From assembly GCA_010909165.1 (NCBI GenBank), contig VJWM01000044.1, forward strand, positions 1,240,001-1,304,000: a stretch of DNA of 64,000 bases. The letters are read 5' to 3'. Positions within the stretch are counted from its first letter, which is position 1, and the number at the start of each line of letters is the position of its first letter. A program made the translations under genes and the position numbers. Origin of the DNA: Anthoceros angustus (lineage: Eukaryota > Plantae > Anthocerotophyta). This document shows positions 1 to 64,000 of this stretch, piece by piece. The notes beneath the pieces are model-generated. The model saw only the letters and a list, made by a program, of their open reading frames with translations, was not told where the DNA came from and did no database searches.

Positions 1-975
1 ATTCTCCCTTGGAGAATCTCGTTCCGCTCCTCCGTTACGTCTCCTTCCGGCCCTCCAACTCCTGGCGCCGTTCCTCTGTATCCTGCAATTGTACCCGGAG
101 GTCTCTTAACTCATTGATGCGGGCCTCCATCTCCTCCTCACGGATTGCCCGTGCCTGCTCCGCCGCTGCCTGCTCTGCCTTCAGGTTGCCGTGGCTGCTC
201 CTGCCGCCATTCTCCACCGGTTTTGTGTCCCACCGGTAGTGATCCCTATTCGTCTTGGTAGAGGCCTCTACCTCCCGCGCCCCCTTCACTTAAGCCTCCT
301 AGACTTGGTTCTACTCTTGTCAGGCTGTTTCGGCCAAGTCCTTGGCCCTCTCCGCTTGCCTGCGCGCTTCCTCCGCCTCCTCTTGGGCCGCTCCTCTCCT
401 CGCCCGCAACCGAAGAACTTTTGCTCTTCCTCGAGCTCTCGCCCATCCTTGGGAACCATATCTTTCCAGCTGGCGGTCCGGCGGCTCGCCGGCTCACAGC
501 TTCTTCCAAGTCCTTCTCCAACTCGGCGATATCACCTCGCGCCCATGACTTGCCTCCACCCTCCAACAGCCGAGCCGCCTATCTCCCGCTCGTGATCCTC
601 GATTCTCCTTGAGAATCTCGTTCCTCCTCCGTTACGTCTCCTTGGCCTCCAACTCCTGGCGCCCGTTCCTCTGTATCCTGCAATTGTGAGGTCTCTTAAC
701 TCATTGATGCGGGCCTCCATCTCCTCCTCACGGATTGCCCGTGCGCCCCCTTGGCCTCGCCAGTTGCCGTGGCGCTCCACCGCCATTCTCCACCGGTTTG
801 TGTCCCACCTTAGTGATCCCTATTCGTCTTGGTAGAGGCCTCTACCTCCCGCGCCCCCTTCACTTAAGCCTCCTAGACTTGGTTCTACTCTTGTCAGGCT
901 GTTTCGGCCAAGTCCTTGGCCCTCTCCGCTTGCCTGCGCGCTTCCTCCGCCTCCTCTTGGGCCGCTCCTCTCCTA
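1..975. repeat. Tandem duplication (~1-400 repeated at ~602-975)
   Basis: ATTCTCC..GAGAATCTCGTTCC...GCCGCTCCTCTCCT occurs twice, differing by small indels. Confidence 0.85.
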
Positions 976-995
976 CTGCAAAGGTCCTCTGCCCT

Positions 996-3630
996 TGCTT
1001 GCGCCTCCTAGGCGTGCTTCAGCTGTTCACATAGTTGAAGCACCCTGGCCCTGTCCTGTTGGGCGGACCTGGCCTCCGACTCCGCTGTCCGTCGCTTCTC
1101 CTCCTCGACCCTAGCGAGGGTCTCCGCCTTTCTCCTGGCCGCTTGGGCCGCCTCCGCCTGGCCCTGAAGCTCCACCATTCTCCTTCTAGTGGCTTCCACC
1201 TCTTGCATCTTCTTTGCCGTCCCGCAGAGCCCCCAAAGCATACCGTCCATGGCCAGCGGGGCTCCGCCGCGTTTCTTCTGTGGCTAGGGAGGTACCCAGT
1301 GAAGTCCGGCCGAGGGTGCGGGTATCTCCGGTCCGTTAGCTGCCATTGTCGGGAGGGAGGCCGTTGGGAACTCCGGACTGACCGGAACCCTTAGGTCCGA
1401 CTATTTTGGTCCGAGCCTCTACCTCCTTGGCACAGTTGGCGCTAGCTCCTTCTCCGCCCGCCTTGGCTTGGGGTCCCGGGAGGCGGAGGTCGGCTCGCTT
1501 TCCCCTCTTAGTCGGCGATAGGACGGGCTCGGGATGGGGTTGCTGCTAGTGTCCTCTCGCTCCCTGGGCCGCATCCCGTTCTGCCCTTCTCACCGCTTCC
1601 TCGACCTCTTGCCACTCCGTTGGTAAAGGCAGGCAGGAGCGGTCCTTGGAAATCGTGTGGTGAGGGGCGTTTTCCTCTTCTTCGCCTCCCTCCTGGTCTG
1701 CGGGGCTCGGTGGTGGGGCCGTCGTGGGTCGATCTCATTGCACAAGAACCACTAGCTCTCTTCACATCGTGGTTGCCTCGGCGCGAGGTGTTGAGCGGAG
1801 GGACTAAAAGGAGGAAGCGGAATTTCTTCCCATACTTCCACAGGTCGCTCCACCGTATGGACTCGGAATGCCTTCCCAGTCTTCATCCTCCTGGGTCCGC
1901 CTTTGGGCTTGAGTGGCGTCCTTCCGGTTCACGGGCTGGGCCTCTCACTTCGACTTAGGGGTTACCAACCTTTCACGGCGCTCTCTTCTTCTCCCTCCTT
2001 CGGAGGTTGAGGTGTCCCGGACATGGACAATAGCGGCGGCGGCGGGGCGGCTTCTCATTGCGCTCACAGCCTCTGGTTGATCCGGCGAAGATGATCCTTC
2101 CCGATCCGCTCTTTTCCCCGCTGCGGGCGTGGAGGAAAACAAGCAAATTATCACCAGGTGGTCCACCTTGGTGAGCATGTTCAATGCGATGTCTTCGCCA
2201 CCATTCTCACCCGTCGGTCCAATAGGTCCGACATCATTACCCATTCGAGGACCGCTGCGTCCGGCCTCAAAAGCGCCGCCTTGCTTGCGCCTCCCTAGGC
2301 GTGCTTCACTGTCACATAGTTGAAGCACCTGCCCTATCTGTTAGGCGGACGCCTCAGACTCCATTGTCAGGTGGCTTCTCCTCCTCGACCCTAGCGAGGG
2401 TCTCCGCCTTTCTCCGCCGCTTGGGCCGCCTCCGCTGGCCACAAGCTCCACCATTCTCCTTCTAGTGGCTTCCACCTCTTGCATCTTCTTTGCCGTCCCG
2501 CAGAGCCCCCAAAGCATACCGTCCATGACCATGCGGCGAGGCTCTGCTTTCTTCATGGTGCTAGGGAGGTACCCGTGAAGTCCGCTGAGGGTGCGGGTAT
2601 CTCCCGGTCCGTTAAGGACTGCCAGACCGCTGTCCGGAGGGAGGCCGGACTGGGAACTCCGGACCCAATCAGAACCCTTAGGTCCTGACTATTTTGGTCC
2701 GGAGCCTCTACCTCCTTGGCCTGGTTGGCCGCTAGCTCCTTCTCCGCCCGCCTTCGCTTGGGGTCCGGAGACGGAGAAGGGGTCCGGAAGCTGGCTCGCT
2801 TTCCCCTCTTAGTCGGCGATAGGACGGGCTCGGGATGGGGTTGCTGCTAGTGTCCTCTCGCTCCCTGGGCCGCATCCCGTTCTGCCCTTCTCACCGCTTC
2901 CTCGACCTCTTGCCACTCCGTTGGTAAAGGCAAGGGCACGGGAGCGGTCCTTGGAGTCGTAGTGGTAGGGGCCGTTTTCCTCTTCTTCGCCTCCCTCCTG
3001 GTCCTGCGGGGCTCGGTAGCTGGGGCCGTCGTAGATTGCTGATCTGCTGGTACAGCAACCACTAGCTCTCTTCCTGTCGTGGTTGCCTCCGGCGCGAGGT
3101 GTTCGGGCGGAGGGACTAAAAGGAGGGAAGCGGGAATTTCTTCCCATACTTCCCTGGGCGGCGAGGGGGTCCGCTCCAGCCGTATGGACTCCGGAATGCC
3201 TTCCCAGTCTTCATCCTCCTGGGTCCGCCTGGGCTTGAGTGGCCGTCCTTCTGGTTCCTGGGCCTGGGCCTCTCACTTCGACTTAGGCAGGGTTACCAAC
3301 CCTTTCCTGAGCGCTCGCTCTTCTTCTCCCTCCTTCAGGAGGTTGAGGTGTCCCCAGACATGGACAATAAACGGCGGCGAGGGGGTCCGCCTCGGCCTCG
3401 GCCTCTGGTTGATCCGGGCGAAGATGATCCTTCCCCAGTCCGCTCTTTTCCCCCGCTGCAGGGCGTGGAGGAAAACAAGCAAATTATCACCAAGGTGGTC
3501 CACCTTGGTGAGCATGTTCCAATGCACGATGTCTTTCGCCACCATTCTCACCCGTCGGTCCAATAGGTCCGACATCAGCCACCCATTCGAGGACCGCTGC
3601 GTCCCGGCCTCAAAAGCGCCGCCTTGGCTG
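996..3630. repeat. ~1.3-kb tandem duplication (~996-2285 vs ~2280-3630)
   Basis: Long colinear identity (e.g. TTAGTCGGCGATAGGACGGGCTCGG at 1508 and 2809). The two copies differ by many 1-3 nt indels. Confidence 0.85.
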
Positions 3631-3930
3631 CTTCCACCCTCCCTTTCACCTTAAGGGGTCTCGGAACCACGCCCCCAATCTCTTCCACCGGCCGATTGTA
3701 AACCGCCCGCAGGACCTTAACGGTCCATCTCCTTGGGTCCTCCTCGACTCTTGGGCGGGCCGGTTTTGTTGGCCGCCCTCAGGCGCCGCGATTCAGGAGG
3801 CGGCAGTGCGTAGATAGATAAAAGGGCCATAGGCCGCGTAGGAGGACGGATTGCTGATGTTTGTTCGGGTGAACAGCCATACGCGTCCCGGGGATTATTT
3901 TATAGTGTGAGCTCTTGGTGAAAGGGAGAG

Positions 3931-4267
3931 TGAGGGGTTTTTGCTGGGCTTCAGGCAAGAACAATTTTTCTGTTGGCGGTTTTGACTTGGTATGTTTGTG
4001 GTTTTAACTTGGTGATGAGGCTTATCACGGTTAGGGTTGTGTGTGAGTTGTCCAGGAAATCCTTGAACGCTGCAACATGTCATGAGCGTTATGCAGCCAT
4101 GGCGCGACATGAGCTTTTTGGTTGCATGTAGAAATATTTTGGAGGAGGAACATGCTGTGCTCATGAATATATAAATCATATATATATACATGATAAAAAT
4201 ATATACAATGAATGCAAAGAAGCACGAGGTGTAGTAGTAGCCGGTCCATCCGGGAGCGTGCGTGTCA
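3931..4267 (+). repeat. Putative 3' LTR (~337 bp)
   Basis: Starts TGAGGGG right after the PPT, ends CGTGTCA, and contains a TATA-like AT-rich block at ~4167-4205. The partner LTR is outside the window. Confidence 0.5.
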
Positions 4268-5212
4268 AGCCTGTCTTGCAGGCTGTGAATTTAGTACACG
4301 TAGAGAATATGTAAGAATGATTTTATAAGGGACTTGGCCACTCCACTCGTGAGGCCGAGATGGCATTAAAAATAGCGGCCACGGGAGTTCCAAAGCTCGG
4401 GAGGTGGGAGGAGGGAGGAGGGAGGAGGGAAGAGGAAGGAGACGCGGATATGGAAGCGAGGAGCGAGGAAGCACACAACGTTATTACCTCCGTACAGTCT
4501 TTACCGTTTCAGCGTTTTGAAATGGGGGAGGCAGGGGCCCCGCCATCGTAAAACGGGGTTTCTAAAATGAATGTCGAGGTTGCTTTCGGGGTGCGTGGCA
4601 CCAATTGGCGCGCGTCCTCGCTTTGCCGACCAACAATTTCTCCGTCACCCAGTCGCCCGTCATGTGTGATTGCTACCCCGCGGTGAAGCCGACGATTTGA
4701 TGCCCGCGTCTGCTGCAGCCTAGCCTGCAGCCGCGGAAGGACACGATCGTCGGCCGCAGCGCGCGCAGCAGGAAGCAGGGGCCAGGAAGCAGAAAGCAGG
4801 AAGCAGGAAGTAGCGAGCAGCAAGCAGCGAGCAGCGAGCAGCGAGCAGGGCATGGCGGATTCTCCACAACTCGCCGCCTGCACTTGCCAATTGCTCTCCG
4901 CTCCCCACCGCCCCCAGATGCGGACGCACCACCACAAGCAGCAGCAGCAGCAGCAGGATTGGAGCAAGGGGGAGCGTGAGGTCGGCGGACAGGAAGCCCC
5001 GGACGCACAACATTTGCTGCGCGCTGCCTCCTGATGCGGACAATGCGCTCTAGAGCGCCTTCTTTGAGCTGTGTGATGCGGGATTTGGAGCTTTGCGCCA
5101 GGCAGATCTGCGGCGGATGGGGCCTCGGATCCGGCTGCCCGCTGCTGCAGGGCTGAATTCCGGGGCGCGCCCCCGGGGCTGATTCCGCGCATTGCCGCAC
5201 CCGCACGCTTGG

Positions 5213-8200
5213 ATGGCCGAGGCCACCACCATGGCTCGTAGCACGCTGGAGGAATTGCTGGAGTCCATCAAGATCAAGGATGAGATTCCCAAGGATGTGC
5301 CCCCGGCCCTGCCCAGGCGCCCCACCTCCAGAGCTCGCCTGCCGTCCTCGTTGCGCTTCAAGAGGAGCGCGCTGCCGCGGGCCAATGCGGCGGATGTGTC
5401 GGCCCGGCATGAGGATGCGGGGAGCAGCGGGCACGGGGAGGAGGACGGGGTGCGGCAGAGTAGCGGGCATGGGGACGTAGCAGAGCCGGAGGCACAGGGT
5501 GCTCCTGCCTGGGACGAGGACGATGAATGCGGTGCGGGCATCAGCCCTGATTTGCCGGCAACATCTGCTGCTTCGGCCGGCGAAGGCGCGGCTGCAGTTT
5601 CCGGCCCCCATTTGGTCAGCGTTCAGTCGTTGCACATGTCCTGGCCCCCCTTGTCTTCGCCCGAATCGCCTTCCGACTTGGATGCAGGAGTAATTCTTGC
5701 TGCATCGTCGCCCCTCGGTTTTGCTGGAGGCTCGCCAGCTGTGCTCATTCCGGGAGATGGAGTGGGAGGGTTCAGGAGTCCTGGCCTGCTTCTTGAGTCT
5801 CCGGCGGTGTCCAGTCCCACGGTTATCAGTGCCAAGCTAGATTTAGAGCCTCGAGGAAGGGAAAGTGTCCAAGAGCTGGATAACAGGTCTTCAAACATCT
5901 TTGACGTGCTCAAGAGCCCGTCCAAGGCAACTGTTACAGCATTTTCTGGGCCACCGTCCCCTCCTCCTGCTTCCGCTTCTGCTTCTGCTTCAGGGCCTGT
6001 CAATGTGGGCTTCTGTTTCCCCACCGCAGGCTTTACTCCCCCGACGTCTCCACCACGTCCGCCTCTTATATCCACTTCCAGAACTCTTTCCCGGAAATGG
6101 AAAGAAGAAGGAGTGCACGGATTGAAAAAGGTAACCTTCAACCTGCATGTGAAGGAGTCAGGACCGGGCTGAAAAAAACTTTTCTTCCTTCCTCTCCGGT
6201 GTGGCCTTAGGTGATTGTGTGTGGTTGCATGCATTTCACCTCCTCTCCGCTCACAATGCCTGCTTATTTAATGGCTGCTGCACACACAAATCTTTTGTGA
6301 AGCATAGCTTTGTCTTGTCACCTGCTGCTCTGTCTTTCAAGTTGGCATATACAATGGGACGGGTATTCTGCTTCACTGTCTTCTTGGTAATCCAGCACAT
6401 GCGTTCCTTCTTGTGTACTGAAGAATTCGTGTACATTTGCAGAATTCACGAGTTTGGTGCCTCGGTCATGACCATCTGTGGTTCCTAGGGGCCATCGAAT
6501 CAACTGTGGATGGTGAAACGCTGGTTCGGACGCCTGGTGGACAAGTACGATCCCTCTCTCAGTCTGCAGGTTGCAGTCCCTGCCTGGATGCTAGGTTTCA
6601 TTTTGATCAAGCCACCCCCCTGGTGATGCAGATTATCAAAACGGCTACGGCGACCCTACAACCGGCAAATCCAGACATTCTCGAGGGTGTCGACGATCTC
6701 ACCCAGCTGAGCTACCTGAATGAGCCTGCAGTTCTGCACAACCTGCAGTACAGATATGACCAGGACATGATATACGTAAGGGCATGCGTTGTAACCTCAG
6801 AGTCTGTCGGTTGTGCATGTGGTGGACTTCGAGGCTGAAAGTTGGTATCTTTTGCAGACCAGAGCTGGACCTGTGTTGATTGCTGTCAATCCCTTCAAGA
6901 AAGTACCCTTGTACTCAGCAGATTATGTTCAAGCTTATCGTAAGAAGAATGGGGAAAATTTGAATCCTCACGTGTACCTTGTGGCAGATAGTGCTTACAA
7001 TGCAATGGTTTCAGGTTAGTTCAGAAGACTCTTGCATGTCATGCACTTCCAAAGACTATGTGCCTTTGTTTAGGCAACGTGAGAACGATCTTTGACCGTG
7101 CTTGCCGGTCCTGAACTGTTATGCAGACGAGATTAATCAGTCCATAATCATCAGGTATGGGCTTAACACATGTCAGAGATTAATCTTATCCATGTTTTCT
7201 AGGACATCACGGCCCCAAGTAAATTGTCTGCTCATTAAGCGTTCGCTTTGGTCTGTTCCCCTCTCCGACCCTGAGCATCAGTGCTGTGTGTGCGCAGTGG
7301 TGAAAGTGGAGCAGGAAAAACTGAAACCGCCAAAATTGCCATGCAATATCTTGCTGCTCTTGGAGGGGGTAGTGGTGTTGAGAATGAAATACTGCAAACT
7401 AATCCAATTTTGGAGGCTTTTGGAAACGCCAAAACGCTTAGAAATGACAACTCAAGTCGTTTTGTGAGTATTAGTTCGTCATGTCCTTCACTCAGTTGGC
7501 GTGCCATCAAGATTTATAGCTCATCACAAGGGGCGGGTGGGGGGCGGGGGTTCTTTGCAGGGAAAACTCATTGACATACATTTTGCCAGGTCTGGCAAGA
7601 TATGTGGTGCAAAGATTCAAACATGTAAGCAAGTGTCTCTTCTGTCTTGTGCTAGCCTAAATCTTCTTGGTGCACCTGTGCAATTGTGCAGCAGCTGTTT
7701 TGTCTGAGGCTCACCCCTTCGGTTTTGGTTGCATGTCCCTGTCTGATGCCTGGACCTTTACAGACTTGCTGGAGAAGGTAGCTCTCCGGAACTCTGTGTG
7801 TCTGTCCACCTATTTGTCTCTAGCAGATGCTGATTCTGGTCCTGCAAAAAATTAAATCCATCAGATATTTATGAGCACAGACGACGCCGTTAAGTTGACT
7901 GTTGATATGCTTTGGGATGCAGTCTCGAGTTGTTCAGCAGGCCCAAGGCGAGCGGAATTATCACATCTTTTATCAGCTCTGTGCTGGGGCTGATGGAGCT
8001 CTGCGAGGTATTGCCAGATTTGGTCACCTAGAGAAATTATTAGGTTACCTGCAGAGGTCTCTTCTGCTTTGCATCGGGTATTAATAACTATTCTTGAACT
8101 TTATGCAGAGAGATTGTGGCTCAGGCCTGCTGAGCATTATCGGTACTTGAACCAGAGTGACTGTATGCAGATTGAGAATGTGAATGATGCAGAACAGTTT

Positions 8201-11200
8201 CATGCTGTCATGGTAAGTGATAAATGTTTAGATGCTCGATGCAACCTGTTTACATCCCTTTGCTACTTGCTCTCTCAGTCTCCTGTTTGTCAGTCTGGGT
8301 TCCTAACGACGATATGCCTTGTTTTCTGTTTCCAGAGTGCAATGAATGTTGTGCAGATCAGCAAAGAGGATCGAGAACTTGCTTTTGCTATGATTTCAGC
8401 AGTGCTCTGGATCGGAAACATCTCCTTCCATGTGGTTGATAATGACGGTCATGTGAATGTGGTTGAGGATGAAGGTGAGTGTGGCCAGCTGATTCTCAAA
8501 TTGGTTGGTGTAAGTCACACCTCAAGAGTTTGGGGGATCTTGTTTTCTGAAGGGTATTCTGTCGTCTCACAGCCCTTGAAGCAGCTGCACATTTGTTGCA
8601 ATGCAAAGCGGAAGACTTGACTTCAGCTCTGTGCTTGAGAAAGATGCGAGCTGGGTCTGATGACATAGTACAAAGTCTTAACCTCGCCCAGGTATGGTAT
8701 GTTCTGTTATGCTTGCGTCCAGATTATGATTATTTTTGTGGTAAATTCAGGTTAGCTTGCATTCTCACCTTTGTAAAGCCTTCTGTGTTTTGCAGGCTAC
8801 AGACTCCAGAGATGCACTAGCAAAAGCAATCTATGCAGGACTGTTTGATTGGCTGGTCGAACGCGTCAACAAATCCCTGGAAGTTGGCAAGCGCAGGACT
8901 GGCCGATCTATCAGTATTCTGGACATTTATGGGTTTGAGTCTTTTAAGGTACAATTCTGCTTGAAGCGCTTGGGAGAAATGGTTTCTCTATGGCTGTATC
9001 ATGTCTGTGAGGGGAGGAAGTGTCTTGAAGTATTACTCACAGTGTTTTATGTGCAGAGAAACAGCTTTGAGCAATTGTGTATAAATTTTGCCAATGAAAG
9101 GTTGCAGCAGCATTTCAACAGACATTTGTTTAAACTCGAGCAAGAGGTGCCATATCGCCTGCCCTTGTGTATTTTCTGTATGCCGTGTCTACTTGTCATC
9201 CTACTAATGAATTGTGCTCAGTTGGACTGCTAGTCATTCTATCCCAGTTTCAATACTTAAGATAGCTGATTTATGTCCATTTCAGGAGTACACGTCAGAG
9301 GGGATTGATTGGACCAAAGTTGATTTTGAAGATAATCAAGAATGTCTAGATCTGATTGAGAAGGTTGGTTGTTCCCCTTGTTGACCTCCCATTTGATATT
9401 TAGTTCTATCCTTGTTCAAGCAATGGAGAAAATACATCAGTTGAGGCATTCATGAATCACTACTGCCAATGTGTGGGTTTGCAGAGACCTCTTGGGTTAA
9501 TCTCACTGCTGGATGAGGAGTGCACATTTCCTCGAGCAACTGATGCCACACTGGCCCAGAAGCTGAACGAGCATCTGAAGACAAACTCTTGTTTCAGAGG
9601 AGAAAGAAGCAAAGCTTTCCGTATCTGCCACTATGCAGGAGACGTAAGAGAAAGCATGCATTTTGTCTAGTTGTAAAATGCTAAAAGCACGCTCAGTTAA
9701 TGTCTCAAGGCTAGTCCTTCATCATTGATAAGCAGCTCGTTCTGCTGCTTGCAGGTTCTGTATGACACAACAGGATTTTTGGAGAAGAACAGGGATCTGT
9801 TGCATGCCGACCTTCTTAATCTTCTTTTATCCTGCGAGTGCCCGCTGCCCCAGCTCTTTGCAGCTGAGATTGCTCAAAGTGTACAGAAATTGATCAGTCC
9901 AACAAGGAGAGGACTTGCAACCAGTGAATCGCAGAAGCAGAGTGTGGCAACCAAATTCAAGGTAGTAGGTTTTTATGAACAAGGTACACTGGGTGTTAAT
10001 ATCTAAGTTCTGAAGCAAGGCAATGAACATGTGGCTTGTTTATGAGTGTAGGGCCAGTTGTCGAAATTGATGCAAAGGCTGGAGAGCACAGCACCTCACT
10101 TCATTCGCTGCATTAAGCCAAACACTTTACAGCATCCAGGGGTGTATGAGCAAGAGCTGGTGTTGCAGCAACTGCAATGTTGTGGTGTGCTGGAAGTGGT
10201 GCGAATTTCTCGATCAGGATATCCTACACGGCATCTGCACCAGAAGTTTGCAGAGAGGTTGCCCTTCCCTTCTGAATGCCTGAAAAATTTGCACTAAAAA
10301 AGATTGAGTGTTATGCTATCAGTCATGGCTATTTTTGTACTTCAATTTCCCATATACTTTTGGTGTGCAGGTATGGCTTTCTACTATTGAAGAATGTTGC
10401 TACTCAGCAGGATATTTTGAGTGTTTGTGTTGCTATTCTGCATCAATTTGGAATACATCCTGAAATGTATCAAGTCGGTCTGACCAAGCTGTTTTTCCGT
10501 GCTGGACAAGTATGCAACTTTCTCTTTGGCATCGATGACCTCTGAAATGAGTTGGTTGCATTATTCCTTCCAATGACGAATGCCAAGTTTGATTGACAAG
10601 TTGTCTAACCAACTGCAGATAGGAAAACTTGAGGACCTAAGATTACGCACATTGCAAGGAGTGCTTGCAGTCCAGAAGGTTTTTCGTGGTTACAAAGATA
10701 GGCGTGAGTTCAAGCGGTTGCGGAAAGCCACAGTTTGTCTGCAGTCATGTAAGAAAGAGCTCTAGCTGGTTGGTGATTTTTCGATTTTTGCTGTTTCTGT
10801 TCTGACAGCAGCATACACTACAGGGGCCAGAGGTGCAAAGGCGAGGAAGCTATATAAAGTAATGAAAGAAGAGCATATGGCAGCTGTGACAATCCAGAAA
10901 CATGTAAGGAGGAAAGCAGCTGAGAAGGCGTTTGTGTTGTTTCGCCAAACTGTCATTTCTGTCCAAAGAGGTGAGAAGTATTTTCTGAGTTGCCTTGCCG
11001 GGTTATGTTGTTGTTTGTGAACAAACAATGCGTGCTTTGCAAATAGAAGAATCTGATGGTGTGCGGATGGAATTTAGTTGCCCGTGTATGGCTAGCAAGG
11101 AGGGCATTGGAAGCTAGGCGAAAAGAAGTGGAAGAAGAGAGGCTTGCTGCAGACGTTGCTCTTTCAAAATTTGTTGAAGCTGAGCCCGTGGAGGAATTTA

Positions 11201-12197
11201 CTTTTGATGTTGATGACCATCAGACAGATGGCAGGCAGAGGGATGCTGATGACACAGATCTCACTGTAAGATGCATCACTTTTTATCCACCTTATGTTTC
11301 TTCAGTCACATTTACTTGCATATAAGGTACCCAGATGTTCGCTTTAGATAACAATGTCTTGTTTGCTTGATGGGATTGTTATGTTATTAGAGCTTGGAGA
11401 TATCACGAGCTGTAGAACTAAGGAAGGCAGAAGAACTGCTCAAGGTCCAAGGGACAGAGCTATTGGAGTGGCAAAAGAGGGCCCTCGCTGCTGAAAAAGC
11501 TCTTAGGGAACAAGAAGAGGACAACGGTGTAATGCGTCAAAGGTTGCAGCAATATGAAACCCGATGGTCAGAGTATGAGACCAAGATGTCATCCATGGAG
11601 GCGGTGTGGCAGCAGCAAATGACCTCACTGCAGTTAAGTCTTGCGGCAGCAAAGAAAAGTCTTGCCAATGATGAGTCTCAGCTACAACAGTCCAAGCATG
11701 AAGAGGGAATAAATTTGAAGGTTACTGTTCCGCCCACGCCAACCAGGCTTCAACGGTCTACGAGGCACATACTCCCTCATGAAGAGGATGACTTTGATTG
11801 GGACGATGCAACTACTTTAGGGACTAAAACTCCTGAGACCAATGTCACTCCAAACAGGTATGGCGGACCTGTTTCGAGCAATGAGTTCAAAGCATCCAAG
11901 GAGCTGGATGCTGGCAGGCCTGTCGTCAGCCATTTGGTCAAGGAATTTGATCACAGGACGCAGGTTTTTGATGATGATGCTGACTTTTTGGTTGAAGTGA
12001 AGTCTGGACTAGCAGATGCAAACCTGAACCCTGAGCATGAGCTCAGAAAGTTGAAGCAGCGCTTTGATGTCTGGAAGAAGGATTTCAAGGTAAGATTGCG
12101 GGAAACAAAGGCAGTTCTCCAGAGGCTGGGCAATGGCAATGGAGATTCCGGGGACAAAAACAGGAAGAAATGGTGGGGCAAGCGAACCAATTTGTAG
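5213..12197 (+). CDS. Class VIII myosin (ATM1/VIII-like), >20 exons
   Basis: N-terminal [26 protein letters not shown] motif; motor motifs [66 protein letters not shown]; IQ motifs; class VIII tail ([65 protein letters not shown]). GT-AG introns include a 14-nt micro-exon at ~7764-7777. Confidence 0.97.
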
Positions 12198-13025
12198 ACA
12201 CTCGTAGTCTTAGACCCTGTTGTTGCATAGAGCTGAGGTGATCGTTGCTGTGTTCTCCTTCGGGAGCGGCACCTGTATCGACAAGCTTAGAGAACTTACT
12301 CACTGATTATCTGGCTCTTACCCTTCCCTATTAGTTCCCTGTACATTGCAGGTGTGTAGAGGCCCAAGATATGTCTGAGATACGCACAAAGTTGGGTCAA
12401 CGATAGAGTTAGTCCCGTGTATTTACGCTCTTACACTATAGTCCCTCACCCTAGGTGACGGTTGTACTTTCCGGTGTCTCAGTTCCTGATCAGGTGGAGA
12501 CTTTTCTAAGATTTCTCAGTTGCTTGTTCGATTTGCGCGTTCACCGCGTTAGATAAGAGGGGTATTGTATTTGGCCCGAGTTCTAGCTACTTCCTCACAT
12601 AGTCTCGTGGTCAGATTTTGGACAACAAATTTAACATAGACTTGTTTCATATAACGACTGCTTATTATCTCTCGCACTCTGAACAAAGTTCTTACTTCCA
12701 GGTGGATAATAGTGTAAGACATGCCCAGGACTTCTAAAAACACAGAACACTGCTTACATATTAAGACAACCAGCTTGAGACACCAAATTAAAAATCGCAT
12801 AGACCTCCTTCCGTAGCTATACATATTAGAACCTGTTGCACTCCTAGCACCAGATGCTAACTGGCCAATAAGGAGCCACTTAGCATTCAGTGTGCAAATG
12901 GTTCATTTTAAATCGGTCTAGTATGACTTGAACCCTGCATAATTCCCTTTTCCAATGCTTTGTGGCATAGGACAGGGTGTTGTTTAGGGCGTATGCAATA
13001 GCCTAAGCAAATACAAACGATCCAC

Positions 13026-16000
13026 CTATCTATCATCAGATATCTTTCTGCCCGTGTCCATCTTTATTTTGGAGAACACCTGATTCAACCTTGCTTCACT
13101 CTTAGGATGCTTCCTATCCACAACCGAAAAGCTATGCACCAAGCCATCTATGCCTGTCCACCAGCTCTGACCTGGCTGTTTCCATGCCTTAATCCGTATT
13201 CTCCTCATATGCATCTCATGTGCCTGCTCCCACATCTGGGCACTGGTGTATATGTTTGACATCAACACATACGCTGCAGCATCTTTCTTGTCTACCTCCA
13301 CTGCTTGGTTGAATGCATGGCGTCCCACCTCCACGTTGCTCCACTTTTGACAAGCACACAAGAGGGTGTGCCAAATTGCAGAATTGGGCAGCATAGGCAT
13401 TGTCGTTACCAGCACTAGTGCCTCATCCAGGTGACCAGCACGGCCAAGGAGATCCACCATGCATGTGTAGTGCTCCACTGTGGGAGTGATGCTGTATTGT
13501 CTGCTCATAGCTTCAAAATACTGTCTACCCTTGCTCACTAGACCTGCATGACTGCACACTGTTAGTACACTAAGGAATGTAATACCTACTGGCTGTATGC
13601 CATCCTCTCTCATTCTCTCGACCAAGTCAAAGACCACTTCACTCTTTCCTTGACAGGTGTAGGCTGCAATCAGTGCACTCCAGGTAACAACGTCTTTTTC
13701 AGGCAGCGCATCAAACACCTGCTGTGCATCAACCACGCTCCCAGACTTTCCATACATGTTTATCAAACAACCCGCTACAAGTACATCAGCATGGAGCCCT
13801 TGTTCTTCAATCTGTGCATGTAGCTGTCTTCCCAGATGCAAAGCTGCCACATTTGCAGAAGCCCGCAGGAGGGACACAAAAGTCACTGAATTAGGTGCAG
13901 CGATGCCTTCTTGCATAGTGATGTAAAGACTAAGGGCTTCTTGGAGCATGCCCTGCTGGGAGTAGCCTGCTATCATAGCATTCCACGTCACCACATCTTT
14001 TTGACAAAGGCTATCAAACACATTGCGAGCATCCTCTAGACTGCCACACTTTGCATACATGTTCACCAAACTGTTGGATACAAAGAGGTCAGCCTGATGT
14101 CCTCGGGCTCTAATTTGCACATGAAGCTCCTTGCCTGTGTCCAATGCTAGGGTACCCAAACTTGCGCATGCCTGCAGGAGGCAGGCAAATGTTACAGAAT
14201 CTGGCACAGCTCTGCCTTCTGCTTGCATAGCACTGTAAAGAGAAAGCGCTTCCTGGCCCATCCCCTGCTGTGAATACCCTGCTATCATAGCATTCCATGA
14301 TACCACATCTTTTTGACCAAGCTCATCAAACACTCGGCGAGCATCTTCTATGCTGCCACACTTTGCAAACATGTTTACCAAGCTGTTAGCTATAAACAGA
14401 TCAGCTTGGTGCACCCGTTCTTTCATTTGCGCATGAATCTGCTTTCCCGTCTCCAAAGCTGGTTTGCCCAGACTTGCACATGCCTGCAAGAGGCACACAA
14501 ATGTCACAGAATCGGGTAAAGCCGTGACTTCCTTTTCTTGCATAGCAGTAAAAAGACCAAGGGCTTCATGGCCCATGCCCTGCTGGGAGTACCCTCCCAT
14601 CATTGCATTCCACATCACCACATCTTTTTGATTGATTCCTTCAAAGACGCTTTGGGCGTCCTTCAAGCTGCCACACTTTGCATACATGTTCACCAAACTA
14701 CTGGCTATGAACACATCTGCCTGAAGTCCTTGTTCTCTGATTTGAGCATGAAGCTGCTGCCCCATCTCAAAAGCTGAGGTCCCAACACTTGCACATGCCT
14801 GCAGGAGGGACACAAATGTCGTGGAATCAGGTACAACCATGCCTTTTTCTCGCATAGCACTGTAAAGACAAAGGGCTTCCTGGCCCAGGCCCAGGTTGGA
14901 ATACCCTGCTATCATGGCATTCCACACCACCACGTTTTTTGGATCAAGTCCATCAAGGACAGTCCGTGCATCTTCCAAGCTCCCACACTTTGCATACATG
15001 TTAACCAAACTGCTGGCTACATACACATCAGCTTGATATCCCCATTCTCTAATTTGCGCATGCAGCTGCTTCCCCTTCTCCAAAGCTTGTGTTCCCACAC
15101 TTGCACATGCCTGCAGGAGGCACACAAATGTCACACTATTGGGTGCAGTCATGCGCTCTTCTTGCATATCACTGTAGAGACAAAGGGCTTTCTGGCCCAT
15201 GCCCTGCTGGGAATAGCCTGCAATTAGAGCAGTCCATGTCACCACATTTTTCTGGCTGAGTTTATCAAACACTCTCTGTGCATCTTCCAAGCTACCACAC
15301 TTAGCGTACATGTTCACCAAACTGTTGGCTAGCAACAGACCAGCTTGGAGTTCTTGTTCCCTAATCTGTGCATGAAGCAGCTTTCCCTTTTCCAAAGCCG
15401 GAGAGCCTATACTTGCACAGGCCTGCAGGAGGGACACAAATGTCATGGAATCAGGTAAAACCATGCCTTCTTCCTGCATGGCACTGTAGAGATTAAGAGC
15501 TCTCTGGCCCATGCCCTGACGGGAATACCCAGCTATCATGGAATTCCATGTGACCACATCTTTTCGACCCAGTACATCAAACACAGATTGAGCGTCTTGC
15601 AAGCTACCACACTTAGCATACATGTTCACTAAACTGCTGGCTACAAACACATCTTCTTGATGTCCTCCATCGTTGATTTGCCCATGGATCTGCTTCCCCG
15701 TTTCCAAAGCTGCGGTGCCCACACTTGCACATGCCTGCAGGAGGCATGCAAATGTCACAGCATCAGGTGCAGCCATGCCATCTTCTTGCATACTCTTGTA
15801 GAGACAAAGGGCTTCCTGGCCCATGCCCTGCTGGGAATACCCTGCTATCATGGAATTCCACGTGACCACAGTTTTTTGACTAAGTTCGTCAAACAATTTT
15901 CGGGCATCTTCCAAGCTGCCACACTTTGAATACATGTTCACCAAAGTATTTGCTACAAACACATCAGCTTGCAACCCTTGCTCTCTAATTTGTGTGTGAA

Positions 16001-17962
16001 GCTGCTTGCCTTTCCCCAAGGCTGGAGTGCCCACACTTGCACATGCCTGCAGGAGGCTCTTAAATGTGACAGAATCAGGTGCGACCATGCCTTCTTCTTG
16101 CATAGCACCGTAAAGCATAAGGGCTTCTTGGGCCATGCCGAGCTCAGAATATCCTGCTATCATTGCATTCCATGTCACCACATCCTTCTGGGCAAGTCTG
16201 TCAAACACACTTTGAGCATCTTCCAAGCTGCCACACTTTGAATACATGTTCACCAAACTGCTGGCTACAAACAAATCACCTTCCTCACCTCTTTCTCTAA
16301 TCTTTTCATGAAGCTGCTTCCCTGTCTCCAAAGCCAGGTTTCCCACACTTGCGCATGCCTGTAAGAGACACACAAATGTCACGGAATCAGGTACAGACAT
16401 GCCTTCTACTAGCATGGCACTGTAAAGACGTAAGGCTTCCTGGCCCAAGCCGTGCTGAGAATACCCTGCTATCATGGCATTCCATGCCACTACATCTTTC
16501 TGACCAAGTCCGTCAAACACTGTTTGAGCATCTTCCAAGCTGCCACACTTAACATACATGTTCACCAAACTGCTGGCTACAAACAAATCACCTTCCTCAC
16601 CTCTTTCTCTAATCTTTCATGAAGCTGCTTCCCTGTCTCCAAAGCCAGGTTTCCCACACTTGCGCATGCCTGTAAGAGACACACAAATGTCACGGAATCA
16701 GGTACAGACATGCCTTCTACTAGCATGGCACTGTAAAGACGTAAGGCTTCCTGGCCCAAGCCGTGCTGAGAATACCCTGCTATCATGGCATTCCATGCCA
16801 CTACATCTTTCTGACCAAGTCCGTCAAACACTGTTTGAGCATCTTCCAAGCTGCCACACTTAACATACATGTTCACCAAACTGCTGGCTACAAACACATC
16901 AGCTTGATGTCCGTGTTTCACAATTTGGAGATGAAGTCGCCTTCCCACCTCCAAACCTGGGGTGCCCACAGATGCACAGGCCTGCAAAAGACACACAAAT
17001 GTCACAGAATCTGGTACCACCATGCCTTCTTCTTGCATAGCACTGTAGAGACGAAGGGCTTCCTGGCCAATGCCTTCCTTGGAGTATCCTGCAATTAGAG
17101 CAGTCCACGTCACCAAATCTTTTCTACTAAGTCCGTCGAACACTCTGTGAGCGTCTTGCAAGCTGCCACACTTTGCATACATATCCACCAAGCAACTAGA
17201 AACGAACAAATCAGGCTCACCGCCACAAGCCAACAAATCAGTATGCACCTGCTGCCCAGTTTTCAAGTGTGATCCCCTTGCACAGGCCTGAAGGGCTGCC
17301 ACAAATACGTGGCCATCTGGCTGCACGCTTGTCCTGCGCATCCGGTCATACAGTTGTATGGCCTGCTTGTCTTGTCCATGTCTAACATGCGCAGAAATTA
17401 TGGCCGACCACGTGAAAGCATCTGGTCTGGCAATCTCTTCGAACACATCCATCGCATCTTGCAACCTGCCATGAGAAGCGTACATTCGCAGAATGTGGTT
17501 GCACAGGAACGTATCAGACCCGTGTCCCGTTTTCACGGTAAAAGCATGGACAAGGCGACCCAGAGGTAGATCCTTCTTGACTGCACACTTCTTCACGACA
17601 GTAATAAAGACAGATGAGGAAACACAACAGTCGGTTTGTACCAGAACTCCCAGAGCCTCAACAGCTTCAGCGAGATGGCCCTGATGACATAGATTGCTCA
17701 CGGTTTCAGCCGTCACGCTAATTTCGCATCCTGCAGGGCTGCGCGGGCTAGGCTCATCCGGCAAGCTCCAATTGGATTTGGAGGCACGACGACCCATATG
17801 CGGATCCACAGCCGCAACCTGGGCATCTACCTTGCACAAATTGGTCGGCCAGACAAGCTCCTGGGACTGTCTATGCCGGCGGCCGAAAGGACCATCGCCA
17901 GCACAACATCGCCTTGGACTGGCTGGCGCTCTTACACGGGTGCTGGGCCTGGCGAGTTCCAT
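13026..17962 (-). CDS. Intronless PLS-class PPR protein with E domains and an E+/truncated WW-type DYW start; organellar RNA-editing factor; split by a frameshift at ~16615
   Basis: About 13 P-L-S triplets (VVAWNAMIAGY / SVTFVCLLQACAS / FVASSLVNMYAKCG); E1/E2 (EHYTCMVDLLGRAG, AAYVLMSNIY); then KQPGQSWWT...HSF...HP and a stop, with no HxE/CxxC. The N-terminus looks like a transit peptide. Confidence 0.93.
16242..16895. repeat. Near-exact tandem duplication of one PLS triplet (312/311 bp)
   Basis: The copies are identical except TCTTTTCAT versus TCTTTCAT, a 1-nt loss that causes the frameshift. Confidence 0.9.
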
Positions 17963-18456
17963 GTTCGCGAAATGCTTGATTCCTTCAAATCAGGCGACCG
18001 GGACTTGTCCTACAAATGCTTGTCAAACCGCCAGTTTCTCCGGTCCACGAAAATTGGTACCACGACGGGTCCCGCCGGCCATTGGCAGCACACAGGACAG
18101 CCATAGAGAGCACTCGAGCACGCTCATGAGAAAACAAAATTCGAATGAGCCGCACTGGGCAAACTTCGTTCACACGGGCTGACATAGTATCCCTTCCCGG
18201 GCTTAAAATACAACTCCGTAGTGGTTACGGACATCGATACTCAATACGGTATATACAATGTTACAACACGTTCACGTTTCAGAGGACATTGACTGACGAC
18301 TGCGCGGTCAGACGGCGAAGTCCTGGACGAACGGGTTTCCATGGACCCGTACCAAAATGGCGGGTGGCATCCCAGGCATCCTAAGCAAGTTTAGCAAGCG
18401 CCAGCCGGACAAAGCGCTATAATACCTGAAAGGAATGAGAGACTCTTTGGGCGTGC

Positions 18457-20870
18457 TCACTCCCAATCAATATCATCCTCTTCATCCTCCTCCATATCAG
18501 TCGTTTGCTGTACGGCTCCAGGAGGAGTCTCACTAGGCACCTCATTCAAATCAACCGACGGCTCCTCTGGCGCAGGTGTAGAAGCATCTACCCCTGCAAT
18601 TACAAGGGTCAGCAAGCGAATGGCAGACAGACTGCAAACAACATAAGCCGCTGAACATGTAACAAGTGATGTACCTTGCTCCGGTTCCGCAGTCACTTGT
18701 TCAGAAGCTTGTTGCCGCTTAAGCAATGCTGCATAATATGCCTTAATATACTCCTCCTAGATAAAACCACAGGGCACAGCCATCAGAACGTTAGGCAAAT
18801 TTGTACATACTCGCTGGTGCAGAACCGAACCATTCAGCTGACCAAATGCCTCGAACCATCATTCACTTACCTGTATCTTTCTTTGTACAGCCTCCTTGTC
18901 ATCTACAGGCTCACCAACTTGAGAGGTTGGCACTTCAGCACCCTCCTCCTGCTTTGGCCCGTCTCCACGTTGCTCAGAAGTCAATGACATGCCTTGCCTT
19001 ATCATCCACGGCGGAAGCACCTTTTGAGCAGCAGCTCCTGCTTCCTCCTTGGCACCTTTGTCCTTAGCATCCAGGTCCACTACAACCTGACCCGATCACA
19101 ATTCCAGAAAAAAATCCTTAGCATCTTCATGAAGAAAGTCTTGCAAAAGGATGAAGTGAGCAATAGTGGGCACTTACCGTGGTTTCACCCATATGTATAG
19201 AGGTGCCAGAAATCCCCTGTCCATGCGAGGGTTTGCGCAAGACACCATCTTCATCCATTGCTGCCCGTCCATGTGCGACTGCCCTACTTTCCCACTCTGC
19301 TAACGTTTTGAATTCTGGAGGGGCTACGTCTTTCAACTTGGCAATTTGATCTAGCAAAGGTTTAAAATTAACCTGAAGTGGTAAAACAGTAGGATTGTTA
19401 GAAAAGCGAAAGTGATTGTGACCCAATAACAAAAGATACAGTGACGAACCTCCAGTTTCTCGTAGAGCTCCTTCAGCGTCTCCCTCCTCCTTCGCCTCGC
19501 ATTGTCTTCTCCTTCGCCACTGCGAACCTCTTCGGCAGCCAATTTATCACTCTCTGCCACCAGCTCACAGTCGCAATTCTCACAGTGGAAATTCCCGTCG
19601 AAGGGGTTGACCAGCCTAAGTACATCTAAAGCCGTATACCTGCAGACCACAAGCTTACTGGCGTCATTATCAGTCTCGCCTGAAATGCAAGGTTTCCCTG
19701 TTACCACAAACTGCAGTGACCCAGATTAAATAGGCAGAGGAAAATGACATGCCTACGACCACAACCAGCACTTGGACAGATATACTCTTGAACAGTGTTG
19801 CGATCCTCTAATTCATCCTTGATCTTCTTTTTAGCTCGATGAATTCGGTAACGAACAACATCATAAACCTGTAGTTCCATCCGCAACGATCACTGTCACA
19901 CTTGGGATTACAAGACTGACAAGTGTCCAAATTCTCAAGGTAAGGAGGAAGGAAGCACCTGAGCATAGTCCAGACAGCAGTACGAGTGTGTATGGACCTT
20001 CAACTTCTCCTCCTGCTGAGGTTCGCCGCCATTCTCACTCACAGCAGCAACGGCAGCATTAAACACCTTGGCAGCTTTGACATTCTGCGATTCCATGCCA
20101 CACCCAAATACGTCAGTCCCCATCATAACCTCCAAGAAAGCTGGCAGTCAGACGTCTGCACACGGACTACTACCTCTCGCCGATGCTCCCTAACCACTAG
20201 CCACTCCTGCTCTAAGACTCGCAGCGTCCGCCGAAGCTGCTTTGGATGCAACCCTAAGCGTTTGGCGAGATCCTCCTCCTTCACCCATTCCCGTCTGCAC
20301 AGTCAGCAAATTCTGCCATCAGAACGTCCTGCTGTTGCAGCGCTACGGGAAACACATGCTCTCCATAACATGGTTTGTTAGATCCAACGCCCCACCTTGT
20401 CAGCGCATCCAGAATCACGACCGCTATCCCTCGATTGTCCGACTTGTCAGACTTGCTGCGATTAGTTCCCTTGGACGGAATCTCCTCATCATAGAAAGCC
20501 CTAGCCACAAGCTTCACCAGCCTGGAGCAAAATTGGCCATGAGCTCACAAGCCCTCCTAAATGGACAGCCAACGAGAGAACGATGTGCAGAATTCAACAT
20601 CCACCTCTTATATGAATTATAGCCAGCCATCTAAGCCTGACGTAGGGCCAGCTTTTGCAAATGGCAGAAGAGACCTCTTGTCTCTGCGCCTACTTGTTCC
20701 CTATCCCTAATCTGAGGAAGTATTGTCACTTTCCGCCGCTGCGGTGTTGGCTATGACGGAGAAAATGCCCAGGAACTCGGCACAGGCTACAGACGTGGCC
20801 GCAGATGCAGTGGGCAGATATACGACCACCTTGAATTGCGCCTATTGCTTCAAGTTCACCTTGAGCCCAT
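18457..20870 (-). CDS. General transcription factor IIE subunit alpha, multi-exon
   Basis: RLVKLVARAFYD...DNRGIAVVILDAL; WVKEEDLAKRL; HTHSYCCLDYAQ; zinc ribbon YICPSAGCGR...FHCENCDCEL; KVLPPWMI; acidic end EDDIDWE*. The start exon ATGGGCTCAAG|gt (20870-20860) is inferred from phase. Confidence 0.93.
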
Positions 20871-21424
20871 CGGAGATGAGAACCTCCGCAAATGCTCCCC
20901 CTTGCTGCTCATCATCTGCTCGTGCACAGAGCAAAGCTTTCTCGTCGCTATCTTCCGCGACAGGGCCGGACCGAAAAGGATTCCTTGATTGAAGGGAGTA
21001 TGTATGAGGGGTGTCACTGATGAGAGGACACTTGGCTTACAGTTTCACGAAATGGACAACACGAGTGTGTGCGAGGCGGGGCTTTATGCGGACTACAAGT
21101 ATGTCCGAGGACTTACTTATATATAGACTGCCGGCAGCGACCTAAAGGAAAGTGCTCGATGCAAGTTACCTGTTTAGGCCAGTTACCTTTTATGTAAGTT
21201 ACCTTATATGTACAAATTATTTTTATCATGTATAAAATTACTTTTTCATGTATAAATTAGATATTTTATCTCTTCATCCCATTTGGGTGTTGGTTAAAGA
21301 CTTTGATAAATTTTTGAAGCCTTGTGCCAAAACATACCATGCAAGCATATATACAAGATTCGGAAACTTGTGATCACCAATGGTATATGGTAATGGTGCC
21401 CACAATTGATTTTGGGAGCGGATT

Positions 21425-21770
21425 ATCTCCTTCTTATTGCAGAGTATTCTTTCAATCCAAGTATTCATTGTCCTCCAAAGGCAATTACAGGGATTATCTT
21501 ATGGACGGAGCAGTCTTTGGACTACGGGATATCCATGGCCCTCCAAAGCCACTTGCTCGGGCTATCTTACGGACGGAGCATTCTTTATACCGTGGGATAT
21601 CCAGGGCCCTCCAAAGGCACTTGTTGGGGCTATCTTACGGACGGAGCATTCTTTCGACCACGGATATCCATTGCCATCCAAAGGCATTTGCAGGCACTAT
21701 TTTACGGACAGAGCATTCTTTCGACCATGGATATCCATTGGCTTCCAAAGGCACTTGAAGGCTATCTTAT
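21425..21770. repeat. ~67-68 bp minisatellite, ~5 diverged copies
   Basis: Unit approximates CTATCTTACGGACGGAGCATTCTTTCGACCAYGGATATCCATGGCCCTCCAAAGGCACTTG, starting at ~21493, 21561, 21629 and 21696, plus one degenerate upstream copy. Confidence 0.9.
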
Positions 21771-21774
21771 TTGC

Positions 21775-22740
21775 TAGAGATAGTAACCATTCCCCTCCCA
21801 ACCTGGAGGGTTAAGAATAACATGTTTGCAGACACTGTTCCAGGTGGGATCGGTTACAACCACATCAATTACCGAAACCTGATTCCCCTGGGTCAAAAAT
21901 AGATCAGCCCCAAGCGAAACCCCGTTGAGCAGGGTGCAAGGGCGCTCCCTAAATGGAAGGAACCCGCCTTCCCTAGCCATAGAGAACATGACGTCCCAGA
22001 CAACGTCATGCGTAGCGATACATTGCCCACCCGCGGGACAACATCCCAGAGTCATCGAGAGGGCCCCGCAGCTGCAAGTTGAAAGAGATCAAGCTAGAGG
22101 ATGGACCATGCCCAGGCGAAACCGCATCACGATAGAAAAAGTTGCTGGTCCGATGCAGAACTCTTAATTATTGGGTCGAGCTAGAAGCCACGAACCAACC
22201 CCTTCCCCGAGCAAGAGCAGAGACGAGCCCGAGTGGGCTTAGGAATGGAGGAATCCCGGAGGAGGGCCAATTGCGCCTGCCCGTACTGTTTCTCCATGAG
22301 GGATGCTTGAAGCCCCCGGAGCCCAACCTTGGGAAGCAAGGAAAAAGACAGCATTGCAGCCCTCGCCTCGGAGGATAAAGAGTCCGTGGCTAATCTTAGC
22401 GAGGCCTGCATGGGAAAAGTCCCATGAGGGAGACCAAACCTTGCACTTAATGATTTGGACCTTCAAACCGAGGCGGGAGAGTTCTGAAGCGAAGAAATCA
22501 AACGCCACCTTAACCTTGTCTCTAGACCTGAGGATATGGGTATTGTCGACCACAGACATTTCCACACCAAAGAGGCAGTTGAAGACAAAGCCCTGAAATG
22601 CGCTATGGCAAAGAGAGCCCCCAAGAGGGTCACCTTACCTAGTGCCCCGTCGCCGAGCCAGGAAAGAAACCCTTTCCACCTAGAGGCCATGCTGACAATA
22701 GAGGTTGGAAGAAGACCCATAAAAGGAGTGGACAAAGGGA
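21775..22740 (-). mobile_element. Decayed, 5'-truncated non-LTR retrotransposon with RT and restriction-like endonuclease (CRE/R2-like)
   Basis: GTR*GDPLG (RT QGDPL motif, CAA>TAA) at ~22620-22647; VVDNTHI (YxDD relic); GLKVQIIKCKVW; zinc knuckle RLG..HP..CSCG..CPAGG...HD; RLE-like ADL...IDVVVTDP. Multiple stops and frameshifts. Confidence 0.75.
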
Positions 22741-23292
22741 ATAAGAATAATTACATTTTTTCTTAACCTTTTCTTTTACGCTTTCTAGATTTCCGCGTGT
22801 GGTCGACGGCCTCCCTTATCACATATAAAACGTCAAGGCGATCAGGCACTTTCTACCTAATTCTACCAGAGGCGATCAGGCACTTCCTACCTAGTTCTAC
22901 CAGTGCCGGTTGCATTCTGCAGTGCTTCGCATTGCAGTCTCACTTCGTTGTCTCCAAAATTGCGACGGCGAGAGACGACGCGGATGCAAGATAGACCGAA
23001 GACCATGAACCCACATATCCAGCGGAAAGTCGATGTCCAGTTGTTACCATGCAAGTTTGGCAGCCAAAAGGTTCAACAGGTATGCACACAGGAGCCATGC
23101 CTCCAAAATGTGAGCTAACCAAGGGAAGTTCGTCTCAGACCTCGCATAAGAGGGTGGCCGGTACCGGAGTACCCAGTTCTCCATACAAAGTCCCGTTAAA
23201 CCTAGGGGAATCATTTTCTTCGGGGGAATTCACTGTACATCATAAAACTAGGTCTTAACACTGGTCTGACACGTTCACCATCGACGCCAAAT

Positions 23293-24137
23293 TCAGCTGG
23301 TGTTATTGGAAACGGCTGCTAATCGAGTATACATCAACGCCATTGATTTGTAGCCACGCTGATCACCTGAGCGCAACAAGTTCCCTGCACATCGCAAACC
23401 AGACGCCTATAAGCACCGAAAAAAAAATCCTGAGCAGGTGTCTGAAAACAAGTAGGCAGAGAAGCCAAAAACCACGAGAGTGTACCGCAATCACAATTGA
23501 GAGGACTATCAGCCTCAGGATGGGCCAAGAGAGCGATAACAGCACGGCAGACAGATTGCAGCGTCCATGCAGGGCTCCAGGCGGTCTTGAGAATATCTAG
23601 GCAGATTTCCCCTGTCTGCAAACCGAGGAAGATGGATGAGAAGGGCAACGTTAGGTCAATTTCTGGACATGCTGTCCAACGGAGTCACCCTGGAGAAGCA
23701 GACTCCCACCTTGAAGTGCACATTGGGGTGGAAGATCTTGGTCACAAAACGCACTTGAGGTGGCACAAGAGGATACTGCTCTGGCACGTTAATGGCCAGC
23801 TGGAAAACTCCCTCCTGGTATGGCGTATCTGCAGGGCCCTGGTTGTGACAATCCGGTCAGTCACCACGGCACGGGCGGTGGTTCACAGCTAAAAATTTCC
23901 ACATCAGAATCCAAGCTGCATCTAAAATCCCTCACCTTGATGTGCGCAATCCACCTGTAGATGTTGGTCTCGTTGCATAGTAGCTGGATGTCCGAGTCGT
24001 GCAGCTTGTTGTCTCTCTGCACTTCCTTGTACTCCTTGAACAGCCGTGCTCGTGACGCCTGGAAGCAGCAAACACTCTTCACCAAATCCTCGGGGAAAGG
24101 AACACAGCCACAGTTCTAGGGGCAGGGAGCTTACCAT
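23293..24137 (-). CDS. PEX4: Peroxin-4 / UBC21 ubiquitin-conjugating enzyme
   Basis: M|ASRARLFKEYKEVQR...|GPADTPYQEGVF...FVTKIFHPNVHFK|TGEICLDILKTAWSPAWTLQSVCRAVIALLAHPEADSPLNCDC|GNLLRSGDQRGY...MYTRLAA. The first coding exon is inferred to be the ATG alone (ATG|gtaagc). Confidence 0.93.
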
Positions 24138-24761
24138 TGTGCCCAAAGCGGGCCGGCCGGAGGCGGGAAGTCTGGTTCTAACGAACAGAGTGCCCTAACA
24201 AACGGGGGCAACCAGTTTACCTTTCAAGCATGGCCGCACGTAAGCTCGAGAAAAGTCCAGCACCCGAGAAGAACGGCCTACACAACACGGCCGTTCCTCG
24301 ACATGCCTGGATCTTTCGCAGCAACAGGAGGCGATAGTCCTGGGCGTGTAAGATATGTGCCCTGATTGATGGGACTTGTGAAACTCGTGCCCTGATTAAC
24401 TGAACTCGTGAAGCTCTACATATATAGCCATGTCTCAGTGGAAACTGAGCGTTTCCTCGAAGAACATATCGAAGAAAAAGGTTGTAAATCGCTCAGAGTA
24501 CAAACAACAGGTGGTATGTCTTTACTGCCACAGCTCGCTGTGAGAACCAACAAGGTCAGATGTAACTACAAGTTCCATGTCTCTGGAGAAGGGCCGAGCG
24601 GGCAGGGTGAGAAGTCTTGCATTAGAAAGAGCCGCGACAATTGTGCAATCCACTTGCCTACCTTTCCCGCTCCTCCTCAGGGAAACAATCAATATGCGAT
24701 CCCAACAATTTTGTACATGCCCTCCACAACGGCAATGAAACAACAGACACTGATCACAGCC

Positions 24762-26261
24762 TCATCGGAATTTCCTGATGGGCAAAGCCTTGCTAAACAG
24801 TTCCTCAATGTCCTTGGCCTCCATCTCGATCTTTTCCAGAAACAGCTTCTCCTCTTCTCCCAGCTGCGTCAAGAGAAACTCCTCCTCCTTCTTCAACTCC
24901 TCAAACCCCATCCCGAGCTTGGCCAGAAGTGGGGACAGCTGCCTCCTCCCGACCTCCTCGACCTCCTCCACAACCTCCTCCACTACCCCCTCCACCAGCT
25001 CCACCTCCTTCATCAAAGCCTCCTCCCCGCTCCAGCGTCTTCTCCACCAGGCCAGCAGGCTGGGCTCAGGCCCGCAGGTGTTGTCGGTGCGCCTGAACTT
25101 ACCGAAATCCAGCCTGACCTTGGCCGCGGCCGTCCGCAGCTCAGGCACGATGGCCTCAGGCAGGACCCGGCTGCGGGTGTACACCACAGCCCCGCCGTAG
25201 CCGTCCCAGGCGTCGTTCTGCCCCCGGTAGTAGACGAAGATGTAGTCGTCCGGCTGGCCCTGCGTCCTGGCGGCCAGGATGTACCAGTCGTCCTGGTAGT
25301 GCAGGAACTCGTTGCCGTGGTTGTAGAGCACGCCGGGCTGGACAGGGTCCTGCACGAAGCGCTGCAAAGCGGTGCGGGTGAAGAAGCCGCCGTCCGGTGT
25401 GGTGATGCGCCAGGAGAGGTTGGCGGTGATGGCGTCCGGGGTGGCGGAGAACTTGTGCAGCTGGCAGTCGAAGGTGTCGAAGGTCGGGTTGAGGCCGCTG
25501 CTGATGTACCAGTCCCCGGAGAAATCCACGATGTTGAAGGCGGGCACCAGGGCGTCCGGGGGCGGGACGGGGTACAGCCCCTCGTCCTGCTTCTGCGGGA
25601 CGCACCCCTTCTTGGACACGGCGCAGTCGTTGAACTGATCCACCACCGCGTTCTCGAACAGATCGCCGCACCCGATCTGGCAGTCCGTCTCGTCGGGCCG
25701 GTTGTTGCAAGACTGGAGGCAGGCCACATTAGCAGCGCAGAGCGGGTCGGCGATGCAGCGGGCCAGCTCCACTCTACACTCCTTGAGCAGGCATGCGCAT
25801 GTCTTGAGAGCATCTGTGGCGTGCACAGGGGGAGCCGCACACAGGAGAGCTCCGGCTGTCATGGCCGTGGTGATCTGCACGGCCATGGTCTGCCATACCC
25901 CGCGCCATAGCCCTGACGGGGGGAGGTTCCTCCTCTCCACCCCGTGCGTCTCGTAGACGGGCCCTGCACTCCAGACCTGCTCCGAGGGCTCCTTGCTCGC
26001 CTTCTCTGCCGGAGCTCCCCTCCATCTCTTCAGATGCTCCCACCTCTCCGCCGTTTCCTTCTCCGCCTGCACCTGCTCCGAATCCCCGGTTCGCCCTGCC
26101 CGGTCCGATGCATATGCAGCAGCCGTTACCGATCCCCTGTAAGGCCGGGATGAGACGCAGGCCGCGGAGCTATAGCTGGATTTCTCCTGCAAACCGGACG
26201 ATTCTGGTGCTCCAACCGACAGCCATCGACAACCACACAGGGCGGACGTTGCGGCGGCCAT
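24762..26261 (-). CDS. VDE: Violaxanthin de-epoxidase (NPQ1), single exon
   Basis: Bipartite transit peptide (VHA|[14 protein letters not shown]), Cys-rich domain, lipocalin core ([36 protein letters not shown]), Glu-rich tail ending ALPIRKFR. Confidence 0.97.
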
Positions 26262-27019
26262 TGCTCGCAGTGTTCCTTGCGCAATTCAAATGCGGGGCTG
26301 TGCCCGCATGCTGCTCAACATCCCCTTCAATCTACACCCGAGGACTGTTTAAAGCCAGCCACACAGCGTCCATCCGGGTGTCCTGTTCACAAGCCAGCTT
26401 TGCCTTTTTCCTCTTGTCAATTCCGAGTTTCGTACTTCCACAGTTTACCTTATCCACGCGTCCACAGCCTAGGGAACCCATATGTGTTCAACAGAAAGGC
26501 CGTCTCAGAAGGAAAATATGTACGTTGTCAAAGTGCAGGACTGAAGAAGCCAGAATCGGGGATGTGCATGGCCGAGCCCACAAAAAAAAAATTAACCGCT
26601 TCAAAAACAATAGCTAGTGTCCACTACGTATGCAGGTAATAAGTCTGCCACTCATGTTCCAGGAGTGTCGGTGAGCAACACTAGAAATACATAATGAAAC
26701 AGTCAATTACGGGGAGAACTAGCAGGGCAACTGTACAGCAATCAGTGACCTCTGAAATGCAGTTATGACCAACGCTGCCGGACCGAGCTGTGAGCCCGAC
26801 AGATCTAAAAGCCATGGATGACTTCCCAGCATCAGCTTCCTCCTGAACCCACCACCCTGAACCAAGCAGCTGTAAAATGCACGCCCAATAATCAACTCCA
26901 GCCTGACCAGCTACGACACAGTGGCAACAACAGGGTCCTCAAACCCAAACGGCTCACAATGGTGTGTTCTCAGGGCAGATCAGGATTCCAGGTGTCAGTA
27001 AGCAAAAGAAATGCAAATG

Positions 27020-28518
<1,499 letters not shown>

Positions 28519-28825
28519 GGTAGCGCACGCAGGGCCCCCGCCCGCCCCCGGATCCGAAGCTGGTCAGGCGCTAGCCGAGGTGGAGAATCGCGAGCAGCGG
28601 TGAGTGCAGGCACAGAAATTGCGTGGGCGTCGGAGAAGCAGGGCGGGCGCGAGGAAGACGCAGCAAGGTGTGCAGACAGGACAGATGGGACTGCGGAAAC
28701 CAGCCCAGGACGCGACACGGCACAGGAGAGAGACTGGCGGAAGAGAAGCCAACAGCGAGAGCGCAAAATAAAACCAGTGGCTGTGCTGTCCCGTTAACGC
28801 AATAATTTATGTACAACCCTCAACC

Positions 28826-30298
28826 CTAGACAAGACGTCTCCTTCCTAATTCACTATGCTCGTCTAGTACACAACATTCCGTAAGATGTCCTGCGAATGA
28901 ATGGTCTGACCCGGCCAAGGATGTCCTACGAATCCAAAGGCAGGAATTGCGGAGGAAGGTGCTGTGTCGATGCCTGCACTCCGTCCCCGCAGCTTCCGAT
29001 GTATCAGAGCTATGCCATGCTAGGGCTGGCCTGGGATGATACATTGGAAGATGAAGAAGCCGACGCTTCCTGATGGAGCTTCCGACACGCCTTCTTCTCG
29101 CCTTCCTCCGCCTCTTCTTCAGAGTCCAGGCTGAAGGGGTGCGCGAAACGACGTCCAAGCGCCCCTCACTTTGCTCCCTTGCCAGCTTTGCCGGTACCCC
29201 GTTTGGAGTGTTGAGAAGCAGACGGGGCTGCGACTCCCAAACGAGGCAGAGGCAAGCGATAAGGAAGATAAGGCACAGGTACATGGACCGGGGCAGGGAC
29301 TCCGACGGCAGGGAGTCTGCACAAACACAAACACAAACACAAACACGGAGCATCAAGTTAGCAATCCAGTCTCTGCATGCAACAAAATAAAGTACAGCCC
29401 ACCACAGCGAAGCACAGGATTAGGAAGCAAACAAGCGGTCTAGAAGCCTACCTCTTTCAAGCGCTGCAGGCTCTGCCCCGACACACACCGGGCCATTGTG
29501 CTTCTTCGCACGTTCCAGCTCTTCCCGGAGAGCCAGATTCTCCATGGCCGTGAAGTTGACAGCTTGCTGAAGCTGGTTGCAGTGGCCCTCGAGCACCCTG
29601 CACTTCGCTTCCAGCTCTTTCACGTAGCATTTCTTCCTGGACCTGGACTGGGATGCTGCTTCCCGATTCCTTATGAGCCTGCAACGGAAGGGGCAGGTGC
29701 GAGGGTTAGGTTGAGCGATGACGGGCGAGCCATGGCTACTTCTACTGTCTACTCACTCTCACCTCAACTGCCTCTTGGCATGAGCTTCGTCCAAGCAGCT
29801 CTCGGCAGTGGTTGCAGCAGCCGGCTCGTCCGCGCTTCCAGTAGTTTCGGTTTCGGTGGCGGCATCTTGGGATCCAGCGCCGTCCACAGGATCGCTCCTA
29901 CGGCGCTTCTGCCCCCTGGAAGCACAGTCCTCGCCGGGGGCTGCAACGCACAGCTGCTGCTCGAAATCGGCATCGGCATCGGCATCGGCATCGGCATCGG
30001 CATCGGCATCGGAGTGGCCGGCATCCGGGTTCAGGCAGGCCTCTCCAGCTCCATCCACAGAATTCCACCAGCCCTCGCTGGCCGCACTCCCGCTGTCACT
30101 GGCAAGCGCATCCGAGCTGCCGAGCTGCTGCTGTGCAGCCGCAGGGATGGTGCCAGCAGGGGGGTTGTCGTCCGGGCACAGGAGCTCGGAAATCAGATCA
30201 TCCCAATTCTCCAACTCTCCATCAACTGCAGCAGCCTCCCACAAAGGTGGCTCTGTAGCCCCCCAAGGACATCCCTCAATATCAAACTGGATGTCCAT
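28826..30298 (-). CDS. bZIP60: bZIP60-type ER-stress transcription factor (membrane-anchored unspliced form; introns 29679-29762 and 29317-29451)
   Basis: Acidic N-terminus; bZIP KRQLR|LIRNREAASQSRSRKKCYVKELEAK...ENLALREEL; AEPAALER|DSLPSESL (cf. angiosperm QESAVL..ESL..GSL); TM helix MYLCLIFLIACLCLVW; basic tail KKRRRKARRR. Confidence 0.9.
29298..29473 (-). promoter_or_regulatory. IRE1 twin stem-loop splice site (predicted 23-nt unconventional intron = 29466-29452 + 29316-29309)
   Basis: After spliceosomal splicing the mRNA reads GAGC-CUG^CAGC-GCUU...GACUCC-CUG^CCGUC-GGAGUC. The two CUG^ sites are exactly 23 nt apart. Confidence 0.85.
29966..30011. repeat. (ATCGGC)n hexamer repeat encoding (DA)n in the bZIP60 N-terminus
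   Basis: About 7 perfect units. Confidence 0.9.
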
Positions 30299-31587
30299 GG
30301 GGCAGCCTGCGCTTGTTTCACGCCCGATCTAACCTCTTGGCACACCCCATCAAGCGGCTCAACCCGAGCACTTCAGTCACCACTCAGCGCCTCACCATAG
30401 GCAAGCTGAACACAAAAAATCGCACACCTATTGCTTTCCTGTATGCGTCACAGCCACCGTTGCCACCGAACCCGGGAGTAGCCCTAGCGAGTTGGAGGCA
30501 CAAGCTGTGAAGCACCGAGGAAGGCCATGCTACCCGCCATTGTTTGCTTATATTAACCCTATGTATTAGGCGGTGGCGCGTTGTCCCAGGTTTGTTACCC
30601 AACGCAATCACTATCAACAAAAAGAAATGTAAAAACGATATTTTCATTGGTGCCATTTCCCAAATATACCGGTAGCTCGTGTATGCTATTACAGCACTGT
30701 AGCTCGCTGTGATGAGAGTATATCTCGTTAAGAGTTCCTGTCGGTTCCACCGTCAAGCTGGGAGGAACAATGCTGGGGGGCGGATTCAGGTGTCTAGAGA
30801 GGGAAGCCCACGCTTCGAGAAGGAACACCACTCTTGGGCGTCCATTTCGCCTCAGCTCTGTAGACTATTCACATAAGCACATAACTAGCGATAGACTGGG
30901 AAAATGGAGCGATCTACCTCGTTGTCCAGTACTGGAGTTTTGCGAGTCAGAAAAAGCAGACCGGGAATGTGACGAAGATGGTGCTGAAGGTCGAACAAAA
31001 GACGGAGTAAGACCTTGTGGAGGAAATTTCGGAGGAGAGGCTTGCGCTGGCCTCTGATGAACACTAAAGATGTATGTCACCTTGGCCTCGTCCTACGATT
31101 AAGCAATTTGCAACTGGAAACGAAAGCAGCTAGAGGCTGGCGCGCGGTCGTTAGATAAAAAGGGCGATCTTGAAAGCACCGAGCTTTGAGATTTGGACCT
31201 GTCCGCCTTATCTTTGTATGGAAATGTGAGACGCAGTCTTGAAACATTCACAAGACAGATTGATGCACAGATACAGATGGAGGCAGCCCCTTGTCTACTG
31301 GTACAGCGCCTCCCGCTAAGGAACTGTGTGAGAGTTCACACGAAATCACACATAACGCCAGACCATGCTGGGCGACACCGTCTTGCAACAGCTGGATGCC
31401 ATGCATGTCCCGGCGAAGACTTGATCTGATCGTGTACATGCGGAGATGTGAATGCAACAAGATGCGACCATGGGATGCTGGCGCCCTCCGCCTTGCAACC
31501 TCCTGGTCGCAGCTGCGCCCACTCACCGACAAATCACGTGCCATGATGCTGGCAACTTCGGTGAGAGTAGTGACTGCTGAAAAGTCA

Positions 31588-32916
31588 CTAAGTTTTGGGG
31601 ATAGGAGGCTCCCCACTAATCCGTTTCTGCAAGCCTAAACTTCTGCTGGATGTTGTGGCACCTTCTTCCTCAAGGCCGCGGTGACCTGCTGATGAGAAGG
31701 GAAATATCCAGGGCTTGGCAGGATAATGTTGCCACAAGGTTTGCAATGCTGTCACGCGCATGTCGTTGAGACCCTGGCCAGAGTCCAGAGCTAGCGCGCG
31801 TTCTTTCGGCCCAAGTAATTTGCGGTAAAGCTGCAGTTTTGTTCCCAAGTTGTCGGGCAGATTCAGCAGCTGCTCGGTTCTGCATCACAGCATCAAAGCA
31901 TGAAAGGAGAGGGCATTAGGCTTTCCGGCGCTCCAAATCCACAGTAATTAAAATCTCAAAATTCAATGCAGGTGACTGACCGAGTGATCCTAGGAGTGAG
32001 AATTCCACGTTCACCGGCTCGGGGGATCCGAAAAATGAGGAGCCCCCCGAACAGTAAGTTGAAAAGGATGAAGAGGAGCACAAGTCGCCTGGACTCTCTC
32101 CGGTTGAGCTGAAGATCCCTCTTGCTGACCTTGTGGAAGTTGATGTTGATAATCACCTGCTATTCTCAAGCAACCAACCACAAAAGATAAGACACGAGAC
32201 GGTCGGAAGAAGAAAACGCTGTCCGAGTACTGAAACCTGCGACGAAGAGGAGGGAGAAGGCAAAATACCTCTTCCACTTCGGCCCTGATCGGTGCTGCAT
32301 ACAGGATCTTCCTGTGCTCCACCGCCCCATTCATCCCTGGAACGGGGCTCCAAAACGCGAAAGGAGTCATGCCCTGAAGCACGGCACAAGCTCTCTTCCT
32401 GTCCGCTGCCCCGCAATCCACCTCCTCGATCTCCGAACAGCCCGTGGTTCGCATCCCGTCCTTCCACGCCGTCCCGGCAGACGCAACCTTGCCGCGATTT
32501 TCCGTTGGAGAAGACGCAGCACGGGTGCCACACGACGCCGGCGCCTGAGCCGGATCGGCGGAGTCGGAGTCGGAGTCGAAGCAGAGCGCCCTGGGGTTCC
32601 CATTCCCAGAATTGAGCTCGGACAAGACGACGTCGTTCCCGGACACCTGATCCGGCCTGGAGGCGACCTTCTCGGGCGAGGGCGGAGGCGGCGTCACGGG
32701 CTCACTCAAACATCTCCGCAAGGGCGGCGAGGAGGAATCGGTCCTCTTGGGAGGCCTGGGAGGCGGGTAGAGCCCGCGGAACTCCGACCTGCCCTTGCTC
32801 TTGCTCTTGCTCCTCCTCTTCTTCCTCTCGAAGTCGAAGACGGAAACCGGAGAATCCGGCCCCTGGCTCACAAGCGGGTTCGCAGAACGCGGAACCGCGA
32901 TCGGCCGCTCCATCAT
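31588..32916 (-). CDS. Uncharacterised putative single-pass membrane protein (3 exons proposed)
   Basis: Exon 1 MMERPIAV...EVEE|gt; exon 2 VIININFHKV...LVLLFILFNLLFGGLLIF (TM)...ITR|gtcagt; exon 3 TEQLLNLPDNLG...PKT*. Splice phases are consistent, but no family was recognised. Confidence 0.45.
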
Positions 32917-34811
32917 CCGACAGAAACAAATTGTGGCAGTCGACACGGCAGCGGCAGCGGCAGCGGCGGGAGGGACGAGGCGAGGTCACAGCCTCGCTCC
33001 GCTAGGGCTCCAGCGGAGTCGACAAGGCCGGGAAAGCTCCAACGCAGATATCCTCCCGCATTTCCGAACCCTCAGTCCGCAAGATCAGCAGCCCGGTCCG
33101 TGAAGAGCAGGACGCAGAGGCAAGCAAGAATTCATCCCTCCGACACCAGATCGATCCGGCACGCAAGCCCGCTCACCTCCCAAACGCAGGCCTGCGCGCT
33201 CCCCTCCCGCTCGGGATCCGTGGCAAGGCGGAGGCCGCGGGCAGCAGGAGCATGGCAAGCGGAGTCCGGAGCCTCCAATTCCGGGCCGGGGACAAAGAAG
33301 GAGCGCAGGGGAGCGGGATGCCGCGGGAAGAAGACGCAGCGGCGCAAGCGGTGCGGGCGCGGGAATCGAGGCGGTGCTCAAGACAGGAGAGCGCGTGGGA
33401 GGCGAGCAGCGCATCACAGAGACGATGAGCGCGCGAGGAGGCGAGGAGGGCTCATCAATCAACAGGCAGCAGCATCGGGCGCGTGTTGTATCTTGTGTAG
33501 CGGCTGTTCCGCCATGGCCCCGGGCCCGGGCCCGGCCCCGTCCCCGGCCCCGGTCCCGGCCCCTGCCGCGTCAAGACGTGATGGCGCCTTAACCGCTCGG
33601 GTGGCCAGGGTGTACGTTCTGCCACTCTTCCGAGTCCTGTACCAGCGCCAGAAAAGAAAAGCGCAAGGAGAGCGCGCGTTACGCGGCTAGTGGAGGAGAG
33701 GTAGCTGCCCACCGTATCACCGGCTTCTAATTTATAACTCATCGGGACTCCAGGACTCCGGGACTCCGGGACTGGCCACCGGCCACTGGCCTGCGCCTCG
33801 TGGGTTTCACACGCTTCAAATTCTTGCAACCCTAACTAAAAACCTTGACTGTTTTCGTTTTCGCGTCGCCAAGTCGACTCGTGCTTTGAGATTTTCTTCT
33901 CCGTCCCACCACGCGCCGCGCCACCGCCTGCCCAAAATAGTGCACAAACTCTCCAGCCTGATAATCCTAATCCACACCACGTCCAAATTCGTGCGCTCTT
34001 TCCCAAATTCCCACCCTTGTCCCACCTTCCAGATGCACCAACCAATCACATGCACTACGTAGGTACATATTTCATCTTCTTCTTGTCGTTCTGCCAAAGA
34101 GTATGCAGTACCGGAGGAAACATCGTTGTGGTAGTGACACGGGCTGCCACAGCACACAACATGGGGGCGGTGCAATGCACGCTACAAATGTAGCTATCCC
34201 AGCAGCCCATGCTATTCAGGCTTGGGGAACGGGGAACGGGGAACGGGGAGCGAGAGCGAGTGGAGACACTGGAGAGGTGGGAGTGGGTCTGGAGAAGGTG
34301 TCGTGTCGGCGCTAGCCTGGCTCTGACAGCGTTATGTGAAGAGCCCACCCCACGGGATGCACGCTCTTGCACAAGCCGCACAATGCACACCTGCCTGCAA
34401 CGGGGCCCGTTTCACTGAACGGAACGGCCGCTCTGCCGCGCTGCGGCGTTGCAGCTGGATGGGATGGACATGTAGACATTTGACGAAGCCCATGTGGGCA
34501 GAGCATGAATGACATGCCGCTCTCGCGTCAGCCATGAAGTCAACAATTGCCTGGTTGCTGCCAGGCCCCGGCGCCTCTGGATTCCCCAGCTGTTTCTCAG
34601 CAAACAGGAGTGTTCATTTCACATCTACCTGATTTCATTTCGAAATGGAAGGGCAAGGGTAAGGTTAGGGCTAGGGTAAGGGTAATTCTGTTACAGTTCT
34701 GCTATTGGCCGGCTGCCAAGTCTGTTTGTCAGGGGCATCAAGGGCTCGTCTGGGAGATAATTGTGCGACTGTGGCATGTGCTCATTTACCTTGCCCAACG
34801 GAACCACGTGC

Positions 34812-35232
34812 CGGGAACCAGGCCCCCGTCAGCAGCAGTCACAGCAGCGGCAGAGCCTCTCTTCTCCCACCTGCGAGGCTGCACGCTGTATTCCTTCCGG
34901 CTCTATCCCTGTCGCCCGTCTCCCAAATCATGACAACACGACATCCTCCCTGGACACTTTGCATCCAACATGGACACTTCTCCAATTGCTGGTGCTTCAC
35001 ATAAAAAACCCCGCTGCTCACGGGAACCAGGCCCCCGTCAGCGGCAGTCACAGCAGCGGGAGAGCCTCTCTTCTCCCAGCTGCACGGCTGGACGCTGCAT
35101 TCCTTCCAGCTGTTGGGCTCAAATATCCCTGTCGATCGTCTCCGAATTCATGACACCGCGACATGCTCCCTGGACTCTTCGCATCCAACTTGGACGCTTC
35201 TCCAGTTGCTGCAGGTGCTTCAGATAAGAAAA
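34812..35232. repeat. Diverged tandem duplication (~210 bp x2)
   Basis: CGGGAACCAGGCCCCCGTCAGC... at 34812 and 35021, with scattered substitutions and one short indel. Confidence 0.85.
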
Positions 35233-36485
35233 CACATGCTCCTTTCATGCACACCGGCAGTTTGGTTGGAGATTTTGGACAAGATTTCCGGACATATGTT
35301 GGACAAGACGACAGCAATTCCTATGCAGGCTGACGACAGATGAGCCCAACTCACATGCTTTAGTAATCCCAGTCATGTAAGGTGTGCACTCTTGCTCATA
35401 TGGATCACTACCTTAAGCTTGCTCACATCGACCTCGGCCAAAGCCTGGAATGATCTGCCGGCACCCACATGCTGAACCACAACACACAGTAGCTACTGAA
35501 TTGCTGGAAGAGCCTAGATACCGGTAGGATGTAAACCAACAAGGAGGTAAGGCGAAACAGCCAAAGCATCAAATGCCTGTTGTGACAAAGCTGCATATGC
35601 AGCTTGACTAGGTCGGGGCTCAACAGTGGAGTGCACGTGGCATCCACCACGAAAACACGCCTGCGGACTTCAGCACACTACAAACCCTACGGCAACTCCA
35701 ACCTGACCACCAAATACTTGCCTGACCCTGTTAAGTGGAGTGGTTGACCATGAGCTCATGTTGCCAGGAGTCAGGTTTCTATATGGCCGGAGTGACACAA
35801 GCACTTGCAGACTTTCCAATTCTCACGATTGAAATTAAACGCATCTGTTCATCGCATGGAGGCAAGATAAGGTACTCCTATCTCTCCTTCCATGCAGAGC
35901 GTCTGCTAGTCCCATGACACCCGTAACTGGCACTCTGGAAGACCACGTTAGATTCAAGTACCGACAAGACAAAGTGTTGGGAAAGAGCAACTCATAAACC
36001 CCAGGAGAGATTGTCACTCACGTCAGCAACGGAAGCCATAACTCCTCAGATCCTCCGCCAATGGGATGGACACTTTGTCAAACGCCGCCTGGATGTGCAG
36101 TCAAAAAACAGAGACAGAAAACACCAGCTGACTCTCAGTTCCTGCGACAGGAGATTGGGCGCAGTTTCACAGGCGGACATCCATTCCCTGTGACGCGGAT
36201 TGGACACGGCCGAGGATAACTAAACTCCAGCCACTCCTGTGGAACAACAGGAAGCATGTGTGTTTCCACGAGAGGGATGAGAGCGGGCCGCGGGCTGACG
36301 CCACTGCAGCCGGACAGAAATGAAACCCTAAACCCCCCTGAAGCAGAAGCTGTGTGAGGCAATGCAATGGGGAGCACGTTCTTTGCACTTTCATTCTTCG
36401 CTCATGGCGTGACAGGCCTTTCACGGCCGCACCTATCCGACAGGAACAGCCTCGGGCTCGGGATGTCTGTTCGCACCTACACGGG

Positions 36486-38006
36486 CTACAAGGGGCTGGC
36501 AGCCAGCCAGCGCTGGAAGAGCGCCAGAGCCTCCTCCGGCTTGTACTCCGGGACAGTGTGGCCGGCGCCTTTGACAGTAGCGAAGGTGAGGGTGCCGTGG
36601 GCGTAGCCTCTAGTGTATCCCGCAACCTGGCCCGACACATGCCACGGCCGCCAGTGATCGGAGACGGCGTAGCCCAGGGACCTGGTCCAGGCCTCGGAGC
36701 CGGTGTAGGGCACGCACATGTCGTGGTCCCCGCTGAAGATGAGCGCCCTGTACCCTTTCTCAATGAGCCGGCGATGGATGGGGAGCATGCTTCCGGCGTC
36801 GTGCCAAAAGAGGATCTGGTCCGTGCACAACACCCAGTTCCCTATCTCCTCATGCGGCTGCGCGTGCAGCGCTTCCCTGACGGCCGGGTCGTTCAGCCAG
36901 GCGTTGGCCACGGTGTCGTCCGTGCACGGTACCTCGATGTCGCTCTGCAGCATGCCCCAGGTGGGAACCCTCCCCTCCGGAATGGAGCCGGAGCGCAGCG
37001 GCCAGGCCCGCCCGAACATCCGCTTCCGCACCGGGTGCGTCCGCTGGTTGCTCTCCCCCAGCCGCCTGAAGCTCCGGGGCAGCCTCCCCTTGTCAGTCTC
37101 GGAGGAACCAACCTGCTCGATGACGCTGCTGGGGGAGGACGGGTGGTAGCACGGCTCCAGGATGTCGTACACGTTCACCTCGTCCACCGTGTTGTAAATG
37201 TCCTCGATCTTGCGGATGCATTCCCGGGATGAGGCGTTCCAGAAGCTCCCCCCGCAGGCCGCGTTCGCGTCCGTGTACAGGTCGATGGAGATGAGCCCCA
37301 TCCCGTAAACGAACGGCACCAGCGCGTCCCCGTCGAACTTCTCATCCGTGCACCCGTTCCCGACGATGTAGCCCTTGAGGTTGATGGCGGGCTTCTCGCC
37401 GGCGGCAATGCCTTCCGCCACCTTCCTGGCCAGGGTTGGGACATAGATCCCGGCGTACGACTCCCCGCTGATGAAGAAGGGGTTGGACTGGAACTCGGGG
37501 TAGGCCTGGAACCAGTTGAGGAGGAAGGTGTGGGAGTCCGCCGCCGTCTGCAAATCCCCTGTGAGGTAGTCGGCCTTGGTCTTAGAGTAGGAGTACCCCA
37601 CCCCGGACGGAGAATCCAGGTAGATGATGTTGGCATTTTTGGCCCAGCTGTAGGGGTTCTTCACCAGAGTCGGCAGCCCGTTAGGGTCCGAGGACGGCTC
37701 GAAGTTGAAGGGCCCGTGCTCGTAGATGAAGCCGTCGAAGCTGGAGCATCCGGGGCCGCCATTGAGCCACAAAACCACGGGATCGTTGGCAGGATCCCCT
37801 TCCGATGTCACGAAGTAGTAGTACAGGCTGCGCTCATGCTCCGGGCTCACTGTGATGTAGCCTGCATAATGCTTGGAGGCGAACTCCCCCGAGAACCCTG
37901 GCAGATTCTCCACCAATGCTCCATCCGGTGCCGCTTCCGCCCCGAGCCGCTGCTGCGCCAGCACCGCAAAGAGCAGCAGCGTGCAAAATGCAACCGCCGT
38001 CTCCAT
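36486..38006 (-). CDS. Serine carboxypeptidase-like (S10, SCPL20-like), intronless, copy A
   Basis: Signal peptide; PVVLWLNGGPGCSS; GESYAG (Ser); SGDHDMCVP (Asp); GAGHTVP (His); RKRMFGRAWP linker. Confidence 0.95.
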   Translation of the reverse strand: METAVAFCTLLLFAVLAQQRLGAEAAPDGALVENLPGFSGEFASKHYAGYITVSPEHERSLYYYFVTSEGDPANDPVVLWLNGGPGCSSFDGFIYEHGPFNFEPSSDPNGLPTLVKNPYSWAKNANIIYLDSPSGVGYSYSKTKADYLTGDLQTAADSHTFLLNWFQAYPEFQSNPFFISGESYAGIYVPTLARKVAEGIAAGEKPAINLKGYIVGNGCTDEKFDGDALVPFVYGMGLISIDLYTDANAACGGSFWNASSRECIRKIEDIYNTVDEVNVYDILEPCYHPSSPSSVIEQVGSSETDKGRLPRSFRRLGESNQRTHPVRKRMFGRAWPLRSGSIPEGRVPTWGMLQSDIEVPCTDDTVANAWLNDPAVREALHAQPHEEIGNWVLCTDQILFWHDAGSMLPIHRRLIEKGYRALIFSGDHDMCVPYTGSEAWTRSLGYAVSDHWRPWHVSGQVAGYTRGYAHGTLTFATVKGAGHTVPEYKPEEALALFQRWLAASPL

Positions 38007-38334
38007 CTTTGCGAGCTGCGCTTGCCCGGCTCCGCGAAAGGCTTGCACTGCACGGATCAAGAAATGGATTATGGGACAAAGTAGCATCTTGAAGGAAGAA
38101 AGCTAACGCACATATGTACGTTACAAGTACTCCAGAAAAACAAATTTCTGGCCGGAATGTAAGGAAGTTGGGCTACGGGTCATTCCGCGCCATTCAGTTG
38201 TTCCGCCAAAATTCAAGGCTTCAGTGTGTAGGCATGTAGATAACGTAGCCAACTTGCCACACATTAAGAGAATTTCTTTCAGGTAAAGCTTTCAGCTAAA
38301 TAATATTGGCGGGGACGGCAAATAGCCAGTCTGC

Positions 38335-39816
38335 TTACAGATTCTCAGACAGCAAAAAGCGCTGAAACAGGGCCAAGGCTTCTCTGGGCTTGTACTCGGG
38401 GACGGTATGGCCAGCCCCCTTGACGGTGGCGAAGGTGAGGTCGTGCTCAAAGCGTCTTGTGAAGCCGGCGACCTGGTCGTTCACGTACCATGGTCGCCAG
38501 TCGTCGGTGGTTTTGTAACCCATAGAGCTTGTCCAGGCCTCTGATCCAGTGTAAGGGACGCAGAAATCGTGGTCTCCACTGTAAATGAGAGCTCTGTAGC
38601 CTGCTTCGGTGAGGTTGCGGTGAATCGGGATCATGCTGCCAGTGTCGTGGTTGTAATCCAGCTGGTCAGTGCACAGTTGCCAGGTGCCCGATTCCGGGCG
38701 GACATGTATGGCGGACCTTACTCCTGCGTCATTCAGCCAGGAAAATGCGACACTGGGGTCTACACAAGGAACCATCACGGCACTGCTCTCGCTCAACGCA
38801 GTCCAGCTGGGCACAGGTCCATCTTTCAGCCCCAAACCCAAAGGCCAGGCTCGGCCAATCATGCGTTTCCTGATTGGGTAAGGACGCTCTGTTTGCCCCA
38901 GAGTGGCGAAGCTTGGTGGCAGCTGACTGTTAGCTGATCCTTTCGAGCTTGGGGGATGGTAGCATGGCTCTAGGATGTCGTACACATTGAGGTCTGCTGT
39001 AATGTCGAAGATCTTGCCGAGCTTCTCAACACACGCGTCGCTCCTTGCAAGCCAGAAGCTTCCGTTGCAAGCCTTCACGGCCTCAAAGTAAAGGTCGGAC
39101 GATATAAGCCCCATTCCATAAGCGAAGGGCACATAAGCATTGCCATCCGCCTCCTCATCTGTAACACCATTCCCAACAAGGTATCCCTTGAGGTTTATGG
39201 CTGGCGTTACTCCTTCCTGGATACCTGCAACAATCTCTCTGACGAGGGTTGGGACATACACCCCAGCCCATGACTCGCCACTGACAAAGAAAGGATTCGA
39301 CTGGAATTCTGAATAGATTGTGAACCACTTCAGCAGAAAGGCGTGTGTGTCCCGCGCAGTTTTGAGGTCACCCGTGTTGTAGTCGTTGGTGTCATTGGAG
39401 TACGAAAAACCAACTCCGGCTGGACTATCCAAATACAAAACGGATGCATTTTTTGCCCACGTGTACTGATTCCTCGTCAGAGTAGGCAAAGCTCCTGCTT
39501 CTTTTGCTGGATGGAAAAGGAAAGGCCCATGCTCATAGACGAATCCATCAAAACTGGAGCAGCCAGGACCTCCATTGAGCCATAATACCACTGGGTCCGA
39601 CGTTGGATCCCCCTCCGAAGTGACAAAGTAATAAAACAGAGACCGCCCAGTGGCTTCGTCCAGAGTCACATATCCTGAATAATGCTCGGAAGCAAAGGAT
39701 CCAGCAAATCCTGGAAGGCCAGTCACTAAGGCGTCCGAAGGCGCTCCATCTGCTAATTGGACCGTCAAAACCACACCAAGACACAGAACCCAGCAAGTGA
39801 AGCTACAGGGTGCCAT
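38335..39816 (-). CDS. Serine carboxypeptidase-like (S10, SCPL20-like), intronless, copy B
   Basis: Same motifs as copy A, but the nucleophile motif reads GESWAG. Confidence 0.95.
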   Translation of the reverse strand: MAPCSFTCWVLCLGVVLTVQLADGAPSDALVTGLPGFAGSFASEHYSGYVTLDEATGRSLFYYFVTSEGDPTSDPVVLWLNGGPGCSSFDGFVYEHGPFLFHPAKEAGALPTLTRNQYTWAKNASVLYLDSPAGVGFSYSNDTNDYNTGDLKTARDTHAFLLKWFTIYSEFQSNPFFVSGESWAGVYVPTLVREIVAGIQEGVTPAINLKGYLVGNGVTDEEADGNAYVPFAYGMGLISSDLYFEAVKACNGSFWLARSDACVEKLGKIFDITADLNVYDILEPCYHPPSSKGSANSQLPPSFATLGQTERPYPIRKRMIGRAWPLGLGLKDGPVPSWTALSESSAVMVPCVDPSVAFSWLNDAGVRSAIHVRPESGTWQLCTDQLDYNHDTGSMIPIHRNLTEAGYRALIYSGDHDFCVPYTGSEAWTSSMGYKTTDDWRPWYVNDQVAGFTRRFEHDLTFATVKGAGHTVPEYKPREALALFQRFLLSENL

Positions 39817-39989
39817 AGAAGCCAGCCTCACCAGCACTCAATGCCACCTCCAGCTGACCACAGCTAGACTTGATCTCGGCAGGGAGGGAGAGAATTCTCC
39901 TTCAGACAGGCGGTGCGCACACTGCACATGCCAGAGCAGTGTGCATGCTCTATCCTTCTCCCTCCTTTGCAGACACCTGAGAAAGCACA

Positions 39990-40818
39990 TTGAGGCCTGC
40001 TGTAATGTCGAAGATCTTGCCGAGCTTCTCAACACACGCGTCGCTCCTTGCAAGCCAGAAGCTTCCGTTGCAAGCCTTCACGGCCTCAAAGTAAAGGTCG
40101 GACGATATAAGCCCCATTCCATAAGCGAAGGGCACATAAGCATTGCCATCCGCCTCCTCATCTGTAACACCATTCCCAACAAGGTATCCCTTGAGGTTTA
40201 TGGCTGGCGTTACTCCTTCCTGGATACCTGCAACAATCTCTCTGACGAGGGTTGGGACATACACCCCAGCCCATGACTCGCCACTGACAAAGAAAGGATT
40301 CGACTGGAATTCTGAATAGATTGTGAACCACTTCAGCAGAAAGGCGTGTGTGTCCCGCGCAGTTTTGAGGTCACCCGTGTTGTAGTCGTTGGTGTCATTG
40401 GAGTACGAAAAACCAACTCCGGCTGGACTATCCAAATACAAAACGGATGCATTTTTTGCCCACGTGTACTGATTCCTCGTCAGAGTAGGCAAAGCTCCTG
40501 CTTCTTTTGCTGGATGGAAAAGGAAAGGCCCATGCTCATAGACGAATCCATCAAAACTGGAGCAGCCAGGACCTCCATTGAGCCATAATACCACTGGGTC
40601 CGACGTTGGATCCCCTCCGAAGTGACAAAGTAATAAAACAGAGACCGCCCAGTGGCTTCGTCCAGAGTCACATATCCTGAATAATGCTCGGAAGCAAAGG
40701 ATCCAGCAAATCCTGGAAGGCCAGTCACTAAGGCGTCCGAAGGCGCTCCATCTGCTAATTGGACCGTCAAAACCACACCAAGACACAGAACCCAGCAAGT
40801 GAAGCTACAGGGTGCCAT
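39990..40818 (-). pseudogene. Near-identical partial duplicate of the SCPL copy B 5' half, frameshifted and truncated (possible assembly artefact)
   Basis: ~1-kb tandem duplication (~38983-39995 repeated at ~39986-40995). One C is lost in a C run at ~40612 and one A is gained at ~40123. Confidence 0.7.
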
Positions 40819-42090
40819 AGAAGCCAGCCTCACCAGCACTCAATGCCACCTCCAGCTGACCACAGCTAGACTTGATCTCGGCAGGGAGGGAGAGAATTCT
40901 CCTTCAGACAGGCGGTGCGCACACTGCACATGCCAGAGCAGTGTGCATGCTCTATCCTTCTCCCTCCTTTGCAGACACCTGAGAAAGCACATTGGAGGCC
41001 GTTGCCTTAAGTAGGACAGATGCAAGGTGCCTTGCAAGAAAATCCGACCGGCACGAGAAGGTGCATACAGCACTCGTATTAGCGTTAATTCCAGAGGAGG
41101 GGGACCAAAGGCAGGAGGAAACTGCACGACGTTGCTGCAACCTCTCCAGTGCCATCACCAACCGATGCTCTTCCCTGCAGCCAGCCGGCGTCCTTCTAGG
41201 AAGGGCGGACCTCACCATCCAACAGCGATGCCCTGACCATTGTTTCCGTCAAAACCTGATTTGAACAGAGCCAAAACAAGCCGAGGGCGGCGTGCAGCCT
41301 GTCGCCGCCACTGTAAAGCACTCCGCTGTCGGAGATAGCGGGAAAGCCTAGCCATGTGGAGCAACAGGAAGAGAGAAGACTGGAGAGGTGATCAGGACAA
41401 AGCAAACACGTTGGTGGTCTCTCCACCTCTTCTCCGTATACCAAAATGTCTCCATTCACAATGCTGCTCTACTCCGGAAGGACCTCCATTTCCACTGTGC
41501 TCCACGCTGGGAGCATGGAAATGACCGCAACGCAAAATAGCACGCAAATCTTCCGTGCCTGCACGGCCCACACACACGGTGGCCGGCTGGAGTAGGGTTC
41601 CTGGTCCCAGCAGTACCTGAGGGGCCACTAGCTCGATGGTGACATCGCCAGCGCCGGACTGTAAGCATTGTGAGCATGTTTGCATGTTTGCATGATTGCG
41701 AGTTTTTCCTCCTCGAGTACCTTGCGTCCGGTAGGCTGCACCTTGCCATCTCCGTCTTGGCATTCCCTGCATCTCCTCAATTGACTCCTGCTGAGCTTCG
41801 ACAGTATTTGAAAAATTGAAAGTTTACGAACTGCGCCCAGCCATGCAACGACAAGGCTGTTCTCGCGTCACCGCACTTGTCAAAGCCTAAAAGGTTTCCA
41901 GGCACATCTGCCGAGGAAAAATTTGTTACTGTTTGCCTGGATCTCGCAAATTCCGGTCGCGCCTAGTATCATAACGGGCGACATATTATCTATGTGACAC
42001 CTTACTACATATTATCGTTTCACTTGCGATGAATCTAGTAATGACCAAGTGGATTTCACTGCAGTGAGGATTGGACAGCTGCCTCGTGCA

Positions 42091-45000
42091 TCACACAGTC
42101 TTGCACAGTTCCTTCATTTCTGAAAGCGAAGGGCTGAGAGATACGCTAGGGTAGCATTTGGCCATCATGTTCTCCAGGCCCTCGTACTTGTCCAAGAAGC
42201 TTTCCTGCACCAAACACCTCTGTAGTCAGAACACCATGCCCAACACGCTTTCGTCCAACACAAGCAACAGTACTAGCTCTCACCTTGCATTTGTCCCAAA
42301 GCGAAGGAAGCAATTCCTCGGAGGTCAGATGCTTTTGCATGCGCCTGTACATCGTTTGGAGACTTTTCTCCACCTACCCATTGGCAGGCCAGATCTCTCG
42401 AGTCAGCTACTGCAGCAACCAAAGCTACCCCAGATCCAGGCTAACACGAGAAACTACAACTGCTTACTCCTGGGAGAGTCGCTTTCAGAAGCTTGCGAAG
42501 GTCTGCATTTGAGGTGCCCACTTGATAGTGATAGGCGACCTAGAAAACGACCACCACTGCATCGTCTGAAAACTTTGACCAATCAAGACAAAAAAGAGCA
42601 GCCAGCTTAAAGGGTTGAAGGGCAAAAATCACCTCTTCAGGCGTAACTGTGTACAGCAGGTTTTCCACTTTTTGTGTGAACTGGAAAAGTTTATCAAATT
42701 GCTGCCGCACAAAACAATCAACAGTTGCAGCAGACAACATTTCTAGCGTCGTTCTGAGGATAATTTCAGAATGAAGTAATATGTCCCCAACTCACATAGT
42801 TTATAATCGAAGTGATGTAGCGGGTGCAAGCTTGCTCGTACGATTCACTTGCTTGCTGATAGTACTTGGCTAAAGTTGGGACTTTATTGGCCAGCTCAAA
42901 CATGCTACACCGCAACAAAAACTCTCATTATCCACTGTAATGCTCAGAGAGCCAGAAGGGAAATCAGACAATCGGGGGAAAGAGGGAATACAGGCAACCT
43001 GTCATTCACCTGTTCTGAAAGGCTGCGTAGTTTTCCAGAAGCAACACATCTGAGTGCTTTGGATCAAGGCTTGCAATGTGTTCGAGTACATTGAACATTG
43101 TACCCACCTGGAAAATGAACCGGACAGCTCAGCAAAAAGGGCCTTCCTGCAGCACGAAACTGACTACCCATCGCTTTGTACATTACCAGCTTTGTGTAAG
43201 CAGTGTCAACCATATCTCTCGAGTTTCCCTGAATTAGACTCTCCATTTTTGCAGCTAATGAAGCAAATCTGTTCATGGTGGGACACAACACGTGGTAAGA
43301 TCAGTTACTCCGTCACTAGAGTGTCCATTAGCACGACATCAGGGTGGGTTCAAGAGTGTTGATTCACCTTGGGATGTAAGAGATGACCCCTGCTTGCTTT
43401 ACACTGCCATTCCTCTCAATGCTGTGCGTGGATTCCTCTATAAACTGTGAGAGAGACAAAAAACTATTTGAGCACAGACAGCTTGATTGACCAGCTGCAT
43501 CCTCTGGAGGCCATTTTGAAGCTCCTAAGTGCTCATGAAAGGTAAATCAGGGACAGCACAGTGAAAACAAACCTTGTTGAACTGGCTGCTTATTCTGGAC
43601 TGGAGATCAGCCAGCAACTGTCGTACAAAACCAGCAGCATCAGCTTTGTGACCAGAAAGGTACCGTTCTGTCACACCCTGCATTGCTATACACCGCAGAG
43701 GGTCCAGTTTCGAGGCCCAATCAACCACTGCATAAAAATCTTCCTGCAAACTTAAAGATATCAGCGTCTGCCAGCCTGCCACAGCTGTGCAATGATCACC
43801 AGTCATTCAAGATGTTTACCCAACCTGAATTCCATTAAGCAGCTTATGTAAAGCTTGATTCAAAGCTTCCAACTCCGCATTATTCTGCTCCCCTGCAAGT
43901 GAATGCCACATATTTCAAACATCTGTACTCTAACCTAAACAGGAGCTTATCTGAGAAGGTTTCAAATTGTGGGTGAGCTGGTTATTCCAGTGCCATATGT
44001 TTGTCTTCACACAACTTGACCCTATTGGCAGCAGTGACGGGACTAAGTGTAGGAATCTACTTTGTTTTGAATCATTGCCATCCATGCGCAAAGGGCTTAT
44101 ATCACCATCGTCGTCATCGTCGTCGTCGTCCCTCTTGTCAGGAGGAGGACCACCAGGGGGTGCAAGCGGGAGAACTTCAAAGCACATAAAAGAGGCAAAA
44201 AAGGAGCTCTGCGATTCTAGCACCAAAGCATTGTTAGGAAAATAAATCCTTCTAAGATGCTGCTCCTGGAGAATTCAGGCAAAACAAGTGTACCTCATCA
44301 ACAAGCAGAGGTATGAATATCCGAAGCATCTTCCCATACGCCTCAGAGAGATTGGAAGTATCAACTCCACTGGTGGCACCAAAACTAGTGCTGCCTGGAC
44401 CGTCTGGATTCCCAGGACCACCAATTGCACCAGTACTTACAGCGTTTCGAGGTAATTTGGTACTTGCTCGCAGCTCGTGTGCAAATTCACGAGCCTGAGA
44501 TAACACACATCAAACATGAGAAAGTTGAGAGCCTGTGTACCTCATGTTGTCACATTGGGCATGTAGATCACACACAAAGCTGAAGACTTACTTCTCGGCG
44601 CAGCAGAAAGTTAAGTGCGTCGCAATATGCATCGCGCAAATGTGTTAAGGAGTTTTTCTCCAGACCCTGTACATATCAAAGATCTGTATCCTCACCTGCA
44701 AACAAGATGGATGATTCAAGACATTGACATGGGAGTTTCATAGCCACACTACCTTGAGGTGTTGAAGCATTCGGGCATATGTTCGACACTTGAATCGGAG
44801 ATCTGCATGATCTGGCCTTTTCAGCTGGCCTTTCTGCATTACCACACGGAGGTAGCTGTTGGAACATATGGTTCAAGCTGAGACGTGCTTTTCAAGAAAA
44901 AGTTACAACATAAACAATCCTTGAGTTGGCATAGAGCTTGCCTGCGAGAAATGAGTTTTATCTTGGGCCATAAATTGAACCACATTTGAGAAATAGTCCG

Positions 45001-47449
45001 CCAAAAACTCTGTTGCACGGCGCACAAAAATTGCCTTCAACTTTTCCAACTCTAAACGCTTGTCTCTCACCTGCCAAGCACCACGAGATATCATTGACTC
45101 TTAAGTCCAAATGAAGAGTGGCAAATAGGCAAAACTTGAATTGCCAACACTTACAGCTCGCATCCCGGCATAGCTAGGATCCAAAAACGGCGGTTCAAGA
45201 TTACGTAAAGCTGTTGAGAGCCAGTCACAGGCCTCAACATTTTGTGGCATGCGTGCTTCCTCAAATGATCCTTCTCTAAGGAGTGCTGCGTACTGAAAAG
45301 GAAGTCACTCCAACAGTTAGACTTGAATCACTGAGCAGCAAACCTGAGAAGCATGAAGCATTACACATACATGCATTGAAAACGTACCTCCGGTGGAATT
45401 CGCAGCCGGTCCAGAAGTTTATTGAGCTCCTCCAAAAGTAAAGCATTATTCTGTGCTTGCACTTCAAGTCGATTGTTCCTAGCTTCAATCTGCAAATCAG
45501 AGTTCAGCTCGCTTTGGTGTTGCAACTGTACTAAGACCAGCTGTAGCTGCCAGTTGCTTCCTACTCAGGAGGCCAAGCTGCATAATCACCCCTTGACGCA
45601 CATACCGATTCAATGTCCTCCCGCATATGCCTCAGCTTCACATTGAATATCCCAAGCCACTCATCCATGTCTTCAACACTTGAAGTTGCCGAGTCAAGCT
45701 GCAGTAGCACCTAAGAAAAACATAGCTGCAACAGTATCATCACCAGCAGTACGGACAGAGCCCTTGAAACACTGTCAGCAAAAATCTCATCTGCTTATGA
45801 CAAGCATTTCCAGAAATATTGGCAGCAGATATCTGATGAAGCGATGGCTAACAACATCTGAACTAAGAATATTCATCAGCCTGACCAGATAGATACCTCT
45901 TCCACAAGCGGCTCACTTTCCAGAATAGCATATACATTTGCAGCTTCGAGAGCAGAGAGTTCCCTTTTTAATCGCTCGGAAAAGGCCTCAGCTTCATCAA
46001 TTCCCATGACATACCTGTGAGTAAAATTGCCAATGGAGAGTTCAGCAGAAGCTGATGGGACTGGGGTAAGTTGCACAAGGGGAAGGCAACACGTTTCCAG
46101 CAGGGACTGGGCTAAGATACAAACGTGCCAAGCAGAGCCTCCATGTCTTCTTCTTCAGCCTTTGACACAAGATCTTTTTCCACAGTTACAGTCTGGTCTT
46201 TCAGTGATGCCCCAGAATCTGCAGACTCTGCCAGATTTGGCCCCTCAATTGGCAATGCCTTTGCATTTGCCTGATTACCACACAAAGAACAGATAGCTGA
46301 GGCCAACAATTAAGACACAGAATCTGTGACATGAAAGAGCAAACCACGCAGTACAGCTAACATAAAAACTAGAATGACACGGGCCAATCACCCTAAACCC
46401 TGAATACCTGAGCCCATAAGGCCAAATCCACAACATCCATGCCAACAATTTTGGGCAGGCGCCCAAGATTCTCTTTGCACAGTTTGAGGATGATTGTAAG
46501 GAACCGGTTTCTGCGTAAATAACGACACAGGTTGCCAAGTTGACACGAAATCCCGCAAGCAATAACAACATGATTGTCCCAAAGCACAAGTTAAATTCCT
46601 TCAAACGGATGTCTCCTGCTCCTACCTATCATCCACATTGCGCATGGTCCATTGAGGAGGTATCGTAGCATGACTCTTCAAGTTCTCAAACCCCTGAGGA
46701 CCCAAACAGCAAACTCCGGTTACCACAGATACGTGGAAACACGTGACTTGATATGCTACCGCTGCGACGAATTGACCTTCCAAACGAATCTACTAAAAGG
46801 CACAGAATGAGGATGACACCAGCACGAAAGTGCAGCCAGACGTGTCGCTGGGAACGGACTCCACTTTGCCCAAGTGCTTCAGCTTATACACTTTGGAAAT
46901 CTGCAAAACAGGCAAAAGTGGAGTTCTGAGCCCTCATTTCGAGCAGCTATGACGCCCGACATTGTTCAGCAGTTCAGCCTAGTCTTAGCAGGCTAGACAG
47001 GCGCCAAGACATAGCTCTGCCAACCTCTAGTCCACTCGTTACTTGCTTGAGAATCTGTATCTTCACTTTAAACTTCTGCGTGGTCTTGGATCTCGTCGCT
47101 GGACGGGGAAGATTTCACGTCTCAAAACAGAGTTCACAAACCAGCAGACGAGCTCATATCTCAAGAGCCTACGAAAACAGTCCCGAAAATTTAAGCTGCG
47201 TCCCACTTGCCCATAATCCCAATGTACCAGGAGTACAGCCCTGGGTTAGCTACACTTCTCTAAGACCTGGATCTCACCAGTGAGCGACAAAATGCGAGGC
47301 TTAGAGGTGAGCCGATTTCTTCGCCCGGCCACGCTCCAAGCAGCCTCGCACTTGGTGACCTTGAAAGCCACCAAAACCGAGCTCTCATCGTCCCTGAAGA
47401 AGGCTTCCACGCTTTGAAGAAGCTCCGCATCCTCGGCAGACTGCGCCAT
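42091..47449 (-). CDS. SEC3: Exocyst complex component SEC3, ~25 exons
   Basis: [10 protein letters not shown]...KPRILSL; [10 protein letters not shown]; [20 protein letters not shown]; [16 protein letters not shown]; [25 protein letters not shown]; KRPDHADLR; [11 protein letters not shown]; [13 protein letters not shown]; ...EMKELCKTV*. Confidence 0.95.
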
Positions 47450-47584
47450 TTCCTGCTTGTCGTGGCAATCCCAGTCCTGCTACCAGGTGAATAGTCTTGT
47501 GTTCAGCAGGCTTCAGAACTCGCCCCGAATAGCGTAGCCCAGTACCCCTTCCCGAGCATTGAGGACGGCAAGGTGATGCAAGTA

Positions 47585-47762
47585 TGAAGAAGAAGAAGAA
47601 TTTTATTGAAGTCCACTAAGGACGGGTTTCGGTCACAACTTGTACCATGGTGTGCCTAAGCTACTTGCACCAAGGGCATCCACTCCCTTTAGGCACCTCA
47701 TCTAAGTATCGATCCAAGCTCAGGATGCTTAATCACGGCATTCTTATAAATGTGTGTCCAAA
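47585..47762 (-). mobile_element. Retroposon (LINE/SINE) 3'-end fragment with AATAAA and (TTC)n tail, copy 1
   Basis: ~180 bp is shared with 60473-60646. On the minus strand both copies end AATAAAA(A)TTCTTCTTCTTC. Confidence 0.6.
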
Positions 47763-47838
47763 TGGCATGTATGTCGAGCTTCTTGCCCGGTATTTTTTTA
47801 TACTAAAGTATAAACAGTCCAAAACCTGTTGCAACTGG

Positions 47839-47911
47839 TCCGTTGTAGTCTAGACGGTTAGGATACTCGGCTCTCACCCGAGCGACCCGGGTTCGAGTCC
47901 CGGCAACGGAA
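47839..47911 (+). tRNA. tRNA-Glu (anticodon CTC)
   Basis: Acceptor stem TCCGTTG/CAACGGA, anticodon arm CTCGG-CT CTC AC-CCGAG, T loop GTTCGAGTC, downstream TTTT, upstream TATAAA and CAA. Confidence 0.96.
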
Positions 47912-48603
47912 TTTTGTTGAATCCAACCGGCATAATTGTGATATACTTTTTAGAATAGATCTAACCCACGATGATAGGCCCGTTTCCGTCGAGCACATTT
48001 CAAAGCTCATGAGTGTCTCGATGGCAAATTGTCTACATGGTAGTTGTGGTGGCCCTACAATTTTAGCAATTTTGTTTGAAGAAGAGCTAGGTAATGAAGA
48101 TTTTATCTACTACAAGAATCAAATTAGAGCAGGTCATTCAAGGTCTTTTTTTTCTTTGAAGCAGCCAATGATTTTCTCATGTGGAAACCTAATTAAGATT
48201 TATCTACTACAAGTATCAGACTAGAAATCTAAGCAATGATCAGCTCATTACAAAAGTTTATTAGCAAACTGGCACACCTGCAACACGACACAGCTTTACA
48301 TGAGATTAATCATGATAAGCTTTTTCAGCGACAAAAAATCAGCCATTTTGTATCCATTGTTGTGAAGGTTGCATGTGACAAGAGACATATTTGGAAAAAC
48401 CTATGTCTTGCTCAACCATTTAATTGCCTCTTTCTACAAAAGCTCCATATGTTCAAGGGCTGTACTCCAGATACAGATACAGATACATCGGAATCTATGT
48501 TTCGTAAACTATTAATCTGGTGGATTCATAGTATGGACGTAGTCAAGAAATGTGTCTCGGAGACTAATAGTCTACTCTAGTCAAAGAATCTATGTCTCAT
48601 GGG

Positions 48604-48800
48604 TCAAAGTTCTTTGAGACTATACCAACGGGACTTCAAAACTCCAATAGCATGCTCATTCATGAATTGACATGGGCGGACCCTAGCCACACAAGTGTTG
48701 AAGTCCATCGATATCCTTGCTTGGTTGCCTTGAATTATGCTAACAGCTAGAATGAGGCCTTCATTGCTCACCAAAGTACCGACCTTCTTCCAATACATCC
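48604..48800 (-). pseudogene. PIF/Harbinger transposase C-terminal relic
   Basis: FNTCVARVR...EHAIGVLKSRWYSLKEL matches the FN...R..VEHAIG.LK.RW region of DDE_Tnp_4. Confidence 0.55.
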
Positions 48801-49972
48801 ATTTGTGTGAAGCAATTCACACAAGTTATATGGACGAAGACAAGTTATATCATGACAGCAACCCGGAGATAATACAAGCAATGGAAAAGCATAGGTTGAA
48901 ATATCCTATTATATCTATATATTTACTAAAAATTATATACCGTTATTGGGAGTTATTAGGTCTGTAAGTAGGCACTCGGGAGCCGGGCCGGGTGCGGGTA
49001 CGATGTGTGGGTACATGGGTGCATGGCACTGCATGGGTGGCTGGATTGGTAATATGGTATATACCCCAGGTAGGTATGTATGCGTAAATGAGCATGAAAG
49101 TAGGAGGTTGTGAGGACGAGTGGTCTGGTGAAGAAGATGCCGGTTGAAAGGGGTCGCGGCCAGCGGCCAGCAGCCAGCAGCCAGCGGCCGTTACGCGGCA
49201 GTGCAAAGCGCAAAGCGCCGCGCGGCCCTGACAAAGGTGAGTTTCGCCAGGGCCGTTACCCACTGCCCGGTCCCGGGACACCACCGCCACTTTCCGCTGC
49301 CGCCAAACTGAGGGACTTCCCCACCCGCATCCGCACCCGCACCGACACCGGCACCCGCCCGCGCTCGCGCTCCGGGGACGCCTCTAAGCCTCCAAGCTTG
49401 GCGGCTTCCGGGCCCCGCTAAACGCCTCGCTTCCCTTCCCTTCCCTTCCCTTTCCTTCCCTTCCCTCCCCCCTCGCCTCCGCCTCCGCCTCACCGGATTA
49501 CTTCACAGTTGGGAGAGCAAGTGCGGGACAGGAAGACGTTGGGGCACCATCCTCCGGGAGGGCGGAGGCGGGCTGGAGCCGCGCACCGCAGTGCGCAGTA
49601 GAGCAGAGCAGAGCAGAGCAGCCGAGCCGCGGGCGAGGGCGACCTCACCGGCGCCGGCGCCGGCGCCGGCTGGCTGGATCTCGTCCCTCTGCTCTCGAGG
49701 CCGGGTAATTCCGCCCGCCCGCCCGCCCGCCCGCCCTGCCGGGCCTGCTCTTCCGCGGCGCCACCATCTCTCACGCCGCCGGGCCATATCTTGATGGACG
49801 GGGCGGCTCCAGGTCGTGCGGGCTGAACGGATGGGCCGCTTCTGCTGCGTCGGCTGAGGGGCCGTCGGCGGCCGTGTGGTGTGGAGCTGCTCTGAGATCC
49901 GGGGCCGGGGCCGGGGCCGGCAATTGTGGTGGGAAGCAAGAAACGCGGGGGATCGGAGGTGGAGGGAAAGAA

Positions 49973-52064
49973 ATGGAGGCCGAAAAGAGGGCTCCTGGGA
50001 TGAAGGGAGGGACTGCGGCAGCGGCGGGAGGCGACGACCGTATCAAGGGCCCCTGGTCTCCGGACGAGGACGCCATGCTCAATCAGCTGGTGGAGAAGGT
50101 CGGGCCGCGGAATTGGAGCCTTATCGCTAGAGGCATCCCTGGTCGGTCAGGGAAGTCTTGCCGGTTGAGGTGGTGCAACCAGCTAAATCCGGGAGTGAAG
50201 CGGAAGCCCTTCAGTGGTGAGTGAATGTGTGTATGTATGTGCCGCGGCTTGGCCTGGCTTGTGAGGATTGTTGTGTGCAGCGCTTGTGTGTGCTTGTCTG
50301 TCCTGTTGGTATCAAGAGGCTGGCGGCAGCAGCGGAGACACAGGTATGAGATTGATTCAGCTGTGCGGTGTGAATGGATCTAGGTCAATTGCAGTCCAGT
50401 TAGCTTGTCTGGTCTCATGTCCGTGCCGAATGCGCTCATGGTATGTGTCTGCCTTTCTTTGCATGAGCAGATTTGAAATACCAGTGCAATCTGAGGTGTG
50501 CTTGACTCTAGCGGGAAACCTTCTTGAAGGCGTGATACTTCTTCAGTGCATGTGAGACCTGGTTCATGTAAAAGTGGTTGCATGTTGGTGTGTGCCTCTG
50601 ATATCTCGTGTGCACCATGTTGTAGATTTTCTTTTACAGTCTGTAGCTGGCTCTAGTGTTGGTTGGTTCAAGAGCAGGGGTTTTATGAGATGGGAGGGGT
50701 GGCAATCTGCACCCAAGGAAGGGGTTTCCTTTTGTTTTACGTCTTTGTGGTGGCCAGAGTACAGCCAGAGTACAATGAGAGACCCGAGCTGGGCGGTTAC
50801 CTGCAGATGAGCTGATGGGTGTGGCCAGCCCTCGACTTTATCTTCTTTCTGTGGCTCCCTTGCGGCTGATACGTGTGTCATGTATTTGTGTTTCGCAGAA
50901 GAGGAAGACCGAGCTATCGTGGCAGCTCATTCCATTCATGGCAACAAGTGGGCCGCCATTGCTCGGATGCTCCCAGGGCGAACAGACAATGCAATCAAGA
51001 ACCACTGGAACTCCACTCTTCGCCGCAAATACATAGGGGATGACAGGGGTCAAAAGGAGGGTTCTTCAGATGGCTCAGATAGGTTAAAGGAGGAAATCAG
51101 TGACACGGATCGAAGCAAGTTGGGCAGGGATGACATGGATATGGATGATGTTGGTGATGATTCTGGCAATAAGGATGGAGGGGAGTATGAAGAAGACATG
51201 GCCATCTCCTCGGAAACCCCTCGAAATTCCTATTTCGAGTCAAAATTAAGGTCTGGGGTAAAAGGATCGAAACTAGGTGCAACGGACCAAGTAGGAAAGC
51301 CAAGTGCTATGGAAGAAGCCACACATGCTTGCCACATGACGGAAGCCATTGTCCGACCTATAGCCCGTCCCAGTGCATTCAGCAGCTACAGTGCTGTGGC
51401 AAGCAAACCTTCTTGCACAATGAAAGGTAGTGAGTATGGCAGGGACGAGTATGGGAATGGCTACAGTCCGTCCCTGTCACTTTTCCTCCCGTCCTGTGTA
51501 AATTTTGAGGAAGACTGCTCTTTGTTTGCCCCTCGTAATGCAACCATGAGTCCCCACTGGCGCTGGAACACACCGGAGGTTCCAAGCCATTGTGGCAGGG
51601 GCTGTTGTCCTCCTCAGCTCTATGGAACGCAAGGGGAGAATTCCATCTCTCCCAAAGGTCCACTGATGGGCCCTGACTATGTGGAATTTGCAGAAGATTA
51701 TTTTCCTACTTCAAGTGGATTCTCAAATCTCTCTGTCTACAGTGACATGCTAGGTGTAGGTGGAGCAGGTGCTGGAGGTGGATGTGGATCTCCAGCTTCT
51801 GAGATGCTTTCTTCTGCTATCAACTCTGCTGTTGCACAGATGATGCTGCCAATGTTTCATGCACAGATGCAACAGCACCAGCAGCAGGAGCAGCAGGGAG
51901 GTGGAGATAGCTGGCCTGGTGGCATAGACACAGGGGGAAATCAATCTTGCAACAGCGACCTCGTCAGTTTGATGAGGGGCATTGTTGCTAGGCAGATATC
52001 TCTCTACACCTCAGCTGCTGTTATGGCCCAGAAAACTTCCGAGCAGCAGGACAATAAGCAGTGA
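49973..52064 (+). CDS. R2R3-MYB transcription factor, AtMYB1/25/109-like (subgroup 23), 2 exons (intron 50217-50898)
   Basis: [11 protein letters not shown]...[33 protein letters not shown]|EEEDRAIV...[29 protein letters not shown]; downstream PIARPSAF motif. Confidence 0.93.
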
Positions 52065-52717
52065 TCTATACCACGAGAGATCACCAGTTGACCCTCTGAT
52101 ACTGTCAAAGGTACTGCGGTGCATGTGGTTTATGGTTGGACACTAAGGGAGGACTGTGGTCTTATGGCTGCTTTCGTATCCTTGGTACGATCCTCTGAAA
52201 CGTAAGCTACTCCCGCTTTAGTACCGTGGGACCTCGTAAACGTTAACCTTAAAGACCTCCCTTCCCGTTCCTGTTGCTAGCCATTGAAATTTGCAGGGGC
52301 ATAAGATAAGGATGGTCTTGTGGATGCACTCGTAACGTTGGTACGCTTCTTTCAGATGTAACTTCCAAACTTCAACCTTAACATCTATTCCCTCTCGGTG
52401 ATATCTGTTGCTAGCCATTGAAATTTGCATGGCTAGAAAGACTGGCTGCCTCACAGAACGCTAACTTGGTGATTAGGATTGTAACATACGACATTCTGAT
52501 GTTTTGTGGAAACTCGTTCGCAGTCACTTTGTATAGTGTACCGTTTTGAGTTGTGGAGTCCCGTGCCTTTTCCGATGTATCCATTCATTGTATGAATATG
52601 TGGACAGACGAGCATACGCTTGAAAATAAACCTTACATCGCGGTCTGTGGTGCAGGGACTTGCTTTAGCCCTGTTCGAGTGTTTTCTCAAGGCACTTTTC
52701 TTTTCTTCTTTGCTGCG

Positions 52718-55700
52718 GACGATTATGGAATACCGATCTTGTCACTAAGCCGGGTGTGTGTGACAAGTTTTTTTCTATTGTACACGAAGATGCCTGCGCA
52801 TCTTCAAGATCCCTTCATCACATACGCACCACATCAGCGGACGACGGGCCGTAGGCGCCACAAAGTTTTTTTGTCTCGGAACTTGCCGCCTCGTGTTCCG
52901 ATCTCGTCATCCACTTTTCTTTCTGCCATTTAGGGTTTCTGTCAAACTCATGTTTAGGGTTTTCCTGCACCACACATGGACATATATATCGGATCGGACA
53001 TGTCTCGGCCCCGGTGGAAGCCAGGCGACTATGGGCATGCTAGTCGTTCAAGACTGCGTTTCCCTTTCACCGTTGCGGGTGGCCCCGGATGTTAGCCTCG
53101 AACATGTTTGATCCGGTGTTTTCCCCATCGTGCATCTGGTGTGCGTGCCAAACAAGGTGGCCATCGAAGGTGATGTCTACAGATGCTAATCGTGCAAACC
53201 TTCCTCCCTCTCGCCACTTGTCGTTTGAAACCGAACACGACTGCGGGAAGGAAACCCGTGCAATGCTGGCATTACAGATCTGAAGGTGCTTCACAGTCTC
53301 CCCTCATCAACATCATCAAACAGGGCAATGTCACTACAAATCCACTTCAAGTCCTACCAGACACCTGCCAGAACTGCCGCATGCCGCCATTCAACCAAAA
53401 ACACATTCGAACATAGTCTGCGCTCACACCTCATGGTGGGAGCGCTCGCAAATAGAAAAACACATCTCCCTACGCCCCAGTCAGTCCCGGAAGAGGCTCA
53501 GAGCAGGCCCTCCCTCCTCCTGTGCTTCGGAACTTGGCTCCTCCTCGGGCAGACTTGCGTTCACCCCCTGTGCTGCCTGATGGGGAGGGGCCGAATGTCC
53601 CTCCGAACCGGACATGGGAGGTGCACCCGGTTGTGCCATGGCAGGGCCAGGTGTAGCAGCCTATCCCTATGAGGTTGGGGGGGAAGCCAGGTGCATCCCC
53701 GGCACGAATGGGAAGGGTGGGGGACCCCGGAAACTGGAAGGCGTGGTCGGGAGGACAGTAGCCAGAGAGGGAGGTTGTCCACCAGCAGCAAACATGCCTG
53801 CAGATTGGCCGGATGCCATGGAGGATGCGACCATTGCTGCGTTCATGTACTCCATGAACGCAGCTGCTGTTGCATTTCCCACTGGCTGCGTTGTCGGCCT
53901 GGTCGTGGGGGTCCAATCCATCACTCCCTCCATGTCGGTGCAGTGGACCCTCAGGTTGCGCACCTTCTCCACCACTTCAAGAAGGAGGCTGATGGCGCCC
54001 GTCATGGCTGCGTCGATTGCAACTGCAGTCGACTTCGTCGTTCCTACCATACCCCGGAGCTCCATTGGAGCTGGAGGCTCGTCCTTGTTGCGGCCTTGGG
54101 AGGTGGCCCCCTCCCCACTAGTGCTGGCCCCATTCATGCCTCGCCGCACCGGGGTTCGCCCTCGGCACTCTGCTGCTGCATGTTCGCCGCCGCGCCGGGT
54201 GCCCGCCCCCCCACCCGGTGCACCCTCTTCCTCTTAGTCTGGCGGCAGCCTCGAGCTCAACAATGAGCTCGGCCAGCTCTTCCCTCAGCCTTGCTGCCTC
54301 CTCCGCTCCGCACCTTCGCCGCCCCAATCTCCGTTCGATCTTCTGACGGCGCTCCATGTCCGTATAGCGGATGCGGACGAAGTTCCCATTTTTATCGTAG
54401 ATGACCCTGAAGTGCCTGGTCTCTTCCACTCCATCCACACCTGAAAACCCAACTTGCAAACATGAGTAGCAGCCATGGCAAAGTTCACCACTTGCAAACA
54501 TCATTAGGAGCCATAACAAAGAGAACTGCAGCCACCAGCATTGGCAACCCCATTGTAGTCACGGAGGATTGTGCTCGTTCACTTACCATCGGAGTCTTCC
54601 GATTGTTGTCGCGCTCTCCCTCGCCTTCGCTGACCCGTTGACCACTACATGGTGCCAGCGTGAGGGCTTGTGGCCCAGATTTGAGGCCCTTCCGGAAGTG
54701 AGCTGGGTGTAGGCTGCAGAAAAGTGTTTTTTGCGCTCCCACCATGACCTGGGAGCGCTGACAATGTGGATTTCTTTGTTCTGTCCTTTTGAGACGTGAG
54801 CCCAGTGGGGGTTTCTTGTGGTCGAATGTAAAGTCTGCTTGTGTGAATATGTTGTGGGCTATCGCGCGAGGCCTGTATGGCTGCGAAATGCAATCGCATG
54901 ACGCCTGGATGGCTGCGATAGCCAGGCGTGCGAGGCGTACATGGCGCCTCCAGGCTATCAGCCACAAAGGCCTGTATGGCTGCGAAAGGCAGTGGCGCTC
55001 GGCGTGGATGGCTCCTCCACGCTATCTGCCATAAAGGCCTAGTGACGGTTTCCTTATGGCAAACTGACGGGCAGATGGGGTCATGCGAATGGATGTGCGA
55101 TGGCCCATGTTCTGACAGCCCTAAAAAAGAAAACCTTGTGTGTCACAACCTAAAAAGAATCTTCACACACACACCACAGGCTTATTGATGAGATCGGGAC
55201 ACGAGGGCAGGCGCCCACGGCCGATGTCGTCAAGTGTGTGACACTAGAAGTTTTCCTGCCGCATAAACTTCTTTTGTCACCATCGAAAATACCCTAAAGG
55301 GCTTTCTGACGAGATCGGTATTCCATAGAGGACCAACTCACCCGCGTCCATATAGAATACCGATCTGGTCACACGGGAGTGTGTGTGTGACTTTCTTTTT
55401 TTTGTCGGTGTATGCTACGAGAATATATCACGACACCTTTTAGATACTTACATATAATACACGTATAATACGTGCCACATCAGCTTCACGGGGTTCGTAC
55501 GCAAGGAAAAAACATTCTATCACACGTTCATCGGCCTGGTGTTCCGATGGTGTCATGCAGATCTTTTCTTGTTAAGGGTTTTAGGGTTTGCATCGGATCA
55601 GCACACATACATGTGAAACAGGCGGGCAACACATACATACAGGAATTTTTGTTCGCGAGTATGGCCCGCGTTGGCCGAGAAAGTGAATGCAAATCCTCCG

Positions 55701-57254
55701 CTTATACATGTTGCTTTCACTGTATGTGCAGGAAGGACAGGATGTGGGAGCAGTCCCTTTCACTGCTATGTGAAACTGCACCCCCGTAGGCAGCAGGCGC
55801 AGGAAACGTTGCAACCCCTTATGCAGCCAGTGCCAAACACTGCAGTCTTGCACGTAAGGGCAACGCACTTTCGGCCGCAAGCGGAGCGATGATGCGGTAT
55901 GCACCATTGCATCGTAGCGGCGCTAACGCAACCGCTGACAACCCTAACAAATTGTGGATGCCGCGGTCGCGGACATGGTATGTTGCTTGCTACAATGGCG
56001 CGGTAACGCAAATGACCTCAACGCAACCGTAACCCCAAAAGAAGAAAAGTTTCTGTGTGTCATGGAGTCATTTTGTGTATCATGTGATAGGTTGACCACA
56101 TCGAGACACCGGGGGGCCGCAGCTCCAACCGATGTGGTCATGCATGACATGCCAAAATAGTTCCGCCGTATGCATCCACAACCTAAAAATGTGGATGCCG
56201 TGGCGGAGATCGGTATTCCATAGAGGACCAACTCACCAAGGTCCATATAGAATACCGATCCGTCACACGGTCACGGAGTGTGTGTGTGACTTTCTTTTTT
56301 TGCTCTGTATGCTACGAGAATATATCACGACACCTTTTAGATACTTACATATAATACACGATAATACGTGCCACATCGACTTCACGGGTTCGTGCATGAA
56401 AAACATTCTATCACACGTTCATCGGCTGGTGTTGGCTGGTGTCATGCATCTTTTCTTGTTAAGGGTTTTAGGGTTTGCATCGGATCAAGACACATACATG
56501 TGAAACAAAGGGCACATACAGAATTTTTGTTCGCGAGTATGGCCCGCGTTGGCGAAAGTGAATGCAAATCCTCCGCTTATACATGTTGCTTTCACTGTAT
56601 GTGCAGGAAGGACAGGATGTGGGAGCAGTCCCTTTCACTGCTATGTGAAATCGCACCCGTAGGCGCGGTAGAAACGCGTTGCAACCCCTTATGCAGCCAG
56701 TGCCAAACACTGCAGTCTTGCACGTAAGGGCAACGCATCACCACAACAAAGCGGAGACGATGACTGCAGCGCAAACGCCATTGCATACCGTAAGCGCGCT
56801 AACGCAACCGACAACCCTGGTGGATGCGCGGTCGCGACATGGTATGTTGCTTGCTACAATGGCGTAACGCAAATGACCTCAACGCAACCGTAACCCCAAA
56901 AGAAGAAAAGTTTCTGTGTGTCATGGAGTCATTTTGTGTATCATGTGATAGGTTGACCACATCGAGACACCGGGGGGCCGCAGCTCCAACCGATGTGGTC
57001 ATGCATGACATGCCAAAATAGTTCCGCCGTATGCATCCACAACCCTAAAAAAATGTGGATGCCGTGTGACCAGATCGGTATTCCATAGGTTGACGACATC
57101 GGGACACGGGACACCGGGAGGCCGCAGCCCCAACCGATATGGTCATGCATGATGTACCGAAATAGTTCCGCCATATGCGATGGGACTATTTCTTTCTGTC
57201 CACAACCCTAAAAAAATGTGGATGCCGCGTGACCAGATCGGTATTCCATAGTCC
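52718..57254. mobile_element. Cluster of non-autonomous TIR elements sharing the terminal motif TATGGAATACCGATCT(G/T)GTCAC
   Basis: Left-type motif at ~52724, 55351 and 56246; right-type (GATCGGTATTCCATAG) at ~55313, 56208, 57073 and 57236. Degenerate ORFs lie at 53470-54519 (-). Confidence 0.6.
55310..57090. repeat. ~0.87-kb tandem duplication (~55310-56205 vs ~56205-57090)
   Basis: Colinear near-identity with many small indels. Confidence 0.85.
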
Positions 57255-58317
57255 AATACCTAGTTGGTAACGACTTTCATTATTGACATTAAAGTTAGAA
57301 TAACACATAAAATGCTCCACTCTATACTGTAGTATAAAAATAACATGCGCGGATGGCCATAAGGAGACAGTTTGGCGGAAACTGACGGTCCCTCTGACTT
57401 CCGCGTTCCGGCGAGACGATGTGGTCTCGAGCTCTGGCACACGGGCCGTCAAACATGTAAGGAGGCCTTGCGATGTGAAATAATTTATTAATCACCATTT
57501 GCCAACTACGAGATGGGACTGCACACCATGCATTTCTCGCTCGAAACTAACTGCATTCCTCAAGCATTGGGAATGCACAGCATTACGTATCTGCACCTCA
57601 ACCCAAGGGAAGAAGAACGCGTGATTCCAGAATGCAATTTCACATTCAACGACCAGGCACAAATTCTGATGCTTTCCGCGACAGGAACTCTCGAAAGGCG
57701 GACTGTGCTACTATGTTCCGGAAGGCGACTGACCTTGACCCGCTTTGCCAATCACGGACAATGACGAGGAAGAATTCGCAAATTTGATGCAGCATGTCTC
57801 GCATGCGCACTTTTTGGTGCAGCATTGTGCCAAAGCAATGGAAGACGAAATGAGGCAGCCAGGAGGAGATAGCGATGCTGCTGGAGCTGCTGTCGTTGTT
57901 GCCACCGTGGCACCAGCGGCCTAGGAGGCGGCCTCGCCTCTACGTGGCAAACCCGGCTGCTGCTGGGACCGTCACACTGCAGCACTCACTTAGGGAGCCT
58001 GATTATAGGTCCCTCAATGGTCGACGTAGAGGCAGTTCAGCCAACTACAGGCCTTTCCTGTTTCCACACGCGGCACCAAGCGTCCACTCAACTTATTAGT
58101 AGTTGTCTTTCAAGCTGGATGTGCTTTCAATGATGGAAACTATCGGATCCAAAACACTGTGGGGATGCAGCACTGAGGTCGTGTGTACCTGAATACAAAA
58201 ATCTACGGGCACTGAATCCGACAAGTTAAGTTGCCACCATCCGCAGGGTCTTCAGTACGGGAGATCTTACAGGCGTACATCTGCACAGTAAATATGCCGC
58301 TTCAGAGGAGAGGCCCA

Positions 58318-60075
58318 TTATCCCTGCATGTCCCTAATAAACTGGGTGTACTGAAGGAGCCCCTCCCGCAACATGTCTCCACTTGCCTCCTCCGGATGCA
58401 ATGTATGGGGCCTTGCCTGTTCAATACCATGATGTGCAGACTGACTCCTGCCAAAATCCTGATCCACTCCAGCAACGTCTAACTCTTTCGAGTCCAACAA
58501 TACATTGTGTAAGCACATGCACGCGGTGATCACCTTTGGAAGGTAGCCGGCAGCCAGACGACTGGGGCGTGCAAGCTCCTGGAATGTTCTCTTCAACACA
58601 AAGAAGGCTTGGTCAATCAAGACCCGACACTGATTGACTCGGTTGTTGAAGTCCTTCTCATCTTCTGTCAAAGACCTCCTCCCATAGTGCTTAAATGGGG
58701 TGATCAACCACTCTAAGTTGGGAAAAGAGTTATCACCCAACAAGTAGCTATGAAGCAGCACACCAGAAGGAAAAGTATTCGGTCGGTCATCAAAGATAAG
58801 ATGGTTGTTGGCCATTTTCCATAGGACAGAGCTTCTTAAAACTTTACTGTCGTGACCATACCCAGGCATACTTACAAACACATCTGTGAATCTCAAATTG
58901 TGATCACATACAGCTTGGACTGTGTGGCTGATAGTCTGCTTCCTGCACTTACGACCCTGTCCGCTCAAGGAAGGCTGCATAATGGAAACATGGGAGCTCC
59001 CAATGCACCCGATGCAGTTCGGTAACCCTGTCCGACTGTGGATGTTGTCCATAATCTCATGCATGTACTGTCCTGAAGGCCACAAAAACTTCTGGCCAAA
59101 GACTTTGACAATGGCAGGAATGATTTCCCTCATGATATCATACACAGTAGCCTTCCCAATGTTAAATGCTTCCGAAGTTTTGGCCAACGTAGATCCATTT
59201 ACCAGCTTGTAAATACATGCAGCCACCTTCAGTTCCACACAGATAGGCTTCTTAAAATTCGTCATCTGCTTAGTGCAATGTGGCCTTAATGCCTCCATGA
59301 TAAAATTGAAGGTACCGATGGACATCCTCAAGTTCTCGATGCACTTTTCATCGTTGCAAATCCCCATCTGATAGTCGTGAAACCAATCCATACCTTTCCG
59401 AGCGCTCCCCGGATCCTCCCCGTTTCTCGCAAGAGCTAGCAGTAGACTGTTGAGGTTTATCTGGTACATGGACACGATGGGCAACAGCCGGGAATACTCA
59501 TCATCCTCTTCATCGCTAACCCTCCTACTGTCATCATCGAGCTCCAGCAGCAGATGCTGCGTTGCGCTATCCTCCCTCTTTCGTTTTTTCCCACTCCACA
59601 CTGCGGGCAGCAAGGAAATAATTTGCTGCAACACTATAACTACCAATCCCAAAAGAACACCCAGTTGCTGGTCCGTTGTGGTCCCATCAGTCGGAGACTC
59701 AGCCATGCCATCAGCTGCTTGAGGCATTCCTGCGGAAAAAGCTCCGCAAAGCCGTGCAATCTCCTGAGACGCAGACGATCCCACAGCATCCATTTCCTTT
59801 GCCGCGAAGTTGACGTCATTGGAGTCCCCTCTCAAAAGCTGTTCGATTTCGTCTGGAATAGAATAGAAGTCACTGGATACAGGCTGAGCACTTGCTGTGG
59901 CAGCGGCTCCCTCCACAGCAAGAAGGGCTGAGTTCTGGTCGCCGTAGTGGGGAATCCGTTCCGCCACAGTGTCTGTCTGCAATCTCAACGTCGGTTCCAC
60001 ACGTCCCGCCAAGACAGCTACCAAGTGAGAGCACTCTCCCTCAAAATGGACACCGGAATGCTGGAAGCTGTCCAT
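58318..60075 (-). CDS. Harbinger transposase-derived protein (HARBI1/ALP1-like, DDE_Tnp_4), intact intronless 585-aa ORF
   Basis: ENLRMSIGTFNFI; ICVELKVAACIYKL + HTH (FNIGKATV); GLPNCIGCIGSSH; QAVCDHNLRFTDVFVSMPG..HD; YLLGDNSFP; WLITPF; FN...RVLIDQAF; ITACMCLHN. Confidence 0.9.
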   Translation of the reverse strand: MDSFQHSGVHFEGECSHLVAVLAGRVEPTLRLQTDTVAERIPHYGDQNSALLAVEGAAATASAQPVSSDFYSIPDEIEQLLRGDSNDVNFAAKEMDAVGSSASQEIARLCGAFSAGMPQAADGMAESPTDGTTTDQQLGVLLGLVVIVLQQIISLLPAVWSGKKRKREDSATQHLLLELDDDSRRVSDEEDDEYSRLLPIVSMYQINLNSLLLALARNGEDPGSARKGMDWFHDYQMGICNDEKCIENLRMSIGTFNFIMEALRPHCTKQMTNFKKPICVELKVAACIYKLVNGSTLAKTSEAFNIGKATVYDIMREIIPAIVKVFGQKFLWPSGQYMHEIMDNIHSRTGLPNCIGCIGSSHVSIMQPSLSGQGRKCRKQTISHTVQAVCDHNLRFTDVFVSMPGYGHDSKVLRSSVLWKMANNHLIFDDRPNTFPSGVLLHSYLLGDNSFPNLEWLITPFKHYGRRSLTEDEKDFNNRVNQCRVLIDQAFFVLKRTFQELARPSRLAAGYLPKVITACMCLHNVLLDSKELDVAGVDQDFGRSQSAHHGIEQARPHTLHPEEASGDMLREGLLQYTQFIRDMQG

Positions 60076-60472
60076 ACCGTGTCATGCATGCCTATCCTCA
60101 ACTCTCCTAAGATCTTGTCTGTAGTACTCCCGGCATGCTTCCCGGCACGGTGTACCCTATGTTCAAAGACAATTGCGGAACCGATGTTCCAGCTGACGGC
60201 ATCATCCTACCGGCTTAGGCATCTACAAGTTTGGGATTCTCCTCCAGACCTGTTGTTACTCCATCCAAGAGCAGGCCATTCTTCAACATCCCTGCCCTCG
60301 GCCTCCGAATCCGCGCTTCACCTCACAGCACTGCTCACACTCGGTTGGCTCCTGAAGATCTGACTCCTCCCTTCAAAGTGAAAAGCGTTTTCTTGTTCAA
60401 AAATTCAAGCCTACAACGACTTAAGTAGTCCCTACCGCAGTGGATAGTTGATATAGGTACAAGGTAGGTAGA

Positions 60473-60646
60473 CGAAGAAGAAGAAGAATTTTATTTAAGT
60501 CCACTATCCATGGTACTTAACAACTTGTACCATGGTGTGTCTAAGCTACTTGCACCAAGGGCATTCACTCCCTTTAGGCACTCTATCTAAGTACCCATCT
60601 AAGCTCAGGATGCTTAATCACGGCGTTCTTATAAATGTGTGTCCAT
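60473..60646 (-). mobile_element. Retroposon 3'-end fragment with (TTC)n tail, copy 2
   Basis: Homologous to 47585-47762. Confidence 0.6.
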
Positions 60647-61044
60647 TTGGCCTAAGCCATTTGGACCACTGGGCGCCCCACTGCCTGATGGATTTTTCTT
60701 TCTGAAGGCTATAAGGTAAGAGTAAATTAAATTCTAAAATTAAGCACCTATAGAGGAGAAGCAATCCGAATCCCATAAGATAGCTTTATGTTTCAAGACG
60801 GGTTGACAAGGAAGTCCCAAAATCGGCTGTGGAATGCCCTGGTAGATGGCCAAGGAAGACAATGAGACAGCTGGGGAAGACAATGGTTGCAGGACAACAT
60901 GTATGACAATGGTCCTACTTTAGATTGCATGGTCACTACAAGTCAAGGGAATATCAAAAGATGAAAATATAAAAACCAAAAAAGGGAAGCAACCACATAG
61001 TAATATTAACTAGTTTGGGGATGATCTATGGTATTACATGGTAG

Positions 61045-61175
61045 ACATATAGAGGATAGGCTGTTGTAGGTAGCACTACATTACGAGCCCAGTGTGCATA
61101 TGAAGGATAGGTCATGGTAGCTAGCACTTCATCGTGAACGGAGTGTGCATATAGAGGACAGGCCATAGTAGCTAG
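61045..61175. repeat. ~51-bp tandem repeat, ~2.5 copies
   Basis: CATAT(A/G)(G/A)AGGA(T/C)AGG...TAG(G/C)TAG recurs at ~61046, 61097 and 61148. Confidence 0.6.
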
Positions 61176-61798
61176 GAGAACATAGGTGTGAGTTTGGTTG
61201 TACTAAATGGCAAGACTTTCCACTAAGCATATTGTCATCTAAATTGAACTAATTGGGCTCTCATTAAAACATAGTTTGCACGTACATATTAATTTTCTGA
61301 TCGCAAGAAGACGACAAACATTCGGATGTGCAACAACCATTGATCTATATAGAACCAAGTGATAACCTTGGAGAAGTTTGCTACCCACTCTTTCCATTGC
61401 GAAATGAAGTGGATTGCTTTATGCTTCTTGTGTGTACTTCTCAAATGGAGTCACAAATGAACTCATTGGAAAGAACGTTACAAGGTTATTCATAAAATTA
61501 TTTTAATAATTATGTATGTTGATTATTTATTTAAAATATTTAATAAAATTAAATCTTTAACTACCAGTTAGATATAATTTTTTAAATATTTGTTTTTCAA
61601 AATTTACGAATTGAATTGAGAGGCCCACTAGATCTACATATTTATATAGAACTTTGTTCCTTAATCGATTTTCTTCAATAAATATTATCTAAACTTTGCA
61701 CATATCAAAATCACCCTCCCTGTGGGGCCCACCATTTAGGGTACCGCATTCTGGCCCACCAGCAGTGGGTATTACTGTATTGGGTACACCGTATCAGG

Positions 61799-64000
61799 TC
61801 ATGGTTGGCTGACTACGCTGCTTTGCCTTGACGGCTGCCTTTCCATGACGGCATTCTGCAAGAGGTCCACCACCATGCTCATTTGAGGGCGTTGCAAGGG
61901 CGATGGATCTGTGCAGGTGAGGGCCACCCTCAGAACCGCAACCATTTGTTCGCGCACAGCTTCCGGATCTGCCATCATGGAAGCATCCAAAAGATCGTCT
62001 GTCACATCCCCTTTCGATGCAACGCTTCTCACCCAGCTCACAAGATCCAGACTGTCTCCGTAGGATTCTTCTCTAAGAATCCTTCCAGTGACAATTTCCA
62101 TCAGCACCACTCCAAAGCTGTACACATTGCTCTTCTTGGTCACCTCCATCGTGAATACATATTCTGATCAATCCACTTGCAAGGAGTTAGTATGAACGAA
62201 TTCAGGCTAAAAGGTTGAAGGATTTAGAGTGGTGAGACTAGACACTACCTGGAGCAAGATAGCCGACGGAACCTGGAAGGGCTGTCATGCTTCGGGCGTG
62301 CCCCTTGGAGGGCTCCATCACGTCAAACAGCTCGCAGTCTCCAATCACGGCTTCAAGCTCTTCACTGACAAAGATGTTGCCTGAGGTGATGTCCAAGTGA
62401 ATGATGGAAGAATCGGCTGCCTGGTCGTGAAGGTAAGCGATGCCCTGAGCAGCGCCGAGGGCAATCTGATACCTGGCAGGCCATTTCAGCTTGTTCTGGC
62501 TCAGCAGGAGTCGCAGGGTCCCATTTCTGGCCCTCCTGTAGACAATCATGACGGCCTCTTCAGACACCAGGAATCCCACCGGCTGCATCAGATTTTTGTG
62601 CTTCAGATAATCCTTGCTCAAAGCGTTTTCCAGTTCTGACATCCGATCTTTGTAGTGCTCCAGCACATCTTTTTCCAGCATGAGCTTCTTCACCACCAGA
62701 TCCACCTTTCGGGCTCGGTACATTGTGCTGAACCTGTTGCTGCTTATGGGAGGAGGTTTCCCATTCACTGTGCTATCTACCAGTTCTTCCAGATCCACTC
62801 CCGGAAAGCCATCCGTGAGGAAGCGACCTGCAGCTGGTAGCGAAGGATCCATAACGACGGCAGCCCGCCGGCGATACCTGTACCCAGTCCCTCGACAGCG
62901 TAACCATGCCAGCAGCAGAACAGCACCGATTCCCAGGGCAGCGCCTGCCCCTAAGATGCCCAGGCCAGGAAGCATCCATTCCTCGGTCCCTGCCTTCTCC
63001 CCGCGCTCGCAAGGAGGCAGCGGGGATCCACACAGCCCGGGGTTACCAGAAAACGAAGTCCGGTTGAGGACGGATGCCGGGAGCGGAGGCAGCGAGCCTG
63101 TGAGCAAGTTGTTGGAGACGTTCAACACCTGCAAGTTCTGCATGCTCTCCATATTCGCAGGAACATGCCCCGACAGCCTGTTGTAGGACAGATCCAGCAC
63201 CCGGAGTTCCTGCAAATCGGTGACCTCGTCCGGAATGCCTCCAGTGAGCGCACTGAAGCTGAGATCAAGCACTTCCAGATTCTCCAAGCTCCCAATCTCC
63301 ACAGGAATGCCCCCGCCGATAGCATTCCTCCCGATCTTGAGCTCCACCAGGTTCCTCAACCCTACAATCGTGCTCGGAATCACGCCAGACATCCGGTTGC
63401 GTTGCAAAACCAAGTGCTTCAAGCTAGTCATGTTCCCCACGTTCTCCGGAATGCCCCCCCCGAGCAGATTGGCACTCAGATCAAGACTGACAAGGCCGGA
63501 CAAGCTGAGCAACGACGGCGGGATGCTGGTGGCCAGATAGTTGAAAGACAAATCCACACTGACCAGCTTCTCCATCTGTCCAATGCCAGCGGGAATCGCT
63601 CCCGCCAGCTGGTTCCTCCGCAGGTTGAGGGACTCCAACTTCCCGCACTTCCCGATCTCAGCCGGGATCGGGCCATACAGCCCGACCCCCTCCAGCTCCA
63701 GAACCGAAAGATTTCCCAACATCCCTATCTCCGCCGGCAGAACGCCTTCCAGAGTGTTTCCGCTCAAACGCAAACCTCTCAGGGCCTGGCACATGCCGAT
63801 CTCGGCCGGAATCGCTCCCACCAGATTGTTCCCAGACAGGTCGATCCATTGCAGCAAACTCCCGTTGCAAATTCCGTGCGGGACAGCCCCGCTCAGAGAA
63901 TTCCCCGACAGGTTCAATGACACCAGCCCCGCGCACCACCCGGGCAAGCTCCCCGTGAGCTGGTTCCCGGACAGATCCAGCTCCTGCAGGCTCAGGGCGG
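61799..64000 (-). CDS. LRR receptor-like kinase, PXC3-like (5' end outside window; intron 62164-62248)
   Basis: Plant LRRs (LxGxIP), C-cap FSGNPGLCG, TM helix, kinase with SNRFSTMYRA, HLDITSGNI, IGDCEL, GSVGYLAP|EYVFTMEVT..SNVYSFGVVL. Confidence 0.88.

What the first reader, a model, noticed from the sequence alone, without database searches (positions are those of the whole stretch)
29166..29473. A spliceosomal intron nested inside the IRE1 unconventional intron of bZIP60: a possible two-step splicing gate on the UPR
Seen: hairpin 1 (GAGC-CUGCAGC-GCUU, 29473-29459) ends exon 2. Hairpin 2 (GACUCC-CUGCCGUC-GGAGUC) takes its first G from the last base of exon 2 and the rest from exon 3. A 135-nt GT-AG intron (29451-29317) separates them. 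After it is removed, the two CUG^ sites are exactly 23 nt apart (15+8), the length of the Arabidopsis bZIP60 IRE1 intron (established). Excising the 23 nt replaces the TM helix with AVGVPAPVHVPVPYLPYRLPLPRLGVAAPSASQHSKRGTGKAGKGAK* (stop at 29168-29166), which is soluble with a basic tail. Inference: the closely spaced twin-hairpin substrate depends on prior nuclear splicing. Intron retention stops at TAA 29420 (…ALERGRLLDRLFAS*), giving a TM-less bZIP without IRE1, a possible IRE1-independent activation route. From memory, angiosperm bZIP60 twin hairpins are in one exon; I cannot confirm whether this split arrangement has been reported.
Basis: partly seen in the sequence, partly recalled or inferred. 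Interest (0 to 1): 0.88.

Follow-up and report, generated by a model that had tools for sequence, protein, structure and literature searches.

The report
Hornwort bZIP60 gene, split IRE1 site
This is the plant's stress-switch gene bZIP60, and the ordinary intron that sits inside its tiny stress-cut segment is real, but the same layout occurs in every other plant and alga lineage whose DNA was read here, so it is inherited and not a special feature of this genome.

Summary
On the minus strand there is a three-exon bZIP gene (ATG 30298). Two IRE1-type loops, CUGCAGC and CUGCCGUC, lie either side of a 135-nt GT-AG intron (29451-29317). An RNA contig from the source organism has that intron removed. 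The cut sites are then 15+8 = 23 nt apart, and removing the 23 nt swaps the membrane helix for a soluble basic tail.

The gene is the orthologue of AtbZIP60/MpbZIP7. The forked twin hairpin covaries across eight taxa, and the shifted-frame tail carries a conserved R-x-PLPR motif.

The split layout is not special to this genome. I read the intron at the same place in genomic DNA of a second close relative, Ceratodon, Marchantia, Diphasiastrum, Selaginella, the alga Closterium and a grass-type contig. A dicot-type contig shows the donor. Arabidopsis, where a paper places the 23 bp inside exon 2, looks like a loss.

The "two-step gate" has no specific support. Shuffled introns break the predicted fork as well as the natural ones do. 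Hairpin 2 survives in pre-mRNA. Intron-retention products differ between species, and none was seen in this organism's RNA.

No held paper mentions the nested intron.

The parts
29763..30298 (-). Exon 1 coding part (ATG 30298-30296), 178 codons plus 2 bases. Acidic N-terminal region with a (DA)n run; the basic region starts at its end (...KRQL-R).
   Evidence: Translation. The RNA contigs X1, X2, X7 and X15 all skip 29678-29761/29679-29762 (84 nt).
29679..29762 (-). Intron 1, 84 nt, GT-AG, lying in the basic region of the bZIP domain.
   Evidence: The joint 29677->29762 is seen in contigs of all four runs. The dicot-type contig L006 shows an acceptor at the corresponding place.
29452..29678 (-). 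Exon 2: bZIP basic region and leucine zipper, the linker, and the 5' half of the IRE1 site.
   Evidence: Pfam bZIP_1, E = 3.5e-10. phmmer hits to bZIP60 orthologues cover residues 1-73.
29473..29482 (-). 5' strand of the base stem (GUCGGGGCAG). It pairs with 29296-29287.
   Evidence: MFE of the in-silico spliced RNA. Covariation across 8 taxa.
29459..29473 (-). Hairpin 1: stem GAGC/GCUU, 7-nt loop CUGCAGC (29469-29463). The predicted IRE1 cut is after G29467.
   Evidence: The loop is CUGCNGN in all 8 taxa, and one stem pair covaries CG/UA/UG.
29317..29451 (-). Nested spliceosomal intron 2, 135 nt, phase 1, GTAGGC...GTGCAG, with a (GTTTGT)n run before the acceptor. Its in-frame TAA lies at 29422-29420.
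   Evidence: Removed in the X1 RNA contig and in the X7 contig of a relative. The same position is seen in 7 other genomic loci.
29298..29316 (-). Hairpin 2 (with G29452 as its first base): stem GACUCC/GGAGUC, 8-nt loop CUGCCGUC (29311-29304). The predicted IRE1 cut is after G29309.
   Evidence: It is paired in 8/8 taxa at 6/6 positions, and 4 pairs vary between taxa while staying paired (3 of them changed on both sides), including the pair that spans the exon junction (GC vs AU in Ceratodon). An 8-nt second loop is the plant norm (PMC3216516).
29287..29296 (-). 3' strand of the base stem (CUGCCCCGGU).
29237..29284 (-). Hydrophobic/transmembrane segment of the unspliced form (MYLCLIFLIACLCLVW, aa 266-281). 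It is lost after the 23-nt excision.
   Evidence: Best Kyte-Doolittle 17-mer scores 2.54 in the u form, against 1.22 in the s form.
29166..29308 (-). C-terminal tail of the IRE1-spliced form in the shifted frame (47 aa), with the conserved motif YRLPLPRL and a basic end. Stop TGA at 29168-29166. It overlaps the coding of the membrane segment.
   Evidence: In the part's truncated difference table that was shown, relatives B and C differ at 5 places here, against about 29 in 28923-29162.
29087..29119 (-). Polybasic run KKRRRKARRRR in the unspliced frame, 39 aa after the membrane segment. It is a candidate ribosome-arrest or retention element.
   Evidence: Similar runs occur in the orthologues. 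PMC11077094 reports stalling about 50 aa after the hydrophobic region, with R/K triplets needed. Function was not tested here.
28826..28828 (-). Stop codon (TAG) of the unspliced 417-aa form.
   Evidence: The X1 contig is unbroken from 29312 down to 28800 and runs 637 nt further.

Best explanation
The locus is the bZIP60 (MpbZIP7/XBP1-type) unfolded-protein-response gene of this plant. Earlier scan notes call the plant an Anthoceros hornwort; I did not test that.

How it most likely works:
1. The nucleus removes two ordinary introns.
2. The mature mRNA then folds into the conserved fork: a base stem carrying a 7-nt-loop hairpin and an 8-nt-loop hairpin.
3. The unspliced mRNA encodes a 417-aa membrane-tethered bZIP protein.
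4. Under ER stress, IRE1 cuts after G29467 and G29309, and a tRNA-type ligase rejoins the ends.
5. The 23-nt loss shifts the frame. The result is a 296-aa soluble protein ending in a conserved R-x-PLPR motif and a basic, probably nuclear-targeting, tail.

The 135-nt intron inside the 23-nt segment is an ancestral streptophyte intron. It is kept at the same phase-1 position from zygnematophyte algae to flowering plants and is lost in Arabidopsis. It has to be removed before the compact IRE1 substrate exists. That is simply the normal order of events (nucleus first, cytoplasm second), not a dedicated regulatory gate.

Shown here: the gene model, removal of the intron in RNA, conservation and covariation of the structure, and the dual coding. 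Inferred: IRE1 cutting in this species, nuclear targeting of the s form, and the lack of a gating role.
For: - bZIP_1 domain in exon 2.
- The exon-2 peptide finds, as its best named relatives, Ceratodon, Marchantia MpBZIP7, Riccia, Diphasiastrum, Selaginella 'bZIP50', Ceratopteris, Ginkgo and Cryptomeria, followed by angiosperm bZIP60-type proteins.
- RNA contigs remove exactly 84 and 135 nt.
- The MFE of the in-silico spliced RNA is the forked twin hairpin on a 9-10 bp base stem.
- Across 8 taxa all hairpin pairs stay paired, with compensatory changes, and the loops are CUGCNGN and CUGCNGNN.
- The 8-nt second loop and the 23/20-nt lengths match the published plant rule (PMC3216516; PMC3369818).
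- The s-frame tails share the R-x-PLPR motif and basic ends.
- The u form has the hydrophobic segment and the s form does not.
- The nested intron is at the same position in 7 other genomic loci, and a dicot-type contig shows the donor.
- 45 of 132 motif-bearing representative proteins read through at this codon.
- IRE1-dependent or stress-induced 23-nt excision is published for Marchantia and Physcomitrium, and a 23-nt excision was obtained from a Selaginella construct in tunicamycin-treated protoplasts (PMC11077094).
- Shuffled introns disrupt the fork as much as the natural ones.
Against: - No 23-nt-deleted RNA was seen. Only assembled contigs could be laid, from samples presumably not under stress, and contigs drop rare forms.
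- IRE1 dependence in this species is untested.
- Conservation of the intron across a very deep split (Closterium alga to flowering plants) could reflect selection for some role I could not test.
- The folding probabilities come from a thermodynamic model of short stretches.
- The absence of a report in the papers I could read does not exclude one in papers that are not held (Deng 2011, Takeda 2022, Lu 2012, Hayashi 2012).
Confidence: 0.78

Rival explanations
1. Two-step gate. Removal of the nested intron is regulated, so nuclear splicing controls how much IRE1-competent mRNA reaches the cytoplasm.
For: The fork is predicted only after splicing in 7 of 8 taxa. The intron position is conserved from Closterium to angiosperm-type contigs. 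Intron-retaining isoforms are annotated in Ceratodon, Ceratopteris, Aquilegia and Nelumbo.
Against: Any insertion has the same effect: shuffled introns do as well. No intron-bearing contig was laid in the source organism's RNA at depth of about 82. Arabidopsis works without the intron (PMC4398384). Intron positions in plants are commonly conserved without a function (general knowledge).
Confidence: 0.1
2. Intron retention gives an IRE1-independent, membrane-free active bZIP (264 aa, ending ...ALERGRLLDRLFAS).
For: The in-frame TAA at 29422-29420 truncates the protein before the membrane segment. The Ceratodon annotation carries exactly such a 228-aa isoform in two assemblies. From the literature, a C-terminally truncated AtbZIP60 is active (discussed in PMC3369818).
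Against: The product is not conserved. Selaginella retention is in frame and keeps the membrane segment, and the closest relative runs into a third frame. No retained-intron contig was found in this organism. By general knowledge, such transcripts are usually kept in the nucleus or degraded; this was not tested.
Confidence: 0.06
3. The exon junction marks the site. The exon-junction complex, which sits about 20-24 nt upstream of the junction, would land on the base stem and the foot of hairpin 1. Only mRNAs already read once by a ribosome would then become IRE1 substrates.
For: Geometry only. The junction lies 15 nt after cut 1, so -20 to -24 falls on 29472-29476, inside the 5' base-stem strand. 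The spacing is the same in all 23-nt taxa.
Against: There is no direct evidence. The spacing is fixed by orthology and by the constraint on the structure itself. Grass-type genes have 12 nt rather than 15, and Arabidopsis has no junction at all.
Confidence: 0.05
4. Chance hairpins in an unrelated bZIP gene; not an IRE1 substrate.
For: No spliced (minus 23 nt) RNA was observed here.
Against: There is nucleotide-level conservation, covariation, a conserved shifted-frame motif, and orthology to experimentally shown substrates.
Confidence: 0.01

Closest known systems
MpbZIP7 of Marchantia polymorpha (IRE1-mediated cytoplasmic splicing reported by Takeda et al. 2022, as cited in PMC11077094)
   Same: Same protein family and the same ...EPAAL-xx-DSLPSES motif. 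Same 23-nt segment (15+8), and hairpin 2 has the same letters. A GT-AG intron lies at the identical position inside the 23 nt (L011).
   Different: The Marchantia intron is about 630 nt, against 135 nt here. The bridge sequence and the N-terminus differ. The experimental proof exists for Marchantia only, and I could not read that paper.
AtbZIP60 of Arabidopsis thaliana
   Same: bZIP domain plus a membrane segment. Twin hairpins with a 7-nt and an 8-nt loop. A 23-nt excision shifts the frame and removes the membrane segment (PMC3216516).
   Different: In Arabidopsis the 23 bp lie within the second exon (PMC4398384 Fig. 4A legend), so there is no nested intron. The motif is QESAVLLLESLLLGS rather than AEPAALERDSLPSES.
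PpbZIP60L of Physcomitrium patens and SmbZIP50 of Selaginella (PMC11077094)
   Same: A 23-nt cytoplasmic intron is shown by RNA-seq in the moss and in protoplasts for the Selaginella construct. There is an arrest peptide about 50 aa after the hydrophobic region with essential R/K residues; the window has KKRRRKARRRR 39 aa after its hydrophobic segment.
   Different: Stalling was not tested for this gene. The moss DNA I read was Ceratodon, not Physcomitrium.
OsbZIP50 / ZmbZIP60 (monocots)
   Same: The same fork, and an intron at the same place relative to cut 2 (8 nt before it) in a grass-type genomic contig (L010).
   Different: The IRE1 intron is 20 nt (12+8), because the bridge is 3 nt shorter (PMC3369818). 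The species of L010 is not identified.
Animal XBP1 and yeast HAC1
   Same: IRE1 cuts at CNG^NNGN loops of two hairpins, and a ligase joins the ends without the spliceosome. This switches the C-terminus of a bZIP factor.
   Different: The introns are 26 nt and 252 nt. From memory only, no spliceosomal intron is known inside them. The plant u form is a complete membrane-tethered factor.

Membership tests
bZIP60/XBP1/HAC1-type IRE1 splicing substrates | Encodes a bZIP transcription factor | tested here: met
   Pfam bZIP_1, E = 3.5e-10, 40.3 bits against a cut-off of 27.6, on exon 2.
bZIP60/XBP1/HAC1-type IRE1 splicing substrates | Two adjacent stem-loops with CxGxxG loops, flanked by a closing stem | tested here: met
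   MFE fork at -32.6 kcal/mol in the spliced 80-mer. Loops are CUGCAGC and CUGCCGUC. All pairs are kept across 8 taxa, with compensatory changes.
bZIP60/XBP1/HAC1-type IRE1 splicing substrates | The excision shifts the frame and exchanges the C-terminus (loss of the membrane/hydrophobic segment in plants) | tested here: met
   23 nt. The u form is 417 aa with a hydrophobic 17-mer (KD 2.54). The s form is 296 aa without it, ending in a basic tail.
bZIP60/XBP1/HAC1-type IRE1 splicing substrates | The shifted-frame tail is conserved as protein (dual coding) | tested here: met
   The R-x-PLPR motif plus a basic end is present in the window, its closest relative, Ceratodon, Marchantia, Diphasiastrum and Closterium. 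In the rows shown's truncated difference table, relatives differ little in 29163-29312.
bZIP60/XBP1/HAC1-type IRE1 splicing substrates | Stress-induced, IRE1-dependent removal of the segment in vivo | not testable with these tools
   Only assembled contigs were available, and none lacks the 23 nt.
Land-plant bZIP60 orthologue group (AtbZIP60, OsbZIP50, MpbZIP7) | Sequence orthology through the zipper and linker, up to the IRE1 site | tested here: met
   phmmer gives 26 hits below 1e-10 that cover query residues 1-73. Named members are MpBZIP7, Selaginella bZIP50 and Actinidia bZIP60. No tree was built.
Spliceosomal (U2-type) intron | GT-AG borders, and absence from the mature RNA | tested here: met
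   GTAGGC...GTGCAG. The X1 and X7 contigs join 29452 to 29316.
Regulated 'gate' or intron-retention switch | Retention that is stress-dependent, or an intron sequence that specifically masks the substrate | tested here: not met
   The natural introns are no more disruptive than shuffled ones: 9/25, 5/25 and 6/25 shuffles did as well or better. Retention products are not conserved. Stress dependence itself could not be tested.

The most novel reading that the evidence does not exclude
The spliceosomal intron nested in the IRE1 intron has been kept since before zygnematophyte algae and land plants split because it does something. It could license the mRNA, through an exon-junction complex placed on the base stem or through regulated retention. 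Or it could offer alternative splice sites that reach the active reading frame without IRE1. Some annotated angiosperm models (Vicia villosa 'bZIP50 isoform X2', Gossypium, Mikania) read as if a junction 5 nt short of the normal donor does exactly that.
Probability: 0.1. Interest if true: 0.7.

Novelty: new member of a known kind. Interest (0 to 1): 0.35.

Why it matters
It adds the bZIP60 orthologue of this plant (a hornwort, according to earlier scan notes) to the set of IRE1 substrates. In the one comparative study I could read (PMC11077094), hornworts are not mentioned.

It also shows that the nuclear intron splitting the 23-nt cytoplasmic intron is the general and ancestral plant arrangement, with Arabidopsis the exception. 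Three practical points follow:
- Genome-mapped RNA-seq will show the active form as a 158-nt gap with non-canonical ends, which aligners may drop or shift.
- Primers and gene models built on the Arabidopsis layout will mislead.
- Annotated "isoforms" at this junction need care.

If the intron had a licensing role, it would link nuclear splicing to the unfolded-protein response. Nothing found here supports that link yet.

Tried and rejected
- Joined model left out of searches. The joined protein or mRNA was never sent to a search tool. Joined RNA and protein were built only inside scripts from the stored files, for folding and translation.
- Proteins with no locus. The look-up of encoding contigs gave nothing for P0012 and P0093 and no DNA for Ceratopteris. 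P0059 turned out to be a cDNA.
- Papers not held. Takeda 2022 (PMC9592932) and Deng 2011 (PMC3084119) could not be read, and no supplements are held for PMC11077094.
- Paper searches. Nine searches for any mention of a nuclear/conventional intron inside the bZIP60 cytoplasmic intron found none.
- Unitig ends in run X2. Unitigs ending at 29466 at first looked like a branch made by the spliced form. The pieces that follow still contain 29454-29465, so the branch is a sequence variant, not the 23-nt deletion.
- Pairing of the 5' splice site with hairpin 1. It appears in the window's pre-mRNA MFE, but the complementary letters are missing in the closest relative, so I rejected it as a conserved mask.
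- Mononucleotide-shuffle z-scores of the 96-nt segments are weak (-0.01 to -3.7). The support for the structure comes from covariation, not from energy.

Full report
**The observation.** On the minus strand an ORF starts at ATG 30298.
- Exon 1 runs to 29763 and exon 2 from 29678 to 29452. Between them lies an 84-nt GT-AG intron. Exon 3 starts at 29316.
- The intron 29451-29317 is 135 nt (GTAGGC...GTGCAG).
- Exon 2 carries a bZIP_1 domain (E = 3.5e-10).
- Cuts after G29467 and G29309 leave 15+8 = 23 nt.
- In the unspliced frame exon 3 encodes ...SMYLCLIFLIACLCLVW..., with its stop at 28828-28826.
- After removal of the 23 nt the tail is VGVPAPVHVPVPYLPYRLPLPRLGVAAPSASQHSKRGTGKAGKGAK, with its stop at 29168-29166.
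- The three products are 417 aa (u form), 296 aa (s form) and 264 aa (intron retained).

**RNA evidence.** The one sequencing-run search and the one read-laying run gave assembled contigs only.
- Run X1 is near-identical to the window, with 0.79 of the sampled words. It has a 1614-nt contig lying on 28800-29312, 29452-29677 and 29762-29995.
- That contig skips the 84-nt intron, so it is RNA.
- Exactly 4 letters lie between the first two pieces. So 135 nt are missing there, which fits the predicted junction 29452|29316.
- A contig of a relative (X7, roughly 91-96% identical over the pieces laid) has 6 letters between 29312 and 29454, which is the same junction.
- No contig covers 29340-29447, and none lacks the 23 nt. 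Contigs drop rare forms, so this shows only that both forms are minor in those samples.
- The table of differences was cut short (59 rows were not shown). In the rows shown, relatives B and C differ at 5 places in 29163-29312 and at about 29 places in 28923-29162. There is also a 1-nt deletion at 29028 in X7.
- This fits a doubly constrained overlap of two reading frames, followed by a freer tail.

**Identity.** Joined sequences were made only inside scripts from the stored files.
- The 75-aa exon-2 peptide found 26 representatives below 1e-10 that match right up to the exon's end.
- Named members are Ceratodon, Marchantia MpBZIP7, Riccia, Diphasiastrum, Selaginella "bZIP50", Ceratopteris, Ginkgo, Araucaria and Cryptomeria.
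- Further down come Spirogloea, Closterium, Mesotaenium, Coleochaete and angiosperm bZIP60/bZIP50 proteins.
- All share ...E-P/S-A-A/V-L-(1-3 aa)-D/E-S-L-P/L-x-E/G-S/F.... These residues are encoded by the two hairpins.
- Earlier notes of this scan call the genome an Anthoceros hornwort. I did not test that, but the relatives found fit a non-seed land plant.

**Structure.** The in-silico spliced 80-mer folds into a 9-10 bp base stem (GUCGGGGCAG/CUGCCCCGGU) that carries both hairpins (-32.6 kcal/mol).
- I built the same segment from seven genomic loci and one cDNA and aligned them in a script.
- All 6 pairs of hairpin 2 and all 4 pairs of hairpin 1 are standard pairs in 8/8 sequences.
- Compensatory changes occur in both: CG/UA/AU and UA/AU in hairpin 2, and CG/UA in hairpin 1. 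One of them is GC versus AU at the pair that joins the last base of exon 2 to exon 3.
- The base stem also covaries.
- The loops are CUGCNGN and CUGCNGNN. Nagashima et al. already noted that the second loop has 8 nt in plants, and that the intron is 23 nt in dicots and 20 nt in monocots (PMC3216516; PMC3369818).
- The shifted-frame tails share (Y)R-W/L/V-PLPR and a basic end from Closterium to the window. So that frame is used as protein.
- A polybasic run, KKRRRKARRRR, lies 39 aa after the hydrophobic segment. It resembles the place and make-up of the arrest peptides described in PMC11077094. This is a resemblance only.

**The nested intron is general.** I read genomic DNA around the site in the following loci:
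- the closest relative (L001; intron 104 nt);
- Ceratodon (L002; 350 nt);
- Marchantia (L011; about 630 nt; its exon is identical to MpBZIP7);
- Diphasiastrum (L003; 440 nt);
- Selaginella (L009; 51 nt);
- Closterium (L008; 147 nt);
- a grass-type 20-nt gene (L010; 242 nt).

In each, a GT-AG intron lies 15 nt (12 nt in the grass type) after cut 1 and 8 nt before cut 2. A dicot-type genomic contig (L006) has the donor at the same place, and also has intron 1. Among 132 representative proteins that carry the motif, 45 diverge at exactly this codon, with the G-K/M/T... signature of reading into GT. Of these, 34 are angiosperm-type.

For Arabidopsis, a figure legend states that the 23 bp lie within the second exon (PMC4398384). 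That is most simply a loss. IRE1-dependent or stress-induced excision of the 23 nt is published for Marchantia and Physcomitrium, and a 23-nt excision was obtained from a Selaginella construct in tunicamycin-treated protoplasts (PMC11077094). So the split layout is fully compatible with IRE1 splicing.

**Is it a gate?** In a thermodynamic model, the joint probability of both hairpins is 0.63 in the window's spliced RNA and about 0 in its pre-mRNA. Seven of the eight taxa show the same direction.
- Introns with a shuffled interior do the same. In 9/25, 5/25 and 6/25 trials the shuffled intron was at least as disruptive as the natural one. The effect is generic.
- Hairpin 2 stays likely in several pre-mRNAs (0.96-0.99), because the intron's last G replaces G29452.
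- IRE1 works on cytoplasmic mRNA, which is already spliced. HAC1 shows that IRE1 can handle hairpins that are far apart (general knowledge). An exported intron-retaining RNA might therefore simply lose 158 nt and give the same product. This last step is inference.

**Is retention a conserved route?** Retention products are not conserved:
- a 12-aa tail and then TAA here;
- a long third-frame tail in the closest relative;
- an in-frame 17-aa insertion that keeps the membrane segment in Selaginella.

Intron-retaining isoforms are annotated in Ceratodon (228 aa, two assemblies), Ceratopteris, Aquilegia and Nelumbo. So retention does occur, as it does for many plant introns.

**Literature.** None of the papers I could read mentions a nuclear intron inside the cytoplasmic intron. 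Several key papers are not held, so I cannot claim that it is unreported.

**Verdict.** The object is a bZIP60 orthologue, hence a new member of a known kind. The split IRE1 site is real, but it is an inherited, widespread gene structure. The proposed gate and the retention route remain untested ideas with some evidence against them.

Noticed in passing
window 29960-30010 (minus strand, exon 1): A GCCGAT hexamer run encodes (DA)n. Contigs of the three related organisms (runs X2, X7, X15) are 42 nt shorter here (joint 29960->30003). Many unrelated contigs also land on this repeat and cause depth spikes.
   Followed up: no
window 29321-29353 (minus strand, 3' end of intron 2): A (GTTTGT)n microsatellite lies directly before the acceptor. 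The read tool treated it as a repeat and cut its alignments at 29313, which is why the intron-2 joint is missing from its table of joints.
   Followed up: partly
window 29087-29119 (minus strand): A polybasic run, KKRRRKARRRR, lies 39 aa after the membrane segment in the unspliced frame. Similar runs occur in the Selaginella, Ceratodon, Diphasiastrum and Marchantia orthologues. It may be the ribosome-arrest element described in PMC11077094.
   Followed up: partly
proteins P0148 (Vicia villosa 'bZIP50 isoform X2'), P0107 (Gossypium barbadense), P0125 (Mikania): These annotated models read ...QESAVLL-IPAVGFPALV.... That is the active (shifted) frame, reached without removing the 23 nt, as if a junction 5 nt short of the normal donor of the nested intron were used. 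It could be real alternative splicing or a gene-prediction artefact.
   Followed up: no
run X2 contigs on window 29454-29525: In the related organism B, two pairs of short unitigs with very unequal depth (about 480-500 against 7-12) differ at a few letters within 29459-29495, which includes hairpin 1. This could be a minor allele or a paralogue. The letters themselves were not shown.
   Followed up: no
window 58318-60075: An earlier first-reader note (s1-636949) reports a possibly domesticated Harbinger transposase in this window. I did not look at it.
   Followed up: no
P0037/P0158 (eukprot, Leptophrys vorax): A bZIP60-type protein with the streptophyte motif AEPAVLES is filed under a vampyrellid amoeba. 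It most likely comes from the RNA of its algal prey.
   Followed up: no
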